IMG/VR virus record: IMGVR_UViG_3300027365_000008
Strand: one strand, 5' to 3'
From: a virus
Lineage: Duplodnaviria > Heunggongvirae > Uroviricota > Caudoviricetes
DNA length: 64,000 nt
Shown here: piece after piece, positions 1-64,000 of the stretch
How the letters are laid out: the number at the start of each line of letters is the position of its first letter
Position numbering within the stretch: the first letter of the stretch is position 1
Made by a program: the position numbers and the translations under genes
The notes under the pieces: model-generated
What the model was told of the DNA's origin: nothing
The model's database searches: none
The model's input: the letters and a program-made list of their open reading frames with translations, nothing else

Positions 1-2
1 AT

Positions 3-221
3 TTGGATGACGGTCTGGTTCATTCAGACAAGGAAACGTACGAGACCCTCAAGGCCAATCATAATGCTCGCGGCTATCTCCACCTTGCAAGTCTCGATGG
101 GAGTGAGGTAGAATACCACCTCGAAATCATCTACCGGAACGGTTTCTTCTATGCCTATGGTAATGATCTAAACCGAATTAGAAACGACCTCGACACTGAG
201 TATAAGTTTCACCGACTGTAA
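3..221 (+). CDS. hypothetical protein, possibly the 3' part of a gene that starts upstream of the window
   Basis: ORF runs from the window edge; no recognisable motif. Confidence 0.3.
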   Translation: MDDGLVHSDKETYETLKANHNARGYLHLASLDGSEVEYHLEIIYRNGFFYAYGNDLNRIRNDLDTEYKFHRL

Positions 222-242
222 TGTCACCAAAGGAGACAATGA

Positions 243-1169
243 ATGACACGACAACTTCTCGCAGAAAAGTATCGCCCTTCCACGATTGACGGCTATGTGT
301 TTCTTGACCCCAATCTAAAACGTAGCGTGGAAAAGTGGATCGAGAAGCAAGACATCCCCAATATCCTCATGGTGGGGTCCGCAGGATGCGGCAAGACCAC
401 GCTTTCTCGCATCCTTATCAAAGAACTGGATATCCCCCAAGGGGATGTCAAGCAAGTGAACTGTTCGGCGGTCAAGGGCATGGAGTTCATTCGGGAAATC
501 CTCGAACCGTGGCTCAAGAAAGCCCCGTATGGACGTTTCAAGGTCGTTCAGCTAGAAGAGATGGATCGCCTTGGGCAAGACGCCCAGAAGGCTCTCAGGG
601 CCATCATCGAGGACAGTTCCGCCTCTGGCACACGGTTCATCGGCACTGCCAACTATGCCAAAGGCATCATCCCCGAAATGTATTCGCGTTTCGAGGATTA
701 TGACATCAATGCCATGGATGATGAAGGGATCATCGAATACATGGTGGATGTGATCGAACAAGAACAGATCATCGTTGAGGATGAAAATGTGTTCTTCGAC
801 CACATTGATGCTTACAAGCCTGACATCCGCAAGATTCTCAACAGTATCGAAGCCGCGACCGATTCTGAAGGGAAACTCCATCCTCCCCAGAAGATCACTT
901 CCAAAGGAACCGATCTCGATCAGTGGGAATCGCTTTGGAAGGGTGAGGATTTCAATCTTGAAGCGGCACTGGAACTGACCGAACTCATCGACCCCACCAA
1001 TTACGATTGGTTCTATGAGGTCATGTATTCCAATCTTCATCAGTTCGAAGACAAAGGCGCGGCATTGGTTCTCCTGTCCCAATATCTTGATCGCTCTCAG
1101 ACATCGGCTAACCTTCGCCTCCACCTCGACGCATTTCTGTATCATGCCTTCGTGGTAGGGGGAGAGTAA
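243..1169 (+). CDS. sliding-clamp loader large subunit (RFC/gp44-like AAA+ ATPase)
   Basis: N-terminal EKYRP..ID motif; Walker A VGSAGCGKTT; Walker B/DEAD-like VVQLEEMD; size ~308 aa as in T4 gp44; RBS aaaggag before the ATG. Confidence 0.8.
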   Translation: MTRQLLAEKYRPSTIDGYVFLDPNLKRSVEKWIEKQDIPNILMVGSAGCGKTTLSRILIKELDIPQGDVKQVNCSAVKGMEFIREILEPWLKKAPYGRFKVVQLEEMDRLGQDAQKALRAIIEDSSASGTRFIGTANYAKGIIPEMYSRFEDYDINAMDDEGIIEYMVDVIEQEQIIVEDENVFFDHIDAYKPDIRKILNSIEAATDSEGKLHPPQKITSKGTDLDQWESLWKGEDFNLEAALELTELIDPTNYDWFYEVMYSNLHQFEDKGAALVLLSQYLDRSQTSANLRLHLDAFLYHAFVVGGE

Positions 1170-1600
1170 TGGCGAAACAGAAAACTGATCTGTTTAAGTT
1201 CTTCGATCACATGAATCGAGGGGATTACGATTATGTCGATTCGTTGACCGAGGATGAGGTTAAGGGGCTTTCGGCCTTCGTGGTGCTGATGTGGGTTAAC
1301 GGGGCAGAGGGCAGCAATGCCCCGTATCATGTCCTACTGACCGACATGTATTGTAATCCGTATGTGTTCAGTTTGAGTCGCCATCCTCGTCTGCTTCTCA
1401 AGTTGCTGGTTGCCGCAAACAGTGGCATGGGAAATACCCGGTATGCATTCAAGAAGAATGGCATCAAGAACCATACCAAGGAACTCTATGCCATCTCTCG
1501 GTTATATCAGTGTGGAATGCACGAGGCCAAACAGTATCATGAGATTCTTAACGCTGATGAGATTGAAGAGATAGTCGATATCTTCGATTTCAAAGAATGA
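1169..1600 (+). CDS. putative clamp loader small subunit (gp62-like), assigned by synteny only
   Basis: Start ATG overlaps the gp44-like stop (TAATG), suggesting coupling; no sequence motif recognised. Confidence 0.3.
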   Translation: MAKQKTDLFKFFDHMNRGDYDYVDSLTEDEVKGLSAFVVLMWVNGAEGSNAPYHVLLTDMYCNPYVFSLSRHPRLLLKLLVAANSGMGNTRYAFKKNGIKNHTKELYAISRLYQCGMHEAKQYHEILNADEIEEIVDIFDFKE

Positions 1601-1643
1601 CTACAGGCGGTCTGTTAGGCCGCCTTTTCTTGGGAGTATTGAG

Positions 1644-2000
1644 ATGGAAGATCGTGTTCGTGACATGTTTATCGATCTCACCAATGAATGCTTTTACAAT
1701 TACGATAAAGGTATTAATGCTGCGCTTAGCGTTATTCGATACATCCATACTTTCCTTGATTACCTCGATGAAGCGCGCCGTGCGATAGACAAAACCGAAA
1801 CGTATGCGGTGATAGTCAGTGATAAGGGATGGATGACTACCATTTCTTTCGTTGATTGTTCTAATGGTGTGATCTGCTTCACTTTCGAAATACCGCTATC
1901 GAAGGCTAAGTATTCTTTCAACGAGGATGGATGCTCTGGTGTTTACCTTCATGAAGTCCTCGATGATCTCGAAAACTTGTATAGGATGAAACGGCTTTGA
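1644..2000 (+). CDS. hypothetical protein
   Basis: ORF in a co-directional, tightly packed array. Confidence 0.4.
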   Translation: MEDRVRDMFIDLTNECFYNYDKGINAALSVIRYIHTFLDYLDEARRAIDKTETYAVIVSDKGWMTTISFVDCSNGVICFTFEIPLSKAKYSFNEDGCSGVYLHEVLDDLENLYRMKRL

Positions 2001-2461
2001 AACGACCTTCAGTGGATGACATTGTTCATTTTATAAGCAGGTTAATGTTTGATTTCCGATTAGAAAAAGCTAGCAAGACGTTTTCTGGTCTGGCGGATTA
2101 CCTCGGTGAATGCACGAGGAATGGGGAAGTCGATTCGTTTAGACTCACCATTTACGATTGTGATATGGGGTCTGCTGGCATTGTATTTGATCCTACACCC
2201 GCAATCCCAGAGCATTGCAATTTTAATCCGTTCGTTTTTGATGTTGAAGGTGTCCTACAACGGAATCTGACCGAAAAGGTAGGTTTGAGAGTCAAGGAAG
2301 TCTTCGGTGAGTTGGAAGAAGAGATGAGAGTCGAAGCAGTGCAGGGTCATCACCGGGTCATCATGGGCACTCCGCTTTATGAGATGGAAGCCTTTTCAAT
2401 CGCTGAGGTCATTGGTATAATTGACCGTGTTTATGAGATCAATCGCTTACAGGAGTTGTAA
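1997..2461 (+). CDS. hypothetical protein
   Basis: ORF; start overlaps the upstream stop. Confidence 0.45.
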   Translation: MKRPSVDDIVHFISRLMFDFRLEKASKTFSGLADYLGECTRNGEVDSFRLTIYDCDMGSAGIVFDPTPAIPEHCNFNPFVFDVEGVLQRNLTEKVGLRVKEVFGELEEEMRVEAVQGHHRVIMGTPLYEMEAFSIAEVIGIIDRVYEINRLQEL

Positions 2462-2463
2462 TC

Positions 2464-2979
2464 GTGACCTTTATATACACGCCAACAGCGAGAATGATGT
2501 TCCCTGACCGGGTTGAATATAAACCCCCGTCATGGAAAGGTAACATTCCCACAACACCGACTATGGATAATCAGGTCATTTCTGAGTTCTTTAGGGCGTT
2601 CGAGACTCTGTTGGTTGGAAATCTCGATACCATGCCTCAAGCCCGTAGATTGCCTTATGCTGAAAGATTGAAGGAAGAGTGTGAGCGATGGGAACGAATG
2701 ACGAAAGACTTTAACATCGCTGCTATTCATCCTTGTTATGAGGCGAAATTTCGTTCTAATCACAGATCATTAGAAACTGTAACAGCTATCATTTTCACAA
2801 AGACGGGGTGTAAAGGTTCATATCATATTGAAATGGGGTGGTTATTGTATGAGCCTTCATTGGTGCCGATGGTGTTGATGGGTAAAATGTTCCACTGTGA
2901 TATGAAGAAGTTTAGATCGGATTTCATTGATATTATGTATTCTACTTACGAATCTATTCTGTTTAAGGATGCATTATGA
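2464..2979 (+). CDS. hypothetical protein
   Basis: ORF in a packed array. Confidence 0.45.
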   Translation: MTFIYTPTARMMFPDRVEYKPPSWKGNIPTTPTMDNQVISEFFRAFETLLVGNLDTMPQARRLPYAERLKEECERWERMTKDFNIAAIHPCYEAKFRSNHRSLETVTAIIFTKTGCKGSYHIEMGWLLYEPSLVPMVLMGKMFHCDMKKFRSDFIDIMYSTYESILFKDAL

Positions 2980-3521
2980 AAAGGAAAGACTATGCTAAAA
3001 CATTTGTCCATAACGCCGCAACGAATTACATTTGTGTGGTATCCGAACATTCTGAATACCTTTCTCATGAGAGGTTGACCCGACTTCCTACGGAACACTT
3101 GGACTTCCCGTTTAATCGTGACGGACTCTTCAAATCCATTAGAGCCATACTGGATAAGCATCAGGAGCAACCAACGTCACGCATAATTGAGTTGCATAAC
3201 AATAACAAAAGGAAGATAGAAGATTTGTTGTTTCTTGCACAACGCTATCCTAGTGTGGTTATCCACTCAGGCATCGGCCTTTCGAATAAGTTTGGATACG
3301 GCGTTCGGTGTTACTATTTCAAACTTGCTTTTGTTTTTCAGAATGATATGATGTCTGGCGGTCACACGTATTGGTTAGAGGTTGGAACCGATGACCCGTC
3401 TTTGATACACTATGACATGTTGGGGACATATTCGCGTGCCAACAGTGAAAGATTGAAGATCAATCTCCTGAATCCGCTCAAAGAACGCAGCGATGAGGTT
3501 ACATTCTGTCATGAACTCTGA
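2976..3521 (+). CDS. hypothetical protein
   Basis: ORF; start overlaps the upstream stop. Confidence 0.45.
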   Translation: MKRKDYAKTFVHNAATNYICVVSEHSEYLSHERLTRLPTEHLDFPFNRDGLFKSIRAILDKHQEQPTSRIIELHNNNKRKIEDLLFLAQRYPSVVIHSGIGLSNKFGYGVRCYYFKLAFVFQNDMMSGGHTYWLEVGTDDPSLIHYDMLGTYSRANSERLKINLLNPLKERSDEVTFCHEL

Positions 3522-3927
3522 AAACGCAAATCAATCGGTAACACTGGAACAGATTTCAACGTTATGTTACGACAACATTCTCGGGTTGACGAATGAAGAT
3601 TATATAAACACTACTTACTGTGACATTGATGACGTGATAGGCTTTGTGACTAATGAATGTCCGAATGAAGAGAGTTATACAATAAGCGTTTCCTTTTCAG
3701 TTAAACATAATTCTGAATGTGTAGCCGATGTTCGGGTGAGCACTAATGACTTAAACGAGTACGATTACATCACCTTCTTCTTCAAAAATGAGAATCTGTT
3801 GCGTTTATTCGATTTTAAAAACATTGAGGAAGTGCCCGAAGAGTGCATCATCGGTGAGTTCTCTAGGAAAGAGGTGTTTAACCTTCTCCATACCATGACG
3901 GACGCCATTAAACTTCTCGATCTGTAA
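3493..3927 (+). CDS. hypothetical protein
   Basis: ORF in a packed array. Confidence 0.4.
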   Translation: MRLHSVMNSENANQSVTLEQISTLCYDNILGLTNEDYINTTYCDIDDVIGFVTNECPNEESYTISVSFSVKHNSECVADVRVSTNDLNEYDYITFFFKNENLLRLFDFKNIEEVPEECIIGEFSRKEVFNLLHTMTDAIKLLDL

Positions 3928-3945
3928 ACAGGAGATAGACGAAAC

Positions 3946-4605
3946 GTGGAAATCATCAAGACATTCAATGAAGTCGGCAGGTTGTATGATCGAGGGTTAA
4001 TACAGAAGGACGACTCGACATTCGAATGCCCCGTCTGTCACAAGGAATACAAATCGAAAGTGGCAGGCGAAAAGCATGTCGATAAGATGGACTGCTATAA
4101 GATGCAGGATGTCTTTATGGACACCGAATACGAAGCCATGGCTCACGAACTCTATATATCGGTAATAACTAATGAGAACCCCATGGCGAGGACCGGTATC
4201 CGGGTATTCCGCAAGGCCAAGTCGTATGGCCCGTTCCTCAAGTTCATCATCTTCACCAGCTACCATCAGGTGAGCGATAAGGGGCTGTACTACTCGTGGT
4301 TGAACGAGATCGTTGGGTTTCGTTACACCAACAAGATTCTATCCGAAGGTACCAATGAGGGGCGTCTTCGTGAGTATCGTCTTTGGCTACAGCGTCATCC
4401 CCAGTACATCGACAGCCAGACTTTTTTTGAACGCCATGCAGAGGCACTGCAAAATGATCAACAATTCCTGATACGTTCCCTAGAGAAGTCTCATATCGGC
4501 ATTCGCTATCTCATGTCAGCCCACGGCTTCGACTTTGATGGGGTTGTCGATGCCCTTGATCCGGGGTATTATATGAGACTACAGACATTAGTGGAGAAGG
4601 TGTGA
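3946..4605 (+). CDS. hypothetical protein with a C2H2-like zinc-binding motif
   Basis: CPVCHKEYKSKVAGEKHVDKMDC near the N-terminus. Confidence 0.45.
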   Translation: MEIIKTFNEVGRLYDRGLIQKDDSTFECPVCHKEYKSKVAGEKHVDKMDCYKMQDVFMDTEYEAMAHELYISVITNENPMARTGIRVFRKAKSYGPFLKFIIFTSYHQVSDKGLYYSWLNEIVGFRYTNKILSEGTNEGRLREYRLWLQRHPQYIDSQTFFERHAEALQNDQQFLIRSLEKSHIGIRYLMSAHGFDFDGVVDALDPGYYMRLQTLVEKV

Positions 4606-5057
4606 TGAGTCCCGCAAGTGAGGTTCGTGAGATACTGTTACCTTTGCTTCCCGAAGTGGTAACAACCAACATTGTAACTGCGTTGGAACCGTTGGAATCA
4701 TCTTTGGTAACCAAAGTTATCAGGTCCATCGATGAATCGACCATACGAAATCATCTTATAGATGTCTACATTATGGGTCCGACTCGTTCTTATGACGTTC
4801 CCGTAGCAAAGTTCCTATCCCGTGATATTCTCATTGAAATGGGAATCTCAAGGAGGACACAAGTAACACATGTTCCTATAACCAGATTCTCTGAACATGA
4901 GAGAGTGTTTGAGTATTTCCATCGCTTCAAACGAAACATTCCTGTTATCCACACAGACCTTCCATTTCAAGTGACACCAAACATTCCCTTTCATAAGCAT
5001 CACCTTGAAGATATAGCGGAAGATGTGGTTAATATGATTAAGATGATGATGCTGTGA
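4602..5057 (+). CDS. hypothetical protein
   Basis: ORF; start overlaps the upstream stop. Confidence 0.45.
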   Translation: MMSPASEVREILLPLLPEVVTTNIVTALEPLESSLVTKVIRSIDESTIRNHLIDVYIMGPTRSYDVPVAKFLSRDILIEMGISRRTQVTHVPITRFSEHERVFEYFHRFKRNIPVIHTDLPFQVTPNIPFHKHHLEDIAEDVVNMIKMMML

Positions 5058-5064
5058 GGACTTT

Positions 5065-5511
5065 ATGTATTTGGCACGATCAGAACTTATGAGGTTGCTG
5101 AGGGAGGACGCAGAGAAGTCTTTAGGTGCAATGTATAAAGACGTGATGGAAGGGAGGCTTCCATTTTCAATTTGTTTTGCATTTAGACGACTTTCTGAAT
5201 GTGTGGTAAATCCCTCCTATAACAACATGATGGCAGCTATTGATGGGAATGTAGTTGTTGATGCGAACCAAGCACGATGTTACGGAAATGAAAAACGGAT
5301 TACATACCGCTTAAAGGTAGTTGGGATTTACGGTAACTACGGCGGTGAGGTGGTTCTAACTTCTGTTCGTTCCGACCCTATAAAAAGGAGGACTGATCGT
5401 GAATGTGTTTATCGTTGGGTATCTGATAGTGGGTATGTTACGGTAACTTCTGATTCGGTTCAGACGATGGTTATGTCTTTGTGTGATCAATACTTCTTCT
5501 CGCAACTGTAA
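5065..5511 (+). CDS. hypothetical protein (paralog of the next gene)
   Basis: C-terminus YRWVSDSGYVTVTSDSVQTMVMSLCDQYFFSQL resembles the C-terminus of ORF 5590-5955. Confidence 0.45.
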   Translation: MYLARSELMRLLREDAEKSLGAMYKDVMEGRLPFSICFAFRRLSECVVNPSYNNMMAAIDGNVVVDANQARCYGNEKRITYRLKVVGIYGNYGGEVVLTSVRSDPIKRRTDRECVYRWVSDSGYVTVTSDSVQTMVMSLCDQYFFSQL

Positions 5512-5589
5512 GGAGGAATATATGGAGTTTAGCAAATCAGAATTGAATGATAAGATGGTAGAACTGATTGTGCGTTCGTTGGAAAACAA

Positions 5590-5955
5590 ATGGAACAAGA
5601 AAGAGGCTGTATGATAATTGAACGGTCTATCAAACGGGGTATTAAAAATGGATTCATCTATGACGATTTCATGGATCGATGTTCTGGTATATCAGTTCGC
5701 GTAAGAACATTTCATGGAAGGGGTAAGTTTAAGAAGTTGCTTATGGGTGTATATGACAGGAGGGGTGGAACCGGTTGCCTAAGAATATGGTTTTGTAAAT
5801 TTTTGGTACAATCAGAAGAAATAGACCATAGATCGAACGAAATCTATCTTTACAGGTGGGTTAAACAACGAAAAGAAGCTGTCATCTCTGACCCTCGAAT
5901 ACACGACATCTTTAAGGGGTTGTGCGACCGATACTTTGTTGAGAATCTGCTATGA
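5590..5955 (+). CDS. hypothetical protein (paralog of the previous gene)
   Basis: C-terminus YRWVKQRKEAVISDPRIHDIFKGLCDRYFVENLL matches the 5065-5511 product. Confidence 0.45.
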   Translation: MEQERGCMIIERSIKRGIKNGFIYDDFMDRCSGISVRVRTFHGRGKFKKLLMGVYDRRGGTGCLRIWFCKFLVQSEEIDHRSNEIYLYRWVKQRKEAVISDPRIHDIFKGLCDRYFVENLL

Positions 5956-6383
5956 ACATATCGTCCTATGCTGTTGAACGGTTCGTTAGAGAGATCATTG
6001 TGGTAGATGTATTCTGGCAGAATGTTAGCCGAGAACAACTGTATGTCGATCATAAACCGACTTCCATACGTCTGACGTTATTCTATCATTCACACAACAA
6101 TTTCACCCTCGGGTGTGATGTTCGTTATGACGATCCATCGTTGAACACGAATCTTCCTGTGTTTTCAGAGATCGAGATTGACTTGATTAGTAGAATAGTC
6201 TTTGCGCGATCTGAAGAAAAGACAGTGAGTTGGATAAAGCCGTTTTCCAACGATCTCCAACGGTATCTCAAATGGCACTGTAAACGGCGGGCTAACAACA
6301 CATTTAAGGTTTCCATCACCTCTGAAGACGTGATATCCTCCATACACGATAAGCATTTGTCTGACATGTTGCTGAACCTTTAA
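5952..6383 (+). CDS. hypothetical protein
   Basis: ORF; start overlaps the upstream stop. Confidence 0.4.
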   Translation: MNISSYAVERFVREIIVVDVFWQNVSREQLYVDHKPTSIRLTLFYHSHNNFTLGCDVRYDDPSLNTNLPVFSEIEIDLISRIVFARSEEKTVSWIKPFSNDLQRYLKWHCKRRANNTFKVSITSEDVISSIHDKHLSDMLLNL

Positions 6384-6395
6384 GGAAATTAGATT

Positions 6396-7556
6396 ATGAC
6401 CCAGAAGAAACTCGTCCGTAAGATTGATCATCCGACACTTCCGCTTACCATTTCCAAGTACACCAAGACGGCGTTTCATAAACGCAAGTGGACTGAGGAA
6501 GTCATCAATTCACGAGGTCATGTGCATGATACAAATGGGAATCTGGTATCCTGCCCGTTCACCAAGTTTTTCAATCTGAATGAGACAATGGGTACGCGAA
6601 AGGATCATGTGGTTGACCTGATCAGTTCTCATTATCACGAAGCCGAAGTTCATATCAAATACAATGGTCACCTTGGGATTCTATTCAACTATCAGGGCGA
6701 GTGGATTAACACCACGTCTGGGTCATTCGAACACGATTTCATTAAGCCGGATCGTAACATCATCGACGAGAATGGATTCACGCCTGAACTATTAGATCGT
6801 CTTCCGTCTTCATGGACGCTGATCTTTGAAATCATCGGTGAACACGATCCCCATGTGATGACACCTATTCATCAACAGGAGTTGGGACGTGATAGCGCAG
6901 CCGTGCTATTAGGCGTTTACGATTCAACCACTCGTCAACCGGTTGATAACTACGAGAACACCATACTTTCTATCTGGTCTGAACTGGGGTGCAACACATA
7001 TCCGTTGTTCGCCAAGAAGCACAACTTCCGCGATCTGGTTCCTGTTAACACCAAGGAAGCTATCGGTGACTTCTTGGACGAGATGAAAAAGTGGGAAGAT
7101 ATGGAAGGGGTTATCCTTCATGTCCCGTCTATTGACTATAGGGTCAAAATCAAAACTGATTGGTTCATCAAGCATCGGTATATGCGTCAGTTCGATCATG
7201 CGAAGACGAAGGAACTCTTCGTGAACCTCTTTGATTCAGAGAAGGCATTCACCAAGATTCCCGAGGAACTGCATGAAGCCTATGAAACCTTCATCGGTCA
7301 ATACCGAACGTTCGAATCCAGCTACAAGAACACCATCATGGACACGGGAAAGCGTATCGTGGAAGCGTTCAAGACCCGTGATCTGATGAATCACTTTATT
7401 GACACAACAACGGAAATCAAAACAGAAGCGGAACGGGAGGTCATTAAAAGCTATCTCAATGGAGATTCAGATTCTGACCGTCTGATGCGTAACATCTTCG
7501 CTGAGAACATTGAAAACTTTTCGCTTATCGATCAATATATGATGAGTGATACCTAA
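6396..7556 (+). CDS. rnlA: ATP-dependent RNA ligase, T4 Rnl1 (RnlA)-like
   Basis: KFFNLNE motif shared with T4 Rnl1; candidate adenylylation lysine in HIKYNGHLG (KxNG for KxDG); 386 aa, close to T4 Rnl1 size. Confidence 0.65.
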   Translation: MTQKKLVRKIDHPTLPLTISKYTKTAFHKRKWTEEVINSRGHVHDTNGNLVSCPFTKFFNLNETMGTRKDHVVDLISSHYHEAEVHIKYNGHLGILFNYQGEWINTTSGSFEHDFIKPDRNIIDENGFTPELLDRLPSSWTLIFEIIGEHDPHVMTPIHQQELGRDSAAVLLGVYDSTTRQPVDNYENTILSIWSELGCNTYPLFAKKHNFRDLVPVNTKEAIGDFLDEMKKWEDMEGVILHVPSIDYRVKIKTDWFIKHRYMRQFDHAKTKELFVNLFDSEKAFTKIPEELHEAYETFIGQYRTFESSYKNTIMDTGKRIVEAFKTRDLMNHFIDTTTEIKTEAEREVIKSYLNGDSDSDRLMRNIFAENIENFSLIDQYMMSDT

Positions 7557-7569
7557 GAGGACATCTATC

Positions 7570-8739
7570 ATGCTAATCCTGTTGCGCTCGATTTCCTGTA
7601 TGGGGAAATCCACGTTGCTCAAGGCATTCGACAAATCAGACTACGTTTCATCCGATGATCTACGGGTGGAACTGTATGGCACCTACAATATCGATCCTGC
7701 CAAGTCTCAACACGTTTGGAAGGAAATGGCCCATCGCATCGATCTTCGGATGCGCCATGGGCGCTTTACGATTGTAGATGCCACTAACATCTCATTGAAA
7801 GGTATCAATGGGATGAAGCGTATCGCCGAGAATCACGGTCAGGAGACGCGCATCCTCAACATCGTGCCTGACATCAACCTTGCCATGAATCGCCTCTCGC
7901 GCCGCCGTGTGGGCGCTGCTGAGGGTGTTTTGATGCCGGATGCTGCTCTCCTTTGTCAACACGAGAAGTATCAGCGCGAAACGCCCAAAGTCATTGAATC
8001 CCACTCGGATATCTTCTACTCAGGAGATTACAATTCGGTTGAGACTCGGTTGAACTATCTGGCCCATCGTCGTAACAATTACATTGCCGAGACGGACAAC
8101 GTCTTTGTGATTGGCGACATTCATGGCATGAAATCAAAACTGAAAACCATGCTGGACAATCTTCCCAAGGAGTCATTGATTTTCAGTCTCGGTGATATGA
8201 TTGACCGAGGTGAAGATTCGATGGGGACGATCCAGATGCTCATGAACGACCCGCGTTTTGTGGGGTTCACCATGGGCAATCACGAGAAGGCGTTTCTTAA
8301 CGAACTGGAAAACGGAGGCAAATCGGTTTCTAATGCTCGTCAGGTGACCCATCAGGAGTTCAAACGCCTCAAAGTGACACAGCGAAAGGAGATTGTCGAG
8401 TTCCTGAAGCAAGGGAAGACGCATATCGTCCTTGAGCGATCCATCACTGGAAAGCGCTGTCTTCTCACTCATGCAGGGCTGGGTCATTATGATCCGATTC
8501 GGGTGACGTATGATCAGACCATTACTGATAAGGTCAATCCTGTTTCAGAGGTTCCTTCGGATTGGTTTGATATCCAGATTCATGGACACATGAGTTGGGA
8601 ATACAATGGTAACCTTGATGGAGCCGTGAAGAACATCGATTCCGGGTGTGGGCATGGGAAGGAGTTGACGGCTTACAATCCGTTTGACCCATCCCAGACG
8701 ATTGTGGTAACCTCGGATGGATATGTCATTCGGGGCTGA
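7570..8739 (+). CDS. bifunctional polynucleotide kinase / metallophosphoesterase (Pnkp-like)
   Basis: N-terminal P-loop kinase (SISCMGKST, IVDATNISLK as in T4 Pnk) fused to calcineurin-like phosphoesterase motifs (VIGDIHG, SLGDMIDRGEDS, GNHE). ATG at 7570 has RBS aagagga 8 nt upstream; a GTG at 7546 is the alternative start. Confidence 0.7.
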   Translation: MLILLRSISCMGKSTLLKAFDKSDYVSSDDLRVELYGTYNIDPAKSQHVWKEMAHRIDLRMRHGRFTIVDATNISLKGINGMKRIAENHGQETRILNIVPDINLAMNRLSRRRVGAAEGVLMPDAALLCQHEKYQRETPKVIESHSDIFYSGDYNSVETRLNYLAHRRNNYIAETDNVFVIGDIHGMKSKLKTMLDNLPKESLIFSLGDMIDRGEDSMGTIQMLMNDPRFVGFTMGNHEKAFLNELENGGKSVSNARQVTHQEFKRLKVTQRKEIVEFLKQGKTHIVLERSITGKRCLLTHAGLGHYDPIRVTYDQTITDKVNPVSEVPSDWFDIQIHGHMSWEYNGNLDGAVKNIDSGCGHGKELTAYNPFDPSQTIVVTSDGYVIRG

Positions 8740-8747
8740 GTAACGCC

Positions 8748-8775
8748 AACCGCCCTTCGGGGCGGTTTCTATTTG
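8748..8775 (+). terminator. rho-independent terminator
   Basis: ccgccc-ttcg-gggcgg hairpin followed by tttctatttg. Confidence 0.6.
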
Positions 8776-8776
8776 T

Positions 8777-9400
8777 ATGGGAGGTGCTATGGCAAAACAC
8801 AATTACGTCCGCCGAGTCTATGATGTTGATATCGATGTCAACAAGGATTGTGACAAGGACCAGTACGGCACGCGAGCCATGCTTTACAATCAGGAATCCG
8901 AAACCATCACATCACATCCATCGGGCTATTACCTTGAATCGGTTCCTGTCGATCCAGAAACCGGGTGTTGTGCGTTTGATTATGAGTACGGTGACGAGAA
9001 GGGATTCCACAAGATTGACCTGTTGACCAATAGTTCGTACAATGGGTTCTCGTCCAAACAGGAAGTGATCAATGCCCTGACCAGTGAACCACCATGGTCG
9101 AAACTGGGTGACCCTGAGTTTGTTGCCAAATTGCCCCACATCGCCAAACACTTTGATGTGGTGAGTAAGGTGCAACCGCGTTCAATCGAAGAACTGGCAG
9201 ATGTATTGGCTCTGATCCGACCGGGCAAGAAGCACCTTTTGGATGCTTATCTGAAGAACCCCAAATCGGTTCGCAGGAATCTTTACAAGCGATCTACCAA
9301 CGAGCAGATGTACTTCAAGAAGTCGCACAGCATCAGCTATGCTGCTATGATTGTCTGTGTGATGAACAAACTATCTAACCGAACAGCCTTTGTGTGGTGA
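8777..9400 (+). CDS. hypothetical protein
   Basis: ORF; alternative ATG at 8789. Confidence 0.4.
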   Translation: MGGAMAKHNYVRRVYDVDIDVNKDCDKDQYGTRAMLYNQESETITSHPSGYYLESVPVDPETGCCAFDYEYGDEKGFHKIDLLTNSSYNGFSSKQEVINALTSEPPWSKLGDPEFVAKLPHIAKHFDVVSKVQPRSIEELADVLALIRPGKKHLLDAYLKNPKSVRRNLYKRSTNEQMYFKKSHSISYAAMIVCVMNKLSNRTAFVW

Positions 9401-9403
9401 CTT

Positions 9404-9736
9404 ATGAACGGCGTTGAACGATTCATCAAATTCTTTGGAACCAAAAGCATTCATGGCGATGATGGTGATGTGCGTGTGTTTGGATTTGAACGACTTAGGA
9501 CGCAATTCATCGATACCTATGAGCGATACCTTGCGATCAAGGATGATCCAACGTGGAGTACACCTAAGTTCCCCGTCCACATCGTTGTGGATATCTATAC
9601 CACTCGTGATATAGGGTGCGATGTTTACAATTACATTATCAAGCGCATTGAAGCTAATTTTAACTTTCAATTACACCGATACGGGAAAGCACAGAGTGCG
9701 AGTTATCAATTAACGCGAAAAACCTCGTACTTCTAG
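9404..9736 (+). CDS. hypothetical protein
   Basis: ORF ending at the left IS boundary. Confidence 0.35.
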   Translation: MNGVERFIKFFGTKSIHGDDGDVRVFGFERLRTQFIDTYERYLAIKDDPTWSTPKFPVHIVVDIYTTRDIGCDVYNYIIKRIEANFNFQLHRYGKAQSASYQLTRKTSYF

Positions 9737-9771
9737 TGCGAGGATGGATAGCGTGGGGCGCGTCAGCGCCC

Positions 9772-10188
9772 CTATTCCGGCCTTGTTTGCTGCTCGATAT
9801 ATTGCTTGACGACACTCAGCGGTGCTCCGCCGACGCTCCCCGCAAAATAGCTGGGGCTCCATAACGCATTTTTCCTATAGGCAGGCTGCACCAACTCAGG
9901 GTGAAGTAGTTTCATCCGCCTACTCGAAACGCCTTTTAGGCTGTTGACTAGCCGGGAAACCGCCACCTTGGGTGGGAAATTGACCAGCAAGTGAACATGA
10001 TCGGTTTCGCCATTGAATTGCTTTAGTTCGGCCTCGAAGTCCTGGCATACCCGCTTGAACAGGCTTTCAAGGGAATGGAGATGCGCATCATTGAATACCT
10101 TGCCACGATATTTAGTCACAAAGACCAAGTGGGCGTGCATCTCAAAAACGCAGTGCCTGCCAGTTCTGATTGAGTTGATTTTGTCCAT
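9772..10188 (-). CDS. tnpA: IS200/IS605 transposase TnpA (Y1 HUH transposase)
   Basis: HAHLVFVTKYR, HVHLLVNFPP (HUH), VNSLKGVSSR and YFAGSVG motifs; 138 aa. Confidence 0.85.
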   Translation of the reverse strand: MDKINSIRTGRHCVFEMHAHLVFVTKYRGKVFNDAHLHSLESLFKRVCQDFEAELKQFNGETDHVHLLVNFPPKVAVSRLVNSLKGVSSRRMKLLHPELVQPAYRKNALWSPSYFAGSVGGAPLSVVKQYIEQQTRPE

Positions 10189-10209
10189 AGACCCAGTATA
10201 CTCAAAGCC

Positions 10210-10311
10210 ATGAAGCAGACCAAGACATTAAAAGTTCGCGTAAGAGACAAGCACGCTGCCCAGCTTAACCGCATGGCACGCAGCGTGAACTTCGTCTGGT
10301 ATAATTAACGA
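10210..10311 (+). pseudogene. tnpB: tnpB 5' remnant (33 codons)
   Basis: MKQTKTLKVRVRDKHAAQLNRMARSVNFVWYN then a stop; matches the TnpB N-terminal consensus ending in VYN/WYN. Confidence 0.6.
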
Positions 10312-10324
10312 AAGCTAAACGGAG

Positions 10325-10858
10325 TTGATTATGACGACTTGGAAGGACATAGCAGGGTACGAAGGGCTTTACAAGGTGAGTGACGACGGGCGTGTTCGGA
10401 GTTGTGACCGGGAGGTTGGTCACAGATGGGGTGGCACAGCGACGAAGAGAGGCAAGGAGCTTAAATGTCGACAGGATAAGGACGGTTACAGCATTGTCAG
10501 TCTATGCCGAGACGGGAAGAGCAAAACGGCGAAAGTTCACCGGCTCGTAGCGGCACATTTCTTGACTGGGTTTGCAGATGAAAAAGAAGTGAACCACAAA
10601 AACCTCGTCAAATCGGATAACCGAGTAGACAATCTGGAAATAACAGACCGCCGAGGCAACCAACAACACGCGGCTAACTCTGGTGTATTTAGTGGTACGA
10701 AAAACAGCAAAAGAGCCAAGAAACTCACAGCGGCCAAGGCAGACGAGTTACGCTCCATTAGACAATCAACCGAATTAAGCTTCAAAGAATTAGGGCGTAA
10801 ATTCGGAGTGAGCGCCGCAACGGCTTACCATGTATGCAAGAGGGACACATGGACGTGA
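10325..10858 (+). CDS. HNH homing endonuclease (NUMOD4/HNH_3 with a C-terminal IENR/NUMOD-like HTH)
   Basis: WKDIAGYEGLYKVSDDGRVRS (NUMOD4-like); HRLVAAHF..EVNHKN..DNRVDNLE (HNH_3); C-terminal SFKELGRKFGVSAATAY HTH. Confidence 0.75.
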   Translation: MIMTTWKDIAGYEGLYKVSDDGRVRSCDREVGHRWGGTATKRGKELKCRQDKDGYSIVSLCRDGKSKTAKVHRLVAAHFLTGFADEKEVNHKNLVKSDNRVDNLEITDRRGNQQHAANSGVFSGTKNSKRAKKLTAAKADELRSIRQSTELSFKELGRKFGVSAATAYHVCKRDTWT

Positions 10859-10980
10859 ACTCGCGAAGGGAATGCGCGGAGTGTGGTGTGCTCCACGACC
10901 GGGACGTGAACGCGGCCCGGAATATCCTCAGTCTTGCGCTCGGGCATGAGCGTCCAGAAGTGGGAATCCCCGTCCTTTAG
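10849..10980 (+). pseudogene. tnpB: tnpB 3' remnant (zinc-finger C-terminus)
   Basis: ECAECGVLHDRDVNAARNILSLALG, the typical TnpB C-terminus; different frame from the HNH ORF. Confidence 0.6.
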
Positions 10981-10993
10981 GGCGGGGAGGATG

Positions 10994-11310
10994 TCAAGAA
11001 GAGGTGATGCGTTTGGTCTTTCTCTCAAAGGAAGTTTGACCTAGTTCTTTGTAGCTATCTGTGATAGCCTTCTTAGCAATGACCACCGGGGGCTGGATGG
11101 CAACATGCGGGTAGAACTTGGCTTTGAACACCGAGAAGCGCAGCATCGGATACTCCATCTTCCAATGGATAGCAATCGCCAGCAGTTCGGGGGCATTATG
11201 ATTGGAACCGAAATCGTAAAAGATGACCTGCTTCTTGGTGCAGAAGTCAACGATTCCTTTGTAGTAAATGTCTTGTGTTTGGATTACATCAAGTAGGGCT
11301 TCTTGCATAG
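10994..11310 (-). CDS. hypothetical protein
   Basis: Minus-strand ORF abutting the IS right end. Start placed at the internal ATG (MQEALL...) preceded by gagg, because the longer ORF overlaps the next + gene. Confidence 0.35.
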
Positions 11311-11354
11311 TGACCTCGTTTTGCAGTGTATTTATAAGCGAATTGTAAGGAACA

Positions 11355-11948
11355 ATGAAAATGATAATCGAATCAGTTGAACACTTCACCGACAAAGAAG
11401 AAGCAATGTTATCTTTCTGTGCGAGCATCATTCGTGTGGATATAGATTCCCCACTGGCTCGTTCTCTCTATGAGGAATGGGTTAACCACGTCGGTACTAA
11501 GGCACACCAAGAAGGTTTCTATGTAGATTTCAAATTAAGTGCTCTGTATGATTATGCTGGGGAGCGTAGTCTATTGTATGATATTTATGGGGATAATGCT
11601 GGAAACAGTTTTATAAGAATCGATGAAGCGGTGACAGGATCATCAGGAGACAGTATTTTGTTTGGTTATGAACCTCCTTATGGTGGTGATTTTTTGATGT
11701 TATATGGTATTTCGCCTCGCTTTCGATCAAAACATCATAGGGTAGGTGAGCCAATAGACAGCCCGATTGTTTGGTTAATAGCCAACCAAAAGGGATTTTA
11801 TCTCGTCACACCTATCACTGATGAGTTTTATAGTCATTTGAAATATGTTGTTGGTGAAGAGGAACTTAGAGAAATTCTCAGTAAAGAGATTGGATCAGAA
11901 GAAATGAAAGATGATCTTAACAATATGATTTCAATGAAACATCTGTGA
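11355..11948 (+). CDS. hypothetical protein, member of a tandem paralog family
   Basis: N-terminus IIESVEHFTDKEEAMLSFCASIIRVD resembles the next gene. Confidence 0.45.
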   Translation: MKMIIESVEHFTDKEEAMLSFCASIIRVDIDSPLARSLYEEWVNHVGTKAHQEGFYVDFKLSALYDYAGERSLLYDIYGDNAGNSFIRIDEAVTGSSGDSILFGYEPPYGGDFLMLYGISPRFRSKHHRVGEPIDSPIVWLIANQKGFYLVTPITDEFYSHLKYVVGEEELREILSKEIGSEEMKDDLNNMISMKHL

Positions 11949-12605
11949 TTGATGGATAGGAGAGTCTTCATGATGATCGAATCTGTTAAGAGGTACGATG
12001 AAACGGAATCAGCTTTCGTCGGGTTCTGTGCTAGTCTTTTGGGTGTTGACGATGAATCCAAATTTGCCGCTTCCATGTTTCGCTGTTGGAGAATGTATGT
12101 TGAAAAGCGTTATAATCAGGGTATCAAGCGCGCTATGGTGTTGAACTTCGTTGATATGATATTCCATGAAACACTGTTGAATAGGGAGTCGTTGCCCACC
12201 GACTTCTTCTATCACGTCTTCCATGATAAAACCTATTTGAAAGAAGGGTCTATCGATATAGACGAACGTGCAAAAGGCTCAAGAGGGGTTCGACATTTGG
12301 GATTCGATGGAGTTGCGAGGAAAGACTTCCCATTAATGCTTCTGGGGCAAGTTATGATAGAGATTTTCACGGTACACCCTGATTACAATCAGCCCGCTTG
12401 GATGATAAAATTCGAATCTACTCCCTACTATGTTCTCAAATCAACACCCATTGACGGGGATGATACGGTTCGCCATCTGCCATATATGTTAGATGAGACT
12501 GTTGATGAAGGTCTTACAATGTTACAACAGATCACCGAGGAATCCGAGAACGAGGAAATGCTTAAAGCATCGATCAATAATATCTGTAGTTTCAGAGCAT
12601 TATAG
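11949..12605 (+). CDS. hypothetical protein, member of a tandem paralog family
   Basis: N-terminus MIESVKRYDETESAFVGFCASLLGVD parallels the 11355 product. Confidence 0.45.
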   Translation: MMDRRVFMMIESVKRYDETESAFVGFCASLLGVDDESKFAASMFRCWRMYVEKRYNQGIKRAMVLNFVDMIFHETLLNRESLPTDFFYHVFHDKTYLKEGSIDIDERAKGSRGVRHLGFDGVARKDFPLMLLGQVMIEIFTVHPDYNQPAWMIKFESTPYYVLKSTPIDGDDTVRHLPYMLDETVDEGLTMLQQITEESENEEMLKASINNICSFRAL

Positions 12606-12611
12606 GAACAG

Positions 12612-12932
12612 GTGATGTTCAAACAGACCTTCATAATGACTGATTCTGTTCCTATTTCCCTTTCATCTTCAACTAGCAGCGTTGATTTGATACTGAGTGG
12701 GCGAAAGGTTATTCGCCGCGTGACTGGCGACCTGAATGAGATTCTATCTAGGGTGTTAATGAAGGTAGATAACGAGACGGTCAATTTCCGGTGGTTCTTC
12801 TGCCATCGAGGAACCCATGGACATATCATTCTCAGTGAGGTAACCTATCTTCAGGCTAAGGAACTCGCCGTCATGGAGTCTATTTACGACCCCGTGGATA
12901 TGAAAGAGATACTGGCGTTCTTGTCTTTGTAA
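12612..12932 (+). CDS. hypothetical protein
   Basis: ORF. Confidence 0.35.
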   Translation: MMFKQTFIMTDSVPISLSSSTSSVDLILSGRKVIRRVTGDLNEILSRVLMKVDNETVNFRWFFCHRGTHGHIILSEVTYLQAKELAVMESIYDPVDMKEILAFLSL

Positions 12933-12942
12933 GGGGAATACA

Positions 12943-13464
12943 ATGCCAATTATCACAGAAGTGCGTCGAACGACTACTTTCAGAGACGCCATGAGGCTGT
13001 TGCTGGAAGTTGGATTGAACTCGTATGACATCAGTGAATCAGAAATAGATCGACTGTATGAAAAATGGCATCGCAGTGTGTTGGACAAGGTTGAACATAG
13101 AGGTTATACAAAGATATTTGTAGATGCAGAAATGTTGGTAGAGATTGGTGATTTTGCTGACGGGATACATATCTTCGTTGACGAAGGCGGTGGTCGTAAA
13201 TCGGCTTTTAAGTATCTATTTGAAGATGAGAAATCGTATGAAATGTGCAATCTTCTCTTAGATGTTGTCGAGCCGACATCGAATAGAAATCACCTGACTG
13301 CGGCTTGGCTTTTTGGCTTCGGTGATAGTTTCTTTGTCATTAAGAATGGAAGTAGACGTGAAGAACTCCATTTTTCTTATGTGTTGGAATCTGCATTTGA
13401 TGAAGTGGGCGTCATCGATCTGGTAACCAACTCCAAAGATGCTGAAAGTTCCGTGAACATATAG
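12943..13464 (+). CDS. hypothetical protein, possibly a third member of the paralog family
   Basis: N-terminal EVGLNSYDISESEIDRLYEKWHRSV.KVEHRGY resembles the SLYEEWVNHVGTKAHQEGF region of the 11355 product. Confidence 0.4.
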   Translation: MPIITEVRRTTTFRDAMRLLLEVGLNSYDISESEIDRLYEKWHRSVLDKVEHRGYTKIFVDAEMLVEIGDFADGIHIFVDEGGGRKSAFKYLFEDEKSYEMCNLLLDVVEPTSNRNHLTAAWLFGFGDSFFVIKNGSRREELHFSYVLESAFDEVGVIDLVTNSKDAESSVNI

Positions 13465-13489
13465 TAAATCACTTGGGTATGAGGTCACT

Positions 13490-14011
13490 ATGAACCCGGT
13501 TCTAAAACAATACGAAACAGAAAGCGAAGCCCATTATGCGGTATTACGACACGTCCGAGAATTGTCTGTTTACGAGATCGATGGGATAAAGTTCATCGGT
13601 GATATGCGTCTAATCGCCCAACGCGGGCGTGACACCATCGGTATACTCGGACGAGAGAATAGTAGTACCGAACTGATGTTAAGTTTCGATACTAACTATA
13701 TGGATGGAGATAGCATCAAATCGACCGAAGGTGAATTGAAGAACGGTCACTGGGCAATTGCTGGCAGAGTCAGTTATCATGATTGTGCCGTCATATACAC
13801 CAACTCTCAGCATGGCATTTGGGTTATCTCTAACATTACATTTCAAACACTTGATGATTTGATGTCTATCAATAGTAGTATTGAATCCGATGACGGTAGG
13901 GAGAGCCACGATGTTGTCAAATGCATTATCAATCCTATTCTTGAGTATCATGATGATCCTGATGGCTTGGTTGAGTATGTGACCAACGTCCAAGGGATGC
14001 GCAACCTATGA
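13490..14011 (+). CDS. hypothetical protein
   Basis: ORF. Confidence 0.4.
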   Translation: MNPVLKQYETESEAHYAVLRHVRELSVYEIDGIKFIGDMRLIAQRGRDTIGILGRENSSTELMLSFDTNYMDGDSIKSTEGELKNGHWAIAGRVSYHDCAVIYTNSQHGIWVISNITFQTLDDLMSINSSIESDDGRESHDVVKCIINPILEYHDDPDGLVEYVTNVQGMRNL

Positions 14012-14040
14012 TGACTTGACAATCCATCGCCAATCGGTAC

Positions 14041-14202
14041 AATATCGCCTATGAACGATTCCTTTGAACAACTCAAGTCTGATATAGTCATCGCTGCCGG
14101 GCTTCAATCTCAGGAAGCTACCGGATTCTATGCTATCCATTGCCGTTTGTATAGACTTCGACATAAGGTTCAAACTTGTTCGATTTGGTTAGGTTTGTGG
14201 AG
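14041..14202 (+). pseudogene. divergent duplicate of the primase 5' end (about 32 codons homologous, then out-of-context residues)
   Basis: [31 protein letters not shown] here versus [31 protein letters not shown] at primase gene 15019; its 3' part overlaps the HNH gene end. Confidence 0.55.
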
Positions 14203-14918
14203 GCATCTATGATTTGTAAATTCCATGGCACATGAAGACCGCTGACCAACTTCCCTTGAAGTGGAATGATATGGTCTACATGAACATCATACCCTTGTTC
14301 TCGAAGATTGGTAGCTTCTGCATAGATGGATTTGATTTCATCTTCAAAACCTTCAAAGGAACGATTGAGTTTAGCTGCACGGCGTTTAGCTGCTGATATT
14401 TTTGTCCAAAGTCGTATCTTGTTGATGTTATTTGTACGATACATAGCATACCACTGTTTACGGATTTCGATATTCTCTATCCGCCACCGGGCATGGTACT
14501 CATTGCGTTCCTTGCGATTATCAACTTGATATTGCTTCTGATACTCAATTCGTTCTTCTTGATGGCGTTGGTAATAGTCTTTTTGGTACTCTAAACGGGA
14601 TTCGCGGTTCTCTTGATAATACAATCTATCTTTCTCGTTCATAAGATCACGGTTTTCTTTGCGATAGATACGCTTAGATTCCTTAATCTTCTCTTCATTT
14701 CGTTTTCGATACGATTTGGCGCGTGCTTTAATTTCATCGTGTTTCTCTACCTCATAAACAAGTTGACATCGGAGACATTTCCCGTTACTAGCGTAACGTA
14801 TTGATATATGCCCGTTACCACATGGGTTTCCTGTAAAGTAATAGCGTATTCCACGTTCTTTCGCGGTACTTCGAGAAATGAGTTGTCCATAGTGCGGGTG
14901 GATGGTGTCACTGATCAT
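14133..14918 (-). CDS. free-standing HNH homing endonuclease
   Basis: C-terminal [36 protein letters not shown] (HNH); N-terminal [19 protein letters not shown] zinc-binding motif; long R/K/E/Y-rich repetitive middle. Confidence 0.7.
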
Positions 14919-15018
14919 TGACTTCTCCTTCGAGGTTTGTTTAAATGACTAGATTGGGTAGCGGCAACGTCTCTATCCTCAATATTTACCTGCCTACCAA
15001 TTCGAAGGAGTCGCTTAT

Positions 15019-15966
15019 ATGAACGATGCATTTGAAACTATGAAACACGATATAATGCTGGCGTGCTCACTCACTACCCAAGAAGCAACAGGCTTTTATG
15101 CTACCAACTGTCCTATATGCAAAAAACAGGATAGAAAAACAGGGGGGTTTTTGTTTGAATCTGATACCTGTGTATTTCAGTGCTTTCGTGGATCATGTGA
15201 TGCCACTTGTGTTTACCGCGTAGGTGAACCAGTATCTCGCAAGTTCCGGCGTCTCATGGAATCTATTCATGTTTCAATTCCACTTGAATTGCGGATGGTC
15301 AAGTCATCATTCAAGAAAGCCCTAGAAGAGAGTCTGGATGAGTCTCTGTTCAAGAAGCATCATTACAAACAGATCAATATGCCGGATGGTTGGGTTCCAT
15401 TGCATTCCGTATCGGATCAGAAACAGGCATTCTGGCTCGATCATTATGACCGTAGGGCAGTGCCTACCCATGACATCCTTTACATCGAGAAGGGCACCTA
15501 CAAGGGGCTGACTGCCATTCCTGCGTATTACTATGATAAGCTGATTGGCTTTCAGGTTGTCAATCCAAAGGGTCGGGTCAAGTACATAACAGAAACTGAT
15601 AACACGCACATGATCTATGTCCCTGATCGGTTTCCCGGTGAACGTATTATCGTGGTGGAAGGCATCTTAGATGCCAAGTGCTTTCCGATGACCTGTGCCG
15701 TCATGAGAAGCAGCATCACGCCAGAACAAGCCTACTTCTTGAAAGGTAAAGACGTTATCTTCTTGCCTGATCGAACTGGAAACCATTTCATCGATCAAGT
15801 CAAGGATTATGGGTGGAAGATGTGTGTTCCACCTTGGAAGGAAAAAGACTTGAACAGCGCAGTGATCAAGTACGGGGTAATGGCTGTCGCCGAGATGATC
15901 CATGAGAATACATTTGAAAGTTATCTCGACATCCGAGTTAGATACGATCTTTGGAGGCAGAAATGA
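15019..15966 (+). CDS. DNA primase (DnaG/T4 gp61-like: zinc ribbon plus TOPRIM)
   Basis: CPICKK..C..C zinc ribbon; TOPRIM motifs IIVVEGILDAKC and VIFLPDRTGNH. Confidence 0.7.
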   Translation: MNDAFETMKHDIMLACSLTTQEATGFYATNCPICKKQDRKTGGFLFESDTCVFQCFRGSCDATCVYRVGEPVSRKFRRLMESIHVSIPLELRMVKSSFKKALEESLDESLFKKHHYKQINMPDGWVPLHSVSDQKQAFWLDHYDRRAVPTHDILYIEKGTYKGLTAIPAYYYDKLIGFQVVNPKGRVKYITETDNTHMIYVPDRFPGERIIVVEGILDAKCFPMTCAVMRSSITPEQAYFLKGKDVIFLPDRTGNHFIDQVKDYGWKMCVPPWKEKDLNSAVIKYGVMAVAEMIHENTFESYLDIRVRYDLWRQK

Positions 15967-16490
15967 TCTTTACTGATGAAGCCGTTCACGTCACAAAAAG
16001 TGTTCACCGTGCGCATAACATAATCAGGTGTTCTGTGACGGACGAAGAAAGAGACGTGATATGTTCCTCGATGAATGACATCCTAACTATCAGCACCAAT
16101 AAGCCAGATCACGTTATAGGCGTTACACAATCCTCTTCTCTCTGGGATGATTGTTTAGGAATCGATATCCTAGACCGCATCCATGAAAGACAGGTCGGGA
16201 TGAAGATGATTATCATGTTCGATCCGTTTTGTGATTGTGGGTCTTTCAGTGTTGGCATCCATCAACTTGCGTCATTCGACCCAATAAACACAAACAAACC
16301 GAAGATCATAGACCGTGAACTGTTCTCTGCCAAGATATTGCGCCATGTCATTCAGCGAAGTGATGAGATAGACCGCATCATGTTCCCCAATGCCCCCGTG
16401 TCGGCAACCGAACTGTATATAGCTGCCTTCTTACCTGAATCATGGAGCGATTTCGACCTTGATACACTCGTCAAGTTGCACCGTCTTTGA
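15951..16490 (+). CDS. hypothetical protein
   Basis: ORF; start overlaps the primase stop. Confidence 0.4.
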   Translation: MEAEMIFTDEAVHVTKSVHRAHNIIRCSVTDEERDVICSSMNDILTISTNKPDHVIGVTQSSSLWDDCLGIDILDRIHERQVGMKMIIMFDPFCDCGSFSVGIHQLASFDPINTNKPKIIDRELFSAKILRHVIQRSDEIDRIMFPNAPVSATELYIAAFLPESWSDFDLDTLVKLHRL

Positions 16491-16499
16491 GGATTAGAC

Positions 16500-16850
16500 A
16501 TGGAACCTACATCAGAAAGGCAATCGGTTTATGCTGCGATAATAAAAGACGATTTCGACAAGGCGTTCGAAACGCTGTTGATGACTGATGTCGAGAAGAG
16601 CGTCTTGGTGGCTAGGGCACTTATCGATGGGAGTGGGGTCATCGTTGCTACTGACGTTGTTGAGAATGAGGACTGTCTTTCTTATATGATTGTTATCCGT
16701 GGTGGGAGAACAATTAAATCGATGATAGATACCCATCACCGCCCAGAATATTTTGAAACCAAAACCTACTTTCAATCGATAGAACCATCGACTATCAATC
16801 CGAGTACGATTGTTAAGATGAAGGATTTGATTGCTTTCTATAACATCTAA
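16500..16850 (+). CDS. hypothetical protein
   Basis: ORF. Confidence 0.4.
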   Translation: MEPTSERQSVYAAIIKDDFDKAFETLLMTDVEKSVLVARALIDGSGVIVATDVVENEDCLSYMIVIRGGRTIKSMIDTHHRPEYFETKTYFQSIEPSTINPSTIVKMKDLIAFYNI

Positions 16851-16862
16851 AGGAGATTCAGA

Positions 16863-17357
16863 ATGACTACCAAAAATGAACTGCTTTACTTCCCCCAAGT
16901 CAAACCACTGGACACGTTGGCCATGGCGCTTGAGACGAAGGTGTTAGAAGACCTTGAACGTGTGGAATACAGACTCGAACAATCTAAAATGATTCGACAA
17001 GGGTTCTTTTCAAAGTGCGAAAAACTTTTCAGTGCCTATCGAGAGAATTTCCACATCAGCATCCCGACAACGCAAACTGCTACAGAAGTCTTCGATCATG
17101 AGGATGAGGATAAGAAGACGTGGAAAGCAAAATTTGTGTTGAGGGGTTACAATCCTGCTACCAAACGAATTAGAACGATCAACTCTCGTGGTATAATCTA
17201 TTCTGGTAGTGAAAACATAAATGGGGATTTGTTGGTGTGCGAACTCGCCCTATGGTCAAAGCTGCATGAGGTGAGGGTGCATGATATCGCCACACAAATA
17301 GCAATCGATGCATTGGAAGCAATCGATGCATCGGTACGCTTTGCCTACGCAATGTGA
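16863..17357 (+). CDS. hypothetical protein
   Basis: ORF with RBS aggaga. Confidence 0.45.
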   Translation: MTTKNELLYFPQVKPLDTLAMALETKVLEDLERVEYRLEQSKMIRQGFFSKCEKLFSAYRENFHISIPTTQTATEVFDHEDEDKKTWKAKFVLRGYNPATKRIRTINSRGIIYSGSENINGDLLVCELALWSKLHEVRVHDIATQIAIDALEAIDASVRFAYAM

Positions 17358-17569
17358 TCAGACAGAGCCTATGCCTAACCCAGTAGTCGATGGTTGACAT
17401 ACCTTGTCGATCATGGGATACTGGGCTTCTTGTTATATGGATACTGTGGCATTTAATGGCAGCCTGAGACGGTTGAAAGAAGACATGGTATCGTTGGCAA
17501 AATACCTCTATTGCTTCTGAGACTAACTACGGCACCATTCTATACCTAACACACGTCACAAGGAGAACT

Positions 17570-18967
17570 ATGTCAGACACGATTAACAAGAAAGAGAAGA
17601 TTACCCTTGAGTATGCCCTGTCCGACAGGGAACTCTTTCTTAAAGCCCATTCTGTTCTGAAACCATCATACTTCGAACGACCGCTGGATGCGGTTGTCGA
17701 ATATGCGCTCGAATACTTTAGCAACTACCACAAGATTCCCGACTTCGATCTGATCGAGGCAGAAACCAACGTCTCGTTGAAATACCGAGATGTTGATGAT
17801 AGTGATCGTCAGTATGCGGTGGATGAGATTGAACACCACTGTGCCAAACAGGCAATGGTCGAAGCTATCCTGAAAAGTGCCGATCTGGTCAACGATGACG
17901 AAGTTGATTTGACTCAGGTACAGACCCTAGTCAGGGATGCCCTGATGGTCAAGATCGACAAGGTTCTGGGTACCGATCTATTTGAATCGCCGAGGGAACG
18001 TCGAGAACGCTCAGAACTTAACGTCGATGGGAAACTGATGGGCATTCCGGCTCTCGATGAGATTGCCGAAGAATGGCGGCGCGGCGAATTGTACTTCTTC
18101 GTTGCGGGCACATCCGTGGGTAAGTCTGTCATGCTGGGTAACGTGGCAGAACGGTTCTCATCACAGAAAGAAGACGTGATGATCTATTCGGTGGAGATGA
18201 ACGAAGACCTCTATAGCAAGCGTCTGGATTCTATCGTTACCGGAACGCCTATCAAGGAACCCGATGTCGATGAGATCGTTGACTATCTGGAATCCAATCG
18301 TGAAGATTATGGAAGGATTACAACCAAGAAGGTTAACACCAAGTTCGGAGTAGAAGACCTTCGGGCGCATCTACTCGAATACCACATGACCTACGGCAAG
18401 TATCCCGATGTCTGTATCATCGACTACATCGATATTTTTGGAACGGGTGCCGCTCAATCCAAGAACATGAACAAGTATGATATCGATGAACACAAAACGC
18501 ATTCTATTCGTGATCTTATGGATGAGTTTGGAATGCGAGGCTTCACGGCGGCACAGATGAACCGTGATGGCTATGGTCTGGCGGATATCGGACCTCAGCA
18601 CGTTCAAGGCGGTCTGTCCAAGCTGCAAGGCGCGGATGGGGCGTTCGCACTGGTCGCTACCGAAGAGGACTTGGAAAACGATCAGCTTCAGTGCAAAGGG
18701 ATCAAACTCCGTAACTCCAACAACAAACACAAGGTGATCACCCTGTATCGGTGTCCCAAGACATTGCGGGTTACCGATGAACCGTTAATCCCTAAGCAAA
18801 AGAACCCTCTTGACAAGCGTAAGGCAGACAAGGACAATGGGGGTCCGAGCAACACCCCCAAGAAAACGACATCCAAATCAACATCCAAAAAGGATTTGAT
18901 TAAGGATACGCCCAAGTCGGGTAAAGACAAACTGAAACAGGCGATGAGCCTAAGTCGAGGACTCTAA
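17570..18967 (+). CDS. replicative DNA helicase (DnaB family, T4 gp41-like)
   Basis: GIPALDEIAEEWRRGELYFFVAGTSVGKSVMLGN Walker A; DVCIIDYID Walker B; RecA-like core with a DnaB N-domain; 465 aa. Confidence 0.8.
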   Translation: MSDTINKKEKITLEYALSDRELFLKAHSVLKPSYFERPLDAVVEYALEYFSNYHKIPDFDLIEAETNVSLKYRDVDDSDRQYAVDEIEHHCAKQAMVEAILKSADLVNDDEVDLTQVQTLVRDALMVKIDKVLGTDLFESPRERRERSELNVDGKLMGIPALDEIAEEWRRGELYFFVAGTSVGKSVMLGNVAERFSSQKEDVMIYSVEMNEDLYSKRLDSIVTGTPIKEPDVDEIVDYLESNREDYGRITTKKVNTKFGVEDLRAHLLEYHMTYGKYPDVCIIDYIDIFGTGAAQSKNMNKYDIDEHKTHSIRDLMDEFGMRGFTAAQMNRDGYGLADIGPQHVQGGLSKLQGADGAFALVATEEDLENDQLQCKGIKLRNSNNKHKVITLYRCPKTLRVTDEPLIPKQKNPLDKRKADKDNGGPSNTPKKTTSKSTSKKDLIKDTPKSGKDKLKQAMSLSRGL

Positions 18968-19578
18968 TGCGAATTATCGGGTATGCGGCAGTCGATAGTG
19001 ATGATGTCATTTGTGGTGAAGTCAATGGTAGGATGCGGCAGACTTCTTACTTCGCCAAGCCGCTCACGAAAGAACTGGATAAGCAGTTCCTCATGAAACA
19101 CCTTCGTGGTTATTCGAGGGTGTTGTACGTGTGCGGTGAGAACACGTATAACGACTGTCAATTCATGTTGAGTCGTGATTCCTGCATGGCGTTGGTGACT
19201 TCCCCCAACGAAATCAAATTGTACAACCACACGACCTTTGTGGTTGACGAAGCGGAGTTGCACAACTCCGCTATTGGACGTGCAATGGATCAATACGATC
19301 CCGATGACCATGAATCGACTGCCAAGCTGGCTCACATTCTGGCATGGCACAATCGGCTTGATGCTATCGTGGTGCTTGGTGGCGTATCGGTTTACGATGC
19401 GTTCTCTGATATCTACACCGATTTCTATCTGTCAACCATTAATGGGTCGATCAGAAAAGAAGTGGATGGTGAACGAAAATCCATTCCTATGACACTTTGG
19501 CATGTGCGTGATCGCCTTCGGGCTAAGTATCCACTTGAAGTTTCGTTTGGCGATTACAAGGTGGTACATTATTCATAA
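18967..19578 (+). CDS. hypothetical protein
   Basis: ORF; ATG overlaps the helicase stop. Confidence 0.4.
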   Translation: MRIIGYAAVDSDDVICGEVNGRMRQTSYFAKPLTKELDKQFLMKHLRGYSRVLYVCGENTYNDCQFMLSRDSCMALVTSPNEIKLYNHTTFVVDEAELHNSAIGRAMDQYDPDDHESTAKLAHILAWHNRLDAIVVLGGVSVYDAFSDIYTDFYLSTINGSIRKEVDGERKSIPMTLWHVRDRLRAKYPLEVSFGDYKVVHYS

Positions 19579-19588
19579 GGAGATTGTG

Positions 19589-19792
19589 ATGGATAAACAA
19601 GTTATCAATGCATATTCGGACAGCATGATCAACGAGGCGGCTGCCGAACTGGGACTTGCCAGCGAATATGTCAACAGTCATACCTCGGTCGAATGGGACG
19701 AGAACGGAGATGTGACGATCTCGGTCATCGTGGAAGACGATAATGGTATGACTGTGACCAAAGAAATGACCCTCAAACAACTCAACGGCTAA
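19589..19792 (+). CDS. hypothetical small protein
   Basis: ATG with RBS aggagattg. Confidence 0.35.
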   Translation: MDKQVINAYSDSMINEAAAELGLASEYVNSHTSVEWDENGDVTISVIVEDDNGMTVTKEMTLKQLNG

Positions 19793-19799
19793 AGGAGCA

Positions 19800-21746
19800 A
19801 TGATGAGTTCATACGATCTTCAATACCAAGCGGCACTCAATCGTATTCTTCAATATGGATACGATTCTGATGACAGAACCGGTGTCGGAACCCGAAAGAT
19901 GTTCGATGTCAACTTCAATGATGATCTGCGTCATGAAGTGGCTGACGAATATAAACTACCGGCACTAACCATTCGCAAGGTCTTCCCCCGCACGGCATTC
20001 TATGAACTGATGTGGATGCTCAACGGGATTACCAACGTCGATTGGCTATATGAACGAAACATCAACATCTGGAATGGAAACAGCACTCGGGAGTTCCTTG
20101 ATTCTCGTGGTCTGTATCATATCCGTGAAGGGCATATCGGTCGCGGCTATGGCTATCAGATTCGCAACTTCAATGGGGTCGATCAACTCGAAGAACTGTT
20201 CAAGGGACTGTATTACAATCCTAACGGTAGGCGACATCTAATCTCATTCTGGAATCCCGGCGATCTGAAAGAGATGGCTCTGCCTCCATGTTTCGTTGCG
20301 GGAACACAGGTTGCTCTCGCTACAGGGGAATATAAGGCCATCGATTCGATTTCGGTAGGTGATTCGGTCTTAACATCATCCGGCGAATATCATCAGGTCT
20401 ACAATGTGATGAAAACCCCTTATGACGGGGATTTTGTAACTATCAAAGCTACGGGAATTCCAAACACGACATGTACTCCAAACCATCTCTTTCTGGTCAA
20501 GGACAAAGGATATGTTAAGGCTTCTTCCATCAACGTAGGTGACTTTGTGCTTGTTAGAGGGGCAAGCGAACACGAAAATATTCCTTCTTTCGAAATCAAG
20601 AAACATTCTAAAGCGTGGGGGGTAGAATCAGAACGAACGGAAGAAATATTTAGATTGGATTCCGAAGAGAAATGGTTTATGCTTGGGTACTTCGTAGGTA
20701 ATGGGTATGTGACATCTAATCGAGAGGGAGCAAAGCCAGACCGAGGAACGATATCAATACCTCTACATAAAGAAAATGATATAATCAATAGGTTTGGTGG
20801 TGTTATTAATCTCTATGTCAAGAATAGAACACAATCCATGGTGGCTATGGAATTCAGTTCTCGTAGATGGTCGACTGTCTTTAGAGAATTCGGGAGCAAA
20901 GCGCATGGGAAATTCATCCCTACGTGGGTTGAAGAATCTCCTAAGTGGGCAATTGAATCTTTCCTTGAAGGATATATCGCAGCAGATGGATGCATACTAG
21001 GAAATTCGTATTCGATAACGACGGTATCGCCATCATTGGCATACGGGGTTCAACGGTTATTCACTAAAATGGGTAAATCGGCTCGGGTCAGTAAACAAGT
21101 TCGACCAAAGACTACGATCATAGAGGGCAGAATTGTCAACCAAAGAGACACGTATACAATATCCGTAAGGATTGATGAGACAAAACGAAGATCATTCAAT
21201 TTCATCCATAATGAGAGTGGGATGTGGTGTAAGGTGGCTAAAGTTACCCACGAGAAGTCGAATGAACACGATGGGTTTGTGTATAACCTTAGCGTAGATA
21301 CTGATCACACGTACACTGCGAACAACATAGTCAATCATAATTGCCATTTATTGTACAATTTCGTTGTGACCGGGGAATATCTCAATCTGAAGTTCTATCA
21401 GCGCAGTGCCGATATGATCCTCGGGGTTCCGACAAACATCTGTTTTGCGACATTCTTCCTGACACTGGTCGCCAAATCACTTGGTTTCAAGGTCGGCGAA
21501 GTGGCCCATTCGATTGGGGATGCTCATATCTATTCCAATCATATTGAAGTCGCCGAAGAACTCGTTAATCGAGATGCCTTCGATCAACCCGTCTTCTCGA
21601 TGTGGGTTCCCAAATACGATCCGACGCAGGGAATCGAAAGCGTGCTGGCTCCTTATCGTGATGAAAACGCATGGGAAACGTATGTCCACCTGACCTACAA
21701 ATCTCATCCGCCCATTGACAAGTCACGGCTGACCATGGCAGTATAA
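19800..21746 (+). CDS. thyA: thymidylate synthase ThyA interrupted by an in-frame intein
   Basis: ThyA motifs (GYQIRNF, ALPP-C-H..YNFVV, DAHIY); a 351-aa insertion begins directly after ALPP and ends VNHN before the catalytic Cys. Confidence 0.85.
   Translation: MMSSYDLQYQAALNRILQYGYDSDDRTGVGTRKMFDVNFNDDLRHEVADEYKLPALTIRKVFPRTAFYELMWMLNGITNVDWLYERNINIWNGNSTREFLDSRGLYHIREGHIGRGYGYQIRNFNGVDQLEELFKGLYYNPNGRRHLISFWNPGDLKEMALPPCFVAGTQVALATGEYKAIDSISVGDSVLTSSGEYHQVYNVMKTPYDGDFVTIKATGIPNTTCTPNHLFLVKDKGYVKASSINVGDFVLVRGASEHENIPSFEIKKHSKAWGVESERTEEIFRLDSEEKWFMLGYFVGNGYVTSNREGAKPDRGTISIPLHKENDIINRFGGVINLYVKNRTQSMVAMEFSSRRWSTVFREFGSKAHGKFIPTWVEESPKWAIESFLEGYIAADGCILGNSYSITTVSPSLAYGVQRLFTKMGKSARVSKQVRPKTTIIEGRIVNQRDTYTISVRIDETKRRSFNFIHNESGMWCKVAKVTHEKSNEHDGFVYNLSVDTDHTYTANNIVNHNCHLLYNFVVTGEYLNLKFYQRSADMILGVPTNICFATFFLTLVAKSLGFKVGEVAHSIGDAHIYSNHIEVAEELVNRDAFDQPVFSMWVPKYDPTQGIESVLAPYRDENAWETYVHLTYKSHPPIDKSRLTMAV
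20289..21341 (+). other. intein with a LAGLIDADG homing endonuclease domain inside thyA
   Basis: Block A CFVAGTQVAL; two LAGLIDADG-like motifs (LGYFVGNGYV, LEGYIAADGC); C-terminal IVNHN followed by +1 Cys, which is the ThyA catalytic cysteine. Confidence 0.75.
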
Positions 21747-21754
21747 CCATTAGA

Positions 21755-21778
21755 GGGGAACGATACGTTCCCCTTTTC
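21755..21778 (+). terminator. rho-independent terminator
   Basis: ggggaac-gatac-gttcccc followed by tttt. Confidence 0.65.
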
Positions 21779-21797
21779 CATAAAGGAGAACTAGAAA

Positions 21798-22010
21798 GTG
21801 ATCACCAAATCCAAACTGAAAGAAATCCTCTTAGAGCCTCTGGTTCTGTTCACCCTCATTGCACTGCCACTTGCTTATACAATCGGTGCGTTCACGAGTC
21901 TAAGTCTGAATCCTTTCGAGTGGGGAGGAATGACTCGATTCTTCCTTTCCCTTTTCATCATTTACAGCGTCATCATGGGTGGCGTCTTCTCTCACTTCAA
22001 ACGGTTCTGA
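21798..22010 (+). CDS. small membrane protein
   Basis: Two hydrophobic helices; GTG or ATG start. Confidence 0.4.
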   Translation: MITKSKLKEILLEPLVLFTLIALPLAYTIGAFTSLSLNPFEWGGMTRFFLSLFIIYSVIMGGVFSHFKRF

Positions 22011-22011
22011 T

Positions 22012-22563
22012 ATGAATACACTGATTCTCGATGTCGATGGTGTGCTGTTAGATTACGAAAAAGCGTTCAATCGTTTCTTTGGACTGGGCATGGAATTTTG
22101 GGAGATGAAGCGCAATGAAAGCGAAGTCGCTATCCCCATGTACCACTATTTCAACGACTCCGATGCCTTCGGTCTTATTGGTCCTGTGACTGGGGCGAGA
22201 GAGGGCGTACAGCTTGCCAGACGGCTTTTCGATAACGTAGTGGCAGTCACGGCTTGCGGTGATTCAGAAGTCACCAGAGAGCGTCGTGTGGCGAATTTGA
22301 ACCGGGTCTTTGGTGAATGGGCATTCGATGAAATCCATGTCCTTCCCGTGGCCTCATCCAAATACGAAGTCTTTGAGGAATATCAAGGTGGACCCGTGAT
22401 GCTCGTGGACGATTCGGCCCGTCACATCAAAACAGGAATGGAAAACGACTGGCACTGTGTCTATTTCGACACCAAGTACAATAGTGATCCCCATCCCGAT
22501 TTCATTGCTGCCAATGGCTGGGGTCTTGTTCAATTGCAATTCAAGGAGTTTCTAAATGCCTAA
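22012..22563 (+). CDS. HAD-superfamily 5'(3')-deoxyribonucleotidase-like protein
   Basis: Motif I LILDVDGVLLDY (DxDGV); size and position within a nucleotide-metabolism cluster. Confidence 0.55.
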   Translation: MNTLILDVDGVLLDYEKAFNRFFGLGMEFWEMKRNESEVAIPMYHYFNDSDAFGLIGPVTGAREGVQLARRLFDNVVAVTACGDSEVTRERRVANLNRVFGEWAFDEIHVLPVASSKYEVFEEYQGGPVMLVDDSARHIKTGMENDWHCVYFDTKYNSDPHPDFIAANGWGLVQLQFKEFLNA

Positions 22564-23143
22564 CCTAATGGATGCGATTAAAGCGACTCACAACGCCAAA
22601 GACCTCGTGGTGTCTGACGAATGTCCTCTTATCACCAAGCGGTTCGAGGGTTGTGTCCTCGAAGCCTATCAGGATACTGGTGGGGTATGGACAATCGGCT
22701 ATGGTCACACCGGATCAGATGTCACACCGGGTATGGTGATCGACATGGATACGGCGTTGCAGCTTCTCAAGCAAGACCTCAATGAACATGCGGATTATGT
22801 TCGAGAAGCGGTTTCTGTTCCTATTACCCAATACCAGTTCGATGCGCTGGCAGATTGGACCTTCAATCTGGGCGGTCATGCCCTGATGGAGTCTACTCTA
22901 CTGTCAAAAGTTAATGCATCGGCATCTGATGATGAAATCGCTTATGAGTTCATGCGCTGGGTCTATGATAATGGTCAATGGCTTCATGGCCTCACCAAAC
23001 GTCGTCAGGCAGAAGCATTACTGTTTTGTGGTATGGATTCATTAGACTTCGGTGAGTGGAAGTCTTACAATAAACGTCGATACAAGAAGTGGCTCAACAC
23101 GGTTGATTTCAAAGCAGTAGAACTGGAAAGATACGGACACTAA
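22556..23143 (+). CDS. GH24 phage lysozyme (T4 e / lambda R family)
   Basis: FEGCVLEAYQDTGGVWTIGYGHT, the catalytic E..D..T signature of GH24 lysozymes. Confidence 0.75.
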   Translation: MPNLMDAIKATHNAKDLVVSDECPLITKRFEGCVLEAYQDTGGVWTIGYGHTGSDVTPGMVIDMDTALQLLKQDLNEHADYVREAVSVPITQYQFDALADWTFNLGGHALMESTLLSKVNASASDDEIAYEFMRWVYDNGQWLHGLTKRRQAEALLFCGMDSLDFGEWKSYNKRRYKKWLNTVDFKAVELERYGH

Positions 23144-23156
23144 AGGAGAATAGAAT

Positions 23157-24224
23157 ATGCGAGAACTGGCAACGATTCGTCGGGTTGACGAAGTGACTCC
23201 CATTGAAGGCGCTGATGCCATTGAATGTGTCAAGGTGGGTGGTTGGCGTGTGGTAGCAAAGAAGAATGAAATGAAGGAAGATGATCTGATTGTCTTCTTC
23301 GAGATCGATAGCTTCCTTCCATCTTCCGATGAACGGTTCGCTTTTCTGATGCAACGCGGAACGAAGACTCTGAATGGTGTCGAAGGCTTCCGTTTGCGCA
23401 CGGTGAAACTTCGTGGGCAGGTATCCCAAGGGCTGGCTCTTCCCCTGTCCCTCTTCCCTGAACTCGAAGGGGTAGAAGAGGATACCGATGTATCAGAAAC
23501 GCTCAATATCATCAAATATGAGCGTCCTGAGCCTCTACGTGGTAAGAAGCCATCACATACCAAAGGTGACTTCCCGTGGTTCATTAGTAAAACCGATGAG
23601 CCGCGTATCCAAAACGTCAAACCGATAACAATTCAGCAACATCGTGATACGCTGTTTGTCCCTACGCTGAAACTGGATGGCAGTTCAACGACCGTGTATT
23701 ACGTCAAGGACGAGCGATACTTCATCAAACCCGAGGAAGGCGAAACCGAACAGGTAGGAATCTGTTCTCGAAATCTGCTTCTTGATCCTAATAAAGACCC
23801 GGATAACCATTTCGTTCGTGGCGCTATCGCCAGTGATCTATTCGAAATCGTGGCGCAGATTGGTCGTGATCTGGATTGGAACCTTGCGCTACAAGCGGAA
23901 ACCATCGGTGAAGGTATCGTTAGGTCTTGGGAACAGATTGAAGGCCCAGTATCGTTGGTGTTCTCCATCTATGACATCGACCGTGCTGAGTATCTGCCTG
24001 CCGGGCGTCTCATGGAACTGATCAAGACCTATGACATTCCTAGTACGATGTTTTACGATCCTATCTATGCATTCAGGGATTACACCCAAGACGAACTGAT
24101 TGCAATGGCTGACGGACCAAGCCTGAAGAATCCTATTCGTGAAGGGCTGGTATTCAAGGCGATGGATGGATCGTATTCCTTCAAGTCCATCAGTAACAAA
24201 TTCCTTTTGAAAGGCGGCGAATGA
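23157..24224 (+). CDS. ATP-dependent nick-sealing RNA ligase of the DraRnl/NgrRnl (Rnl5) type
   Basis: Nucleotidyltransferase motif I TLKLDGSS (KxDG) about residue 170 with a distinctive N-terminal domain (IEGADAIECVKVGGWRVVAKK.E.KEDDLIVFFEIDSFLP); 355 aa. Confidence 0.55.
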   Translation: MRELATIRRVDEVTPIEGADAIECVKVGGWRVVAKKNEMKEDDLIVFFEIDSFLPSSDERFAFLMQRGTKTLNGVEGFRLRTVKLRGQVSQGLALPLSLFPELEGVEEDTDVSETLNIIKYERPEPLRGKKPSHTKGDFPWFISKTDEPRIQNVKPITIQQHRDTLFVPTLKLDGSSTTVYYVKDERYFIKPEEGETEQVGICSRNLLLDPNKDPDNHFVRGAIASDLFEIVAQIGRDLDWNLALQAETIGEGIVRSWEQIEGPVSLVFSIYDIDRAEYLPAGRLMELIKTYDIPSTMFYDPIYAFRDYTQDELIAMADGPSLKNPIREGLVFKAMDGSYSFKSISNKFLLKGGE

Positions 24225-24416
24225 ATGAATTACCTCAAACGAGGCTGGCAAGCGCATATCGATGTCGTGGTCACACTCATTGGCATCGCCTTGTACATCA
24301 TTGCCGCTATGACCGGGCTGGGTGACGGGGCTTATCTAATCTCGCTCGTCATGACACTCGCCGGGTCTTCTTGGACTTGGCTTGGACTTATCCAACGGTG
24401 GAAATATAATGACTGA
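24225..24416 (+). CDS. small membrane protein
   Basis: Two TM helices. Confidence 0.4.
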   Translation: MNYLKRGWQAHIDVVVTLIGIALYIIAAMTGLGDGAYLISLVMTLAGSSWTWLGLIQRWKYND

Positions 24417-24588
24417 CTACATCAAAGAAATCGGGCTGTTCTTGGTAACAGTCATGTCAATCGTAATCCTCTTCGGGGTGATTGGTTGGGGGCTGGTGTT
24501 TTTCGCTATCGCTATCGTCGGTCTGTTCCTGATTGGCGTTATCGTCGGGACTTACGAAACCATCAAAAACAAACTGAAAAGGAAGTAA
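24409..24588 (+). CDS. small membrane protein
   Basis: ATG overlaps the upstream stop (ATGACTGA); two TM helices. Confidence 0.4.
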   Translation: MTDYIKEIGLFLVTVMSIVILFGVIGWGLVFFAIAIVGLFLIGVIVGTYETIKNKLKRK

Positions 24589-24589
24589 T

Positions 24590-24832
24590 ATGTTTAAACG
24601 ATTCCATGAAATGTTGGTAAAGATTGTATTCTTGATCCCATTCACGATAACTTTCATTCTGATCTCCATCGGGGTGATCTCGGTGATGATCGGATACACT
24701 ATCCATCGGGCAATCGCCAAACTTCACAATTGGTTTCTGCCCAAGGATTCAAAATGGAAGCGTGTTGAAATGCCAGAATTGACTAAGGTAGTCAAATCCG
24801 CAATCAAAGAGCATAAGGAGGAATCAGAATGA
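24590..24832 (+). CDS. small membrane protein
   Basis: Two hydrophobic helices. Confidence 0.4.
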   Translation: MFKRFHEMLVKIVFLIPFTITFILISIGVISVMIGYTIHRAIAKLHNWFLPKDSKWKRVEMPELTKVVKSAIKEHKEESE

Positions 24833-24933
24833 GCGGCTTGGATTGGATTTTGGTTGCGTGTGGTGTCGGGCTTGTGGTTGCGGGTCAGCCGATTCTCGGT
24901 ATGATGTTCATTCTTCTTGCGGCGGTATTTTGA
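24829..24933 (+). CDS. 34-aa membrane peptide
   Basis: ATGA overlap with the upstream stop; a single TM helix; not in the supplied ORF track. Confidence 0.3.
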   Translation: MSGLDWILVACGVGLVVAGQPILGMMFILLAAVF

Positions 24934-24942
24934 GGGGTTAGT

Positions 24943-25218
24943 ATGGCTATAAAATTCAAAACTAAACGACCGATTTTTCATGTGTCACATTGTTCTCTTC
25001 CGTGTATTATCGAATACGGGAGGGGCGTCTATCTCGTCAATTTTCATCCGAAGGATAGTCACCGTGTCGTGATGATGAAGATTCATGATCTGACGGGTGG
25101 AAGTAATTGTATCGATGAACATAGTGCGGTGATAATCTTGCCATTAACATCACTCAATGGCTTTCCTTATCATGTCGGACCAATTCAATTGGAAAACGAT
25201 GGTATTGAAGATTGCTAG
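24943..25218 (+). CDS. hypothetical protein
   Basis: ORF. Confidence 0.4.
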   Translation: MAIKFKTKRPIFHVSHCSLPCIIEYGRGVYLVNFHPKDSHRVVMMKIHDLTGGSNCIDEHSAVIILPLTSLNGFPYHVGPIQLENDGIEDC

Positions 25219-25227
25219 AAGAATGGT

Positions 25228-25256
25228 TTGACTCCACTCCCATACCATAGTAGAAT
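25228..25256 (+). promoter_or_regulatory. sigma70-like promoter upstream of nrdA
   Basis: TTGACT, a 17-nt spacer, then TAGAAT. Confidence 0.5.
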
Positions 25257-25273
25257 CATCTGGATAGACCGCT

Positions 25274-25305
25274 CGGGGAAGATAAATAGACTTCCCCCTT
25301 TTTTA
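25274..25305 (+). promoter_or_regulatory. hairpin plus U-tract in the nrdA leader (terminator of the upstream gene and/or an attenuator)
   Basis: ggggaag..cttcccc stem followed by cttttttat, 25 nt before the nrdA ATG. Confidence 0.45.
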
Positions 25306-25329
25306 TGACACACAAGGAGAAAGGCATAT

Positions 25330-28300
25330 ATGTCAACGATTATGGTTACCAAGCGTGATGGAAGCGTGGAAGACTTCAAGGTTGAGAAGGTTCGCAAATG
25401 CATCAACTGGGCATGTGAAGGTCTTCAAGTCAATCCTCTCGCATTGGAATCCCGTTTCAATGAATATCTCCAAACCGAAGTAACCACCAAAGTCATTCAA
25501 GACAGCCTCGTGTTCTGTGCGCGTTCCCTAGCCACGGCGGCTGATTCGGATTTCGTGTTCGTCGCGGGTCGCCTGATGACCATGAACATCTGGAAAGAGA
25601 CGGGCATCTATGAGAAGCCCTTCTATGACGTGCTGACCGATGGCGTGGTTCCCTATGCTATCGATAACACAATTCTTTCGAAATACACCAAAGCCGAGAT
25701 CGAGGAACTGGGTTCCTATATGGTTCAGGAACGTGATCTGAATCATAGCTTTGGTAGCGTTCTGACGGCGATCAACAAGTACCTGCTTCCTAATGAAGCC
25801 ATCCAGCCGATGATCATGGCATCCTCGATGATCATTGCCAGTGTGGAGGATCAGGAGATTCGTGTTGCGAAGGCCAAAGAGTTCTATGATTCTTTGTCAA
25901 ATCGTGAACTTTCTTTGGCAACTCCGTGGTGGGGTAACCTGCGCAGCGATGGCAATATCAGTTCGTGTTTCATCATCAAGCCGAGTGATAGCCTCGAATC
26001 GATCTTCGCTAATGTGACTCGTGCCGCAATGACTTCCAAGGCGGGTGGTGGCCTTGGCGTGTCTATGGCAGCTATTCGTGCCCAAGGCTCTCCGGTCGGT
26101 GGGCGTCCCAACTCGTCCAAAGGCGTATTCAATTGGACGAAGATTTTCAATGATGTTGCGATTGCGGTTGACCAGTGTTTTCATCCTGATACACTAGTCA
26201 CCACTCAGAATGGATTCAAGGCAATCAAAGACATTATTCCCCGCGAGGATCGTGTTCTCACCGACAACGGGAAGTTTAACCGGGTAGAAGAAAAGATCAT
26301 GTATGAGCAAAGCGAGCCGATGTATCGTGTTCGCACAGCACATGATCTTGTCGATACCTTTGTAACCGGGGAACATCCCGTTAAGGCTCTTACCAATCTG
26401 GATACCCTTGAACATGGTTACTTGGATGTGAAGGACTTGGAGATTGGTGATTATCTGGGTCAGAAGATTCCGTCTTATACGATTGAATCGGAGTTGACCC
26501 ATGAAGAACTGTACGCTTATGGTACGTCGCTCATGCTTCCGGGGGCAAATCACATCGATTCTCGATTCCTCCATATTGAACCTGAGAAACAGATGTCGAT
26601 TATCTTTGGTATGATCGATGCCAAAGGATCGGCTGACAATGCAAATGAACTGATCATCGAATCTGCGAATCTGGCTCATGAGATTCGATATCTGCTTCTC
26701 CGTAATGGAATCCCAGTAAAATCAGAATACGTCGGGGGATCATTCAAACTCACTATCCAAGCCACTGGCAAGCTGGCTCTTATGCTTGGTGTCAACGATG
26801 TCGAAGAGGTTGACTGGATCGTTTCGGATGGGTATATTTTCAGCCCCATCACTGAGTTTGAGGACGGGATTGAATACAATTCAGAAGTTTACGATCTGCG
26901 TGTGCAGAGTATTCCGTCTTATCAAACACATGCGTTCATGGCTCACAACGGCGGCAAGCGGGCAGGAGCCATTACCGTCGAACTCCCGATCTGGCACCGT
27001 GACATCGAAGGGTTCCTTGAGATTCAACATGAAACCGGCGATCTGCGCACCAAGTGCTTTGACATCTTTCCGCAAGTCGGGATGCATGATCTGTTCATGA
27101 AAATGGATGCGGCTGATGGTGAAAACGATTGGCATACATTCTGTCCGTATGAAGTGAAACAGGTTCTCGATATCCAACTGGATGAAGTTTACGGCAAGGA
27201 GTTCGAAAAGGCGTACAAGAAGTGTGTCAAAGCCTATGAGAAGGGTGATCTGAAGAACGTCGCCGTGTACAAGACACGTAACCTGATCAAGTCGATGATG
27301 CGTACCCAGTTCGAATCTGGTCTTCCGTATGTGGCCTATCTGGACACCATCAATGATGACAACCCGAATGACCATGAAGGCACGATTCCTTCCGTCAACC
27401 TTTGTGTCGCTCCCGAGACTTTGGTGCTGACTGACAAGGGCAATCTTCCTATCGTAACACTGAAAGATCAGTGGGTTAACGTCTGGAATGGACACGAGTT
27501 TAGCGAGGTCTTGGTTGAAAAGACGGCGGACCATGCTCATCTGCTGCATGTAGAAACGGAAGGCGGTCGTTCACTGGATGCGACGGACTATCACAAATGG
27601 TATCGCGTCGTCGATGGTGAAATGGAAATGGTTCGGACCTTTGAACTGAAACCGGGCGATGAAGTTTGTGTAGTCGATAACTATCCCATTGATCGTATCA
27701 AGTCTATTGATGACCAATACCGGTGGTCTGATGTATACTGTTTCAATGAACCGAAACGGCATCTGGGCGTATTCAATGGCATTATCACCGGGCAATGCAA
27801 TGAGTCATTCAGTGTCGTCAAGCCGGATGTCTATGGTCACTCGTGCAATCTGATCTCTATCGTCGCCGGTCGAGTTAAGGATTACGAACATCTGGAATAT
27901 CTGGCAGGTCTTGCGACTCGAATGCTTGACAATGGGATCGAACTGACCAAAGACCCCATGGACATTGCCGGTGCCCATAATGAGCGTTACCGCACGATTG
28001 GTATTGGCATCCAAGGTCTTCACGATTGGCTTGCCAAGAATCGCAAGATGTACAACGATACTAAATTCATCGGTGAGTTTGCAGAGACGATTCAATTTGG
28101 TGCGGTGAAAGAGAGCATCAAACTAGCTAAAGAACGCGGCGCGTATCCGGCGTACTCGGGTTCTCGGTGGGATACCGGTAAGCAGATTGCCAAGTATCGC
28201 AAGCACAGTCGTCGTGGTCTTGACTGGAATTCTTTGCAAACTGGACTTGATCAATATGGCATCCGCAATAGCCAATTGACTTCTCCGGCACCGAACACAA

Positions 28301-28695
28301 CCACGTCCATTTTCATGGATGCAGGTCCGGGCGTGATGCCGTGCTATGGTGGGTTCTATCTCAAGGACAATACCAATGGGGAGTTCCCGGTTGCCGGTAT
28401 GTATCTGAAAGAGAATCCGTTGTGCTATGCCAAGAATGCGGCTCGCTATGATCATGAAACACTCGTCAATGCGGTTGCCGAAATCCAGAAGTTCACGGAT
28501 GCGGGCATTTCGAGCGAGTATATCTTTGACCACAACAAAGAGGGCTTCAGTGCGAAAGAACTGTATGATCTGATTCATCTGGCATGGCGTAAGAAGACCA
28601 AGGCGGTCTATTACATTCGTAACATCAAGAAAGGTTCTAACCTCGAAGAAGAGGTCGGCATGAGCCAAGCATCATGCGAAGGTTGCGCAAACTAA
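25330..28695 (+). CDS. nrdA: class Ia ribonucleotide reductase alpha subunit NrdA carrying two inteins
   Basis: ATP cone (VTKRDGSVEDF); SSCFII (Cys225 region); GGKRAGAITVELPIWH; NLC-N-E active-site loop; C-terminal CEGC. Two in-frame insertions carry intein blocks. Confidence 0.85.
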   Translation: MSTIMVTKRDGSVEDFKVEKVRKCINWACEGLQVNPLALESRFNEYLQTEVTTKVIQDSLVFCARSLATAADSDFVFVAGRLMTMNIWKETGIYEKPFYDVLTDGVVPYAIDNTILSKYTKAEIEELGSYMVQERDLNHSFGSVLTAINKYLLPNEAIQPMIMASSMIIASVEDQEIRVAKAKEFYDSLSNRELSLATPWWGNLRSDGNISSCFIIKPSDSLESIFANVTRAAMTSKAGGGLGVSMAAIRAQGSPVGGRPNSSKGVFNWTKIFNDVAIAVDQCFHPDTLVTTQNGFKAIKDIIPREDRVLTDNGKFNRVEEKIMYEQSEPMYRVRTAHDLVDTFVTGEHPVKALTNLDTLEHGYLDVKDLEIGDYLGQKIPSYTIESELTHEELYAYGTSLMLPGANHIDSRFLHIEPEKQMSIIFGMIDAKGSADNANELIIESANLAHEIRYLLLRNGIPVKSEYVGGSFKLTIQATGKLALMLGVNDVEEVDWIVSDGYIFSPITEFEDGIEYNSEVYDLRVQSIPSYQTHAFMAHNGGKRAGAITVELPIWHRDIEGFLEIQHETGDLRTKCFDIFPQVGMHDLFMKMDAADGENDWHTFCPYEVKQVLDIQLDEVYGKEFEKAYKKCVKAYEKGDLKNVAVYKTRNLIKSMMRTQFESGLPYVAYLDTINDDNPNDHEGTIPSVNLCVAPETLVLTDKGNLPIVTLKDQWVNVWNGHEFSEVLVEKTADHAHLLHVETEGGRSLDATDYHKWYRVVDGEMEMVRTFELKPGDEVCVVDNYPIDRIKSIDDQYRWSDVYCFNEPKRHLGVFNGIITGQCNESFSVVKPDVYGHSCNLISIVAGRVKDYEHLEYLAGLATRMLDNGIELTKDPMDIAGAHNERYRTIGIGIQGLHDWLAKNRKMYNDTKFIGEFAETIQFGAVKESIKLAKERGAYPAYSGSRWDTGKQIAKYRKHSRRGLDWNSLQTGLDQYGIRNSQLTSPAPNTTTSIFMDAGPGVMPCYGGFYLKDNTNGEFPVAGMYLKENPLCYAKNAARYDHETLVNAVAEIQKFTDAGISSEYIFDHNKEGFSAKELYDLIHLAWRKKTKAVYYIRNIKKGSNLEEEVGMSQASCEGCAN
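26176..26949 (+). other. intein 1 in nrdA (258 aa, LAGLIDADG-type) with a non-canonical +1 residue
   Basis: Block A CFHPDTLV; block B TGEHPVKALT; IIFGMIDAKGS LAGLIDADG-like; block G VYDLRVQ...HAFMAHN; the next extein residue is Gly, not Cys/Ser/Thr. Confidence 0.65.
27403..27795 (+). other. intein 2 in nrdA (131-aa mini-intein) ending in Gln
   Basis: Inserted at NL|C-N-E; block A CVAPETLVLT; block G VYCFNEPKRHLGVFNGIITGQ followed by +1 Cys (the active-site Cys439 equivalent). Confidence 0.65.
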
Positions 28696-28710
28696 GGAGA
28701 ATTTGTTTTA

Positions 28711-29724
28711 ATGGCAGACATTACCAATCGACCGTTGTTCAATACTGCCGGGGATGATTCCCCGGCGTCTCAGAGCCTCATCGGTGCCAACCCGACTGGG
28801 ATTCTGAATCTGGACGAGTGTCGTTATGCATGGGTCAATCCCATGTATCGCAAGATGATGGGGAACTTCTGGATTCCCGAGAAGGTTGACATGACATCGG
28901 ATCGGGTTAATCGTTCTCACCTGACGGACGATGAGGATGCCAGTGTCCGGGCTACCCTTTCGTTCCTGATCTATCTGGATAGCGTTCAGGTTTCCAATCT
29001 GGACAACATTGCGTCATACATTACCAATGCGGGGGTATCGAATCTTCTGAAGGTTCAAGACTTCCAAGAAGTCGTTCATACGATGTCCTATCAGTACATC
29101 CTTCAGAACATCTACCCGCACTTTGAACGTCAGGAGATTTACAACCTGTGGCGCACTAATCCAATTCTGCGTAAGCGGAATGAGTTCATTGCGTCGATCT
29201 ATCAGAGGTTCATCGATGACCAGACCCTTGACAACTTCAAGCGGGTCATCGTGGCTAACCTGCTGCTGGAAGGTATCTATTTCTATCAGGGATTCAACTT
29301 CTTCGAACAGCTTGCCAGTCGTAATAAGCTGGTTGAAACCAACAAGGTGATTCAGTACATCAAGACGGATGAGAACACCCACCTTGCGCTGTTTATCAAC
29401 ATCATCAATGAAGGGGAAATCGTTGATGTGAAAAAGGATGCCGAGTGGATTTACGAGATGGTGGATGAAGCCGTTCGTCAGGAAGTAGAGTGGTCCCACT
29501 ACACCTATGGCAACCGTATCATGGGTATCACCGAGAACTCGTCGGAAACCTATATCAAGTGGCTGGGCAACAATCGTCTCCGTGCGATTAAACTCAATCC
29601 GCTCTACGAGAATGTCAGCAACCCGTATCAGCACCTCGACGGTGCCAAGGAAGCCAACTTCTTTGAAACTACGGTGACTGAGTATAGTCGTTCTGAATCT
29701 ATTGATGGTTGGGAGGATTTCTAA
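28711..29724 (+). CDS. nrdB: ribonucleotide reductase beta subunit NrdB
   Basis: Ferritin-like di-iron/tyrosyl radical protein (EEAVH..SY, E..H motifs); 337 aa directly after nrdA. Confidence 0.8.
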   Translation: MADITNRPLFNTAGDDSPASQSLIGANPTGILNLDECRYAWVNPMYRKMMGNFWIPEKVDMTSDRVNRSHLTDDEDASVRATLSFLIYLDSVQVSNLDNIASYITNAGVSNLLKVQDFQEVVHTMSYQYILQNIYPHFERQEIYNLWRTNPILRKRNEFIASIYQRFIDDQTLDNFKRVIVANLLLEGIYFYQGFNFFEQLASRNKLVETNKVIQYIKTDENTHLALFINIINEGEIVDVKKDAEWIYEMVDEAVRQEVEWSHYTYGNRIMGITENSSETYIKWLGNNRLRAIKLNPLYENVSNPYQHLDGAKEANFFETTVTEYSRSESIDGWEDF

Positions 29725-29955
29725 TTGGAAAAGTTCATCATCTATTCAAAGGAAACGTGTTCCTTTTGTCGGCGTGCCAAGGAACTGTTGGATAGTGTGG
29801 GGTTGGAATACGAAGAACGCAATCTGGTTGACTTCCCTGATATGCATCGGTATTTCGTGGAAAGTGGGTTCCGAACGGTCCCCCAAATCTACTACAAGGA
29901 TGACCATATCGGCGGGTACACCGACCTTGAGCAATACCTTCTCGATGTGATGTAA
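29725..29955 (+). CDS. glutaredoxin (NrdH/Grx-like)
   Basis: CSFC active site, TVPQIY, GG.TDL; TTG start overlaps the nrdB stop. Confidence 0.7.
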   Translation: MEKFIIYSKETCSFCRRAKELLDSVGLEYEERNLVDFPDMHRYFVESGFRTVPQIYYKDDHIGGYTDLEQYLLDVM

Positions 29956-29961
29956 AGACTG

Positions 29962-29990
29962 AACCCCGGACACCGATCCGGGGTTTTCAT
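29962..29990 (+). terminator. rho-independent terminator
   Basis: aaccccgga-caccga-tccggggtt followed by tttcattt. Confidence 0.7.
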
Positions 29991-30018
29991 TTACTGATCA
30001 TCATGATACGATGAATCG

Positions 30019-30345
30019 TTGATAGACATAGTGAGGCGAGTGATGAAGGATGTTGATTTGATGGGTATTGATTTGATGGATGAATTGGTAAGCAAACAGA
30101 TCGATATCATTCAGGTTGAATTTGATCAGATGCTAGAATACACCGAAAGGAGCGGCATCCTAAAAGACACACAGTATGGTAATAAGGAATCCGTGTTAGA
30201 ACACATCGTATATGTTTACCGATGGATAGCGTCTGGTGGTATTGATAACAGGAATCACCATGCGTCCGAAGAACTGATTTCTAATCTATCCGAGTGCGAT
30301 ACGGTAGAAAATGTCCTCGATATGCTCAAGATGGAGTCGCTGTGA
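30019..30345 (+). CDS. hypothetical protein
   Basis: ORF. Confidence 0.4.
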   Translation: MIDIVRRVMKDVDLMGIDLMDELVSKQIDIIQVEFDQMLEYTERSGILKDTQYGNKESVLEHIVYVYRWIASGGIDNRNHHASEELISNLSECDTVENVLDMLKMESL

Positions 30346-31076
30346 TGAGTGATACGTTTGGATTGCCCTATGATGCGTTTGATAAGATTAAATCCTGTAT
30401 GGACATCATTGATGTGTTCCGTTCTTGTTGTGCTGAACGCTTCAAATTGGATTTGGACAAGTGCTTTGTCCTGTTTGATAGTTCTATGGATGTGGCGATG
30501 GGTAACGTCAACCTCGATTCTCAGGATGAGTATAACCGTATCGGATTGAGTCTATCATTCGTGATTGCTGTTCCTAATCTGTTATGGAATGGTAATCAGC
30601 ATAACGAAGACTATGATGCTGAAGATATGAACAGCAATGGAGATAAGGTAAGAATCTATTGTGACGTGTCTCACATGGTGGACAATATCAATTGCCCAAA
30701 GTCTGACAATTTCGATTTCCTCCATGTGGGTGGAGATATTACTTTCGAATCGAAGGACCGAGATAAGATCAATAGCATCCATGCAATCATGTGTGATTTG
30801 GATAACGACTATGCCGATTTCAATTCTGATCTGGCAGTCCACATAGAACACACGCTTGAAAGGGAATACGATAAGTCTTCTTACTCAAAAACCTACCAGC
30901 GTGCAGATGAGATCAATCGTTCTTTCATGACGGTCCAAAGTCGTCTGCACAATTGGTTCAACAAGATTTCTTATTACATAGAAATGGATATCGAAGAGGA
31001 TGTGGCGAATGACTTGATTCGTGAAGGACGAATGGATAGACTCGGAGGGCTACTGGAGGAACGGTTTCATGAGTGA
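30346..31076 (+). CDS. hypothetical protein
   Basis: ORF; start placed at the ATG overlapping the upstream stop. Confidence 0.4.
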
Positions 31077-31166
31077 GCAATCCAAATCAGTCATGTTGTC
31101 GATTCTTCTTATCTATGGAATCGAATACGCGCTGATGATACATCCAACCCAACTCGCACTAGGAGG

Positions 31167-31490
31167 ATGAAAATGGCGACCTATATGGGCGACTTTAACA
31201 ATGGCTACCGGACCGTCATTGATACTTATCGAACAAATCGAAAGTGGGGGACCACAATAACTGATCGTTCAATATCACCATTCACACCAGAAGATATCAC
31301 AATAGAAACCAAACTCGCTGTTAAGATCAAGAATGGCGAGATTAAGTCTTTAGAAATGGATCGTGCCATGGAACGTAAAGTGATTACGGTTCTAATCGAA
31401 TCCGAAAAGGACGAATCCACCAAAGACGCAATATACGATTGTACCACCATCAACCAAGCCATCGAAATTTACCGATTAAAAAGTCTTTGA
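31167..31490 (+). CDS. hypothetical protein
   Basis: ORF with RBS aggagga. Confidence 0.45.
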   Translation: MKMATYMGDFNNGYRTVIDTYRTNRKWGTTITDRSISPFTPEDITIETKLAVKIKNGEIKSLEMDRAMERKVITVLIESEKDESTKDAIYDCTTINQAIEIYRLKSL

Positions 31491-31559
31491 CGCTGTAAGT
31501 AATCTTCGATAGACTGGGTTCACACATCAACAATCAATCCCACCACAAAGGAAGCAATC

Positions 31560-32501
31560 ATGAAGAAAGCATTCAAACGTATCGGGTACGCTGTCGGTAT
31601 CGCCTCTCTCGGTCTGTTTCTCTCTGGATGCGGTGATCGTGTCACGGTACCTCCCGTCAATGTCGGCAAGGTAATGGACACTGATGGTTACAAGGAAGGC
31701 ATCATCCCAACCAGCACTTTCCGGCTAGATGCCTGCTGGTGGCCCGGAGCCGTGTGTCAAAAACTGGTGCTTCTTGACATCTCTGATTTCAAGAAGACAG
31801 AGCATTTCAAGCTGTTCATGCCCAAGGACAAACTTGAAATGGATTTCACCGTCAACCTGACACTGGCACCTAAGCCGGGAGAACGCGACAAGCTGTTTGG
31901 ATTGCTCAGTCCGATGCAACATGGGAAGGAAAACTATAGCATCTCCAATGAGCAAGGATACAGTACCTATGTTCAGCCGGTTGTGTCTCGGGAAGCCCGC
32001 GATTTCATGAGCAAATTTTCAATCATGGAGATTGCCAACAACCGAGAAGCCATTTCGAACAAACTGGCAGACCGTCTCACGGAAGTGATCTCGAAACGCA
32101 CACCGTACATGGCTAAGATGGTTGATTTGGCAGAAACCAACTACCCTGACATCATCACCAAGGCCCAACAGAAAGCCGCCGAACGGCGTGAACAAATCCA
32201 ACAGGTCGAAGCCGAAAAACAAATCAATCGGGTCCGCATGGAAAAGGATTTGGAACTCGCCCAGAAGCAACGCAAGATTGATGTTGAGAAGGCCCAAGCC
32301 GAAGCCAAAGTCAACAAGATTCTGGCAGAGAGTATGACCCCGGCTTACAAGGAATATCGGATGCTCAATGCGCTCGACAAGATGGCGGAATCTGATAACA
32401 CCAAGTTCATTCCGGTCGGTATGCTGGATAGCATGGCAGCCCAAACGATGGTCGGAACCGACGACATGAAGTATGACCTCTCGAAGTCCAACCTGAAATA
32501 A
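31560..32501 (+). CDS. lipoprotein with an SPFH (band-7/prohibitin/HflK-like) domain
   Basis: Signal peptide plus lipobox LSGC; SPFH-like core followed by a long AEQ-rich coiled coil (EQIQQVEAEKQINRVRMEKDLELAQKQRKIDVEKAQAEAKV). Confidence 0.55.
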   Translation: MKKAFKRIGYAVGIASLGLFLSGCGDRVTVPPVNVGKVMDTDGYKEGIIPTSTFRLDACWWPGAVCQKLVLLDISDFKKTEHFKLFMPKDKLEMDFTVNLTLAPKPGERDKLFGLLSPMQHGKENYSISNEQGYSTYVQPVVSREARDFMSKFSIMEIANNREAISNKLADRLTEVISKRTPYMAKMVDLAETNYPDIITKAQQKAAERREQIQQVEAEKQINRVRMEKDLELAQKQRKIDVEKAQAEAKVNKILAESMTPAYKEYRMLNALDKMAESDNTKFIPVGMLDSMAAQTMVGTDDMKYDLSKSNLK

Positions 32502-32521
32502 CACTCACCAAACCAAAATAA

Positions 32522-32541
32522 GAGGGGCCAATTGGCCCCTC
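32522..32541. terminator. perfect palindromic hairpin (intergenic; likely a bidirectional terminator)
   Basis: gaggggccaattggcccctc; an identical copy lies at 54666-54685. Confidence 0.5.
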
Positions 32542-32563
32542 AGTTATAACAGGAGAACTGAAA

Positions 32564-32992
32564 ATGCAAGTCTATTTCTACAATGTCATGATGGCGTTTG
32601 TTACCAACTACGGTATGGTCATCGTCGCAATTCTGGCGCTGATGACTCTGATCTGGTTAATTTTCAGCTACCACATGAAGACCGCTTCGCCCGAAGCCAA
32701 GTTTAACATGAGTCAGAATCGTAAAGGTCTGATGAAATGCTTCGGGTATCTCATCGCAATTGTAGTGGTAGCAGGGGGCATTCTCACTACCACGGACGCG
32801 AAATACACCTACAAGAATGAAGCTGGACCCACACCACAGGAAATTCGTTACAAACAGGATTCTTACCAGTATGAAATGAAGAGCAATGCTAAGGAAGCTG
32901 GACCCATTACCCTCGATGGTGCCCAACTGCCCGAATCCAACGAATCCCGTAAAGCACGGATTGATAAACTCCTTGATTGGAAGGACGACTGA
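32564..32992 (+). CDS. membrane protein
   Basis: Two N-terminal TM helices. Confidence 0.45.
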   Translation: MQVYFYNVMMAFVTNYGMVIVAILALMTLIWLIFSYHMKTASPEAKFNMSQNRKGLMKCFGYLIAIVVVAGGILTTTDAKYTYKNEAGPTPQEIRYKQDSYQYEMKSNAKEAGPITLDGAQLPESNESRKARIDKLLDWKDD

Positions 32993-33448
32993 ATGAATCA
33001 GAAACGAAACGATACCACCTTCATGAACGCCGCATTGGGATTGGCACAAGACTCCCACTGCGTATCGAAACAGGTTGGCTGCGTTATCGTGGCCAACAAT
33101 AGGATTGTAAGTAGTGGTGTAAATGGAACCCCTGTGGGGTATCATTTCAACTGTGATGATCTCTTCTCGAAGGCAGAGTTTGATCGAGAGGAACACCACC
33201 AATGGAGCCTTGTGCATGAACTGCACGCGGAAACCAATGCCTTCATGGGGCTGGTAGGGGCTGGTGTATCGGTAAACCATGCTACCTTGTACGTCACCCT
33301 ACAGCCCTGCACTAGCTGCGCCACCATGATCGTGGCATCGGGTATCATCTCGCGTGTTGTGTATCACACGGCATATGACAAAGGATCGGCAAAATCTCTT
33401 GCCTTTTTAAAAGAAAACGGTATCATTGTTGAGCAGTTCGATCACTGA
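32993..33448 (+). CDS. dCMP deaminase (cytidine/deoxycytidylate deaminase family)
   Basis: HAETNA and PCTSCA zinc-binding motifs. Confidence 0.8.
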   Translation: MNQKRNDTTFMNAALGLAQDSHCVSKQVGCVIVANNRIVSSGVNGTPVGYHFNCDDLFSKAEFDREEHHQWSLVHELHAETNAFMGLVGAGVSVNHATLYVTLQPCTSCATMIVASGIISRVVYHTAYDKGSAKSLAFLKENGIIVEQFDH

Positions 33449-33475
33449 CCCACACCCAAAGGAGTATAGAAACTG

Positions 33476-34192
33476 ATGGATATCATCAATCTGAAAGAAG
33501 TCCTGCAAGAAATCGACAAGGTTGGCATCACCGAGTGTGTCATCGAACCGGGGGATGAAGACGGCAAGACGCGCATTCGTGGGGCATCTAAGGATACCTC
33601 CGTCATCATCTTCGACACCATCGATTCTGAACTCACTGAAGTTCCGATTGGAATCCAATCTGTCAAAGGTTTTCTGTCTCGTCTCAAACTGTTTGACGGG
33701 GACAAGGCTTCTATCGCCCTGAAAAGTAACGACAAGTTTGCCGTGAACGCCACCATCAAACAGGGGCGTCGCCTAGCCAACTTCCGATTTGCGCCGCCGA
33801 ACACCCTGCAAGTGCCGGATGCCATGCCTGATTGTGAAGAACCGCCGTTCATCGAATTGGATGAGCAGTATGTGGATTTCCTTTCTACCGCCATCGCTTC
33901 GATGAGTTACACGGGTAGCAAAGAAGAACGCACGATCAGTATGAAAGTCAATGATGGCGATCTCGGTATCAACATTTTCGATGGCGAAGACGATTGCTTC
34001 GATGATGTGATGGAAGTCGAAGGTGTTACTGAGTTGCATAATGGTAGCTGGGAACTGGTTCCTTTCCATCTGGTCATGAAGCAATCACGTCTCTACAACG
34101 ATACCAAAGCCATCTTCACCATCAACGACTATGGCGTGGCGATCTTTAAGCTGGAAACGATCAAGGTGATGGTTTCCCCGATGATGGGATAA
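33476..34192 (+). CDS. sliding clamp (T4 gp45-like)
   Basis: Size 238 aa; local resemblance to T4 gp45 (ANFRFAPPNTLQVP versus TIFWPAADPSTVVAP); acidic; sits beside the gp32-like gene. Confidence 0.5.
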   Translation: MDIINLKEVLQEIDKVGITECVIEPGDEDGKTRIRGASKDTSVIIFDTIDSELTEVPIGIQSVKGFLSRLKLFDGDKASIALKSNDKFAVNATIKQGRRLANFRFAPPNTLQVPDAMPDCEEPPFIELDEQYVDFLSTAIASMSYTGSKEERTISMKVNDGDLGINIFDGEDDCFDDVMEVEGVTELHNGSWELVPFHLVMKQSRLYNDTKAIFTINDYGVAIFKLETIKVMVSPMMG

Positions 34193-34205
34193 TTTGGAAA
34201 AAGGG

Positions 34206-34233
34206 GTTGCAACTTTCCAAAGAATCGGTAGAA
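34206..34233 (+). promoter_or_regulatory. sigma70-like promoter upstream of ssb
   Basis: TTGCAA, a 16-nt spacer, then TAGAAT. Confidence 0.4.
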
Positions 34234-34406
34234 TGGGTTTCAGATTGAAGGGAGAGGAAACGATGTAACAGCAAGACATGATCAATCGGCAAACTAACCA
34301 TCTTAGAAGTGTATAAATACGTTTGTCTTACGAGACACTAAAGAAAATCTAAGGCAAACGTAACGTAAACCAAAGTTATTCAACGGAAATCAAAAGGTAA
34401 TCTCAA

Positions 34407-35369
34407 ATGGGTATCAAAAAACTGAATCTCGGCGTTAAGAAAGGTCTGAAGAAAGAAATCGAGCGTGAAAGCAACGGTGGTCGTGACACCCGCTTCCTGA
34501 ACTATTTCGATCTGAAAGACGGCGAGAAGATGAAGATCATGTTCCTTCCTGATGCCAATGGCAACTTCTGGGCGAAGTTCCATAAGCACGGCCCCAACCT
34601 GCGGGTTCCGGGTCTGGAAGGTATCTCCTGCCCCTACAAGTCCCAGCGTCAGACGTGCCCGGCATGTCAGAAAGGATTCGAACTGCTGAACGAATCCAAA
34701 GAAGCCGGCGGTGAATCCACCGGACGAGGCAAGGCACTCAAGGAAGAAGCCAAAAAGTGGTTCGCCAAGGACTACACCATGGTTCAAGTTCTGGTGCTGG
34801 AATCACCTTGCGAAATCGCACAATCTGACGATGGTAACGAAGTCAAGCTGATGTATCTTCCGTTTGCCGTCGAGAAGATCATCAAGAACACTCTGACCGA
34901 AGGTATTCTGGAAGAGGACGAAATCTGTCAGACTCCGTTCTACATCAAGAAGACGATGAATCAGGGTGGTCAGGCATCGTATTCTGATAGTTACTTCGAT
35001 CTGCGTCACGAGATCACCGAAGACGATCTGGCTTATTTCGATGATCTCAAGGTTGAACAGTACGATTACGACAACCTCGATGTGATTCCGGGTGACGTGT
35101 CTACCGAAGAAGTGGAAGCATGGCTCGTGAAGGCCGAAGAAGCTGTCGCCAAGAAGAATGAAAGCAATGATGGTAACAAGGGTGGGGGTAACACTCGGGA
35201 CCGTGTTAGCGACCGTCTGGGGCGTTCTAAGGTCAAAGAAGAGGAAACCCAACCGGCTGAAGACGCTGAAGACGCTGAAGAAGGCAATCAGGAACCGGAA
35301 GAAGAGAAATCAGAATCCACCGCATCACGGGGTGCCAGCCTCCGTGATCGCCTGAACCGCAAGCGTTAA
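34407..35369 (+). CDS. single-stranded DNA-binding protein (T4 gp32-like)
   Basis: IMFLPDANGNFWAKFHKHG resembles the gp32 core; Cys cluster CPYKSQRQTCPACQ (zinc site); very acidic C-terminal tail. Confidence 0.7.
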   Translation: MGIKKLNLGVKKGLKKEIERESNGGRDTRFLNYFDLKDGEKMKIMFLPDANGNFWAKFHKHGPNLRVPGLEGISCPYKSQRQTCPACQKGFELLNESKEAGGESTGRGKALKEEAKKWFAKDYTMVQVLVLESPCEIAQSDDGNEVKLMYLPFAVEKIIKNTLTEGILEEDEICQTPFYIKKTMNQGGQASYSDSYFDLRHEITEDDLAYFDDLKVEQYDYDNLDVIPGDVSTEEVEAWLVKAEEAVAKKNESNDGNKGGGNTRDRVSDRLGRSKVKEEETQPAEDAEDAEEGNQEPEEEKSESTASRGASLRDRLNRKR

Positions 35370-35383
35370 TCCTACCTAAACAG

Positions 35384-35410
35384 GCGGGGCTTAAACGCCC
35401 CGCTTTCTTA
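35384..35410 (+). terminator. rho-independent terminator
   Basis: gcggggc-ttaaac-gccccgc followed by tttctt. Confidence 0.7.
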
Positions 35411-35427
35411 TCAACAAAGGAGATTCT

Positions 35428-35889
35428 ATGACCGAACGCCTTTTCTATCGCCACTACCATATGCCCGAGGTCGAAAGCAAGTCTCTGACCTTCGCAATCA
35501 TGGTGGACTCGGCAGACCCTAATCGATTTACCTTCGCTTGGTCAATGTGCCAACCGGAAGACAACTTCTCACGCAAGACAGGACGTGAAATCGCTAGTAA
35601 TCGGTTTGCATCAGGAGACAAACTAACCGGTATCAGAAACCACAATCGTCCACTGATTCAAGACATCCTCGATACCATCACTGATTACATGGAGCGGGAT
35701 TATGATCTTCTCGGGGAAATTAACCCATTCCATATGGAAACGGTAGATGCTCTTGAGTATTACCACCGGCTGGAAGAGATTGCTCACGATCTAAACGACA
35801 CGCTATATCGAGTTTCACTGCCTTGGCACAAACGTATTATGCTTTGGTTCTTTGAGAAAACCTTCGTCGCAAAACTACTTGGCTGGTAA
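35428..35889 (+). CDS. hypothetical protein
   Basis: ORF with RBS aaaggag. Confidence 0.45.
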   Translation: MTERLFYRHYHMPEVESKSLTFAIMVDSADPNRFTFAWSMCQPEDNFSRKTGREIASNRFASGDKLTGIRNHNRPLIQDILDTITDYMERDYDLLGEINPFHMETVDALEYYHRLEEIAHDLNDTLYRVSLPWHKRIMLWFFEKTFVAKLLGW

Positions 35890-35893
35890 TCCA

Positions 35894-36073
35894 ATGTCCA
35901 TGTACGTGTATCGCAATATCGGCGGTGAGACGTTCCGATGGGATGCTTCAACCAACATCCTCTCACGGCAATACGGAAACGAGTTCATCGCTATCGATGT
36001 GATTGAAACAGTAACTGAACTTAACGAACGAATTGAATCTGAACTGAAAAAGGAGCAAGTCTATGAACACTGA
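35894..36073 (+). CDS. hypothetical small protein
   Basis: ORF. Confidence 0.3.
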   Translation: MSMYVYRNIGGETFRWDASTNILSRQYGNEFIAIDVIETVTELNERIESELKKEQVYEH

Positions 36074-36350
36074 AAACGGTATGTCCAAAATCGTCCCCCT
36101 GTCTGATGTCACCGATCAAGATGCCCTGCTGCTGATTCGCCGCAATGAAGACGGTTCGGTAACCATGCACATGGCATCGAATGATCCCGATCAGGTTGAT
36201 GCAACTGCGTATCTTCTCACGACAGCTATCATCACTGCCAGCACCAAGAACATCGAACTCATCGAGTCCGAGTATGCGGCACTGGTGCAGATGGTTAACG
36301 AAGCGGCAGAGAAAGAAGAAAGTGGCGCTTCTGATGAGTCTGGTGTATAA
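36063..36350 (+). CDS. hypothetical acidic protein
   Basis: ORF. Confidence 0.4.
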   Translation: MNTENGMSKIVPLSDVTDQDALLLIRRNEDGSVTMHMASNDPDQVDATAYLLTTAIITASTKNIELIESEYAALVQMVNEAAEKEESGASDESGV

Positions 36351-36400
36351 TGAAATGGACCTCATTGAACGAGGTCCATAGCAGTCCAACTCAGCGCCTT

Positions 36401-36427
36401 CGCCCCGCAATTAGCGGGGCTTTTTTA
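36401..36427 (+). terminator. rho-independent terminator
   Basis: cgccccgc-aatta-gcggggc followed by tttttt. Confidence 0.75.
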
Positions 36428-36474
36428 TGACCACGATTCCTGTTCTAAATAGAATAGATACGACAAGAACAGGA

Positions 36475-36924
36475 ATGCATGTTATGCCAAGAAACTATTG
36501 CCAAGGGGTTTACGAGATACAGAATTGGGATAAGTACATGGGGACCAAGAATCCCACCTATCGATCCAGTTGGGAACGAGACTTCTTCACTTGGGCGGAT
36601 CGTTCACCTGCTGTGATTGAATGGGGATCAGAAATCATAGTGGTTCCTTATTGGTGCAAGGTGAAACAAAAGAAACGTAGGTATATGGTAGATATTCTCA
36701 TCAAGTATAAGAATCGGTATGGGGATATCAAGACTGAGATCGTGGAGATTAAGCCTGCAAGCCAAGTATGCGCTCCTAAGAAGGGAAGGAAGAAACCATC
36801 CACTTACCTCGAAGAACAATTGACATGGCAAGTGAATGTTTCCAAATGGGAAGCGGCTACCAAGTATGCCGAGGAAAGAGGATGGAGGTTTCGTATAATG
36901 ACTGAAAACGAAATGTATAAGTGA
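36475..36924 (+). CDS. hypothetical protein with a PD-(D/E)XK nuclease-like motif
   Basis: VDILIKY...TEIVEIKP (D...ExK); start uncertain (36427 or 36475). Confidence 0.35.
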   Translation: MHVMPRNYCQGVYEIQNWDKYMGTKNPTYRSSWERDFFTWADRSPAVIEWGSEIIVVPYWCKVKQKKRRYMVDILIKYKNRYGDIKTEIVEIKPASQVCAPKKGRKKPSTYLEEQLTWQVNVSKWEAATKYAEERGWRFRIMTENEMYK

Positions 36925-36936
36925 AGCCGTTCAGCT

Positions 36937-37497
36937 TCACTTGAGTTCTCCTGACTTCAGTAGTTCCGTATACCGATCCATGATGAGAAAATCGACATCA
37001 TTGTAATTGAGTGTCACGGTGATGGTATTCGGCTGTCCATCTTCCATCATGGCTTCACTGTGCGTGATCGATTCGATGATACAATCCCGAAGCACATAAC
37101 CTTCCGTCATCGCGTCACGGCTGTTGTAGAGGCTCACCATCACATCAAACCGATAGTGCCGATCCATGTCATCCCCGTTGATTTCTCCGATCCTATCCAA
37201 GCCCGCATTGGCTTGAGCAAAGACCTGTGCATACAGGAACATCGAGGTCAACCCTTCCTCATCATCTTGAAAGATGCAATCGACCGTCGAATAGCTTACC
37301 CTTCCATGGGAGGTAATGTTGGTTCGGCGGGTCTTGATGTCCTCGTTCTGGAAGGTGACCGTAGGACGGCTAATCGATTTCACCTGCTTACCGAGAAAGT
37401 TCCCTGCCAGTTCTTGCATCTTGAAAAACTGAACGTAAAAGTTATCACTCTTACGATTCTGATTAGCCCTATTGATCAGTTTGTCTTTATCTTCCAT
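36937..37497 (-). CDS. putative tail tube protein (T4 gp19-like)
   Basis: Size and C-terminal pattern (ITVTLNYNDVDF versus T4 gp19 FEVTLALDYWE); weak resemblance only. Confidence 0.4.
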   Translation of the reverse strand: MEDKDKLINRANQNRKSDNFYVQFFKMQELAGNFLGKQVKSISRPTVTFQNEDIKTRRTNITSHGRVSYSTVDCIFQDDEEGLTSMFLYAQVFAQANAGLDRIGEINGDDMDRHYRFDVMVSLYNSRDAMTEGYVLRDCIIESITHSEAMMEDGQPNTITVTLNYNDVDFLIMDRYTELLKSGELK

Positions 37498-38186
37498 TAC
37501 ACACTCCCATCAACAATAACAGACTCTTCCAATGGATCATTCGGTAGATCAGGGTCAAAGATGCGTTCCTTGATGATTTCTACCATCGGTGCATCAAGGT
37601 CCATCGGATAACGAAGGCGGATGGGGCATGAGAATGTTAGGCTCATCATTATCGTGCGACTATCTTGACCCATCGGATAATTGACTTGATCCTCAATCGA
37701 TTCCAATGCCAACTCAGTAATGTAATCCGAGTTGAATACACTGTTTGATGTTTGGAATGCGACACGCGGGTTAAAAACAAGTAGAATCTGTTCAAGAATC
37801 TCGAACATTTGTGTGGTGCTGGATGCATAGATGTCAAGGCGCGTCATAAGCGTCAGGGGCGGCCCCACAAGACGTTCTGCAACCTTCTTGGTACCATCCA
37901 CCGTCTCATAGGCCACGGCGTCTACATGGTGATGTGAACGCTTCCTAGAGGGATCGGGCTGGATGCTATCGACGCTCACCGAGAACATTGGCAACACTTG
38001 ATTCGACAGGCTATCGCGCTTGTTAAGCACGGTAGCGACGATGCGTGACATGTTGCCATAGCGAACGGGTACGGTACGGAAGTTGTTGTCGTCCATACGC
38101 ACCTGAAAGCCACTGAAGACACGCATGATCTGCCCAATGTAGGTCATGAATTGGGCGTCATATTGATAGGGATAAGGACTAGCCAT
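37497..38186 (-). CDS. putative virion (tail tube/baseplate-tube family) protein
   Basis: Co-transcribed upstream of the tube-like gene with overlapping stop/start. Confidence 0.3.
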   Translation of the reverse strand: MASPYPYQYDAQFMTYIGQIMRVFSGFQVRMDDNNFRTVPVRYGNMSRIVATVLNKRDSLSNQVLPMFSVSVDSIQPDPSRKRSHHHVDAVAYETVDGTKKVAERLVGPPLTLMTRLDIYASSTTQMFEILEQILLVFNPRVAFQTSNSVFNSDYITELALESIEDQVNYPMGQDSRTIMMSLTFSCPIRLRYPMDLDAPMVEIIKERIFDPDLPNDPLEESVIVDGSV

Positions 38187-38257
38187 GTGGTATACTCTCC
38201 ATTTACCTATCTATTTAGAACCCCTAACTACTAAATAGATGACAGCGAGGAATCTAT

Positions 38258-39049
38258 ATGTTTGAAGACCTGATTGAAGAAGAGATGGCATTCAGCAATG
38301 CATCCTATATGGATGTGACTGATCTCAGAGCCTTGTATTACAACCGGCGTGATCTGTTTGTATCGTTCACCGACCAAGGGGATTACTACATCGACCCTCA
38401 ATACAATGAACTGGATAGGCCCAATAGTATCGTTTGTTACCGGGTCGAGGATGTGGTTGGACGCAAGGTGGCAACGTCCTATTTCTATGCCAACGTCTTT
38501 CGCCTGAAGCTGTCTAATTCTTTGCAATGGATCGATAACATCAGGAAGTACAGTTGGCGGGCGCTCGATCTGGATGTGTTGTCCCTAGAATTGCTTGGTT
38601 ACACTGATCCGACCAATGTCAAGCGCGTGGCTGATAATGTCATGAAGATGACTACCATTCGCTCGCCTTTCGAGAAGCTATGGACGATCACCGAATACAT
38701 TGCAAAGGATGCAGGAGGGGATGACTATGCCTCGCTGTGGCGTAAACTCCTGCTTGATCTCGGGTATGGGGCCATCACTGATCCTACCAAGACGGGCATC
38801 CTGACGGGCGAGAAGAAACCGGTGACTATCTATTTGGATTTCGGGGCTAGGGAAGACTTGGATATCCTCAACATTCAGCGTTACCGTCAGGATCATCGTC
38901 AGCGAGTTAAACAACACATCGATCTGAAACTGAAACGTATGGCTAATTCTCGCAACCGAATTGCAAAGGTCAACCCGGATCAATATAAAAACTCGAAGAA
39001 AGGAGTTGACTTCGAAAAGATTATCACTAAGGCGACAGAGTATCTATGA
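38258..39049 (+). CDS. hypothetical protein (possibly structural)
   Basis: ORF. Confidence 0.4.
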   Translation: MFEDLIEEEMAFSNASYMDVTDLRALYYNRRDLFVSFTDQGDYYIDPQYNELDRPNSIVCYRVEDVVGRKVATSYFYANVFRLKLSNSLQWIDNIRKYSWRALDLDVLSLELLGYTDPTNVKRVADNVMKMTTIRSPFEKLWTITEYIAKDAGGDDYASLWRKLLLDLGYGAITDPTKTGILTGEKKPVTIYLDFGAREDLDILNIQRYRQDHRQRVKQHIDLKLKRMANSRNRIAKVNPDQYKNSKKGVDFEKIITKATEYL

Positions 39050-39732
39050 AACGTAAAATCGGCGTATACGGGTCGAAGACTCGGAAGATGCAGCGCAGCT
39101 TGACGCGGGAGGCATTCGCTCTCACGTTCAAGTGTGCCAACGTCTATCGGTATCTGGGGAGTGACGAAAGCGCCACACCTAGCATCGATGACATCCAAAC
39201 CACCACATTCTTCGAAGTGCCCGATAGGGTATATGATCAGAACACGGTAGAGATAAATATCTATTTCGAAGCTATGAACGAAAGCCAAATGGACTTTAGT
39301 CGCTTTGGCATGATCAGTCCACTCGGTAACGAACAGACCATCCGGGTTCATCTGGACGACATGAAGTGTCTTGGACGCTGGTTGGTGGTTGGTGATGTGA
39401 TTGAAATCCCATTCTTCGAACGCGATGGTAAGAAAGCCTTCTGGGAAGTCACAGATGTGGATGACAAACCTTCCTATGAGAAGTTCTATGTCACCGTGTC
39501 CATCGCCACACTGGGCGACAAGCGTGAGACGAAGGACATTCCGTTCGAACGGTCTACCATTGAGATCGACCAAGCCCTTATGGGACAACAGGATGCGGAC
39601 TGGGAAGCTGAAGTGCCCTATGAAGGTATTGACACCCCGGCCCAACCGGAACCTGATCCTAAGCCCGTGAGCAATCGTCGTCCGAAACAAGGATCATTCC
39701 TTGACGACCCTACTAAAACATTCGAGGACTAA
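39046..39732 (+). CDS. hypothetical protein (possibly structural)
   Basis: ORF; overlapping stop/start. Confidence 0.4.
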   Translation: MKRKIGVYGSKTRKMQRSLTREAFALTFKCANVYRYLGSDESATPSIDDIQTTTFFEVPDRVYDQNTVEINIYFEAMNESQMDFSRFGMISPLGNEQTIRVHLDDMKCLGRWLVVGDVIEIPFFERDGKKAFWEVTDVDDKPSYEKFYVTVSIATLGDKRETKDIPFERSTIEIDQALMGQQDADWEAEVPYEGIDTPAQPEPDPKPVSNRRPKQGSFLDDPTKTFED

Positions 39733-40466
39733 TGCATATGACATTTGAAGACTTCAAAGACGAAATTATCGTCTCGCTGGGCGGCAATCTGGTAGATGTG
39801 GAATTGGAAGACCGGGACATTAAGGTGGCTTTCAATCGTGCCAAGCGCACATACAAACAACGGGGACCGGATAACGCTCGTCGTCGGTTCCTCAAGCTAC
39901 CGGTCAAGAAGGCCATTCGGGAATATAGCCTTCCATCTGAGATCGATACCGTGATTCGAATCATCCAGCCTTCATTCGGATGGGATATCGAATCCACTGA
40001 CGCATTTGCATTGCAAGCATTCAATGATCTGTTCATGAATGATGGTAAGGTGGGGTCCGGTGACTATCTCACCTATGAACTAGAATTGCAACTGGACGAA
40101 ACGTACCGTCGATATGCCAACTTCGAAATCCAATTCGATTACGACAAGTATACCCACAAGTTGCGTCCACTCCATGCACCGCGCAGCGACAACATGAACT
40201 GGATCATCGAGTGCTATGCCTCTTTGTGTGACGAAGAATACATGGAGATGTGGTGGATTCTGGAATGGTCTATCGCGGAAGCCAAGGAAATTCTCGGCAT
40301 GGCGTATCGGAAATTCAGTTCTCTTCCGGGGCCAGATGGCGGGAGTGTGTCTTTGAATGGGGAAGGGATGATTCAGGAAGCGGCACAAGCGAAGCAAGGT
40401 CTGTTAGAAGCCATCACCAACCTCGAATCGGGGGATGTTGACTACTATGAAATCACCATGGGGTGA
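39732..40466 (+). CDS. hypothetical protein (possibly structural)
   Basis: ORF. Confidence 0.4.
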   Translation: MHMTFEDFKDEIIVSLGGNLVDVELEDRDIKVAFNRAKRTYKQRGPDNARRRFLKLPVKKAIREYSLPSEIDTVIRIIQPSFGWDIESTDAFALQAFNDLFMNDGKVGSGDYLTYELELQLDETYRRYANFEIQFDYDKYTHKLRPLHAPRSDNMNWIIECYASLCDEEYMEMWWILEWSIAEAKEILGMAYRKFSSLPGPDGGSVSLNGEGMIQEAAQAKQGLLEAITNLESGDVDYYEITMG

Positions 40467-40841
40467 TTAGACGTTCTTCATGACTCGAAGCAATGACGCC
40501 ATCTCGATAATCAAATCGAGATGGCGTTTTTGTAAGATGTATCTGTAATTCTTTCTACCTGCGAAGTTGCTACTGTAGAACTGAAGAAATACCGGTTCGT
40601 AATTGTTAACGAACCCGCCCAATGCCATTGATCCTTTCCCTGACGAACTCAAAAAGAAAGCCACGTCCACGGCTTCATTTAGCGTGTCGCCGTAGAACTC
40701 GATCAAGTCTGCCATGCGCCGTAGAGCAATGAAGCGCGGGGATTCGTCAAGGCTCGAATCGACAATATCTTGCTCTAGGTCAAGAAGGGCTTGTTCTATT
40801 ATGGCATCTTCCTCTAAACGATCACCAACGCATTGAGTCAT
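40467..40841 (-). CDS. hypothetical protein
   Basis: ORF. Confidence 0.4.
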   Translation of the reverse strand: MTQCVGDRLEEDAIIEQALLDLEQDIVDSSLDESPRFIALRRMADLIEFYGDTLNEAVDVAFFLSSSGKGSMALGGFVNNYEPVFLQFYSSNFAGRKNYRYILQKRHLDLIIEMASLLRVMKNV

Positions 40842-40870
40842 TCACGTCCCACCAATAACATCTCCTTGCA

Positions 40871-41236
40871 TTATAGATCAACCCACTTTAACGAGTCAAG
40901 CAACGTTTGTTTCATATCATTATTTAGACGATGTGGTTTGAACTTATCTTCATCCATTCCATGACAAAGAACAAGTTCATCATTACGATCCAATAGTAAT
41001 TCCAAGAAAAGCAAATCGGACGAACTGATGTAGAAGTGCAATACCAGAGCCGCCGTTTTAAAATGCTTCGAGAATCGCAATTTGAGATAGCAGGTTCTCC
41101 TGTTTTTACCGAAAACTTTTGTTGGGTCTATGGACAGAACTTTAACAACCCGCTGATCTACAATGCCCTGAATCATTCTATCCATAAGACGATTCACGAA
41201 CTCATCATTTGTTCCGATAGAAGACATGATTGCCAA
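40871..41236 (-). CDS. hypothetical protein
   Basis: ORF. Confidence 0.4.
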   Translation of the reverse strand: MAIMSSIGTNDEFVNRLMDRMIQGIVDQRVVKVLSIDPTKVFGKNRRTCYLKLRFSKHFKTAALVLHFYISSSDLLFLELLLDRNDELVLCHGMDEDKFKPHRLNNDMKQTLLDSLKWVDL

Positions 41237-41600
41237 TCCTCCCTACTTCTGCCAGTAGATTGTAGTTCCAATTTGGTTTGATAGACGACGCATGGTAGTA
41301 CAGTGCGTTGTTCAAGTAAGGTTCATCGCCACTGTAGTAGACCATGGTGGCCAATTGTTTTGCAATCTCTTTTGAATCATTATCCCTCATCTTTCTATTT
41401 GTAATCTGATCGATGAAAGAGAACTGTTTGGGCTGATCCCTGACCTGACAGAAAGTGTCGGGGAACTGGTCACTCAGAACCCGATTTCGGGCCACCAGCA
41501 TAACAGCAAGCATCCCCCCGACACCTTCCCCGCGTGCTTCGAAGTAAGCGATCTCCTGAAGGCAGTGAATCTGGGCCGCCACAATTAGTGAAGTGATCAT
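41205..41600 (-). CDS. SleB/CwlJ-family cell-wall hydrolase (candidate endolysin)
   Basis: EIAYFEARGEGVGGMLAVMLVARNR, the hallmark of the Hydrolase_2 (SleB) family. Confidence 0.7.
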   Translation of the reverse strand: MITSLIVAAQIHCLQEIAYFEARGEGVGGMLAVMLVARNRVLSDQFPDTFCQVRDQPKQFSFIDQITNRKMRDNDSKEIAKQLATMVYYSGDEPYLNNALYYHASSIKPNWNYNLLAEVGRIGNHVFYRNK

Positions 41601-41821
41601 AGTTGATAAATCCCAATCAAATCTTTGACTTCTTTGTATTCTGAACGATATATCGGATTATGTTTTTTGAGGCGATGTTTTTCAATAAGCACAATCCCTA
41701 AGTAACGCCTCCTTTCCATGGTCGGGGCTGGGGCATTATCACATCCCACATACAATTCATTCTGTTTCAATAGTACATAATGATACTCCCCCTGAACTAT
41801 ATGTACTGTATCAACCTCGTT

Positions 41822-42025
41822 TCAAACCAGATACATCTTACTCGAATCGGAAAAGATCACTGCGGGGGTTTCGAGGATGTATTGTAGATTTTTCTTTATT
41901 TCGAATGATCCTGCTACTATTACTGCCAACTGACACAGCAACCAAATAGAAACCGGAACTCCAATTCCGACGAAGAACACTCCAATCGTTGCCATTGTAT
42001 ATCTCCTATAATTTGGTAAATCCAA
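41822..42025 (-). CDS. small membrane protein (holin/antiholin candidate)
   Basis: Two TM helices; lies upstream of the lysin. Confidence 0.4.
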   Translation of the reverse strand: MDLPNYRRYTMATIGVFFVGIGVPVSIWLLCQLAVIVAGSFEIKKNLQYILETPAVIFSDSSKMYLV

Positions 42026-42404
42026 CCATATCCATCATGACTTTGTATTCTTTTCTGCACAAGATGTTGTAAGGGCTAACCTTGTTATCTTGGCAGCGAA
42101 GTGAGGGTTGAATCCAAAGCGTGATAGGATTAGATTCTTTCCCTTTGCCAACATAATACCCGATTTTGCTTTTCATCAAGCATGAATAATACTCCGTCTC
42201 CCCCTTACAGAACCGTTCATACTCCTTTCGATTATAGATAATGACGGAGTGATCGAGAGGAACCCCGGCAATGATCTCTGGATCATCAATAATCGATCTC
42301 ATACAGATTTTCGCCTTGATCGATTCGCCAAGTTTGGCACCGATAAGAAAGAGAAGCCACGTCGATGTCAGGCAGACAACCGAAAATGAAAATATAGTCA
42401 TCAC
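42006..42404 (-). CDS. membrane-anchored protein (lysis accessory candidate)
   Basis: N-terminal TM helix. Confidence 0.4.
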   Translation of the reverse strand: MMTIFSFSVVCLTSTWLLFLIGAKLGESIKAKICMRSIIDDPEIIAGVPLDHSVIIYNRKEYERFCKGETEYYSCLMKSKIGYYVGKGKESNPITLWIQPSLRCQDNKVSPYNILCRKEYKVMMDMVGFTKL

Positions 42405-43039
42405 AGCATGAGCATCCGGTATTGAAGGTCATGGATTTCAATCAACTTATCGTACTGTTTACGATTGAAATGATTCCTCTTGATGACTCGCTGCGGACAC
42501 TTCCCTCCTTTATATTTTCTCGGGTGGTCAATCAAAAACACTCGGCGAGTGCGGTCCTTACAGTCGCACAGGTCTACCACAACATGGGTCAATGCCCAAT
42601 CGAACGTCATGAACTCATTAGTGGAGAGCCAGTTTGACTCTTTCATGGCTAACGCCAGCCCAAACAAAATGCTATTGTCCGACCAAGATACTGGGGCGTT
42701 TGTGACCAGTAGAAAAGCCTCTTCGGTCTGGTGGATCGTCCCACTACCTGCCCGACCTAGCACCATAGAAGAGTCCATGTGTCGTACCGCATCATTAAAC
42801 AACAGTGCGTTATGAACCTTCCGAATGAAGACCGCAATATCATAGCAAGAACCAAATAGGAGTCCAACCGCTAGACTCCAACCAATCGATACATCCCATA
42901 CGAAAAACCACAACAAGGAAACACACGCCCCGTATGACCAGAACAACAACGATTTAATTGGATTGTGTGACCCGCCATCGATTATCCATCCGGTCATGGC
43001 TCTCATCGACTTTGCAAGAGGTTTCATAAGTCTCCCCAA
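42401..43039 (-). CDS. membrane protein
   Basis: Multiple N-terminal TM helices. Confidence 0.4.
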   Translation of the reverse strand: MGRLMKPLAKSMRAMTGWIIDGGSHNPIKSLLFWSYGACVSLLWFFVWDVSIGWSLAVGLLFGSCYDIAVFIRKVHNALLFNDAVRHMDSSMVLGRAGSGTIHQTEEAFLLVTNAPVSWSDNSILFGLALAMKESNWLSTNEFMTFDWALTHVVVDLCDCKDRTRRVFLIDHPRKYKGGKCPQRVIKRNHFNRKQYDKLIEIHDLQYRMLML

Positions 43040-43099
43040 TGCTAGTATGTCATATATGAGAAAACGCCCCAGAGACGATTCTGAGGCGTTCTGAGGGCA

Positions 43100-44137
43100 T
43101 TACAGGGTGTAGAGGTCAGCCAGTTCACTCACCCCACACTCGTACATGCTGTTTGCAGCACGCCTCACATATTGCCGTGACTCAGGCAAGATATCAGGAA
43201 GCAAAGAAAGGATCGAATCTTCGTCCACATAAACATGGGGATTCTCGGCGATATGCTTCCCTGCGAACGTCAACAGTGGCATCCGGCGCTCAACGAGCGG
43301 TCGTTTATCGATACCAATGCGAAGTTTCGACAGGCTATCAAGCATGTCAACCGCATAGAACATCTCACCGGCTTTCTCTTGAACGACGAACCCTTCAACA
43401 ATGAACCCATCGTGATATGCCGTTGGTTCGCCATCGAAAAACTCGAATACCGTTCTGGCGAACTCAATCATATCGCTACGCATAGCGGCATGGCTATGAA
43501 CAGTTCCGTTTTCGAAACGAATCTGAACGACCGGCTCGCCATGAGAATGAGAAGCAAACAAAAACGCCCGTGTCCCTCCTACCACTTCATCAAAGAACCA
43601 TTCCTTCGACTGGGTTGACGCGGGGAATGTTTTATGCTCCGTGCTAGGAGACATCCCTTGCAGGCTGAGACGATTTTTGAAATACTCGGGCCACAGAGTT
43701 TTCACCTCTTCGTCTGTCAGTCCCGTGTCAAACCCATGGGTGATGATGTCAGTGACAAACTGAATCATGTCATACTTATCAGACATGTGCAGTAAAAGCG
43801 CGGTCGAGTGAAGTGTGTGGAAGAACTCATGGATATTGCTCGGATTGCGAGCAAGCACCGCGAAGACCATGAAGAGATCGTCTTCCGTGATGTCGGTAGA
43901 ACGCTCCAACGTCTGGGTAAGTTGTTCATACCGTTCCCGGTCACCATCACTGATTTCGATATTGTCAAGATCAGGAAGGTCATCAAAAAACATATTCACT
44001 TGCGGGGAGTGAAAGACATTGACAAGCCCACGGAACATGTAATCGTCTTGGTATTGCTCTTTAACAAACGCAATCCTGTCTTCAGAGGATTGGATTGCTC
44101 GCAACTCATTGAACACGTCAAGGTAACTGTTTGCCAT
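43100..44137 (-). CDS. hypothetical protein
   Basis: 345-aa ORF; no motif recognised. Confidence 0.45.
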   Translation of the reverse strand: MANSYLDVFNELRAIQSSEDRIAFVKEQYQDDYMFRGLVNVFHSPQVNMFFDDLPDLDNIEISDGDRERYEQLTQTLERSTDITEDDLFMVFAVLARNPSNIHEFFHTLHSTALLLHMSDKYDMIQFVTDIITHGFDTGLTDEEVKTLWPEYFKNRLSLQGMSPSTEHKTFPASTQSKEWFFDEVVGGTRAFLFASHSHGEPVVQIRFENGTVHSHAAMRSDMIEFARTVFEFFDGEPTAYHDGFIVEGFVVQEKAGEMFYAVDMLDSLSKLRIGIDKRPLVERRMPLLTFAGKHIAENPHVYVDEDSILSLLPDILPESRQYVRRAANSMYECGVSELADLYTL

Positions 44138-44240
44138 CGGTCTTTCCTTATACTTCCTGCGTGAATGTCAGAATCATGGTACCCGATGGCATTAAGGGTG
44201 TCAACCAATAAGAAAAGCCGGGGATATCCCCGGCTACCGA

Positions 44241-45128
44241 TCATTTGAATCCAAATAGACTACGCTTCACTTCGTTTTTTCTCGATTGGATATCGAATCC
44301 CATACCCTTGAGGTAGTTGTTAATCGTCTTGTTGGCTTTCTCCCATTGTTTGTCGTAATCGATAATGATGTCATCCATGAAATCGGGAAGTGTCATGGCG
44401 TCAACCGGATATGCGATGTACTTGGACTTCGGATGCTTGATGTACACCACACCGACCTTATCACCGGGCATGATCTGACGATCTGTTTCAGAACACATTG
44501 AATTGTAAAACATCGAGGCGCGAACCGTATAATGAAATCCATGTTGGCTCCCGGTTTGCTCAAAGATGTCAAGACACTTCTTCAGAGTGTTGCACCCTGA
44601 CGGTGATGCAATCTCCTTCAAAGGCGCTTGCTTATATTCCTGTTTGAACTGCTTCACCATGCGACTCAATTGGGCAGCATCCTTCCCGTCGATAATCGCT
44701 TCCACCACTTCAGTCAGGAATTGCTTCAGGAGAACCGGGGTGTTGCTCTTCCTGATCTCAAGCCCCATCAGCTTCAACGAGTCGGTCGGCTTCCCTTCCT
44801 TGTTGACCACATGAGCAGCGTACCGCTTCTTGGTCAGGAAGAACGACTTATCCGATATGATCTCTCGATCTGTCTGAATAACGTCCTTGCGGTCCTCGGG
44901 GACATTGAAGGCATCCATGATGAACTCGGGGAAAAGAGAATTGACATGCTGACCAATCTCATCCGCGATTTCACAGACCTCATTCACATCAGCATCCGCG
45001 TCGAAGAACGGGAGTTTCATGTAACACGAGTCCGTGTCCCCGGCAATCCCCATGTCAGCATGATAGCTTCGATAAACGAATTTATCCCCCTCTTTGAAAA
45101 GGGCTGGAAATTCAATCTTATTGCTCAA
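44241..45128 (-). CDS. family-B DNA polymerase, C-terminal cistron (gp43B-like: palm motif C plus thumb)
   Basis: IAGDTDSCYM (motif C) and KKRYAAHV (KKRY). TTG start preceded by AGGAG with a 6-nt spacer; overlaps the 43A stop by 11 nt. Confidence 0.75.
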   Translation of the reverse strand: MSNKIEFPALFKEGDKFVYRSYHADMGIAGDTDSCYMKLPFFDADADVNEVCEIADEIGQHVNSLFPEFIMDAFNVPEDRKDVIQTDREIISDKSFFLTKKRYAAHVVNKEGKPTDSLKLMGLEIRKSNTPVLLKQFLTEVVEAIIDGKDAAQLSRMVKQFKQEYKQAPLKEIASPSGCNTLKKCLDIFEQTGSQHGFHYTVRASMFYNSMCSETDRQIMPGDKVGVVYIKHPKSKYIAYPVDAMTLPDFMDDIIIDYDKQWEKANKTINNYLKGMGFDIQSRKNEVKRSLFGFK

Positions 45129-46893
45129 GACATTCTCCTGCTTCTTTAATTGTATCGTTAACCATCTTCATCTGTGCTTTCGAAATGATCTGTCCAGTCA
45201 ACGTGATTGACTTACCGAGATCGATGTCAAAGAATCGGAAGTGGTTATTGGTGATGGCACCATAGGCGCTGTTGATGACGATCTTGCTTGCCATCTGGTA
45301 GAGGTCGTACAGGGCTTCTTTTTCCTTGTCTCCAGCCTTAGCGGCTTCCTTCATCATTACTTTGTAATGCTTTCGAGTCTCGAAACCATTGCGAATGACT
45401 CGTGACACGAACCCATCTTTTCCGGTGAAGATGCATCCGTTGGCAGAGATACAGTACCCCTGTTCACGAATGAACTCCATCGCTTCCTTGCCGGTGAAGT
45501 GGAAGTCTTCGCCCTTCAGGTGGCGATAATCCACATGTTGTCCGACCGCTTGCAATACCACTTCATCCTCGCTTTCGGTTACGATCTTGATGTAATCCTG
45601 AAAGCGATTCTTGGCTTGGAAGATGTAGGTTTCTGGACTGATACCAAGCATCATCATCACGGACGGATACAGACTGGTCAAGTCATACGATGCCATCCAT
45701 TCGTGTCGCCCGGTCATCGTCTCATAGACGTAACCCCCTTCCAAGGTTTCCTTGTCATGGTCCTTCTTGTCAGGCACCACCACTAGCTGATTGGGATCAT
45801 GAGTATGGCAATAGTTGACCACCAGTGATTCAATCATCTTTACGGTACCCAGAACGTCAGGGAACCGAATTGTAGCTTTGCGTCCCAACTGAATCAGAAG
45901 TTCGATGATGCGCTTCTTGTCATTCAGCTTCTTGAGCAATCGGGCATCCTGAAGGCTGTATTCAAAGAATGTCTGCGGGTCATTCCGATAGAGTTCACCG
46001 AGGTTATCATCATAATCGGTTTTCTTCTCGCCCAGTTCTTCCTCGGCAATAGCATTCAGGGCATAGGACCGCTTGACTTCATACGTGAACTTCTTATAGA
46101 TGTCCAGCATGTCGAGGTGAAGGCGTCCGACGAGTTCCCATTTGGTGAAGTCATTTCCAAAAGCATCGACCTTCTCAGACGACTTTGCCAAGAAATCATC
46201 ACGACAGAGTAGCGAGGGTGCCGATGCTCCGAAGTGTTTAGTAGCCCGCGCCATGATGTAGGGAATATCGAACTTATCCCCGTTCCAAGCGGTTAGAATA
46301 TCGATATCCTTGATGACATCGGCAAAGCACAATAGAAGATCACGCTCATTGCGCGTGCGATGGATTATGACAGGATATTCGCCATCCGGGTCTTTCAGAG
46401 TGACTTTGTTGAGTTCCGGGGTATCAAACATCAACATATGATATTCGCCTTTAGCGGTATCAAACAGGCTGATGGCGTTGATCTCCCCAAAAGGATTCTC
46501 GGGTCTTGGATAACCTAGTCCGTCCTTCAGGTTGAAATCGACCTCAATATCAAAGAATCCGATGTGAACCGGAACTTCCGTATCAGTGGAATGGTAGGTA
46601 TCAGAAAGATGTTTGTATTCGGGAGCGATGTCCGATTCAAACAGATCGTTGCGATGACTTTTGAAGTCTTTGAACTCCTTGAAGGACTCGAAATCGACTC
46701 GCTTCACCGGGTCACCGAAGATACTGACGGCTTCCGGGGTGGCGGACTTCATGTAGCAGTAATAGGGGGCCGGAACCACATTCGTAAAGAGTTCACCATT
46801 ACGATCTCGTTCCCAGCACCAAACTTCGTCTCGAATACGAGTTGCGTCAATGTACATCAAATCTCCTTCATTCAGATAGAAAAGGGAGGACAC
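45118..46893 (-). CDS. family-B DNA polymerase, N-terminal cistron (gp43A-like: 3'-5' exonuclease plus motifs A and B)
   Basis: Exo I FFDIEV; Exo II WNGDKFDIPY; motif A YDLTSLYPS; motif B KIVINSAYG. Confidence 0.85.
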   Translation of the reverse strand: MSSLFYLNEGDLMYIDATRIRDEVWCWERDRNGELFTNVVPAPYYCYMKSATPEAVSIFGDPVKRVDFESFKEFKDFKSHRNDLFESDIAPEYKHLSDTYHSTDTEVPVHIGFFDIEVDFNLKDGLGYPRPENPFGEINAISLFDTAKGEYHMLMFDTPELNKVTLKDPDGEYPVIIHRTRNERDLLLCFADVIKDIDILTAWNGDKFDIPYIMARATKHFGASAPSLLCRDDFLAKSSEKVDAFGNDFTKWELVGRLHLDMLDIYKKFTYEVKRSYALNAIAEEELGEKKTDYDDNLGELYRNDPQTFFEYSLQDARLLKKLNDKKRIIELLIQLGRKATIRFPDVLGTVKMIESLVVNYCHTHDPNQLVVVPDKKDHDKETLEGGYVYETMTGRHEWMASYDLTSLYPSVMMMLGISPETYIFQAKNRFQDYIKIVTESEDEVVLQAVGQHVDYRHLKGEDFHFTGKEAMEFIREQGYCISANGCIFTGKDGFVSRVIRNGFETRKHYKVMMKEAAKAGDKEKEALYDLYQMASKIVINSAYGAITNNHFRFFDIDLGKSITLTGQIISKAQMKMVNDTIKEAGECLEQ

Positions 46894-46930
46894 TTGTCCT
46901 CCCCCATATTACCACTTAACTATTCAGCTT

Positions 46931-47221
46931 TCACTCTTCCGGGCGCTGACCTTTCGCATTGCGAGCGGCGGTTAGCAGTTCTTCATTGAACTCGATGATT
47001 GATTCGTTCTTCTCATAGGTCTTGGTAGCAGTCTGATTGAAACGCTCCTTGACCAGTGCATTGAATTGAGAAGACTTCAGCTTCAGTTCCTCTTTGGCCC
47101 GTTCGGCAACGTCCTTACGAAACTGCTTCTCGGAATCTTCACGGATCAGGCTGTCCACGGCTTCCTCGATCATGTCGTTCAGCTTGACGAGTTCGGGCTG
47201 GGTATACTGGAAATCGCTCAT
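46931..47221 (-). CDS. hypothetical small acidic protein
   Basis: ORF. Confidence 0.4.
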   Translation of the reverse strand: MSDFQYTQPELVKLNDMIEEAVDSLIREDSEKQFRKDVAERAKEELKLKSSQFNALVKERFNQTATKTYEKNESIIEFNEELLTAARNAKGQRPEE

Positions 47222-47264
47222 GTGTTTCTCCTTTTGAATGTTTCAACTAAAGTTGGTGTATCGA

Positions 47265-47567
47265 TTACTTACGATTGGTTGACGGATGGAGTTCGAGTTC
47301 ATCGACCAGTTTGGCCAGTCGGTTCACGTTATCAAAGATGTAATGATTCGGAAACCAGCGGAAACCATAGGTTTCGATAGTGTTGATTTCGTTTGCGATT
47401 TCAATCTGAAGTTCTTTAGTTTCCATAGTGGTGCGCAGGTTACGCATCCGCGCCCGAGTCTTGCGATATAGCCCCTCGATGGCTGGGACACGACGCGGCT
47501 TGTCATTCTGCTTATGGGACTGCTTATTGCGCTGCTGAGACTTTGCAAGATTCTTGAAGTATGCCAT
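47265..47567 (-). CDS. hypothetical basic protein
   Basis: ORF. Confidence 0.4.
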   Translation of the reverse strand: MAYFKNLAKSQQRNKQSHKQNDKPRRVPAIEGLYRKTRARMRNLRTTMETKELQIEIANEINTIETYGFRWFPNHYIFDNVNRLAKLVDELELHPSTNRK

Positions 47568-47583
47568 GGGTCTTGTTTCCTAT

Positions 47584-48069
47584 TCACATATCTTTGGTAA
47601 ACATACGATTGAGTTGCTTCTTACTACGGGTTGTCTTTGTTCGTTTGGATTTAGTCTTTTTCGGAGACTCGTCTAACTCATGGTTTACTTCCTTTGCCGC
47701 TTTCGTCTTATTCTCATTTTCCAATTTATCATCGTTCGAGTCAACACTTTTCTTTGCTAATGCATCGTCATTTACTAATTCATTGGAAAACATGATTCGT
47801 TTATCAAACTGATAACATCTAAGTTGAATGTCATCTGGATCATAATCGAACTTCTTGGTTTTCGACCCGTTGACTTTCAAAAGAATTTTCGAATCGTCAA
47901 ATCCTACTATCTCACCCGGATTGGTAGCAGTTGACGGATCAGACAACCCAATGGTCACTTTGAATCCAATCATCCACTCGGCCATATTCTCGGGCCTGAG
48001 TGAGACACAAGGGACCACTGTGTAGCCCCTATCGTTGATCGGATAGCGAGTCAGATCAAGCGTATCCAC
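47584..48069 (-). CDS. hypothetical protein with a lysine-rich C-terminus
   Basis: ORF. Confidence 0.4.
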   Translation of the reverse strand: MDTLDLTRYPINDRGYTVVPCVSLRPENMAEWMIGFKVTIGLSDPSTATNPGEIVGFDDSKILLKVNGSKTKKFDYDPDDIQLRCYQFDKRIMFSNELVNDDALAKKSVDSNDDKLENENKTKAAKEVNHELDESPKKTKSKRTKTTRSKKQLNRMFTKDM

Positions 48070-48072
48070 TCA

Positions 48073-48783
48073 TTAACCCCCGCTGTAGGACGAAGAACGG
48101 GCTACACTGGAAGTCCCACGGAAAGGATTCGAACGTGTCGTTACCTTACCCGTCGAACTTGATACATTGATACGCGAAGCCGTCTTGTTGGATTTGAAAG
48201 CACCAATTGCCCTAGAATTGGAAGAGAAATACGTGCTGTTGCCATAGGACTTCCGCTTCTTTCGATTATCGGTGTAGTACATCTGTTTATATCGGTCGCG
48301 GGTATGGCTGTTGCCGGTTACATAGCCAGCGAGTGCCCCAATGCCCCCGGCCAGAAGCATGGATGTCATGATGTCATTTGACATGTCCTCATGCCGCTGT
48401 TCGCCAGCAGAATCCCGATACACTACCCTCGTCTTACAATCAGAATCAATGATCTTCACATCCACGATGTTAGGATTCTGTTGCATGAGATCATTGCGCA
48501 TCTTATCGAGATCGATGCCCAGACGTGCAAACATGGCATCGCTGGCAGTTTCGATGAAATACCCAGCCTTTTCATACATGAAGGCCAGCGCATTGTCCAT
48601 TGCGGCAGAATAATCGTCCACTTCTTCCGCATCAAATTCTGCGATTTTCAGTGGCGACTCGGATAGGAAGTTAGGAACCAAAACTTCCAACTCGTTCCGA
48701 TTGTGTTGATAGATACCCCATGACAGGGTATCTTCAAACATGTTTTCGAGTGAAAGCTGATACGGAACTTCTTTGATCTTCAC
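48073..48783 (-). CDS. hypothetical protein with one TM helix and an S/T-rich tail
   Basis: IMTSMLLAGGIGALAGYVT helix. Confidence 0.4.
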   Translation of the reverse strand: MKIKEVPYQLSLENMFEDTLSWGIYQHNRNELEVLVPNFLSESPLKIAEFDAEEVDDYSAAMDNALAFMYEKAGYFIETASDAMFARLGIDLDKMRNDLMQQNPNIVDVKIIDSDCKTRVVYRDSAGEQRHEDMSNDIMTSMLLAGGIGALAGYVTGNSHTRDRYKQMYYTDNRKKRKSYGNSTYFSSNSRAIGAFKSNKTASRINVSSSTGKVTTRSNPFRGTSSVARSSSYSGG

Positions 48784-49784
48784 TGGCTATCTCCATTCTG
48801 AATCAATCCTCGCCCTTCGGTCCCTGTTTTGAAGTTCCCACAATCCACATCACCAAGATCGGTGTGTACCAGAATGTCACCGGTCTTGCGGATTACAAAG
48901 TTTCCCTTGCCGATAACATCTTTCAGGCGTTCACGCAACTTCTTCTCACTCAGTGAGTTATCATAAGCATCTTTACCAATGAATCGAAGTGCGTCAGTCT
49001 CATCACCCGTGTGTTCTTCCGTATCGGTTCCTTTGAACACAATATCAAACGGATCATATTCCTCTTCCGACATTTCACTGATCGACACTGGAATCAGGTT
49101 TCCAGTTGAATCATTGACGAGGAAGGCTTTTCCTTCATAGACCACCACGTTGTGAAGTTGGGGAGTCATGTTGTCCCGCTTCATGAAGGTGTTCCAATCG
49201 ATAGCCTTGCCGCGTTCGATAACATCCCCATCGGTGAGCCAGACTTCGGTATACTTGATCTTGTCCATCTCGTATTCATTCAGAATGCTACCGAACACTT
49301 CCTGAATGTAAGCATCGAAGCGACGCTTGTTGTGAACGAGCAGATCGTTGTGCTGGTCAGTCTTACCACCATAGCCGTAGAACTCACGATGACCCATGAA
49401 CTCAGTATGCGGCTGCGTCACACGCACTTCACCAACCGCCCACAGCATGAACCCGGCTGACGCCACTTGGCTACAGGCGACGGTGATGGTGTGCTTGAAC
49501 ATCTTCATGATGCTTGCCAGTTCGAGCAGCATATCTACCCGACCGCCACTGGAATTGATATAGAAGATGGCACTGGTGTACTTCTCAGCCAATTGATACA
49601 GTTCTACCAGTTCATTTGTATTCTCTTGCGGGCTACTGAAATTGCCGCGTAGATGAACCTCCACCCGTTGCTTCTGTTCATCGACCTTCACCGTCATGAA
49701 CTTGGCGAACTTAGCCGCCAGCGGGAAACCACCATCATAGTTGGTTGCGTTGAAGTCTTGAACTACCGGATTGTGTTGGATCAT
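48780..49784 (-). CDS. ClpP-family (S14) serine protease-like protein with a long C-terminal extension
   Basis: YINSSGGRV and TVACSQVASAGFMLWAVG match ClpP's YINSPGG and GQAASMG motifs. Confidence 0.6.
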   Translation of the reverse strand: MIQHNPVVQDFNATNYDGGFPLAAKFAKFMTVKVDEQKQRVEVHLRGNFSSPQENTNELVELYQLAEKYTSAIFYINSSGGRVDMLLELASIMKMFKHTITVACSQVASAGFMLWAVGEVRVTQPHTEFMGHREFYGYGGKTDQHNDLLVHNKRRFDAYIQEVFGSILNEYEMDKIKYTEVWLTDGDVIERGKAIDWNTFMKRDNMTPQLHNVVVYEGKAFLVNDSTGNLIPVSISEMSEEEYDPFDIVFKGTDTEEHTGDETDALRFIGKDAYDNSLSEKKLRERLKDVIGKGNFVIRKTGDILVHTDLGDVDCGNFKTGTEGRGLIQNGDSQ

Positions 49785-49794
49785 ACGGATTCCT

Positions 49795-50232
49795 TTATTT
49801 GACCTTGTGATTGAGCAGGAATGTCATGCGGTGTTTGCGTGTCATCCCGCTCAACATAGAATACAGATCACCGCGTTCAAGGTCAAGCCCTTCTTCCACA
49901 ACCATCGAATAAACACCATGAACGGTGGGGTCATTCATCATGCGTGACCTAGCGGACCCCATAAACGCAGTTAGATGGTCGATAGTTTCCTTGGCGGACG
50001 GGTCCAATTCATCAACTTTTGCCAATGCGTCCTCGCGTGACAGATCACCGACGAGCATCATGGCATTGAGCACTTCCCCGGCCTTGTGCTTCGGCATGGG
50101 CAACGCCATGAACATGTCGAGATGAAATTCGTCGTCGCCAGTCTCGGTCATACGCTCGATGGTGGTGAACAGGTATTCAGTTTCCATTTCACAACTCCCC
50201 GATAAGATTGTAATAGTGATTAGCTGTTTCAC
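49795..50232 (-). CDS. hypothetical protein
   Basis: ORF. Confidence 0.4.
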   Translation of the reverse strand: MKQLITITILSGSCEMETEYLFTTIERMTETGDDEFHLDMFMALPMPKHKAGEVLNAMMLVGDLSREDALAKVDELDPSAKETIDHLTAFMGSARSRMMNDPTVHGVYSMVVEEGLDLERGDLYSMLSGMTRKHRMTFLLNHKVK

Positions 50233-50467
50233 GAATTGTTTCTATCACCAACTTTTCATTCCGTTTCAACTCATCGAATGATGCCGAACGCAAATGAAAA
50301 ATCCAAAACGGCACGTTGGGGCTTAATGTAATGAGGGCAAACCTATTGGATTCCGCCCTAGCGATTCCATCTACGTTGCGCAATCGCTTCAACCACGTTA
50401 CATCACGTTTTTCCATAGTAGCCTCGACCATATCAACCACATGGTCGCGCAGTTCATCGCGTGTCAT
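50189..50467 (-). CDS. hypothetical protein
   Basis: ORF. Confidence 0.35.
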   Translation of the reverse strand: MTRDELRDHVVDMVEATMEKRDVTWLKRLRNVDGIARAESNRFALITLSPNVPFWIFHLRSASFDELKRNEKLVIETIRETANHYYNLIGEL

Positions 50468-50530
50468 AAAGTGCCCCTTTTAAACGCAAAGAAGGCCCGC
50501 CATGGGCCTTCAATATACTACCTTCACTGG

Positions 50531-50935
50531 TCACACACAAACCATTCCCAACGCCGTGTCGGTGCTTCCTGACAGCTTCTTGAGCATGTGCCGCGTGTCA
50601 TTGTCATAGTCGCAGTCAGTGACAAATGCAGGCACTTCAGCCGTACATGGGCAACTGGTGCGCACTGCCATTAGGGCTTTGTTGACATCCGATGAACCGT
50701 CGTCAACGATGAACGACGTTGCTGCCAATTCTGCACCGGCTTCGTCAAACACACGAACGACGAAAAGGCCGGTCATGGAAATAGCGGTCAAATGACCTAT
50801 TCTGTTATAGTCCTCTTTCAAAACAGATTGTAAAAGTTTGCCATTGTCCCGATTATATTCTGTTGGATCATCTGCGACAATAGCCAGTGAGATCACATCA
50901 GAAATTCGATTAACGAATATATCGTGCATGTCCAA
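50531..50935 (-). CDS. hypothetical protein
   Basis: ORF. Confidence 0.4.
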   Translation of the reverse strand: MDMHDIFVNRISDVISLAIVADDPTEYNRDNGKLLQSVLKEDYNRIGHLTAISMTGLFVVRVFDEAGAELAATSFIVDDGSSDVNKALMAVRTSCPCTAEVPAFVTDCDYDNDTRHMLKKLSGSTDTALGMVCV

Positions 50936-51144
50936 TCATTCTTTATAGTACGCCCCTGCTTTGCGCACCGTAGCTATCCAGCTTCTTTTTCTTCCGTCCT
51001 TGTGGCCAGTATGGGGCTTTCATACCTGACTCTCTGCGCGTCCACAACCCATCTTAACAGACCATTACCGGATATCAAAGCCCTAATGCCTAAAGATTAG
51101 TCATCTCATGCTAATACTTAGGTATTAGACGGCAGCCATATCCA

Positions 51145-51297
51145 CTAAAAAGCCCGCGTGTTAGCGGGCTTTTTATGCTTCTGTTTGCGTTTGTACTTCG
51201 TCTTATCCCTTTCGACTTTTGGCCGATAGGTCGGAGACGTTACCAACGCTTTCAAGGCATTATCCTTTACCTTGCCACGCTTACTGTCATGCTTCAT
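51145..51297 (-). CDS. arfA: ArfA-like alternative ribosome-rescue factor (50 codons)
   Basis: MKHDSKRGKVKDNALKALVTSPTYRPKVERDKTKYKRKQKHKK... aligns with E. coli ArfA ([40 protein letters not shown]). The last 9 codons are encoded by the terminator hairpin; not in the supplied ORF track. Confidence 0.6.
   Translation of the reverse strand: MKHDSKRGKVKDNALKALVTSPTYRPKVERDKTKYKRKQKHKKPANTRAF
51148..51176 (-). terminator. rho-independent terminator hairpin embedded in the arfA-like 3' coding end
   Basis: aaaagcccgc-taacac-gcgggctttt; the TAG stop overlaps the U-tract. Confidence 0.65.
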
Positions 51298-51437
51298 GCC
51301 ACTTCCTTAACCAACTTCGCTTTCACTTTACAACGCCCACACTCGGGACACTCATCATCTACCACTTCCTCGTCCATTTCAATCCATTCGGATTGACATT
51401 CAGGACAACAATAGTACAATTCAAAAAGAGGTTCCAT
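51294..51437 (-). CDS. 47-aa zinc-ribbon protein, translationally coupled to the arfA-like gene
   Basis: CCPEC...18 aa...CPECGRC; start overlaps the upstream stop (TAATG) and its stop overlaps the arfA ATG (ATGA). Confidence 0.4.
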   Translation of the reverse strand: MEPLFELYYCCPECQSEWIEMDEEVVDDECPECGRCKVKAKLVKEVA

Positions 51438-51865
51438 TACCAACCCATCAGACCTTTGATTATCATGAACGCAGTAGGGATCACAACGGAAGTCAACCCC
51501 CCGATGGCAATCTTTAGCGTCTTCGCGTTATTGCTTGCTTCTTGTTGTGTTGCTTTCAACTCATCTTTAATGCGTCCCAATTCCTTTTCTGTCTCAGCCA
51601 GTCGATACTTGATGTTCGACAGTTCCTTATCATGGCGATGTAGCATTTCCGCAATCTGAGAAACAGAATCAGAAATCTTCAACAGTTCGTCTCGCTGATT
51701 GGCAAGCAACGTCTGCGTCTTCACCACTTCCTTGAGAGTATTAGAAATCTCTTGCAAGGATTCCTTATTAAACTCATTGGCTGCTTCAAGGGACGCTACC
51801 CTTTCACTAATTCTCCTTTCTTCGTATCCAGATTCTAATGACATAGCAGTTGCCCTCAAATACAT
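51437..51865 (-). CDS. coiled-coil protein with a C-terminal TM anchor
   Basis: Heptad-rich middle; C-terminal IAIGGLTSVVIPTAFMIIKGLMGW. Confidence 0.4.
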   Translation of the reverse strand: MYLRATAMSLESGYEERRISERVASLEAANEFNKESLQEISNTLKEVVKTQTLLANQRDELLKISDSVSQIAEMLHRHDKELSNIKYRLAETEKELGRIKDELKATQQEASNNAKTLKIAIGGLTSVVIPTAFMIIKGLMGW

Positions 51866-51995
51866 TCTTATAAGATGTATTTATCGGCAACTGCTTTTAC
51901 ATTATGTCACTTGTCCTTCATTAAGTCGATAAGGACTGCGGCCCCAATAATGAAGAAAGTAACTATCATCGAAACGGAAAGCCACCCTAACCATC

Positions 51996-52457
51996 CTATC
52001 GCCATTTCTCCATCATCCGTTGTTCATGCTCAAGCGCACTATAGTATGATACCAAGTCATCCCCACATGATGCCCTCAGTGTAGCATACACATGCTTATT
52101 GTATAGGCTCCATGTGCCGATATTGCCCGGATAATCCCGATACGTCAGTTTCTTATGTTCAACAAAGAAACGACATACCGCTGCACTTCGTGACATGCCC
52201 GCATCACAATGGACTAGGATTTGCTTGTCCGTGTTCATGACAGAATCAACCATCTTGATAGCCATGTCCAAATCGAACATCACGTAGCCACAAGTTTGGA
52301 TTGTAATGTCATCGAACTCAAACCTAACCACATCCTCCCATCCAGATAGATTAGCCTGATCGTTAGGATGAGTAATGCTTATCACTCGGGTATCCGTTAA
52401 CGCATCCATAGACTCGATGATATGACGAGGAACAAAACCTATTGACCTAGTTATCAT
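51996..52457 (-). CDS. dual-specificity (Cys-based, CX5R) phosphatase
   Basis: VHCDAGMSRSAA P-loop of PTP/DUSP enzymes, the family that includes RNA 5'-phosphatases. Confidence 0.7.
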   Translation of the reverse strand: MITRSIGFVPRHIIESMDALTDTRVISITHPNDQANLSGWEDVVRFEFDDITIQTCGYVMFDLDMAIKMVDSVMNTDKQILVHCDAGMSRSAAVCRFFVEHKKLTYRDYPGNIGTWSLYNKHVYATLRASCGDDLVSYYSALEHEQRMMEKWR

Positions 52458-53032
52458 CTGATTGCCACGCTCGGGTCAGATTTGTTCAGGAAATGTTTTT
52501 CAGCCGGGCTATGGATGCGAACCCAACCAATAACCGCGTCAAAATCGCGCACCATGCGCTTAGACGAGCCGAAAGAACCCTTCCGTAGCAACGCCTTACT
52601 GTCACCGTTGTCGTCTTTAAACAGGCACACAACGCGATATACGGTGCCTTTCGGTGATTCCCACATCTCATGGGGGCGAAATACCTCACAATCTCCATAC
52701 CGGGCATCATATACCTGATATTGAGAAAGATTGAATTGGCCTTCGACCGAATCCCGCTTGCGGCGAAGGTAGTCCTCCCAAATGACCCACCCCCGATGGT
52801 CATCCGCCAGTGCGTAGAGTTCGTCGGTCACATCTTTATGTGCCCATCTTGCGAAGTCATCCAGACTCATCGAACGGAATTTGTTTCCTGTTGCAATCGA
52901 AGGTGAATCGTATTGGACTTGATTGTTTCCAATCCAAATAACTTGCCGGTCATTTACATAACCGGCACCTGCCTGACAAGGCTTCTTCCCACGATACACA
53001 CGATTCTTTTGAATCTCTTCAGGCTGCATCAC
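52454..53032 (-). CDS. hypothetical protein
   Basis: ORF. Confidence 0.4.
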   Translation of the reverse strand: MMQPEEIQKNRVYRGKKPCQAGAGYVNDRQVIWIGNNQVQYDSPSIATGNKFRSMSLDDFARWAHKDVTDELYALADDHRGWVIWEDYLRRKRDSVEGQFNLSQYQVYDARYGDCEVFRPHEMWESPKGTVYRVVCLFKDDNGDSKALLRKGSFGSSKRMVRDFDAVIGWVRIHSPAEKHFLNKSDPSVAIR

Positions 53033-53336
53033 TGGTCGTCTCCCCTCGTTCTACCATTGAATCGCACAGTTCTACCATGAGCGGAATCGCTTCATCAGAA
53101 ATCATGTAGAACACACTTTGCCCCACCTTTCGACTGGAAAGCACACCAGACAGCTTCAGAACAGAAAGATGCTGGGACACACTGGATTGAGACAACTTCA
53201 GTGCCTCCGTGAGTTGTGTCACGGACAGTTCGTGGTGCTGGTGAACCCAACGAACGATCTTCAGTCGGTAAGGATTGCCCAGTGCCTTGAACACTGACGC
53301 TACTGCATCATCGAGAACCATGGATTTGGTAGTCAT
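53019..53336 (-). CDS. ArsR/SmtB-family winged-helix transcriptional regulator
   Basis: LGNPYRLKIVRWV...LSVTQLTEALKLSQSSVSQHLSVLKLSGVL. Confidence 0.7.
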   Translation of the reverse strand: MTTKSMVLDDAVASVFKALGNPYRLKIVRWVHQHHELSVTQLTEALKLSQSSVSQHLSVLKLSGVLSSRKVGQSVFYMISDEAIPLMVELCDSMVERGETTSDAA

Positions 53337-53431
53337 GTCGGTATCCTTTGGTTTGCTGTTGGACAGGCTCAGTATAGCACTATCTCAACCTATGTTAAAG
53401 GGGACTCGTCCAGATTGAGTCCCCTTTGGGG

Positions 53432-54028
53432 TCACGCCGCTTCTACAGCGGTTTCTGCGTCCCACGGGTCAATCTCGTCCGTGACATCTTCGAGTTTGAC
53501 GTTTGATTCGCTTTTGACGAATCCTTTCTCTACTGCCGCCTTGCGAGCATCATCCTCGGACGCTGCCACGATGTACATGCTTCGCTTGTTACGGTTTGTG
53601 GCTTTGAACGTCATGAGATCGGGACGAAGGTACGTCATTTCTTGCGGGACCATTCCCGTGTTGACATACAGGCGCTTGAAGTCCTCTTCACGGTACACGC
53701 GATAGCTAACCCCCGCAGTGTGTTGAGTTGAACGGTTAGACCATGTTCTCACCCCGGAGTGCCACTGGCGATTCTTCTTTGAATCAGGATAGAACTCGGC
53801 GATTGCGAATTGGTTTCCATTCCATTCTTCAAACGAGATCGTAACACGCCCGCGTCCTTCAACCCACAACACAACCCCACGGACATGGTGCATGATTTTG
53901 TTGTCGTAGCACAGGGTAACGCGATCACCAGCCTTGAGTTTGGTAGTCATTGCTTGTCTCCTTTTAACTGACATGAGAGAGCGTCTTGTCACGACGCTTG
54001 CGCATATTGTGTCGAGCCGTTCGGTCAC
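53432..54028 (-). CDS. hypothetical protein
   Basis: ORF; possibly a later start (MTTKLKAGDR). Confidence 0.4.
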   Translation of the reverse strand: MTERLDTICASVVTRRSLMSVKRRQAMTTKLKAGDRVTLCYDNKIMHHVRGVVLWVEGRGRVTISFEEWNGNQFAIAEFYPDSKKNRQWHSGVRTWSNRSTQHTAGVSYRVYREEDFKRLYVNTGMVPQEMTYLRPDLMTFKATNRNKRSMYIVAASEDDARKAAVEKGFVKSESNVKLEDVTDEIDPWDAETAVEAA

Positions 54029-54398
54029 ACCACGTATTCACTGCGCTACGTGAGCAGACAACCCGCTGGTGGCCCTTGACATGCTTCAGGTTCACCGCCC
54101 TAGCACCAACCTCCATCAGTATTGCCGTATCGAGGTTTGCCATCGCGGGCATACAGTCACATTGTATCGTAACAAAGCGATTGAAGGCAAGGTTTTTCTT
54201 GACCACACAATCAATCGCCTTCACCAAGGCTTCGTATTCTGATTGTGTTGATCCAGTCGTGATTCCACTTCCAGACCGGCGGATCAAGTTTCCATTGGCA
54301 CCATATTTGATCCAGAATGCCCATCCGAATACATTAGTGTTCGAATCGTAACTGGCATCCGTGAAAATGGTTAGAGATAGTTCGGGGTCAAACGGCAT
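53964..54398 (-). CDS. rnh: ribonuclease H (RNase HI-like)
   Basis: IFTDAS (Asp), SEYEAL (Glu), QCDCM (Asp), VKGH, NTWCDRTA (Asp). Confidence 0.7.
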   Translation of the reverse strand: MPFDPELSLTIFTDASYDSNTNVFGWAFWIKYGANGNLIRRSGSGITTGSTQSEYEALVKAIDCVVKKNLAFNRFVTIQCDCMPAMANLDTAILMEVGARAVNLKHVKGHQRVVCSRSAVNTWCDRTARHNMRKRRDKTLSHVS

Positions 54399-54410
54399 GG
54401 GATGTCCTCA

Positions 54411-54650
54411 TTATCCTTTATAACAACGGTGCCATGTGAATCGTCCGTCATCCACTAGAAGTACGTTGAAGTGTTCGAATTGTTGTTCAAACAACCCATG
54501 ACGCTCGCCGCCATCTTCCGCAACATCGCCCTGTTCGGTCATCCACACCACACCATCTGCGAATGCTTTAGGAATGTGTTTATCCCATGATTCCATACGC
54601 TTGTGTTTCTTCAAGTTTTGACGCTTCATGTATTGAACCCACATACCCAT
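54411..54650 (-). CDS. hypothetical protein
   Basis: ORF. Confidence 0.35.
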   Translation of the reverse strand: MGMWVQYMKRQNLKKHKRMESWDKHIPKAFADGVVWMTEQGDVAEDGGERHGLFEQQFEHFNVLLVDDGRFTWHRCYKG

Positions 54651-54656
54651 ACCTCG

Positions 54657-54690
54657 ATAAAAAAGGAGGGGCCAATTGGCCCCTCAATGG
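54657..54690 (-). terminator. rho-independent terminator
   Basis: gaggggccaattggcccctc followed on the minus strand by cttttttat. Confidence 0.7.
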
Positions 54691-54715
54691 TTGCACGCAA
54701 CGTCGAACAGCGTTG

Positions 54716-56137
54716 CTACCCTACATCGCGCATGTAGATCGTCTTGCAGTCTTCCAGTTCAATATCTGAAGCGCCCTCGGATGTAATCACCAGCAGGTTT
54801 CGACATTCCATCGGAAGCGCCGATTCCAGTGATTGGTGGGGGATATAGCCATCCGTGAAAATGATGAGTGCGTTGATAGGCTCACCATCATCCAGTTTCT
54901 CGCCAGCATATTCAGCCAACGGGGCCATGTCCGTTCCACCCCCGCCAATCCAATCGAGACTGACGTTACTGAAGTCGTCACCGTCCTCGGAGTTGTAGAT
55001 ACCGATAACGTGATAGCTGGTATCACATGTCACCAGATGCACGGTCCATGACTCAAATTGATCGAGAATACCCTTAAGTTCGGCAGCGGCTTCCTTGAGT
55101 TCACGTTCGCTCATCGAACCTGACGTGTCAACACCCCACACCAGTTCAATCTTGCTCCCTGTCAAACTCGGGAACACCACACCACCTTCACCCGTTCGAC
55201 GGGACAGACGATTGTAGGTCGGGCGTTCCTTAGTGGAGGCAACGATGTTTTCGTTAAGTTCATCTTTCCAGTTAACGCGGGGCTTCGCTAAGTCTTGGAA
55301 AGAACGCACCATGTCGCCTTCATGCTCACCAATACTTTTTGTGGCACTGGCGTTCGCAACAGCAGCCGCAGCTTCCTGACGGTTCATGCCCTTTTCACCG
55401 TCGCTTTGCTCACGCCCCGAAACGCTATCCATGGGCATCTGACCAGCCGGAGCGCCACCCGCGCTTCCTTGGCCCTTCGATGGCTTGTCCTTTCCTTGTT
55501 GCCCGGCTTGACCTTCACCGTCATCAGGGCGCTGACCGCCGCCGTGGGCTTCGCACGCTTTCTGCGCGTCACCATCGTTCTCTTCAAGCAACAGATGGTA
55601 AATCTCATCAGATGACATGCCCACGAAGCGTTCTTGATATAGAACGAACTCGGGCCGTTCTACATAAAGACGAAATCGCTCATCATGCGAAACACCATCG
55701 TTCTCAGTCTTGTACGTACCTGAACAGAACAAATTGATGTTGTAATCCGTGGCGATGTTCCACAATTCAGGATTGTAACCGGATTCCATCTGACGCCCGG
55801 AGTGTTCCTGAAAGATATGAAGAATCTCATGGAGCAACACGAACGCCCGCTGTTCGTTGTTTTCCAAACGATTCATCCAGAATACCGGGTTAATGAAGAT
55901 CATGTTTTTGCCATTGACCGGCATCGCGCCAGCCGTGGGCAGATCGGGCGACCAGAAATACACACACTGAAACATCAGATGCGCCATGAGCGGGGATGCA
56001 ATCGCAATGCTCGCTCGTGCTTCCGAAAAGGTTTCCATCCATTCAGGCTGAATGTCCTTGTCTTTGATTAGAGTCGGCATCCGGGTCAGCATGACCTCGC
56101 CGATGCCATCCTCTTTCTTATCAGTCTGTGTGGTCAT
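54716..56137 (-). CDS. VWA-domain protein with an N-terminal DUF2201-like HExxH domain (CobT-like partner of a MoxR ATPase)
   Basis: LLHEILHIFQEH; MIDAS motif WGVDTSGSMS; G/Q/A-rich linker. Confidence 0.65.
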   Translation of the reverse strand: MTTQTDKKEDGIGEVMLTRMPTLIKDKDIQPEWMETFSEARASIAIASPLMAHLMFQCVYFWSPDLPTAGAMPVNGKNMIFINPVFWMNRLENNEQRAFVLLHEILHIFQEHSGRQMESGYNPELWNIATDYNINLFCSGTYKTENDGVSHDERFRLYVERPEFVLYQERFVGMSSDEIYHLLLEENDGDAQKACEAHGGGQRPDDGEGQAGQQGKDKPSKGQGSAGGAPAGQMPMDSVSGREQSDGEKGMNRQEAAAAVANASATKSIGEHEGDMVRSFQDLAKPRVNWKDELNENIVASTKERPTYNRLSRRTGEGGVVFPSLTGSKIELVWGVDTSGSMSERELKEAAAELKGILDQFESWTVHLVTCDTSYHVIGIYNSEDGDDFSNVSLDWIGGGGTDMAPLAEYAGEKLDDGEPINALIIFTDGYIPHQSLESALPMECRNLLVITSEGASDIELEDCKTIYMRDVG

Positions 56138-56205
56138 TCTCGTTGCTCCTTTGCTCGGTTGACCCGTATATCATGGCACACATGGCGATGATACACAAGG
56201 TTTTG

Positions 56206-56436
56206 TTAATGCTTCGTCAGACTCTCTTTTTCAATCTGACGTTGACGCCCATAATGTCCTGTTTCTTCACGACTCATAACAGGAACCGTTAACGCTTCTT
56301 CCAACGTCCAATCTGATTTGAGTCTCCGTCTAACCGTATCAGGTTTGATATTGTGTTTCCGGGCGAGCAAAGCCAATTCTCCGCGTTTCAGTTTACGATT
56401 AGATTTAGCAGTGACGATTTCAGATTGTGTTAACTT
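56206..56436 (-). CDS. small putative DNA-binding protein
   Basis: Basic, helix-rich 77-aa ORF (MKLTQSEIVTAKSNRKLKRGELALLARKHNIKPDTVRRRLK). Confidence 0.35.
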   Translation of the reverse strand, partial: KLTQSEIVTAKSNRKLKRGELALLARKHNIKPDTVRRRLKSDWTLEEALTVPVMSREETGHYGRQRQIEKESLTKH

Positions 56437-56515
56437 CATTCCCGTGCGTCCTATAAACAAGTCTGAGACACAAAAAAGGGGAACCGAAGTTCCCCTTTCA
56501 CCTTCCGAGTGTAAC

Positions 56516-57709
56516 TTACTTCACGCCCTTCAGCTTGGACAGAATCTTAGTCACTTGGCCTTGGAAAGCCTTGAACTTGCGGAACTTGGTGACCAGCTTG
56601 ATATCTCGCTTGATTGTCTTCATGACGATGATTTTCATCTCGTCGGGGAGTTGTTCGAGGACTGTAGTAAGGTTATCCATGTCAGTTGTCATGTCAACCT
56701 CTTTGCCGTTCTCTTTCTCCCCATGGCGTCCCAGCGCATCCATAATCTCGAATGCCATGGAAGTCGATACCGCGTACTTGACTTCCTCGCGTCCTTCCGG
56801 CATTTGATACTTCAGCGTACCCTTACGAATGGCGCTCCAGTCGGGAAGTTCATCATAGAAGCGACGGAATCCCATGAACTTCGTGGCGATTTCTGAACCG
56901 ATGGCACCGGCAACCGCAACCGTCAGCAGGGAGTCATCAGCGGTCAGCGCCGTGTTGTTCAGATGACGATTGACGAACTCCCATGAACGCGGTGTGGTGA
57001 AGGCCGCTTCCGTGTCATTCGGAGCGTTGTAGATGTCCTTTTTCGACCAGCTAAGGAAGCCAATGATAGACGGATTGAAACGACGCTCTACCGCATACGT
57101 CAGGAATGATTCAGCCGCTTGCTTCGGGTCGATTTCCAGATGCATACCGAAACGGTTAGCCGCAGCCGGAAGCAGTTCCCGCGCACCAGTCTTGTCAGAC
57201 TTCAGGTTACCCGCCGCGACGATGGCGCAAGTGTCTGGTAGCTTCGTGCCATTCTGAACAGTGCGGTCCAGAATCAGACGATAGGCGGCGTGTTGAACAT
57301 GCGGCGGTGCGTTTTTGATTTCATCCAGAAACAGGATGTAAAACTTGTTCGGGTCTTGCGGCCACCATGACGGAGTAGAGAAGAACATCTCTTTCGCATC
57401 ATAAGTGGTTTCTTCACCGTTGCGATAGTGGCTCATTTCATAGCCCGCATCCGCAACATATGGAATGCCCTGAACGTCAGCGGCTTCCATGGCTGACAGT
57501 CGAATGTCAACGACTTCGACCGGCTTGCCGAGACGTTCGCCGAGACGCTGGGCGAGTTGTCCGATGATGGCACTTTTGCCCAGACCGGGGGAACCGTGCA
57601 AACAGACCGGATCAGGGACGTAACCAGCGGTAAAGGCGTCGCCGAAAGATGCTTCGATCAGGGTAGCGGCTTGCTTGATGTTGACGACGTTTTGCTTGTT
57701 GCCAGACAT
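56516..57709 (-). CDS. MoxR-family AAA+ ATPase (CobS-like)
   Basis: Walker A LHGSPGLGKS; Walker B YILFLDEI; sensor motifs; 397 aa. Confidence 0.75.
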   Translation of the reverse strand: MSGNKQNVVNIKQAATLIEASFGDAFTAGYVPDPVCLHGSPGLGKSAIIGQLAQRLGERLGKPVEVVDIRLSAMEAADVQGIPYVADAGYEMSHYRNGEETTYDAKEMFFSTPSWWPQDPNKFYILFLDEIKNAPPHVQHAAYRLILDRTVQNGTKLPDTCAIVAAGNLKSDKTGARELLPAAANRFGMHLEIDPKQAAESFLTYAVERRFNPSIIGFLSWSKKDIYNAPNDTEAAFTTPRSWEFVNRHLNNTALTADDSLLTVAVAGAIGSEIATKFMGFRRFYDELPDWSAIRKGTLKYQMPEGREEVKYAVSTSMAFEIMDALGRHGEKENGKEVDMTTDMDNLTTVLEQLPDEMKIIVMKTIKRDIKLVTKFRKFKAFQGQVTKILSKLKGVK

Positions 57710-57806
57710 TGTATCGTTTCCTTTGCAGTGAATAACGGTTTGTTTCGATTACATGGGTAGGTTACAAGGATGAGAGGGTCACGTCAACCCTCCCAAAGCA
57801 CATCCA

Positions 57807-59555
57807 TCACATTTTGCTTTTAGCCAACTTCGCCATGGTGGTTTTGATCATTTTCCATGACCGCTTGGCAATCATGTCGTGAAACTCGTTGAGACGTTCC
57901 GGCTTGTCCTTGAGTGAAGACGCGAAGTATTCACTCATCCCTTCGACCACACGGTACATGCTATGGTCGGTTTCCTTACTCTTCACGCTGGAATCGTAAT
58001 ACGCCGCCGCATTCTTGCGATGCTGTTCCGGCACGTTCGCTTCCTCTAGCACCGATTCGAGCATGTTGAGCGCGAATTGGCGGTCGAACTTGCTATCCAG
58101 CATTAGTGCAATCATCGGCTGAATCGACTCATTCCACTCTTTAATCAGATTGGTGATGGTCGTTTCGAACGCGATATGGCTTTCCACCACCCCACGAGTA
58201 TGCCGCGCAGTCAGATTGAAATTCTGCGAAGTCAACCCCATGAGTTCCGTGCCAGTGTCCACATTATGGGCGAGCAGACGAAGGTGATGCTTTTTCGTCC
58301 CGTCGATAGACGTGATTAGCTGGACAGTCATCTTGATGTTGTCGCGGCAATTCGAAGCCAGCCGGTCCTCGATGTCAATGGTCAGGGACTGTCGTCCACC
58401 TTCCTGCGACACGTAAACCCGTTGCGGCTTGTGCGGAATTTCCATCGCTTCGAGTTCATGCCGGAGCGATTCGTAAGCGGCTTTCGGGGGCAGTACCCCG
58501 TACAGTCCGGTTACAGTAGAAATGACCTGCTTCTCACCGATACGGTCACGATCAGTCACCACACCGAAAAACTGAGTATCACGCCCGCTGGTGGTAATGC
58601 CCTTCGCTTCCTGATAATCGTCGTTCTCTTGGAAGTACAGCGGCACCACATCGAACGGATAGTCTACGCAGTCGATAGCCATGTCCCAAGCGTTTTCGAC
58701 TTGGGTCAAGTCCATGACGCCTGTCGGGTACTTGGCAATCGGGTTCATGCCTTCCGGCTCGGGTTCCGGTTCAGACTGAGTTTCTACGACTTCAGGTTCC
58801 TCTTTCTTTTCTTCCTCGGGAAGCGGCTTGTACTTGTCCGGGTTGCGCATGAACTCGGGCAGGGAACTATCATCGTCTACCCCGTCCAGCAGACTCATAA
58901 ACTCTGCCCAATCCTTAGCCTCTTCCTTCGTATCAGGCTCGATGGTCGGTTCCTCTTCGACCGGCGCGGAAGTGGATTCAGTCTTTTCTTCCGAGACAGG
59001 CTCAACTTCGTCGGCCTTGCCTTCGGATTCCACTTCCACATCATCGAGTGCGGACAGATCGACCACCGGAGCCTCTTCCGTTTCCGGGGCTTTCTGTTCC
59101 TGTTGTTCGACCGGGGCAGCCTTCGGGCGGCGGAACTTGGGCTTGGCGGGCTTCAGCTTTTTCAGTTCACGCACCAGCGGGGCCGCAGCGGGCGGATATT
59201 TCTGACCGGACTGCTTTGATTCCTCTTTCAGCACCGTATCGAGGAAATGTACCAGACTGCCAAGGTCCGTACTCAGAACCTCATAGTTTGGCGCGTAATC
59301 CTGTTTTTCTGTCGCGCTATCGTCGGCGAAGGGAAGTACGGTCCCCCCTTCGAGTTCACCGCTGTCAAGCGCTTCGTTGTGACGCTGGACTGCCCAGTTG
59401 AAGTGCGGGGCAGCTTTCGGAGTCAGGGACAGTTTCAGGTTCAGTTCGCGTGCCATTGGAATCACCTTCAAATCGTTTTGTTTACGTGACCAATCATATT
59501 CCAGATTAGAAGACGTGTCAAGATTCTGTTTGGATAATCTTATCGAGCATTTCAC
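57807..59555 (-). CDS. hypothetical protein with an E/P/K-rich acidic linker (alternative start MARELNLK at 59456)
   Basis: Long ORF immediately upstream of the MoxR/VWA pair. Confidence 0.45.
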   Translation of the reverse strand: MKCSIRLSKQNLDTSSNLEYDWSRKQNDLKVIPMARELNLKLSLTPKAAPHFNWAVQRHNEALDSGELEGGTVLPFADDSATEKQDYAPNYEVLSTDLGSLVHFLDTVLKEESKQSGQKYPPAAAPLVRELKKLKPAKPKFRRPKAAPVEQQEQKAPETEEAPVVDLSALDDVEVESEGKADEVEPVSEEKTESTSAPVEEEPTIEPDTKEEAKDWAEFMSLLDGVDDDSSLPEFMRNPDKYKPLPEEEKKEEPEVVETQSEPEPEPEGMNPIAKYPTGVMDLTQVENAWDMAIDCVDYPFDVVPLYFQENDDYQEAKGITTSGRDTQFFGVVTDRDRIGEKQVISTVTGLYGVLPPKAAYESLRHELEAMEIPHKPQRVYVSQEGGRQSLTIDIEDRLASNCRDNIKMTVQLITSIDGTKKHHLRLLAHNVDTGTELMGLTSQNFNLTARHTRGVVESHIAFETTITNLIKEWNESIQPMIALMLDSKFDRQFALNMLESVLEEANVPEQHRKNAAAYYDSSVKSKETDHSMYRVVEGMSEYFASSLKDKPERLNEFHDMIAKRSWKMIKTTMAKLAKSKM

Positions 59556-59823
59556 TTACCTTGCCCAGCTTGAAAGCCATTTGTTCGGCGTCATTAACCG
59601 CACGGAGCATGACTGCCTGATTTGACGCTTGAGCGCGACGCAAATCTTTTTGCAGCAGCTTCGCATGAAAGCGCCGGGCTTCCGGGTCACCGATACGCTT
59701 GATTTCTTCAGCGCGGGCGATGACGGCTTTCGGGTCAGTTGAAATAGTCTTAACGTTGGTCATGTTCGTTACCCCTGCGTGATGGTGGCCCCCACATAAG
59801 GGGCGGTTGACCGGGGCATCCAT
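59518..59823 (-). CDS. hypothetical protein
   Basis: ORF. Confidence 0.35.
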   Translation of the reverse strand: MDAPVNRPLCGGHHHAGVTNMTNVKTISTDPKAVIARAEEIKRIGDPEARRFHAKLLQKDLRRAQASNQAVMLRAVNDAEQMAFKLGKVSEMLDKIIQTES

Positions 59824-60193
59824 GGCTACTTCGATAAGTCCTGCGTTGGACTCGCCCCCGTTTCTCGAAATAGCGCAAAGCCTGTACTACGTCTGCCTTG
59901 TCTTTACTTGACTTCGCGTTCAAACCCGCGCTTTCCGTAATGTCAATAGTAGACAAGTCATGCTGTTCGGTCAAGATACAAATCAAAACCTTTTTTCGAA
60001 TTTCCTGCGTTCGTTCGTTGAGTGGCCTTCCAATTCGACCGCTAACCACTTCGTCGTCATACTTTTCCATCACTAACTCCTTGATATGAGTGATGTTAAT
60101 GATTGGGCGCGATTTAATTGTACGCGCCCAATTCACTTCTAAGTCTCTTAGCGAGTCACTTCTTTCACGTCCCAAATGTGGATAACATGCCAT
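59750..60193 (-). CDS. hypothetical protein
   Basis: ORF; overlaps its neighbours, so the true start is probably internal. Confidence 0.3.
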   Translation of the reverse strand: MACYPHLGRERSDSLRDLEVNWARTIKSRPIINITHIKELVMEKYDDEVVSGRIGRPLNERTQEIRKKVLICILTEQHDLSTIDITESAGLNAKSSKDKADVVQALRYFEKRGRVQRRTYRSSHGCPGQPPLMWGPPSRRGNEHDQR

Positions 60194-60513
60194 CCCGCTT
60201 TCGCTGCCGCCGCCTTGGCTTCACGTTCCGCCTGTTCCCGAAAGATGGTATCTGACGTATGCGTATAGAGTTGATACGGCTTGAGCAGGCTGGGCGACTC
60301 CCTAACCACTACATCAACACGCAACCCTTTCACCGGGGACACGACAGGCTCGGGACGTTTGTGTTTCGGCTTCCCTTCCTTGAAATTTTCGAGTACCCGC
60401 TTCGCATTCCTCTCAAACGCCTTCAAATCCTTATCCATAAACCACCTTTCTAATTCTATCGTTAAACGTCTAACCACGAATCTAATGGTAACCGATTGAT
60501 CGCGTTTAGACAA
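60148..60513 (-). CDS. hypothetical protein with a Vsr/DUF559-like C-terminus
   Basis: C-terminal GWHVIHIWDVKEV resembles the G[YW].V.R.W..EV tail of DUF559/Vsr endonucleases. Confidence 0.3.
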   Translation of the reverse strand: MSKRDQSVTIRFVVRRLTIELERWFMDKDLKAFERNAKRVLENFKEGKPKHKRPEPVVSPVKGLRVDVVVRESPSLLKPYQLYTHTSDTIFREQAEREAKAAAAKAGWHVIHIWDVKEVTR

Positions 60514-60716
60514 TACCCTTTCGATTCCAATTCTGTTACCACGTCCTGATACTGTTTCAGATTCGCAACCCGCAACCGCTTCGCTGCCCCTGAGCCGATC
60601 ACGAAGAAGCCCTTTTCCAAGGAAAAGGCCCGGTATGTCATGGGCGGGGAATCGACATGGGGGAACACGGCGATGGTAGCAGTACCTTGCCTACGGAATG
60701 CAGCATCAAGTCGCAT
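60462..60716 (-). CDS. hypothetical protein
   Basis: ORF. Confidence 0.3.
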   Translation of the reverse strand: MRLDAAFRRQGTATIAVFPHVDSPPMTYRAFSLEKGFFVIGSGAAKRLRVANLKQYQDVVTELESKGYCLNAINRLPLDSWLDV

Positions 60717-60727
60717 AGCAGACTCCT

Positions 60728-60991
60728 TTACTCGGCGGCGAGCATCGTGATAATCTCTATCCGCCTTAGCTGTTTATTAATACGGTCAGGGTGACGCTTA
60801 GTACCTTTCAGATACTCAAGGAAGTCTAATTCCTTGAGCCATGCCGCGTCAAACTCATCAGCAGTCATTCGCCGATATGACTCCACCATTGGAAGTTCGG
60901 AATCGAGAAACTTTTTGTTACATGCCATGACAATGCCCCCATAGTTCACCGTCTTCATCAAAGTCATATTCATTCGCTTCAATGGATTCAA
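60728..60991 (-). CDS. hypothetical protein
   Basis: ORF. Confidence 0.35.
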   Translation of the reverse strand: MNPLKRMNMTLMKTVNYGGIVMACNKKFLDSELPMVESYRRMTADEFDAAWLKELDFLEYLKGTKRHPDRINKQLRRIEIITMLAAE

Positions 60992-61628
60992 TCACCGCTT
61001 CGTCGCTAGTCAGATATTCGTATTCCTTTTCCAGATTGCGATAAATCCAATCGGCAAACGAACGAAGAGTATCTTTCAAATGATCGTGATTGTTTTCAAC
61101 CGCGTCCTCCATGAGTTTGAACGCGGCTTCCTCGCCCATCAAATGTTCAACGGGTATCCATTTGTCAGAATCCGCTTCGATATGAACATCCATACAACCT
61201 GAATTGTAATAATAATGATGACCATCGTGTTTCATTGTCGCTTCGAGCGAATACCGGGCATCTTTCTGAGCCGCTTCCAAGGCTTCACCAATCTTAATCA
61301 GGGCTTGTAAATCGTCACCACCAACATGATCGGTCAGATTTGCTTTCCAATCCTTGTTGTAAGTGTAACTTCCTTCGAAACAAGCCCCATCGCCTTGACT
61401 ATAGAATCCCGAAAAGTAAACATTTTCTATCTCGATTCCCAACGTCTCGCCAATCTGCTTGGCGGCTTCTATCGTGAAGTCATACCATTCATGATCGATG
61501 TTTATATCCCTGAATCGCTCGATTGCATTCTCTTTTGCATCGTCAGACAATTCATTGAACTTGAAAAGTGTCACTTCGACTTTAGTAGGCATCTTTGAAC
61601 TTCCTTCAATGATTGGTATTAAGCACAA
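60918..61628 (-). CDS. hypothetical protein
   Basis: ORF with a conserved-looking SGFYSQGDGACFEG segment. Confidence 0.4.
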   Translation of the reverse strand: MCLIPIIEGSSKMPTKVEVTLFKFNELSDDAKENAIERFRDINIDHEWYDFTIEAAKQIGETLGIEIENVYFSGFYSQGDGACFEGSYTYNKDWKANLTDHVGGDDLQALIKIGEALEAAQKDARYSLEATMKHDGHHYYYNSGCMDVHIEADSDKWIPVEHLMGEEAAFKLMEDAVENNHDHLKDTLRSFADWIYRNLEKEYEYLTSDEAVIESIEANEYDFDEDGELWGHCHGM

Positions 61629-61990
61629 AATGGCGGCAAGTCGTCAATGTCAAGGTTGATAACATCATCGTAATCAACAACTTCCCGCAATTTTCTAATC
61701 AGTAAGACATTAGCCCTTCGATTCGGATAATACTCATCCAAGGCATCGAAGTAAGCAGACAGCTTTTCTGGCATTGCCCTTTCACACTCTTCAAACGTGT
61801 TTTTCTTAACATACTCAAACAAGTCTTTAAAGTGACCCCGTACCTTCTCGTCGGCATATTCATTAGCTTCATCGACACGACGAAGGTACTCACGGAATGG
61901 CATTGCTACGGTAACAGACATAATCGAACTTCCTTCGTTGGTGAGTTTTGCGAGGGACATTCTAACACGAATGCCCCTGACAAACTTCAC
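61619..61990 (-). CDS. hypothetical protein
   Basis: ORF. Confidence 0.4.
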   Translation of the reverse strand: MKFVRGIRVRMSLAKLTNEGSSIMSVTVAMPFREYLRRVDEANEYADEKVRGHFKDLFEYVKKNTFEECERAMPEKLSAYFDALDEYYPNRRANVLLIRKLREVVDYDDVINLDIDDLPPFCA

Positions 61991-62550
61991 ACGTATACTT
62001 GGTCATCGTCACCAAGATACACGTCAACTGACCCGTAGACGTTCGCGGCTTCCGTCAGACGGTCGCCCAACTCACCTAGTCCCAGGTCCCAGAAACCGGC
62101 ACCATGACGGTTTCGAGTCAGGGCGAAGTCATGCCCAAGATAATGCCACGGTGTCCCTTCACTCGGGTCATATTCTCGGCGTTCGACATACTCCAAAACA
62201 TCATCCATGTTATTGGAAAGAAAGTCATCAACATCGTCACGAGACGCTTTGATAAGTTCCTCGGACGCTTGGAACCATTCTAATCCGTCAAGCATAGGCG
62301 GTTCTTCACCAGAATGTTCCCATGCTGCCCGGATGGCATCTTTTTCAGATTTAAAATCACCGTGGCCTTCTGTCAAATCATCGAGTTCCCATGCCCATCC
62401 CCGTGAACGGTCAGGCAACAAGCGAACGCGATACCCGTCAGGCGCTTCACTATAATCAGGTTCGCCGCCTGTTGACCACAACAGGGCTTCGATATAGCCA
62501 GCGATAACAGCGTCACGGTTCTTTTCGGCAATGTCAGCGAGAGTAGGCAT
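61987..62550 (-). CDS. hypothetical acidic protein
   Basis: ORF. Confidence 0.4.
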   Translation of the reverse strand: MPTLADIAEKNRDAVIAGYIEALLWSTGGEPDYSEAPDGYRVRLLPDRSRGWAWELDDLTEGHGDFKSEKDAIRAAWEHSGEEPPMLDGLEWFQASEELIKASRDDVDDFLSNNMDDVLEYVERREYDPSEGTPWHYLGHDFALTRNRHGAGFWDLGLGELGDRLTEAANVYGSVDVYLGDDDQVYV

Positions 62551-62820
62551 GACAGAATCCCCTTTGAATGGCTACGGTATGAATGATAGTGGAAACAGAA
62601 TCAGATTGCAACCGTCAGGATGCAATCGAAACAGGAACAGCGGAAGGCTTGGCGTATCTGACACCAGAAACGAATTGCGTTTCTTTTGCCGGAATCCTAA
62701 CTAGAACACACTCGGATTCGATGAGACGGCGACGGCGCTTGTCTCGCGCCGCTTCCCGTTCAGTGATTAGCGCACCGCTGGGGATAGACCCCAGCGACTT
62801 TTTAGCTTGATAGTAACGCA

Positions 62821-63003
62821 TTAGTGAAACTCCCTTTCACATTGGTCGCTCGACATGATTGATACAATGTCGGCACAACTTGGCGGATACTGGTCACCGA
62901 ACACGAAGCGCACGAAGGCTTCATTTGGGCCTTCGACTTCCTTTACCATGATGCAATCGTTGACAGTATCGTGAGCGATGACGACGAAAGTTTGCATAGC
63001 CAT
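62821..63003 (-). CDS. hypothetical small protein (MAMQTFVVIAHDTV...)
   Basis: Internal ATG of ORF 62821-63216; the longer version overlaps the upstream gene. Confidence 0.3.
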   Translation of the reverse strand: MAMQTFVVIAHDTVNDCIMVKEVEGPNEAFVRFVFGDQYPPSCADIVSIMSSDQCEREFH

Positions 63004-63040
63004 GATGTTCCCTTTGAGTTCCCTTGGACAGTATAGACTA

Positions 63041-63283
63041 TTAGACGACGAGTGTGACCGGAACGATTTGACTAGCATCATCAAATGTCCTACCACGTTT
63101 GACTGAGTAAGCACTAAACCCACGTTTCTTACACTCGTCATACGCGATACGCTGGTGAGACTCGGACGATTCTCGACCATCAACGATGATAACCGCCCGG
63201 TCGCCGCACGCTTCAATCAGGCGCTCACTGTATCCGTTGTGGATAGTCGGCACGGCGCGGGTATAGAATTGGATAAAGTACAT
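63041..63283 (-). CDS. hypothetical protein
   Basis: ORF. Confidence 0.35.
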   Translation of the reverse strand: MYFIQFYTRAVPTIHNGYSERLIEACGDRAVIIVDGRESSESHQRIAYDECKKRGFSAYSVKRGRTFDDASQIVPVTLVV

Positions 63284-63315
63284 TTCGATTCCCCTTTGAA
63301 CTACGTTTTGGTGGA

Positions 63316-63360
63316 TGACACTTCAACCATGCCGACTCATATAGAATCGGCATGAGTAAA
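63316..63360 (-). repeat. intergenic palindromic motif, copy 1
   Basis: Minus-sense gatctttactcatgccgattctatatgagtcggcatggtt; near-identical to the copy at 63893-63940. Confidence 0.5.
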
Positions 63361-63362
63361 GA

Positions 63363-63728
63363 TCACGCCATGTCTAGGTCCATCGAGGATGCGTCAGGTA
63401 GCATGGATGCAACATGGCTTCCATTCCATTTCACTTCCTGACCACCATGCGTATAATACCATTTCCAATCGCGTTGGTATATACTACCAATCCCCATAGG
63501 AAGATTGTCAATCATAGCATTCAACCGCGATTTGGTCGTCCGAGTTTGATAACCGGCGTCAGTCAGGTACGTTACCAGACCACAATCCATACCATTTGCA
63601 ATCATGTGTCCGTGCAGAAACACCTTGAAATACTTTCCTGACTTCGAATGGCGTACTTCCGTATTGCCTGATTTGAAGTCTTTACGTTCACGAATAGCGT
63701 CGATCATCTGGCGTTCAACTTTGCGCAT
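63363..63728 (-). CDS. hypothetical protein
   Basis: ORF. Confidence 0.4.
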   Translation of the reverse strand: MRKVERQMIDAIRERKDFKSGNTEVRHSKSGKYFKVFLHGHMIANGMDCGLVTYLTDAGYQTRTTKSRLNAMIDNLPMGIGSIYQRDWKWYYTHGGQEVKWNGSHVASMLPDASSMDLDMA

Positions 63729-63892
63729 GATATTTCCCCCTTTAAACAGATTATGTCACATTGATGTTGCTTTGATAAAAGCAAGGTAGAACATCCCGAA
63801 AATCAAAAGGCCGGGAATCAATTCCCGGCCCACAATCCAAAGCAAGCGCATCTTACATATCCCATTGCAGTAGGAAACGGATTTTAGTTGGT

Positions 63893-63940
63893 ACCCGAGA
63901 GACACGAAACAACCATGCCCACTCATAGAATGGGCATGAG
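63893..63940 (-). repeat. intergenic palindromic motif, copy 2
   Basis: Minus-sense gatctttactcatgcccattctatgagtgggcatggtt. Confidence 0.5.
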
Positions 63941-64000
63941 TAAAGATCAAAGATCGCGTTTGCGTTGAACATCAATAACCGCTTCGGTCAAAATGACGCC

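Follow-up and report, generated by a model that had tools for sequence, protein, structure and literature searches.

A putative Rnl5-family RNA ligase in a large T4-like phage that also encodes an Rnl1-like ligase and a kinase-phosphatase

Background

What kind of ligase is encoded at positions 23157-24224 (+ strand) of a phage sequence from IMG/VR (IMGVR_UViG_3300027365_000008), and what would it do in a phage that also encodes a second, apparently unrelated RNA ligase and a kinase-phosphatase? The stretch analysed, referred to here as the window, comprises 64 kb of the genome; the protein collection records the ligase on a contig of 158 kb, so that the whole genome is at least this long. Its gene of interest resembles the Rnl5 RNA ligases, whose biological role has been called "uncharted" (PMC5397189), and our literature search found no paper characterising a phage Rnl5 enzyme or its role. 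Phage Rnl5 genes are themselves already known: Aeromonas phage 44RR2.8t was aligned with the Deinococcus radiodurans ligase DraRnl in 2007 (PMC1807946), homologs in phages of Aeromonas, Caulobacter, Mycobacterium and Sinorhizobium were listed in 2015 (PMC4408790), and at least one deposited phage, Pseudomonas phage Boevelstad, has Rnl5 together with Rnl1.

Results and discussion

The gene and its neighbours

The gene is a complete open reading frame of 355 codons, running from an ATG at 23157 to a TGA at 24222-24224. A Shine-Dalgarno sequence read from the DNA (AGGAG, 23144-23148, + strand) lies 8 nt upstream of the ATG and immediately follows the end of a lysozyme gene (22556-23143; PF00959, E = 4.7e-43), whose stop is 13 nt from the ligase start. 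The ATG of the next ORF, at 24225, abuts the ligase stop codon, and the whole arrangement has the tight packing of an operon. The GC content (0.485) is like that of the neighbouring genes. Two reverse-strand ORFs that overlap the gene (23042-23620 and 23889-24257) were rejected as shadow ORFs, the + strand gene being strongly supported. Around the gene, promoter-like sites (7 found, 5.3 expected by shuffling) and terminator-like sites (2 found, 3.3 expected by shuffling) did not exceed expectation.

Directly downstream (24225-24832, + strand) are three short hydrophobic-rich ORFs of 63, 68 and 80 aa, of which those of 63 and 80 aa were scanned against the PHROGs and had no match; they may encode holin- or spanin-like lysis proteins, and with the lysozyme gene on its other side the ligase gene would then belong to a loose lysis cluster. 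Two genes upstream (21979-22563, + strand) is a 194-aa protein with a HAD-type DVDGV motif and weak similarity to PHROGs of 5'-3' deoxyribonucleotidase and polynucleotide-kinase phosphatase. A relative (L003) has a similarly sized gene at this position, and a role in nucleotide metabolism seems likelier for this protein than one in end healing.

Family membership and domain layout

The first-pass annotation of this locus had proposed the layout of the Rnl5 enzymes of Deinococcus and Naegleria, and profile comparisons bear this out. Residues 2-352 of the protein align by phmmer with chain residues 5-336 of NgrRnl, the RNA ligase of Naegleria gruberi (E = 1.6e-69), with 42.8% identity by BLASTP (PDB 5COT), and every match in a sequence search of the solved structures in the PDB was NgrRnl or an NgrRnl point mutant. 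The NCBIfam equivalog model TIGR02306 (RNA_lig_DRB0094), which carries the name of the D. radiodurans enzyme, is matched along its entire length (profile positions 1-341 of 341), with a score of 174.8 bits that exceeds the curated cutoff of 151.15. The protein also matches PHROG 968, "RNA ligase" (E = 3.3e-79), and of the 8000 candidates scored from the protein collection 6809 are homologs at E<=1e-10, a likeness far greater than chance would give.

Two domains account for most of the chain. The N-terminal OB-fold domain (23166-23447, + strand; residues 4-97) matches PF21189 "PHA02142 OB-fold" with an E-value of 3.6e-35 and is the signature module of Rnl5; as had been claimed, the N-terminal region of about 100 residues is unlike Rnl1 or Rnl2, from both of which this Pfam domain is absent. 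The nucleotidyltransferase (adenylyltransferase) domain (23655-24185, + strand; residues 167-343) matches PF09414 "RNA ligase" with an E-value of 1e-15, the profile that had been suggested as a check, and also matches NgrRnl in Foldseek. There is no C-terminal appendage: the protein stops 12 residues past the motif V lysine, K343, and the alignment with NgrRnl extends to residue 352 of 355.

Other ligase families fit less well. The product has no match to the Rnl1 profile PF09511, and its nucleotidyltransferase domain is C-terminal, after the OB domain, whereas that of Rnl2 is N-terminal. An ATP-dependent DNA ligase, or a nucleotidyltransferase that is not a ligase at all, could in principle be misread as an RNA ligase, given that the KxDG motif is common to the covalent nucleotidyltransferase superfamily, but the product has no PF01068 match, and its OB domain is N-terminal, whereas that of DNA ligases is C-terminal (PMC7261155).

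Predicted fold

An AlphaFold2 model of the protein has a mean pLDDT of 92.8 and a pTM of 0.89, with an all-beta N-terminal OB domain. In a Foldseek search of the PDB the top 13 matches are all NgrRnl (E about 1e-36, TM 0.85-0.90, about 357 columns), in line with the comparison to NgrRnl structures that the first-pass annotation had called for. Next come ligases of the Rnl3, REL1, Rnl2 and Rnl1 types, which match over the nucleotidyltransferase core only (E from 1e-6 to 1e-5, TM about 0.4); T4 Rnl2 scores TM 0.42-0.43 with E about 1e-5, again over the core only, and T4 Rnl1 a TM of about 0.39. The model is drawn from the family alignment, and it corroborates the sequence homology rather than providing independent proof.

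DNA ligases also appear among the weak Foldseek matches, at E-values of 1e-3 or above and TM of about 0.3. The NgrRnl matches, however, surpass those to any DNA ligase by some 30 orders of magnitude. A closest likeness to DNA ligases or to non-ligase nucleotidyltransferases, which had been named in advance as evidence against an RNA ligase, was therefore not seen, and we consider a misread DNA ligase or non-ligase enzyme extremely improbable.

Active site and proposed reaction

The KxDG motif that had been noticed about 170 residues into the protein is motif I (TLKLDG, 23664-23681, + strand; within the peptide TLKLDGSS), and its lysine is residue 172 (nt 23670-23672). It aligns with T168, K170, D172 and G173 of NgrRnl; K172 is predicted to be the AMP-accepting lysine and D174 a ligand of metal-bound water, and T170 and G175 are identical to the NgrRnl residues as well. 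In motif Ia, S204-R205 are aligned and conserved. Motif III (LQAETIG, 23889-23909, + strand) contains E248, equivalent to NgrRnl E227, and motifs IV and V (REGLVFK and SFKSIS, 24138-24194, + strand) contain E329 and K343, equivalent to NgrRnl E312 and K326.

In NgrRnl, the residues that touch ATP and the two metals are R4, D53 and K121 of the OB domain and R149, K170, D172, E227, E312 and K326 of the nucleotidyltransferase domain (PMC7261155). All nine are conserved in the phage protein by HMMER alignment, as R2, D51, K120, R150, K172, D174, E248, E329 and K343. The OB residues R2, D51 and K120 correspond to NgrRnl R4, D53 and K121, which orient the ATP gamma-phosphate and the pyrophosphate leaving group. 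Conservation was also measured in an alignment of 34 diverse homologs, 40-61% identical, in which K120 and D174 are at least 90% conserved and the other seven of the nine contact residues are invariant; the full invariant set is R2, D51, R150, K172, G175, R205, E248, E329 and K343.

Since the catalytic residues are all conserved, the enzyme looks catalytically intact. A decayed or catalytically dead copy is hardly credible: nothing was found to support it, the ORF is full length with every catalytic residue in place, and the ortholog in a related phage is 61% identical, as against 43% for the Rnl1-like gene of the same two phages. Taken with the profile matches and the domain order, these features make it very probable that 23157-24224 encodes a catalytically competent ATP-dependent RNA ligase of the Rnl5 family, with the OB domain first, the nucleotidyltransferase domain second and no appendage after it.

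By homology to NgrRnl and DraRnl, catalysis would begin with attack of K172 on the ATP alpha-phosphate to form a ligase-(lysyl)-AMP. The catalytic metal would be held through waters by D174, E248 and E329, and the ATP phosphates contacted by R150 and K343, while the OB residues R2, K120 and D51 would position the pyrophosphate leaving group and a second metal; adenylylation of K172 is thus expected to be a two-metal reaction that requires the N-terminal OB domain. In the second step the AMP would be handed to the 5'-phosphate at a nick, and in the third, attack by the 3'-OH would seal it.

The Rnl1-like ligase and the kinase-phosphatase

A second, unrelated ligase in the same phage had been claimed, and one is indeed present. 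The gene at 6396-7556 (+ strand) encodes a 386-aa Rnl1-type RNA ligase that matches PF09511 (RNA_lig_T4_1) above its cutoff (E = 6.6e-10) and PHROG 562 (E = 4.7e-33), which is labelled "RNA ligase and tail fiber attachment catalyst". Its candidate motif I is IKYNGHLG. It scores 31 bits against the NCBIfam model TIGR02308, so far under the cutoff of 242 that it must be regarded as a divergent member, and a phmmer search of the PDB gave no match for it. No pairwise similarity to the Rnl5 protein is detectable (BLASTP E = 0.21). A candidate third ligase with a KHDG motif (60918-61628, - strand) was rejected, having no Pfam match and only a PHROG of unknown function.

Overlapping the Rnl1-like gene by 11 nt is a gene (7546-8739, + strand) for a protein with an AAA_33 P-loop kinase domain and a Metallophos domain. 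Among the NCBIfam models it scores best against TIGR04075 bacter_Pnkp (E = 2.2e-18), aligning with profile positions 7-324 of 851. The phosphatase domain retains intact GDIHG, GDMIDRG and GNHE motifs, and weak PDB matches are to the kinase and phosphatase domains of Clostridium thermocellum Pnkp and to lambda phosphatase. The Pnkp that had been reported for this phage is accordingly present as a kinase plus metallophosphoesterase, a putative bacterial Pnkp-like healing enzyme recognised at the domain level; the likeness does not extend to the T4 enzyme, which is of the HAD-phosphatase type.

The fused 737-aa proteins of phrog_8238 are matched by the kinase-phosphatase at positions 4-350 and by the Rnl1-like ligase at positions 436-686. 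The window has the opposite order, ligase first, in two overlapping genes that resemble a split and permuted bacterial-Pnkp-like repair module, and the split, ligase-first arrangement is found also in the relative L009.

The phage and its relatives

The window is part of a large T4-like myovirus. It encodes a T4 gp15-type tail sheath stabiliser, a clamp-loader-like AAA protein, a DnaB-type helicase and a family B DNA polymerase, as well as thymidylate synthase and both subunits of ribonucleotide reductase. A tRNA scan of the window found none.

The closest homolog of the Rnl5 protein on a long contig (P0005, 61% identity) is on the 32-kb Logan contig SRR31654890_8905, where the gene order is that of the window: DnaB, ThyA, a 186-aa protein, lysozyme, Rnl5, NrdA and NrdB. 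This contig also has a 43%-identical Rnl1-like gene overlapping a gene for a 391-aa AAA_33 kinase, with the same three-gene order, and Rnl5 is thus the better conserved of the two ligases between these phages (61% versus 43% identity). The retention of the Rnl5, Rnl1-like and kinase genes in the relative indicates that they are a stable feature of the phage lineage. The closest Rnl5 relatives (57-62% identity) are only in unannotated metagenome assemblies; a megablast of positions 22000-26000 against deposited phages gave no match, and there is thus no close sequenced relative in that collection; a scan of the viral-contig collection found no relative, and a scan of the metagenome collection found two, both distant.

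The family B DNA polymerase (44241-46893, - strand) is present as two ORFs of 591 and 295 aa with an 11-nt overlap, which match PHROG 262 at positions 9-563 and 570-846, and it is either genuinely split or frameshifted. The thymidylate synthase gene (19800-21746, + strand) contains a 351-aa intein (nt 20289-21341) that includes a LAGLIDADG homing-endonuclease domain and interrupts the protein just ahead of its catalytic cysteine (ALPP|C...HN|CH); the ThyA of relative L003, 60% identical and 292 aa long, is without the intein. The large subunit of ribonucleotide reductase (25330-28695, + strand; 1121 aa) has two intein-like insertions (nt 26176-26949 and 27403-27795), each with weak Hint/intein Pfam matches only. 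The first, of 258 aa (AVDQ|CFHPDT...FMAHN|GGKRAGA), is apparently followed by Gly and not by Cys, Ser or Thr, which would be non-canonical for splicing, and the second, of 131 aa (VNL|CVAPET...IITGQ|CNES), is a mini-intein with a terminal Gln instead of Asn.

Expected substrate and possible roles

What the sequence and the model show is the family to which the protein belongs, its domain layout, its fold and the intactness of its active site; its substrate preference would be that of its characterised homologs. Both DraRnl and NgrRnl require RNA on the 3'-OH side but tolerate either RNA or DNA as the template and as the 5'-phosphate strand; manganese is their preferred metal, and they join single-stranded RNA poorly (PMC1807946, PMC4408790). 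By analogy, the phage enzyme would be expected to act on a duplex nick with RNA on the 3'-OH side and with RNA or DNA as the 5'-phosphate strand and the template, and to prefer Mn2+. T4 Rnl2 has the same specificity in vitro as the Rnl5 enzymes, for 3'-OH RNA nicks (PMC5397189), and we infer that the phage Rnl5 is likely to be a sealer of RNA-terminated duplex nicks and a functional counterpart of T4 Rnl2. The Rnl1-like ligase and kinase-phosphatase are likely to form a unit that heals and seals breaks in single-stranded loops of RNA, for example the anticodon loops of tRNAs, and the simplest reading of the three genes would be a division of labour as in T4 between this pair and Rnl5. The first-pass annotation had suggested a second RNA target or the sealing of RNA/DNA hybrid nicks; either would fit the published specificity of Rnl5 enzymes and is offered here as speculation. 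No conserved partner gene was found around Rnl5 in other phages, so that its surroundings do not point clearly to a target.

The presence of all three genes in one phage and their conservation together in the relative could also mean that Rnl5 serves the same pathway as the Rnl1-like ligase and kinase-phosphatase, as a redundant or alternative sealer of tRNA or other RNA breaks made by host anticodon nucleases and then healed. Deposited phages likewise combine Rnl5 with Rnl1 and phosphoesterases: Boevelstad is in both the Rnl5 and the Rnl1 match lists, and its Rnl1 gene has a phosphoesterase, a small ATPase and an ATP-dependent DNA ligase nearby; Sinorhizobium phages are in both the Rnl5 and the Pnkp-like match lists, and in phiM12 a metallophosphoesterase is 2 kb from the Rnl5 gene. 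However, the Rnl5 gene of the window lies about 15 kb from the Rnl1/Pnkp pair, whose own two genes overlap; Rnl5 enzymes require a template-bound nick; and NgrRnl differs from T4 Rnl1 in that it adenylylates single-stranded pRNA but does not join it (PMC4408790). A shared pathway is accordingly improbable.

The setting of the gene raises another possibility, that Rnl5 functions in replication, recombination or repair of the phage DNA, and not in mending RNA, by sealing nicks that end in a 3' ribonucleotide, as at RNA primers or ribo-patches, beside a 5'-phosphate DNA strand. In both the window and the relative the gene is within a conserved block for replication and nucleotide metabolism (DnaB, ThyA and the large and small subunits of ribonucleotide reductase), and DNA can serve Rnl5 enzymes both as the 5'-PO4 strand and as the template (PMC4408790). 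The ligase activity of DraRnl promotes genome reassembly after irradiation, and the Deinococcus knockout has a DNA-repair phenotype (PMC5397189). Among the ORFs of at least 250 aa in the window there is neither a DNA ligase (PF01068) nor a second PF09414 protein of the kind to which Rnl2 belongs. Against this, lying among early or metabolic genes counts for little, the immediate neighbours are lysozyme and small membrane-protein ORFs, and most of the genome lies outside the window and could hold a DNA ligase, as Boevelstad does alongside its Rnl5. A function on the DNA side is therefore possible but somewhat unlikely, and its more specific form, that Rnl5 of this T4-like lineage is a sealer of ribonucleotide-3'-ended nicks in phage DNA, co-inherited with the DnaB-ThyA-ribonucleotide reductase block and filling the role of T4 Rnl2, is a tentative proposal that we would rate as rather unlikely. 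If true, a role on the DNA side would be the first physiological role for any viral Rnl5.

A division of labour as in T4 remains the preferred reading, and it too depends on the rest of the genome: an Rnl2 or a DNA ligase may lie outside the 64-kb window, and its presence would weaken the comparison of Rnl5 with T4 Rnl2. For annotation, "Rnl5-family nick-sealing RNA ligase" is a suitable gene label, a routine one by which little is changed if it is true. A phage lineage that stably keeps Rnl5 as well as an Rnl1-like ligase and kinase-phosphatase offers a reasonable setting in which to ask if the two ligases act on different substrates.

Comparison with known RNA ligases

The protein shares with NgrRnl the N-terminal OB domain, the C-terminal nucleotidyltransferase domain, the lack of an appendage and an identical motif I (KLDG). 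It differs in being 15 residues longer, with a 12-residue insertion after motif I (about residues 184-197) and smaller gaps elsewhere, and in being a viral protein of predicted activity, whereas NgrRnl is eukaryal. The founding member of the family, DraRnl (DR_B0094), has the same domain order, the threonine and lysine of motif I, and motifs Ia, III, IV and V (PMC1807946). Its motif I, however, is KLHG rather than KLDG (PMC1807946), its motif Ia is S-K rather than S-R, and its operon partner, a DEDDh-like exonuclease (PMC5397189), has no counterpart seen beside the phage gene.

Human RLIG1 (C12orf29) has a nucleotidyltransferase domain that resembles that of NgrRnl, with equivalent catalytic residues, but no N-terminal OB domain precedes it and the enzyme leaves nicks unsealed (PMC9931718). 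T4 Rnl2 (gp24.1) has the PF09414 nucleotidyltransferase core in common with the phage enzyme, and the combination of a nick sealer with an Rnl1/end-healing pair parallels the T4 set of Rnl1, Rnl2 and Pnkp; Rnl2 nevertheless carries a helical domain at its C-terminus, lacks an OB domain at its N-terminus, and is not a member of the Rnl5 family.

Homologs were found by tblastn in 337 deposited phage records, and in 322 of them the match spans 80% or more of the query. None reaches 60% identity; among the matches listed, that of Salicola phage SCTP-2 is the highest, at 40.0%, and most are annotated "RNA ligase". The protein is thus slightly closer to the Naegleria enzyme (42.8%, BLASTP) than to the deposited phage homologs listed (40.0% or less, tblastn), a hint that genes may have passed horizontally between amoebae and viral or bacterial donors. 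The product of 23157-24224 is a fairly divergent addition to the known Rnl5 family, and it has the same architecture as the phage homologs of PHROG 968, including those of Aeromonas phage 44RR2.8t, Sinorhizobium phage phiM12, Salicola phage SCTP-2 and Pseudomonas phage Boevelstad, which are carried mostly by large T4-like or jumbo myoviruses.

Follow-up and report, generated by a model that had tools for sequence, protein, structure and literature searches.

A glycine at +1 in a phage NrdA intein and in most of its relatives at the ribonucleotide reductase loop-2 site

We found that the first of two inteins in a phage nrdA gene has Gly, not Cys, Ser, or Thr, at position +1. The gene lies in the window, by which we mean the whole stretch of 64,000 nucleotides of Caudoviricetes DNA that was analyzed (IMG/VR record IMGVR_UViG_3300027365_000008). 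By definition, the C-extein that follows an intein starts with Cys, Ser, or Thr, and canonical splicing requires a nucleophile at +1. The first-pass annotation of this DNA was correct in seeing Gly+1 as a problem for that chemistry. Homologous inteins occupy the same site in many ribonucleotide reductases (RNRs), and the sequences of this family suggest that its Gly+1 members probably process or splice by a nonstandard route.

Junctions of intein 1 and the nrdA locus

The codons at the 5′ junction of intein 1 are gtt gac cag / TGT ttt cat cct gat aca cta gtc, with Cys1 encoded by TGT at positions 26176 to 26178. Those at the 3′ junction are gct cac AAC / GGC GGC aag cgg, with the closing His-Asn encoded at 26944 to 26949 (AAC, 26947 to 26949). 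Thus, the intein begins with Cys and ends with His-Asn, but the residue that follows is not the Cys, Ser, or Thr found at +1 of class 1 inteins. A span of 26176 to 26950 had been proposed; its start stands, while its last base belongs to the +1 codon. The earlier reading of that codon as Gly (GGC), with an equivalent in Escherichia coli NrdA, agrees with the codons and with phmmer, which aligned the sequence without gaps to residues 224 to 324 of the E. coli R1 chain and placed the insertion site at Q294/G295. Intein 1 splits the motif of loop 2, the specificity loop of RNR, as VDQ/GGKR. Coordinates of all features are listed in Table 1.

Table 1. Features of the nrdA region of the window
Feature	Coordinates	Strand	Description
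nrdA precursor ORF	25330..28695	+	1121 aa; from the ORF list
N-extein	25330..26175	+	282 aa; ends FNDVAIAVDQ; SCFII holds the equivalent of E. coli C225
Intein 1	26176..26949	+	774 nt, 258 aa; Cys1 to His-Asn
Block A, CFHPDTLVTT	26176..26205	+	Cys1 nucleophile; from the family alignment
Block B, FVTGEHPVKAL	26359..26391	+	TxxH; Thr and His activating the N-terminal scissile bond
LAGLIDADG motif 1 remnant, YAYGTSLMLPGANH	26512..26553	+	alignment A1, columns 171 to 300
Degenerate LAGLIDADG motif 2, IIFGMIDAKGS	26599..26631	+	alignment A1
Block F, EVYDLRVQSIPSYQT	26884..26928	+	conserved Asp
Block G, HAFMAHN	26929..26949	+	penultimate His, terminal Asn
+1 codon, GGC (Gly)	26950..26952	+	starts GGKRAGAIT; equivalent of E. 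coli G295
Middle extein segment	26950..27402	+	151 aa; GGKRAGAITVELPIWH to IPSVNL
Intein 2	27403..27795	+	131-aa mini-intein, CVAPETLV to GIITGQ; weak Pfam Intein_splicing match
C-extein	27796..28695	+	CNESFS to CEGCAN, stop codon included
nrdB, RNR small subunit	28711..29724	+	Pfam Ribonuc_red_sm, E = 1e-61; directly 3′ of nrdA
Glutaredoxin, NrdC-like reductant	29725..29955	+	Pfam Glutaredoxin, E = 1e-16

A word-indexed protein search with intein 1 and its flanks returned only three proteins (P0001 to P0003), all of them intein-less homologues. These read AVAVDQGGKRAGAFTV and are colinear across the site of intein 1, showing VDQGGKRAGA where the intein inserts. They read AVAVDQGGKRAGA without a gap or an added residue, as expected of a precise, in-frame insertion. 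Because the intein-less sequence defines both junctions, these are fixed, and the intein cannot be re-parsed. A shifted boundary giving Asn or Gln followed by Ser, Thr, or Cys had been envisaged as a way to restore a nucleophile; it is ruled out by the intein-less sequences. In the family alignment (A1), no conserved pair of this kind was found near block G.

The nrdA precursor is a class Ia RNR alpha subunit with an ATP-cone and with two inteins inside it. Its Pfam matches are ATP-cone, Ribonuc_red_lgN, and Ribonuc_red_lgC (E = 7e-109), corresponding to the ATP-cone, all-alpha, and barrel domains of class Ia NrdA, and it aligns to solved R1 structures (E = 1e-28). Removal of both inteins gives a deduced NrdA of 732 aa that has equivalents of Cys225, Asn437, Cys439, and Glu441 as well as a C-terminal Cys pair, with the motifs SCFII, NLCNES, and CEGC. 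Intein 2 ends in Gln, its +1 residue is the thiyl-radical Cys (NL/C/NES), and its site is the commonest intein site in RNRs (PMC2677866). Megablast of nrdA against phage records gave no match, and the assembly index held no record of the exact NrdA of the window. Among relatives, the nearest is P0004, from a phage-like contig that carries nrdA and nrdB; the P0004 exteins are 50 to 55% identical and the P0004 intein is 40% identical to those of the window. The intein of P0004 is intact, has Gly at +1, and has a similarly decayed endonuclease.

Fold, endonuclease remnant, and family of intein 1

The motifs by which the insertion had first been recognized (block A CFHPDTLV, block B TGEHPVKALT, IIFGMIDAKGS, and a block G ending in AHN) are all present. 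An AlphaFold2 model of intein 1 had a mean pLDDT of 91.5, and its top foldseek matches were TliVMA, PhoVMA, and PI-SceI (E values of 1e-11 to 1e-7). The model, these matches, and the family alignment (n = 27) agree on a HINT fold with blocks A, B, F, and G. We identified the element as an intein from the model, the foldseek matches, the HMMER family, and Pfam Intein_splicing matches in its relatives. Intein_splicing was matched by 23 of the 27 aligned family members, with the window copy scoring under the Pfam threshold, and a phmmer search of intein 1 against PDB sequences returned nothing.

Intein 1 is short, at 258 aa compared with a family median of 343 aa. The family consensus for LAGLIDADG motif 1 is YGxxLGDG, and about 100 residues that follow it are missing from intein 1. 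In motif 2, Lys replaces the catalytic Asp of the family (GLLETDG). Pfam LAGLIDADG_3 was matched by 9 of the 27 aligned members and not by the window copy. With motif 1 lost and motif 2 reading GMIDAKG, intein 1 does not have the motifs of an active LAGLIDADG endonuclease. We concluded from these motifs that its endonuclease part is decayed, and the copy is therefore probably immobile.

A HMMER search with intein 1 against 1.84 billion representatives gave 507 hits; nearly all of the best 150 were RNR alpha subunits interrupted by an intein at this very site. Alignment with such inteins had been recommended as a check on the +1 residue. Among 129 representative homologous inteins with parsed junctions, +1 was Gly in 93 and Ser in 36, and the −1 residue was Gln in every one. 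Cys occupied intein position 1 in 124 of the 129, and 124 ended in His-Asn. Viral loci were collected with an N-junction pattern that is blind to the +1 residue, yielding 241 contigs, many of them from giant viruses. The best 80 of these 241 loci gave 78 parsed junctions, 60 with Gly+1, 18 with Ser+1, and none with Ala. The junction HNGGKRKG was confirmed in 416 GTDB bacterial species genomes by using a tight C-junction alignment (A2); since A2 selects Gly+1 by construction, this count serves as a measure of prevalence only and not of the Gly:Ser ratio. Carriers include the cultured bacterium Thiocapsa marina 5811, in which the open reading frame is unbroken (1369 aa) and the intein is of full length, with an endonuclease; Thiohalocapsa is another Gly+1 host. 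A tblastn search of intein 1 against 50,697 phage records gave two weak matches, both to inteins in other genes, and thus found no close relative in the cultured phages of that collection. A scan of viral contigs with a single protein confirmed nothing.

A single base change would be enough to turn AGC or TGC into the observed GGC, and the first-pass annotation had accordingly raised a sequencing or point error. In this very large family, however, Gly+1 is what most members have; it recurs in the representatives, the viral loci, and the bacterial genomes counted above, and it agrees with the native QGG of intein-less alleles. We therefore reject an error of sequencing or assembly as wildly improbable.

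Intein-less alleles at the loop-2 site read QGG (101 cases), QSG (8 cases), or QAG (4 cases). We concluded from these alleles that the host protein itself dictates +1 at this site: most lineages supply Gly, and one extein clade supplies Ser. We also considered whether the intein imposes Ser+1, and this is ruled out because QSG occurs in intein-less alleles too. A neighbor-joining tree of the splicing domains requires at least four switches between Gly and Ser. The first-pass annotation had not recognized that the host QGG motif makes Gly+1 a trait of the family.

Conservation and selection in Gly+1 inteins

We compared conservation of the catalytic residues between the Gly+1 and Ser+1 sets. 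Cys1 is conserved in 97% of the former and 100% of the latter, the block B Thr in 88% and 100%, the block F Asp in 98% and 100%, and the penultimate His in 95% and 100%; the block B His and the terminal Asn are at 100% in both. The sets differ at block F position 13, which is His in 47% of the Gly+1 set versus 91% of the Ser+1 set (intein 1 has Pro where the Ser+1 relatives carry His). They also differ after the block B His, where the Gly+1 set has Pro and the Ser+1 set has Gln, Glu, or Asp. Conservation of Cys1 and His-Asn is equally compatible with cleavage without ligation.

These differences at block B and block F position 13 hint at a re-tuned active site, as might be expected if Gly+1 inteins used some other, unrecognized chemistry in which a nonadjacent extein or intein nucleophile or a host factor acts before ligation. 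Against this, alignment A1 has no invariant Cys, Ser, or Thr besides Cys1 and the block B Thr, and aminolysis is the only published route that we found for HINT domains that have no +1 nucleophile. We consider such chemistry improbable.

Among pairs of Gly+1 inteins, dN/dS was 0.07 to 0.52 for the splicing domain and 0.09 to 0.40 for the endonuclease domain, figures that are rough because dS is near saturation in many pairs. We concluded from these sequence comparisons that the Gly+1 inteins evolve under purifying selection. Equal retention of the catalytic residues together with dN/dS values of ~0.1 to 0.5 implies that they are active elements.

The window copy could nevertheless be an exception, with intein 1 dead and nrdA a relic, or with the intein kept permanently in loop 2 while the host RNR makes deoxynucleoside triphosphates. 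Its endonuclease domain is decayed, it scores under the Pfam thresholds, and phages carry RNRs as auxiliary genes. Because a phage can often dispense with its RNR, this copy could be nonfunctional at no cost. The reading frame, however, is unbroken over 1121 codons. All catalytic residues of intein 1 are intact, as are intein 2 and the RNR catalytic motifs, and the next genes downstream are nrdB and a glutaredoxin gene. Moreover, the relative with 50 to 55% identical exteins has the same intact layout, and purifying selection acts on the whole family. On this evidence, there is little to recommend a dead or retained insert. The same evidence makes it unlikely that, as had been suggested earlier, the intein is degenerate and inactivates NrdA: the catalytic residues are intact here and conserved across the Gly+1 set, selection is purifying, and P0004 has an intact intein with Gly+1.

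Possible routes of processing and comparison with known systems

In canonical inteins, changing +1 to a nonnucleophilic residue normally blocks splicing. Because the branched-ester step is impossible with Gly at +1, we infer that a three-step route is the most likely one. In the first step, an N-S acyl shift at Cys1 would place the N-extein on a thioester. In the second, the terminal Asn would cyclize, cutting the C-terminal junction without a branch and freeing the alpha-amine of Gly+1. In the third, this unhindered amine, held in the active site, would aminolyze the thioester to give a native Gln-Gly bond. The outcome would be a restored loop 2 and a scar-free NrdA, with intein 2 leaving by ordinary splicing at Cys+1. 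The window copy of intein 1 would persist because it is still self-excising. What points to ligation here is residue conservation. In our judgment, the odds are about even that intein 1 is an intact and active intein of the loop-2 family that ligates by Cys1 thioester formation, Asn cyclization, and aminolysis.

Aminolysis has been proposed in print for A-type bacterial intein-like (BIL) domains, in which splicing proceeds with no nucleophile at +1 (Mills, Johnson and Perler 2014, PMC4031507). This precedent was missing from the first-pass annotation. BIL domains yield predominantly cleavage products (PMC7664689), and aminolysis may therefore be inefficient.

Cleavage without ligation would begin in the same way, but the thioester would be hydrolyzed or thiolyzed and the Asn would cyclize, leaving NrdA as residues 1 to 282 and a chain starting with GGKR, held together noncovalently. 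The conserved Cys1, TxxH, and His-Asn are exactly what cleavage requires; BIL domains, likewise without a +1 nucleophile, mainly cleave (PMC7664689); and phage Aeh1 has an NrdA that works as two chains (summarized in PMC2677866). However, loop 2, which relays allosteric specificity in RNR, would then be nicked between the residues equivalent to E. coli Q294 and G295. In addition, the family has moved between Gly+1 and Ser+1 contexts at least four times. A Ser+1 context yields a single chain by canonical splicing, and under cleavage alone the host enzyme would therefore have to work equally well nicked and intact. We consider this outcome rather unlikely but a serious alternative. Were it correct, RNR would be the first essential enzyme to be routinely matured into two chains by an intein, with a nick within the loop that sets its substrate specificity.

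Returning to aminolysis, we propose with considerable reservation that the Gly+1 RNR loop-2 inteins may constitute a fourth mechanistic class of true inteins, ligating via the alpha-amine of an N-terminal Gly that Asn cyclization frees and needing no side-chain nucleophile in the C-extein. Their ligation would be efficient enough for an essential enzyme to depend on it in hundreds of bacterial species, phages, and giant viruses. Such a class, if real, would have been overlooked because Cys, Ser, or Thr at +1 is taken for granted both in the definition of inteins and by the tools that search for them. We found no report of Gly+1, class 4, or nonnucleophilic +1 inteins in the literature searched, coverage of which was incomplete, and Gly+1 is not mentioned in the accessible parts of surveys of bacterial, eukaryotic, and phage inteins. 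The +1 rule is the main practical limit of intein-based ligation because a Cys, Ser, or Thr scar remains. A native Gln-Gly bond left by a widespread, selected family would show that the HINT fold can ligate scar-free and efficiently via a backbone amine. If so, the family would be a starting point for engineering ligation at glycine, and surveys that demand a +1 nucleophile would undercount inteins.

The best structural and profile matches of intein 1 are canonical class 1 LAGLIDADG inteins (PI-SceI/Sce VMA1, Tli and Pho VMA, and PI-PkoII). Intein 1 shares with them the HINT fold, blocks A, B, F, and G, Cys1, TxxH, and His-Asn. It also shares an in-frame location at a highly conserved site of an essential replication-related enzyme and an endonuclease domain nested between the splicing halves. 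Unlike these inteins, it has Gly after the terminal Asn, and the transesterification and branched intermediate of the class 1 mechanism therefore cannot occur.

Phage Aeh1 (nrdA-a/mobE/nrdA-b) resembles the window in that a mobile element breaks a phage class Ia NrdA. It had been cited as a case of a functional split NrdA, and a two-chain alpha subunit can indeed be active there (PMC2677866). However, in Aeh1 a free-standing HNH endonuclease gene stands between two open reading frames; there is no intein, and nothing is processed at the protein level, whereas nrdA of the window is one unbroken frame. A search for nrdA in the 170- to 220-kb stretch of NC_005260 found none.

A-type BIL domains, such as that of Clostridium thermocellum (PDB 2lwy), are defined by a HINT domain, an N-terminal Cys, a C-terminal His-Asn, and a nonnucleophilic +1 residue (PMC4031507), all of which intein 1 has. 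They are a weaker match to intein 1 (foldseek rank 30; profile E = 1.4e-8). BIL domains are found in variable regions of nonessential, often secreted bacterial proteins and have no homing endonuclease. In contrast, the RNR family sits at one invariant Q/G site of an essential enzyme and carries LAGLIDADG endonucleases, of which the window copy retains a remnant. Also unlike BIL domains, the RNR loop-2 family spans bacteria, phages, and giant viruses and has canonical Ser+1 members. The latter (VNQ/C…VHN/SGKRNGS) have the same site and blocks as intein 1, with which they are ~25 to 30% identical; they obey the canonical +1 rule and are interleaved with Gly+1 members in the tree.

Boundaries and endonuclease content of intein 1

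One 1,121-codon ORF in the window encodes the large subunit of a class Ia ribonucleotide reductase (RNR), with ATP-cone, all-alpha, and barrel domains and two insertions. The nearest cultured relatives of its N-extein are from FelixO1-like and marine phages, namely Pseudomonas phage vB_PsaM_M1 (49% identity) and Vibrio phage 11895-B1 (47.5%), in both of which nrdA lacks an intein.

Features of the nrdA region of the window
Feature	Coordinates	Remarks
Phage lysozyme gene	22556-23143	upstream of nrdA
RNA ligase gene	23157-24224	PHA02142 OB-fold domain; upstream of nrdA
Small membrane-protein-like ORFs	24225-24832	several; between RNA ligase and nrdA
nrdA	25330-28695	+ strand
Intein 1	26176-26949	258 aa
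Decayed homing-endonuclease region	26512-26631	within intein 1
+1 codon of intein 1	26950-26952	GGC
Intein 2	27403-27795	131-aa mini-intein
nrdB	28711-29724	directly after nrdA
Glutaredoxin gene	29725-29955	directly after nrdB

The limits of intein 1 were read from the junction DNA (gac cag / TGT ttt cat cct ... gct cac AAC / GGC GGC aag cgg). Three intein-less homologues read ...FNDVAVAVDQGGKRAGAFTVHLPIWHRD... across the insertion site, where the window reads ...FNDVAIAVDQ[258 aa]GGKRAGAITVELPIWHRD..., and comparison with all three shows a precise insertion, with no residue gained or lost. This rules out a re-parsed boundary with Ser, Thr, or Cys after Asn or Gln. Hence, the glycine at +1 (the first C-extein residue) reported in the first-pass annotation is confirmed, and every motif quoted there was found in intein 1. 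In an ungapped alignment the insertion site is Q294/G295 of E. coli R1, in specificity loop 2. An AlphaFold2 model of intein 1, built from a 27-sequence family alignment, had a mean pLDDT of 91.5; its top structural matches were the endonuclease-bearing inteins TliVMA, PhoVMA, and PI-SceI.

Intein 1 has a decayed endonuclease that lacks LAGLIDADG motif 1 together with the next ~100 residues; its motif 2 is GMIDAKG versus GLLETDG in relatives, with Lys replacing the catalytic Asp. A LAGLIDADG_3 domain is recognizable in 9 of 27 aligned family members. Since the endonuclease is decayed in similar fashion in the closest relative, P0004 (contig L164, 5001-8066), intein 1 is probably immobile in this lineage.

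Intein 2 (CVAPETLV...GIITGQ) has a terminal Gln instead of Asn and directly precedes the thiyl-radical Cys (NL/C/NES), the commonest RNR intein position (PMC2677866). The 1,021-aa NrdA on phage-like contig L164/L165 (Logan SRR15505518, SRR15505515) has intein 1 and lacks intein 2, indicating separate histories of the two inteins in this phage group.

Glycine at +1 across the RNR loop-2 intein family

When 1.84 billion representative proteins were scanned in full with HMMER, 507 matched, 131 of them below 1e-10; nearly all of the best 150 were RNR large subunits interrupted by an intein at this site. Among 129 parsed representatives, the last N-extein residue is Gln in all 129, intein position 1 is Cys in 124, the intein terminus is His-Asn in 124, and +1 is Gly in 93 and Ser in 36. 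A viral-contig scan keyed on the N-terminal junction, and therefore blind to +1, identified 241 loci, many from giant-virus MAGs; the best 80 had Gly (60), Ser (18), or Ala (0) at +1, with 2 unparsed. With one bacterial or archaeal genome per species, the query junction peptide HNGGKRKG was confirmed at 416 loci. Cultured carriers include Thiohalocapsa halophila DSM 6210, Thiocapsa imhoffii DSM 21303, and Thiocapsa marina 5811. The T. marina gene is an unbroken 1,369-aa ORF (...AVAVNQ/CFAPQTTVFT...AALVHN/GGKRKGAVCAYLETWH...) with exteins of a type that matches structure 5im3, the class Ia NrdA of Pseudomonas aeruginosa. We conclude from these sequences that a +1 Gly is characteristic of the family. 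Because it is so widespread in representatives, viral loci, and bacterial genomes, a sequencing error at the window's +1 codon is excluded, with a negligible residual probability.

A few family members (P0039, P0042, and P0083) end or diverge a few residues past HN/GG(G), e.g., ...VHNGGGKRKGTNKQQH; a contig end, a frameshift, or a truncated gene could account for each.

We compared catalytic positions in an alignment of 125 splicing domains (89 Gly+1 and 36 Ser+1) and, judged by this alignment, they are equally conserved in the two groups. The block B His and terminal Asn are present in 100% of both; Cys1 (97%), block B Thr (88%), block F Asp (98%), and penultimate His (95%) in the Gly+1 group each compare with 100% in the Ser+1 group. 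Two other positions differ. The residue after the block B His is Pro in 85% of Gly+1 domains and Gln, Glu, or Asp in Ser+1 domains, and His occupies block F position 13 in 47% versus 91%; window intein 1 has Pro at the latter. Both could reflect re-tuning of the active site, and may be an adaptation to the missing +1 nucleophile or a lineage effect only.

For non-overlapping pairs of Gly+1 loci (70-76% identity), Nei-Gojobori dN/dS was 0.07-0.52 in splicing domains, 0.09-0.40 in endonuclease domains, and 0.02-0.21 in flanking exteins; no value was near 1, and all are approximate, with dS often near saturation. In bacterial Gly+1 pairs (L083-L162), intein dS (~1.0) was about double flanking-extein dS (~0.5), which suggests either that inteins have been exchanged horizontally among alleles or that codons are more strongly constrained in the exteins. 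The P0004 contig is phage-like, carrying helicase, DnaB, nrdA, and nrdB genes. Its exteins are 50-55% identical to those of the window and its intein 40%, and it retains Gly+1 and intact catalytic residues. This pattern has the look of long retention under selection for self-removal and is unexpected for a dead insert. Together with the conserved catalytic residues and dN/dS below 1, it makes it unlikely that the insert is dead, or is retained in the protein, in this phage. The first-pass annotation is right in part: the anatomy it gives stands, and its preferred explanations, sequencing error and a dead intein, do not.

Using a spliced Ser+1 extein as the query, we inspected 120 intein-less relatives, which natively read QGG (101), QSG (8), QAG (4), or QSS (1). 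Since these relatives vary, we conclude from the comparison that the +1 residue is whatever host loop 2 carries and is not imposed by the intein. Gly+1 and Ser+1 states are interleaved in a rough neighbor-joining tree of splicing domains, which needs at least four Gly/Ser switches. No Ala+1 intein was found among the 129 representatives and 78 viral loci although QAG alleles exist, weak evidence that Gly specifically, rather than any residue, is tolerated.

Proposed splicing chemistry without a +1 nucleophile

The residues for the N-S acyl shift (Cys1, TxxH) and Asn cyclization (His-Asn) are all present at the junctions, and +1 has no side-chain nucleophile. No branched intermediate would then be possible, and the two junction reactions would have to run independently. 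The sole published ligation route for a HINT domain lacking a +1 nucleophile appears to be a mechanism put forward for A-type BIL domains: a thioester forms, Asn cyclizes, and the alpha-amine released in this way then attacks the thioester (Mills, Johnson and Perler 2014, PMC4031507). By analogy, a thioester would form at Cys1, cyclization of the terminal Asn would free the alpha-amine of Gly+1, and this amine would attack the thioester, joining the exteins. No residue offers a less hindered amine than glycine, and the +2 residue is always small as well (Gly in 128 of 129 representatives). We favor aminolysis as the most likely mechanism, with roughly an even chance of being correct.

The main rival, cleavage without ligation to give a two-chain NrdA, is a good deal less probable. 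In its favor, BIL domains are said to yield mostly cleavage products (PMC7664689), and the two-piece NrdA of phage Aeh1 is functional (PMC2677866). However, the nick would fall within loop 2, and one intein family would alternate between intact-chain (Ser+1) and nicked-chain (Gly+1) contexts. Chemistry of an unrecognized kind, different from both aminolysis and simple cleavage, is improbable.

Relation to class 1 inteins and BIL domains

Reviews up to 2020 give the intein +1 residue as Cys, Ser, or Thr (PMC4031507, PMC7664689). We found no mention of Gly+1 inteins in the full-text literature, of which coverage was incomplete, including surveys of bacterial, eukaryotic, giant-virus, and phage inteins, and a structure search returned no solved structure for any member of this family. 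Its fold, motifs, location, and endonuclease content make the window element an intein, but it lacks one defining feature of the class 1 mechanism, the +1 nucleophile. With A-type BIL domains it has in common Cys1, His-Asn, and a non-nucleophilic +1 residue, and probably, by analogy, their chemistry. In contrast to those domains, the intein 1 family sits at an invariant position in an essential enzyme and carries a homing endonuclease, and the Clostridium thermocellum BIL structure is a poorer match to intein 1 than are inteins. We conclude on these grounds that intein 1 is not a BIL domain. Within its family intein 1 is ordinary; it is the family that is extraordinary.

Follow-up and report, generated by a model that had tools for sequence, protein, structure and literature searches.

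A family-B DNA polymerase predicted to consist of two subunits encoded by adjacent genes in a clade of T4-like phages

The window analyzed here is a stretch of 64,000 nucleotides of viral DNA (Caudoviricetes; IMG/VR record IMGVR_UViG_3300027365_000008). As shown in Table 1, two adjacent genes on its minus strand share the parts of a family-B DNA polymerase between them. The gene A product comprises the N-terminal domain, the 3'-5' exonuclease with its motifs Exo I-III, the first palm half, in which motif A lies, and the fingers, which carry motif B. The gene B product has a β-hairpin extension at its N-terminus, the remaining half of the palm (motif C and KKRY), the thumb, and a C-terminal tail.

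The reading frame of gene A ends with the TAA at 45120-45118 and may begin with a GTG at 46893 or an ATG at 46857. The first-pass annotation had described a 591-aa product starting at the GTG. Its reading frame, minus strand, TAA end, Exo I-III, and motifs A and B all hold, and its length needs correction, probably to 579 aa. The ATG is the likely start, because it is preceded by AAGGAG with a spacer of 5 nt, the database gene call P0037 has 579 aa, and the homologues start with M(S)YID. The GTG is located within the loop of the hairpin at 46905-46882, upstream of the gene.

The exonuclease signatures Exo I (DxE), Exo II (Nx2-3F/YD), and Exo III (Yx3D) are all present in gene A, and the set of polymerase motifs is divided, with A (DxxSLYPS) and B (Kx3NSxYG) in gene A and C (DTDS) and KKRY in gene B. 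The profile matches are divided in the same order. In Pfam, gene A matches DNA_pol_B_exo1 (2.5e-21) and positions 27-202 of the 453 positions of DNA_pol_B, and gene B matches positions 225-412 of the latter. In PHROGs, the full-length profile phrog_262 (856 positions) is covered by gene A from 10 to 563 and by gene B from 570 to 846. RB69 gp43 aligns to the gene A product up to about residue 607-613 and to the gene B product from about 700-880, and T4 gp43 aligns to the gene B product from residue 612.

The 295-aa reading frame is located where the first-pass annotation had placed it. It runs on the minus strand from 45128 to 44241, with the TTG at 45128-45126, the AGGAG at a 6-nt spacing, and GDTDS and KKRY in its product. 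The N-terminal extension of gene B is missing from the nearest unsplit relatives. At the other end, the C-terminus ...RSLFGFK aligns with ...LFDMFDI, the end of gp43 in 44RR, and the relatives keep L-F-G without exception; by analogy with what is known of T4 and RB69 gp43, it is a putative sliding-clamp-binding tail.

Table 1. Features of the split polymerase locus (positions in the window).
Feature	Position	Strand	Basis or remark
Gene A, predicted large polymerase subunit ('43A-like'), 579 aa + TAA	45118..46857	-	Motifs, Pfam, gene call P0037
Gene B, predicted small polymerase subunit ('43B-like'), 295 aa + TGA, TTG start	44241..45128	-	
G+C-rich hairpin followed by T-run, upstream of gene A, GTG 46893 in loop	46882..46905	-	
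Shine-Dalgarno AAGGAG, 5 nt before ATG 46857	46863..46868	-	Direct sequence reading
Exo I FDIEV, gene A residues 102-106	46540..46554	-	Invariant in 7 aligned A+B pairs
Exo II WNGDKFDIPY, gene A residues 191-200	46258..46287	-	Motif reading, A+B alignment
Exo III YSLQDARL, gene A residues 300-307	45937..45960	-	Motif reading, A+B alignment
Motif A DLTSLYPS, gene A residues 392-399, first catalytic Asp	45661..45684	-	
Motif B KIVINSAYG, gene A residues 525-533	45259..45285	-	
Shine-Dalgarno AGGAG for gene B, within last gene A codons, 6 nt before TTG	45135..45139	-	
11-nt overlap: gene B start TTG 45128-45126, gene A stop TAA 45120-45118	45118..45128	-	
Clade-specific N-terminal extension of gene B, IEFPALFKEGDKFVYRSY, predicted β-hairpin	45063..45116	-	
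Motif C GDTDS, gene B residues 30-34, second catalytic Asp set	45027..45041	-	
KKRY, gene B residues 100-103	44820..44831	-	
C-terminal LFGFK of gene B, putative sliding-clamp-binding tail	44244..44258	-	
Intrinsic-terminator-like hairpin, 8 pairs (7 G-C) then T-run, right after gene B stop	44216..44235	-	

A structure of the fused A+B sequence was predicted with AlphaFold2, using an alignment in which the fused window sequence was combined with separate A, separate B, and unsplit homologues as blocks. The model has a pLDDT of 93.7 and a pTM of 0.89, values that apply to an artificial single chain, the association of separate chains being outside what such a model tests. In this single-chain model, the N-terminal, exonuclease, palm, fingers, and thumb fold is complete and similar to that of RB69 gp43, which Foldseek matched over the full length with a TM of 0.80 (about 920-970 columns). 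The model is soft only at the tail of gene A (residues 571-580, pLDDT 72), and the N-terminus of gene B forms a hairpin beside the motif C hairpin. In RB69 numbering, the break is near residue 610, within a palm loop on the surface, just past the last helix after motif B and about 30 residues before DTDS. Because of this position, the carboxylates of motif A and motif C are placed on different chains.

At the junction, gene B is read in the +1 frame relative to gene A. No terminator-like or convincing promoter-like site was found at the A/B junction, and a strong terminator follows gene B; the two genes appear to be transcribed together. The overlap and the Shine-Dalgarno sequence within gene A suggest that their translation is coupled. 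The RNA of the junction is predicted to fold no more stably than shuffled sequence (z = −0.38), and a model in which a hairpin gates the coupling was dropped for this reason. The TTG of gene B is a weak start codon.

The polymerase locus was then compared with its relatives. The homologues of gene A at 37-63% identity form about 90 clusters, all of 550-585 aa, and every homologue at 36% identity or less has 847-905 aa. Stand-alone homologues of gene B number about 35, with a length of about 300 aa (about 295-325 aa in the clade), and the gene B-type clusters at 50% identity number about 45. In all ten loci examined, gene A is directly followed by gene B, and the break is at the same alignment position. 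The geometry of these junctions varies, with overlaps of 11, 8, 8, 4, 1, 1, and 1 nt, gaps of 2 and 10 nt, and one gap of 919 nt; the frame of gene B is +1 in five loci and +2 in the other five, and an SD-like motif lies within the 3' end of gene A in every one. The 919-nt gap, in the relative L007, contains a gene for a 287-aa GIY-YIG homing endonuclease on the antisense strand. Throughout the clade, gene A ends after the helix that follows motif B and gene B begins with the hairpin extension before DTDS, a pattern which the window fits.

The bipartition between split and unsplit polymerases was recovered in 98 of 100 neighbor-joining bootstraps, with the split group monophyletic. The mean distance inside this clade is about 1 substitution per site, and among seven aligned A+B pairs, Exo I-III, motifs A, B, and C, KKRY, and the L-F-G tail are invariant. 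The nearest neighbor of the window polymerase (63% identity) is likewise split, and the clade contains two cultured Alishewanella phages, Slicko01 and Slickus01. The split is an ancient trait, passed down through a large clade of uncultured T4-like phages. When the locus was searched by megablast against 50,697 phage records, no match was obtained, which indicates a lineage without a close sequenced relative at the DNA level. The pattern scan of single proteins in IMG/VR returned only one weak, truncated locus, and exact look-up found the 579-aa product and did not find the 295-aa product.

Several candidates for further splits were set aside. For RsoM2USA and Xoo-sp13, the match tables suggested two polymerase CDS, and both polymerases are unsplit. 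B-like representatives of low identity (about 320 aa) were not counted as independent splits at the same site; the one inspected, P0213 (locus L018), proved to be an unsplit gene truncated at the contig end, with the frame open upstream. Four representatives (P0204, P0217, P0224, and P0247) begin with an intein-C-like segment and may be split-intein polymerases or truncated contigs.

The conservation bears directly on the doubt, raised in the first-pass annotation, that a frameshift error at 45118-45135 had broken a single reading frame; such a frame would have about 875 codons. One missing or extra base near these positions would join the two frames, and the gene B frame stays open over the 39 nt before the TTG. 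Such artefacts exist, as the record of OLB35, marked 'UNVERIFIED' in GenBank, shows a two-CDS polymerase of this kind, broken at another place. However, the same split recurs among relatives (about 90 clusters) and in the finished genomes of two cultured phages, both relative frames occur, some junctions are intergenic gaps with stop codons, and the signals of Shine-Dalgarno plus start for gene B are conserved across the junctions. In addition, the independent Logan assembly of run SRR5818261, which may share reads with the JGI assembly, matches the window with 100% identity over 6,740 nt, a stretch that includes the junction. An error of sequencing or assembly is hardly credible under these circumstances, and the earlier description of a family-B polymerase divided over two adjacent cistrons, with motifs B and C on either side of the break and no element left between the cistrons, is borne out by the motifs and by the conservation in the clade.

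A broken reading frame in an essential gene can also signal decay, in which case one or both halves would be non-functional and another polymerase would replicate the genome. This is extremely improbable, as all catalytic motifs are intact and remain invariant over the sequence divergence of the clade, both halves always occur together and adjacent to each other, and Slicko01 and Slickus01 are viable in culture with the same arrangement.

Another way to obtain a polymerase from the two frames is programmed +1 ribosomal frameshifting, by which a fused protein would be made, in addition to the two subunits or in their place. The end of gene A has some likeness to the prfB site: the SD-like AGGAG is followed after N5 by CUU GAG CAA UAA, gene B is read in +1, and a ribosome slipping forward by one nucleotide from CUU to UUG would find itself in the frame of gene B precisely at the first codon. 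In prfB, a spacing of 3 nt is critical for the frameshift. The spacing in the window is unlike this, and there is no stop or rare codon after CUU at which the ribosome could stall. Among the ten junctions, there is neither a conserved slippery site nor a constant frame relation, and the +2 frame or the gaps of 2, 10, and 919 nt with stop codons make a fusion impossible in several relatives. We consider this reading very improbable, if slightly less so than an error or a decaying gene.

The two halves could also be rejoined as proteins by a split intein, as in the PolB of Nanoarchaeum equitans and the metagenomic 'fractured genes'. Inteins are common in the clade, where they are located inside motif C of some B proteins and in Exo II of one A subunit, and the window itself has inteins in thyA and probably in nrdA. 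However, gene A ends about 8 residues past the homologous helix and the approximately 25 extra residues of gene B form a β-hairpin, stretches too short to accommodate an intein-N (about 100 aa) or an intein-C (about 35 aa). Moreover, neither A nor B gives a Hint or intein match in Pfam, the context of a C/S/T nucleophile at +1 is absent, and the B proteins that do carry an intein still start at the same split point. The probability of trans-splicing at this junction is negligible, and two separate subunits remain the preferred reading.

The closest known arrangement is that of vB_AspM_Slicko01 and Slickus01 (GenBank OQ508956, OQ508957), in which two adjacent CDS, of 567 + 311 aa and both annotated 'DNA polymerase', belong to the same clade at 39-45% amino-acid identity. 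The split position is the same as in the window and the neighborhood is similar, whereas the junction is TGATG, with a 1-nt overlap, the +2 frame, and an ATG start of gene B, compared with 11 nt, +1, and TTG in the window. This split is known only as a database annotation, the literature found that names these phages being silent on the polymerase.

The best-known phage examples are those with a split gp43. As described in two papers (PMC2988022, PMC3061061; the original work is attributed to Petrov et al. 2006, 2010), Aeromonas phages 44RR2.8t, 25, 31, and 65 and Acinetobacter phage 133 have adjacent cistrons 43A and 43B whose products form an active complex, and some of these phages have a free-standing GIY-YIG/seg endonuclease between the cistrons. 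The likeness proposed in the first-pass annotation holds in that a T4-type family-B polymerase is made from two adjacent cistrons, with an inter-cistron endonuclease in some members as in L007. It does not extend to homology of the break, and the Aeromonas genes are analogues in separate phage lineages. In 44RR, the break is located at the fingertip, between the finger helices and before motif B (498 + 391 aa), at alignment column 513 compared with column 614 in the window, i.e., about 100 residues upstream, and motif B is accordingly in 43B in 44RR and in gene A in the window. The two cistrons are separated by an untranslated spacer of 49 nt in 44RR, whereas they overlap by 11 nt in the window. 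The PHROG families phrog_2062 and phrog_1918, which are built on the fingertip split, are crossed by gene A of the window. A free-standing homing endonuclease between the halves, as in gene 43 of phage 25 and nrdA of Aeh1, is absent in the window, where the halves overlap.

Outside phages, the polymerase of Methanothermobacter thermautotrophicus, PolB1/PolB2, reportedly requires both subunits for activity (work attributed to Kelman et al., 1999). Like the window polymerase, it is a family-B enzyme split in the palm, and its large subunit (about 68 kDa) is accompanied by a small C-terminal one. However, it is archaeal and its genes are unlinked, which makes coupling impossible, whereas the window genes overlap. 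In the literature, the break is placed about 83 residues to the C-terminal side of Pfu 467/468, with 85 kb between the genes (PMC3061061). By arithmetic on this position, the break would fall at or just after motif C, compared with about 30 residues before it in the window. Faulty intein excision has been proposed as the origin of the archaeal split (PMC4104785). An engineered bicistronic Pfu polymerase shows that two fragments can be produced by coupled translation through an overlapping stop/start AUGA, and that the split enzyme, active as a complex, behaves like the intact one, so that PolB tolerates chain breaks (PMC3061061). This split is artificial, with the break in a fingers helix and without an added docking element, unlike that of the window. 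In the fractured genes, such as PolB of Nanoarchaeum equitans, a homing endonuclease gene is sometimes present between the halves (Dassa et al. 2009; PMC2677866); those halves carry parts of a split intein and are ligated to one chain, whereas the window junction has no intein parts.

On the whole, it is highly probable that A and B are the two subunits of one heterodimeric, gp43-type replicative DNA polymerase of family B. The motifs, the homology, and the single-chain fold predict DNA polymerase and proofreading activity for A and B, and the two proteins would associate physically to form an active enzyme. The 579-aa subunit would contribute the N-terminal domain, the exonuclease for proofreading, the palm half bearing the Asp of motif A, and the fingers with motif B. 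From the 295-aa subunit would come the short β-hairpin, the other palm half, with DTDS and KKRY, the thumb, and the tail that probably binds the clamp, so that the active site would be built across the subunit interface. The genes would be co-transcribed, with gene B initiated from the Shine-Dalgarno sequence inside the end of gene A, where ribosomes ending gene A probably re-initiate or open the gene B site. Coupled translation of this kind would produce the subunits in roughly equimolar amounts and allow them to dock co-translationally.

The most likely origin of the split is a mobile element that entered the palm loop and was later lost in most lineages, including that of the window. The first-pass annotation had seen the split as a clean scar; the window indeed contains no element, and the GIY-YIG gene of L007, exactly at the junction, lends this history circumstantial support. 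L007 is the one relative on which the mobile-element origin rests, and its endonuclease gene could just as well have been inserted after the split had arisen.

We regard it as improbable that the break is a maintained adaptation rather than a neutral scar, in which the separation of the half with motif A and the fingers from the half with motif C, the thumb, and the clamp tail, together with the clade-specific docking hairpin, gives the enzyme properties that an intact chain lacks. If this were true, the nucleotide selectivity might be altered, as when Pfu was split, the small subunit might be exchanged or regulated separately, or the conserved motif C region might be shielded from homing elements, for which this gene is a visible target in the clade.

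To our knowledge, naturally split family-B polymerases are few, comprising the five T4-like phages split at the fingertip, the palm split of the Methanobacteriales, a predicted split between N-domain and palm in RM378, and the intein-associated split of Nanoarchaeum. The palm-loop break point described here differs from these previously described polymerase splits and is stably inherited. With this break, each chain carries one of the two sets of catalytic carboxylates, and since the large, diverse clade in which it occurs has cultured members, the arrangement is directly testable. For polymerase engineering, it offers a split site that is natural, has been tested by evolution, and comes with its own docking hairpin. 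For annotation, two-CDS polymerases in the split clade should not be 'repaired' as frameshifts. Finally, a single gene that gathers an endonuclease at the junction and inteins at Exo II and motif C is useful for understanding how mobile elements fracture essential genes.

As shown in the table, the family-B polymerase locus consists of two minus-strand open reading frames (ORFs) that overlap by 11 nt, where the small ORF lies in the +1 frame relative to the large one. In the Pfam search, the large product matched DNA_pol_B_exo1 and positions 27–202 of the 453-position DNA_pol_B profile, and the small product matched positions 225–412 of the same profile. The large product carries Exo I (FDIEV), Exo II (WNGDKFDIPY), Exo III (YSLQDARL), motif A (DLTSLYPS) and motif B (KIVINSAYG), and the small product carries motif C (GDTDS), KKRY and a C-terminal LFGFK; every motif named in the first-pass annotation was found, and its observation of a polymerase in two ORFs is confirmed. 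Between the upstream in-frame TGA and TTG 45128, there is no alternative ATG, GTG or TTG start. The interpretation given there is supported, subject to corrections of the first product's length and of the Aeromonas analogy. A length of 579 aa is more probable than 591 aa because the GTG start lies in a hairpin loop, AAGGAG precedes the ATG at a spacing of 5 nt, the product is called as 579 aa in the database (P0037), and the homologues start with M(S)YID.

Features of the polymerase locus, of other genes in the window and of one related locus
Feature	Coordinates	Strand	Remarks
Large polymerase ORF	46893 (GTG) or 46857 (ATG) to TAA 45120-45118	minus	
Small polymerase ORF	TTG 45128 to TGA 44243-44241	minus	
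AGGAG	45139-45135	minus	six bases 5' of TTG 45128
G+C-rich hairpin	46905-46882		loop contains GTG 46893
Strong terminator-like hairpin	44235-44216		after small gene
Promoter-like site	44204-44176		TTGACA-17-TACCAT, upstream of 345-aa ORF
345-aa ORF	43100..44137	minus	directly downstream of polymerase genes
T4 DsbA-like transcriptional regulator	46931..47221	minus	immediately upstream of polymerase, likewise in most relatives
ClpP-like protease	48780..49784	minus	upstream of DsbA-like gene
473-aa ORF	54716..56137	minus	PHROG match phrog_1314, annotated 'HNH endonuclease'
Thymidylate synthase (thyA), 648 aa	19800..21746	plus	ThyA matches residues 1-167, 514-639
Ribonucleotide reductase large subunit (nrdA), 1,121 aa	25330..28695	plus	RNR matches 1-282, 531-1120
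GIY-YIG (LEM-3-like) endonuclease gene, 287 aa	L007 (related locus) 2084..2947	antisense	exactly between both polymerase genes

A frameshift error at the junction had been raised as a concern, and the split stands: a second assembly, that of Logan run SRR5818261, agrees with the window over 6,740 nt, junction included, with no difference, and relatives share the break. At the protein level, the closest sequenced phages are the cultured Alishewanella phages Slicko01 and Slickus01 (39–45% identity). The Slicko01 polymerase is annotated as two CDS (2491..4194 and 4194..5129), which overlap by a single base in TGATG; in the alignment, their break coincides with that of the window. Among 5.8 billion proteins searched, the small product matched 35 clusters at 41–63% identity, nearly all about 300 aa and stand-alone. 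The large-product search gave about 90 clusters at 37–63% identity, every one of 550–585 aa, and the matches below 36% identity were exclusively full-length (847–905 aa), which forms a sharp step. A neighbor-joining tree was built from 83 split sequences and 31 that were unsplit or of other types; the split group was monophyletic in 98 of the 100 bootstraps, and the mean within-clade distance was about 1 substitution per site; a scan of 1.84 billion representatives gave about 45 small-subunit-type clusters at 50% identity.

In all ten loci compared (the window, Slicko01 and eight further fetched loci), the small gene directly follows the large gene, and an SD-like motif lies within the 3' end of the large gene. 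The junctions are overlaps of 11, 8, 8, 4, 1, 1 and 1 nt and gaps of 2, 10 and 919 nt, and the small gene occupies the +1 frame at five loci and the +2 frame at the remaining five. A sequencing frameshift is therefore excluded, since the relatives retain both the split and the SD and start signals of the second gene, and so is a conserved programmed frameshift, since the frames vary and some junctions are gaps with stops. Pseudogenization is likewise excluded because all the catalytic motifs are invariant across seven aligned pairs of large and small products and the cultured phages have the same arrangement. The window locus very probably encodes a genuine two-subunit family-B polymerase.

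The scan of the junction in the window showed no terminator-like site and no promoter-like site above background, and RNA folding there gave no unusual structure (z = −0.38). The overlap, the position of the SD motif inside the upstream gene and the matching layout of the relatives fit a process in which both genes would be co-transcribed with coupled or closely linked initiation, and we infer translational coupling at the window junction. An engineered Pfu polymerase split via an AUGA overlap was produced by coupled translation and was fully active (PMC3061061).

RB69 gp43 aligns with the large product to about residue 607–613, and the small product is aligned by T4 gp43 from residue 612 and by RB69 gp43 from about residue 700, which places the break in the palm, between the helix after motif B and the motif C hairpin. 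The motif A aspartate and the motif C aspartates are consequently on different chains. In every unsplit relative examined, exactly 58 residues separate the motif B lysine from the residue before GDTDS, whereas in the split clade the large-subunit tail beyond this lysine (median 51 residues) and the small-subunit head before GDTDS (29–43 residues) total about 83–90 residues, which indicates that the break region has gained 25–35 residues, nearly all at the small-subunit N-terminus. The window products were joined as one chain and modeled with AlphaFold2 using a block alignment that combined 137 homologues, split and unsplit, which gave a confident model (mean pLDDT 93.7, pTM 0.89). Near the join, the model is soft only at the large-subunit tail (residues 571–580, pLDDT 72), and the added residues form a beta-hairpin (584–592, 595–603) right before the motif C hairpin (606–610, 613–617). 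The model matches RB69 gp43 over its full length in Foldseek (TM 0.80), which indicates that the two products are predicted to complete one gp43-type enzyme; being made as a single chain, it is silent on the association of two separate chains. In the unsplit polymerase of Xanthomonas phage Xoo-sp13, about 17 residues are inserted into the palm loop between motifs B and C, the break site of the window clade, which indicates that this loop tolerates insertions.

In the related locus L007, an endonuclease gene lies between the polymerase genes, and a G+C-rich hairpin lies after the large-gene stop codon. The most economical origin of the split is a mobile element inserted into the palm loop and later lost, although an endonuclease may also have invaded an already split gene, an ambiguity that has likewise been pointed out for phage 25 (PMC2988022). 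Inteins occur elsewhere in the clade. The large subunit P0105 (842 aa) has an intein in Exo II (WNG|CLTPDH...CHN|CNFDIPYIM) and nevertheless ends at the usual split point. Eight small-subunit representatives (P0162, P0163, P0168, P0169, P0172, P0192, P0195 and P0199) have inteins in motif C, between D and TDS (AGD|S...VHN|TDS), which are mini (about 180 aa) or LAGLIDADG-bearing (about 400 aa), with Ser1 and Thr+1. Because the N-terminus of these small subunits is still at the standard split position, the motif C inteins represent events distinct from the split. In other PolB lineages, four proteins of about 314–327 aa (P0204, P0217, P0224 and P0247) open with a segment resembling intein-C (...ILLHN|S) and continue with the polymerase region that lies after DTD; the genes may be naturally split by an intein, or contig ends may have cut contiguous inteins short.

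The window thyA contains an intein, as its insert of about 350 aa has Intein_splicing, Hint and LAGLIDADG homing endonuclease domains. The nrdA gene, with a weak Intein_splicing match below the Pfam cut-off, probably carries one or more inteins. The synteny of the DsbA-like and ClpP-like genes with the polymerase is conserved across the clade. The 345-aa ORF has no match in Pfam or PHROG, and a DNA ligase lies at, or a few genes downstream from, its equivalent position in Slicko01 and the related loci L007 and L010. For the 473-aa ORF, the PHROG name looks misleading because Pfam finds DUF2201 metallopeptidase-like and VWA-like domains instead.

The Aeromonas parallel drawn in the first-pass annotation holds for a T4-like PolB in two cistrons and fails for the break position. 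In 44RR2.8t, 43A (498 aa) and 43B (391 aa) are separated by a 49-nt untranslated spacer; the break is about 100 alignment columns upstream of that in the window, and motif B is in 43B instead of the large product. The PHROGs families phrog_2062 and phrog_1918 are built on this split: the window large product spans the whole of phrog_2062 and the first 90 positions of phrog_1918, and the small product begins at phrog_1918 position 97. Three kinds of natural split have been reviewed: fingertip breaks in phages 133, 44RR, 31, 25 and 65; the Methanothermobacter palm break about 83 residues past Pfu 467/468, where 85 kb separate the two genes; and a predicted break between the N-terminal and palm domains in RM378 (PMC3061061). 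By arithmetic from the Pfu position, the Methanothermobacter break is at or just after motif C and is therefore probably in a different loop from that in the window. The Nanoarchaeum polymerase and metagenomic 'fractured genes' use split inteins (PMC4104785, PMC2677866), whereas no intein parts were found at the window junction by Pfam, alignment or the model. The literature search found no paper on the Slicko01-type arrangement, which is known as a GenBank annotation only. This comparison indicates that the window has a T4-like phage PolB in two cistrons, a known arrangement, with a new, clade-defining break point. Such a two-subunit polymerase is of moderate interest for polymerase and phage-genome specialists, and the cultured relatives make the arrangement directly testable.

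Follow-up and report, generated by a model that had tools for sequence, protein, structure and literature searches.

A phage-borne ArfA gene with a predicted terminator inside its 3' coding end

The window analysed here, a stretch of 64,000 nucleotides with a GC content of about 46-47%, is part of a large, uncultured lytic phage. Among the genes identified by PHROG matches are those for ribonucleotide reductase (RNR), thymidylate synthase (ThyA), a family-B DNA polymerase (PolB) and a DnaB-like helicase, which bears out the phage origin that a first-pass annotation had proposed for the ribosome rescue gene described below. The rescue protein is present in identical form on the 158,006-bp source contig. 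A megablast search of 2 kb around the gene against GenBank phages returned no match, and the phage lacks a close sequenced relative. The best PolB match was to Alishewanella phages, at 39% identity, and a few window genes are common to Pseudomonas phage pf16. No tRNA or tmRNA was found within the window by ARAGORN.

The locus lies on the minus strand. A terminator detected by scanning at 54666..54685 marks the probable start of the transcription unit that ends at arfA. This unit comprises genes at 53432-54028 and 52454-53032, a dual-specificity phosphatase (DSP) gene at 51996-52457 recognised by its Pfam match, a gene for a 142-aa coiled-coil protein with a C-terminal transmembrane segment (51437..51865; phrog_2990, E 3.5e-8), a 47-aa zinc-ribbon ORF of the form CPEC...CPEC (51294..51437), and finally arfA (51145..51297). 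The last genes overlap one another: the zinc-ribbon start overlaps the TAA of the coiled-coil ORF (TAATG), and its TGA in turn overlaps the arfA ATG (ATGA), the arrangement of zinc ribbon before arfA being the one already described in the first-pass annotation. A Shine-Dalgarno sequence, AAGGAAG, can be read at 51302..51308, within the end of the zinc-ribbon ORF and 4 nt 5' of the arfA ATG. After the terminator at the end of arfA comes an intergenic gap of 209 nt (50936..51144) with a promoter-like site at 51078..51051, both consistent with arfA being the last gene of the unit. No significant RNA structure was found in this gap (z -0.38).

Parts of this gene order recur elsewhere. In the relative L018, a homolog of the coiled-coil gene (40% identity) lies directly upstream of arfA, and in L024 the coiled-coil gene is followed by the zinc ribbon (49% identity), then by one further gene, and then by arfA. 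This recurrence points to shared ancestry of a small module in which the coiled-coil gene comes first. Profile matches for the zinc-ribbon ORF were all sub-threshold, and nothing links this gene functionally to ribosome rescue.

The arfA ORF consists of 50 codons and a TAG stop, starts with ATG, and encodes the product MKHDSKRGKVKDNALKALVTSPTYRPKVERDKTKYKRKQKHKKPANTRAF. Its reading as ArfA, first made from the sequence alone, was borne out by profile search: the product matched Pfam PF03889 (ArfA) with an E-value of 6.3e-13 and 48.4 bits, about 23 bits above the gathering score of 25.5, with residues 2-42 aligned on positions 1-44 of the 44-position model. A phmmer search against PDB sequences retrieved E. 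coli ArfA chains only (six distinct chain sequences; best 5u4i_w, E 4.5e-6). The alignment with E. coli ArfA, whose reference sequence was verified against NC_000913.3, covers residues 4-48 with a single 3-residue gap (KKGKGSY vs KT---KY). The whole-length alignment of the first-pass motif was thus upheld, although the motif itself needed amendment, as the product has RG in place of its KG and the gap has to be allowed for. An exhaustive HMMER scan of 1.84 billion representative proteins yielded 33 homologs at E<=1e-3, the best non-self homolog scoring 52 bits at 67% identity. By homology, we regard the product of 51145..51297 as a true member of the ArfA family.

Other searches were less productive. 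A word-indexed protein search recovered only the phage ArfA itself, neither an exact-sequence search for the protein among contigs nor a scan of IMG/VR with the single ArfA protein gave a match, and a metagenome scan revealed no relative above 58% identity. The ORF had been thought unannotated; however, the identical protein is present in public collections of predicted proteins (JGI, ENA and Logan), with precomputed PF03889 and PF23876 matches. The product is very short, has no ArfA match in NCBIfam, and its PHROG matches are weak and of unknown function, all of which might be expected of a chance ORF or a decaying gene fragment beside an ordinary terminator. That explanation is nevertheless effectively refuted by the full-length Pfam match and the 33 homologs, and it also sits poorly with the good Shine-Dalgarno sequence, the ATGA coupling and the conserved synteny with coiled-coil and zinc-ribbon genes; we consider it extremely improbable.

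ArfA is a short peptide that is not known to be ordered away from the ribosome, and the RF2-recruiting and channel-binding roles of its conserved residues are known from published structures. The phage protein keeps the equivalents of E. coli A18, L19, P23, F25, R26, V29 and E30, together with those of Y39, R41, K42, K44 and H45. Its N-terminal RF2-recruiting segment, KDNALKALVTSPTYRPKVE, pairs with a 19-residue stretch of E. coli ArfA that includes (F/Y)RxxVE and the position equivalent to A18, mutation of which abolishes RF2 activation by ArfA. Across 36 homologs, conservation reaches at least 90% at G8, N13, A17 and V19 of the phage protein. At the basic C-terminal end, YKRKQKH pairs with YMRKGKH of E. 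coli, and R37 is invariant among the same 36 homologs. By homology, this C-terminal stretch would fill the vacant mRNA channel when a ribosome has stalled at the 3' end of an mRNA, and the N-terminal part (GKVKDNALKALV...YRPKVE) would recruit host RF2 for peptide release.

The product also matches DUF7230 (PF23876) with 31 bits against a cutoff of 27, residues 24-45 aligning with model positions 15-36 of 42. This match overlaps the stronger ArfA match, on the channel-binding C-terminal half of the protein. On sequence grounds the phage protein bridges PF03889 and PF23876; it is best named ArfA, because it has the N-terminal KGxIKDNA segment that DUF7230 proteins lack. The DUF7230 match, at a score above threshold, and the shortened loop (DKT-KY) of what is a divergent subgroup could instead speak for an ArfA-derived ribosome binder with another job, such as blocking SmpB-tmRNA tagging of phage proteins or titrating RF2, the more so as DUF7230 proteins without KGxIKDNA are common in phages. 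We think this improbable: the N-terminal half is complete and conserved, including the A18 equivalent, the whole ArfA model is matched, and nothing specific suggests inhibition.

An intrinsic-terminator-like hairpin, found by scanning and folding, lies on the minus strand at 51146..51175, within the last nine codons of arfA (codons 42-50; AAA AAG CCC GCU AAC ACG CGG GCU UUU). Its sequence is AAAAAGCCCGC-UAACAC-GCGGGCUUUUU, with UAACAC as the loop, flanks of A5 and U5, and a GC core of six G:C pairs (GCCCGC/GCGGGC) at 51169..51152. Following the conserved K-H codons, the stem begins 3 nt past the H41 codon. Folded in a frame of 51 nt, the hairpin has a minimum free energy of -20.9 kcal/mol (z -4.6), and none of 200 shuffled sequences folded as well. 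The U-tract and stop codon together read UUUUUAG (51145..51151), the tract occupying 51151..51147 and the TAG 51147..51145, so that the last U of the tract doubles as the first base of the stop. Both structural claims of the first-pass annotation, namely that the last nine codons form a terminator stem and that the TAG sits in its U-tract, therefore agree with what was found.

The standard terminator scan called this hairpin on the plus strand only, because the scanner counts the A:U pairs as part of the stem, leaving no U-tract. A second scan of both strands, which looked for a GC-rich stem followed by a U-tract and allowed the U's to serve as tail, found the hairpin on the minus strand. By its stem, its U-tract and its position at the end of the unit, the hairpin qualifies as a predicted rho-independent terminator at which the transcript would be released. 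In Rfam nothing was found at the gathering score, and sub-threshold matches of the hairpin to Trp and Leu leaders (30.6 bits vs 41) were rejected as reflecting generic terminator shape.

The remainder of the window provided a control for the placement of this hairpin. It contains 13 other strong coding-strand terminators, which the arfA terminator resembles, and all of them start 4-30 nt after a stop codon. Of the 14, only the arfA hairpin starts within an ORF, 26 nt ahead of the point where the stop codon ends. An apparent second in-ORF terminator at 63831 was dismissed, as the ORF there is spurious and has a TTG start.

The same placement was found in relatives of the gene. Among the 11 closest full-length phage or metagenomic relatives, six (L017, L020, L021, L022, L024 and L043) have a hairpin and U-tract, with the hairpin starting between -14 and +5 nt from the end of the K-H codon. 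The ORFs of these six run on for 4-24 codons past the terminator, and their stem sequences are largely unrelated. In a separate scan, all 20 further metagenomic arfA loci had a strong hairpin starting between -20 and +18 nt from the K-H-equivalent codon. Taken together, the window control and the relatives indicate that the terminator does not lie inside the arfA ORF by chance.

The stems of the window, L017 and L020 form an exception to the general dissimilarity, in that they are visibly homologous (AAGCCCGC/GCGGGCUU vs AAGCCCUC/GAGGGUUU). AAGCCC...GGGYUUUU is common to the three, one G:U pair occurs in L017 and L020, and the stem of the window differs from those of L017 and L020 on both arms and yet remains paired. 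The three proteins share K-P...(A/G)-F residues because they share the terminator stem. Between L017 and L020, identity is 82.7% over the stretch that runs from the ATG through the U-tract but drops to about 39% in the 51 nt that follow, across which both ORFs nominally continue.

A different arrangement was seen in four phage or phage-like relatives, J2-1, L018, L039 and L040, which have no hairpin and end at an ordinary stop after 46-54 aa; in three of them the stop overlaps or abuts the next gene. These four have lost the hairpin, and phages evidently do well with an ungated ArfA. As judged from their sequences, phage arfA relatives span a range from predicted fully gated forms, with an ORF running 4-24 codons past the terminator, to ungated forms with no hairpin.

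The hairpin-free relatives also bring in the main alternative to a regulated gene. Under this alternative, the window encodes a functional ArfA whose synthesis is constitutive. The hairpin would be no more than the terminator of the unit, overlapping the gene end incidentally; transcripts would contain the UAG, and RF1 would terminate translation without meaningful coupling to tmRNA. The product would in effect be a rescue factor that is truncated from the outset and always on, comparable to that of phage J2-1. The four relatives with ordinary stops fit such an account, as does the window ORF itself, which at full length is already the same size as the active, truncated form of the E. coli protein and lacks a hydrophobic tail. 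On the other hand, the hairpin lies where the six closest gated relatives have their in-ORF terminators, with homology to the stems of L017 and L020, and every other strong terminator in the window starts past a stop codon. We regard constitutive synthesis as possible, though rather unlikely; the position of the stop codon, considered further below, has a bearing on it from both sides.

Comparison with known systems places the phage gene close to bacterial arfA. It shares with E. coli ArfA (YhdL, PF03889) the segments KDNA(I/L)xAL...(F/Y)RxxVE and YxRKxKH. The E. coli gene differs in that its hairpin occupies codons 51-67 and begins 15 nt past H45, whereas the phage hairpin begins 3 nt past H41. 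The E. coli ORF is also longer, at 72 codons, and includes a hydrophobic tail of some 17 residues, where the phage ORF stops in the U-tract and has no tail; its loop is KKGKGS, which is shortened to KT in the protein from the phage genome. In E. coli, full-length ArfA is destabilised by the hydrophobic tail, and the hairpin leads to RNase III cleavage or premature termination (PMC8012679). The closest bacterial homologs are the arfA genes of Shewanella nanhaiensis and S. colwelliana (L026 and L027; 58% and 51% identity), which likewise have a GC-rich hairpin and U-tract a few nt past the K-H-equivalent codon. They are distinguished from the phage gene by ORFs that continue for about 10 (L027) to 18 (L026) codons past the terminator, longer N-termini, a full KKGKGSY loop and a chromosomal location. 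The nearest bacterial homologs, in Shewanella and Aliivibrio, show that these bacteria have an arfA of their own, a caveat to the role put forward in the first-pass annotation whereby the phage gene could complement a host without ArfA.

Bacillus subtilis BrfA is a separate rescue factor of a different protein family from ArfA. It resembles the phage gene product in being a small RF2-dependent rescue factor whose gene, like the phage arfA, has a terminator before the stop codon. BrfA is made from a non-stop mRNA through a rho-independent terminator before the stop and is repressed by trans-translation (PMC8012679). In-ORF hairpins of bacterial arfA genes similarly yield non-stop mRNA (PMC8012679, citing Schaub 2012). 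The first-pass proposal that the phage hairpin reproduces the bacterial arfA design, as described in PMC8012679, is therefore well supported, the same placement being found in phage, metagenomic and bacterial relatives.

In the bacterial mechanism, non-stop arfA transcripts lead to tmRNA tagging of the product until the capacity of that system is exceeded, upon which untagged ArfA recruits RF2 (PMC8012679; PMC4245945). Sequence comparison establishes the ArfA homology, the terminator inside the ORF together with its conserved placement, and the position of the gene at the end of the operon. Beyond this, we consider it reasonably probable that the phage gene encodes a functional, RF2-dependent ArfA and that its synthesis is tied, at least in part, to host trans-translation. 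Most arfA transcripts should end in or next to the U-tract. By analogy with bacteria, those that end before or within the UAG would be non-stop messages, on which the ribosome would stall at the 3' end. With trans-translation capacity to spare, host tmRNA-SmpB would tag the ArfA product for degradation; once trans-translation was saturated, active ArfA of about 48-50 aa would escape tagging and build up. In this manner the phage would produce its rescue factor chiefly at those times of infection when stalled ribosomes accumulate. The mechanism assumes that the host has tmRNA and that its RF2 is compatible with the phage protein.

The strength of such a gate would depend on where the stop codon lies relative to the transcript end. 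The distance from stem end to stop was collected for 24 pooled loci in which the ORF reaches or passes the terminator. It has a median of 8.7 codons (range -0.7 to 96; n=24), and the tail lengths of these 24 loci fit a geometric decay with p ~0.064 per codon. In two of the 24 the stop lies no more than one codon from the stem end (the geometric fit gives 3.0 for the first two codons); these two are the window and the metagenomic locus L062, which has a UAA within its U-tract (UUUUUAA) much as the window does. The ORF tails beyond the terminator thus look like unselected, unread sequence. Since tail length appears unselected across the 24 loci, ribosomes would seldom reach a stop beyond the terminator, which argues against constitutive synthesis, and the early TAG of the window needs no special explanation because it lies within the spread of tail lengths.

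Release at intrinsic terminators usually occurs 7-9 nt past the stem. In the window, the stop codon spans 5-7 nt past the GC stem, and the G of the UAG is the seventh nucleotide after it, a proximity that favours the constitutive reading. Whether the message is non-stop therefore depends on the exact 3' end, as a transcript extending at least 7 nt past the stem would include the UAG and allow normal termination. Primary arfA transcripts may finish with an intact UAG, at which RF1 would terminate translation; shorter or trimmed ends would be non-stop. Transcripts that read through the terminator would yield the identical 50-aa protein, without a destabilising hydrophobic tail of the E. coli type, the tail being absent because the ORF stops in the U-tract. 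Because the TAG lies in the U-tract and no such tail follows, some 3' ends and all read-through transcripts would give active, normally terminated protein. With coupling to trans-translation still the preferred reading, the window allele is probably a leakier version of the bacterial arfA switch, and its tmRNA gate could be weak.

The range of alleles invites the more tentative suggestion that phage arfA genes form a graded series tuning dependence on host trans-translation, from tmRNA-gated forms with an in-ORF terminator and a long untranslated tail, through dual-mode forms such as the window and L062, to ungated forms like that of J2-1. We put this forward as a possibility that is less likely to be right than wrong; if it holds, a gated copy would let the phage sense ribosome stalling, such as might result from host-mRNA decay or RNase-based defence. 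Bacteria keep ArfA as a back-up and turn it on only upon failure of trans-translation. Should a lytic phage carry arfA together with its self-limiting switch, the phage may be reading the ribosome-stalling state of its host. Such a phage could free ribosomes without tagging nascent proteins for degradation, which would be of consequence if host mRNA decay or RNase-type defences were to fill the cell with truncated messages. What the phage gains is a matter of speculation, candidate benefits being relief during host-mRNA breakdown at takeover, protection against defence RNases, or the sparing of phage proteins from tagging.

The novelty originally attached to this locus was overrated, as phage arfA genes are already present in GenBank and in the literature. 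Pseudoalteromonas phage J2-1 encodes an ArfA (ATN93434) that has the DKTKY(K/R)RKxKHK variant in common with the window; its gene differs in having no 3' hairpin and a TGA that overlaps the ATG of the next gene. Phage-borne ArfA genes have also been recorded as g10 of Citromicrobium phage RXM (PMC8953757) and as gp30 of pelagiphage HTVC027P, which is transcribed both early and late (PMC12753301). The papers concerned discuss no regulation of these genes and test no function, and in the literature searched no paper was found that tests phage ArfA function or remarks on a kept or lost terminator gate. An Enterococcus phage paper retrieved with the term 'arfA' was set aside, as its current text does not contain ArfA. 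The in-ORF arfA hairpin and the analogous brfA terminator are textbook features (PMC8012679). Neither the protein family nor its mechanism is new, phage copies were known before, and the practical value of the locus is moderate. The range of phage arfA alleles from apparently gated to ungated offers a modest new angle, and among the window locus and its relatives, gated, leaky and ungated alleles are naturally available for direct testing.

The DUF7230 proteins form a related group. They are without the N-terminal KGxIKDNA segment, which the window ArfA has, and are represented in 135 Pseudomonas Pakpunavirus records. In one phage record, phiMK, an annotated terminator over the 3' end of the DUF7230 gene was rejected, as the sequence there has neither hairpin nor U-tract. 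DUF7230 peptides may represent a widespread type of phage protein, so far unrecognised, that binds the ribosome channel. In Sedimenticola and Chromatiaceae, bacterial DUF7230 genes have an in-ORF terminator right after KHKKAP, in the manner of the phage arfA.

Proteins of the DUF7230 family (PF23876) were found to be similar to the C-terminal, channel-binding half of ArfA, over the pattern xLFRQRVxKDKTKYxRKxKH; the N-terminal KGxIKDNA segment of ArfA is absent from them. Members were present in the Pseudomonas phages MAG1 and phiMK (comparison loci L011 and L044), in Sedimenticola and Chromatiaceae (L029, L031 and L035) and in IMG/VR sequences (L003-L016), and a 42-aa form is carried by 135 Pseudomonas aeruginosa phage records, with Pakpunavirus types among the records listed. 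As in arfA, the Sedimenticola and Chromatiaceae DUF7230 genes have a terminator within the ORF, which directly follows KHKKAP and is very strong (e.g., -40 kcal/mol, z -10). No mention of DUF7230 was found in the literature searched, and the family may represent an unrecognised lineage of rescue factors. A rho-independent terminator is also annotated across the 3' end of the DUF7230 gene in the phiMK record (L044 1596-1644). Since neither a stem-loop nor a U-tract is present in this stretch, the annotation appears to be a false positive.

Bacterial arfA genes of a second class have their stop codon either within the terminator hairpin's loop or exactly where a long stem ends (L028, L030, L032, L033, L034, L036, L037, L038, L053-L056, L058 and L060). 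Their full-length ORFs terminate in KAA, NAA, HAA or MAA, endings that resemble the AA at the C-terminus of the ssrA degradation tag. By this analogy, a product that did reach the stop codon might still be a protease substrate.

Two further phage homologs were noted. In Pseudomonas phage pf16, an unannotated 47-codon ORF with a GTG start (L002 3001-3144, corresponding to KU873925.1 131778-131921) gave a strong ArfA match of 72.5 bits. The start of this ORF is overlapped by pf16_199, a hypothetical CDS on the opposite strand, and its TGA is spanned by a 9-bp hairpin (AGCUGAAUG...CAUUCAGCU) without a U-tract, which looks closer to an RNase III-type site than to a terminator. The second homolog lies inside gp99c of Salmonella phage Arash (L045 1423-1647; OQ632216.1), a CDS adjoining a phage tRNA gene cluster and labelled 'ribosomal protein L2', a label that is probably wrong.

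Within the window, arfA shares an apparent transcription unit with a dual-specificity protein phosphatase gene (51996-52457, minus strand; Pfam DSPc, 42.7 bits). In three contigs unrelated to one another (window 51437-51865, minus strand; L018 541-963; L024 2-220), the gene directly 5' of arfA or of the zinc-ribbon gene encodes a coiled-coil protein (phrog_2990) that has a transmembrane anchor at its C-terminus and weak matches to PHROGs named 'hemolysin'. On the other side of arfA, 1.4 kb downstream, lies the gene for a 334-aa protein (48780-49784, minus strand) that contains a protease domain of the ClpP family (Pfam CLP_protease, 39 bits). This protein may be a protease of the ClpP type or one of head maturation, and is of note because ClpXP degrades tmRNA-tagged proteins.

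Elsewhere in the window, a 648-aa thymidylate synthase (19800-21746, plus strand) and a 1121-aa ribonucleotide reductase large subunit (25330-28695, plus strand) each match their family in two separated blocks, around inserts of ∼350 aa and ∼250 aa, respectively. PHROG 21587 matches part of both inserts, which are likely to be inteins or homing-endonuclease insertions. A replication and early-gene region encodes a MoxR-like ATPase (phrog_1297) and, next in order, a DUF2201 metallopeptidase and VWA-like protein (54716-57709, minus strand), an arrangement that we take to resemble the pairing of MoxR-type ATPases with VWA proteins.
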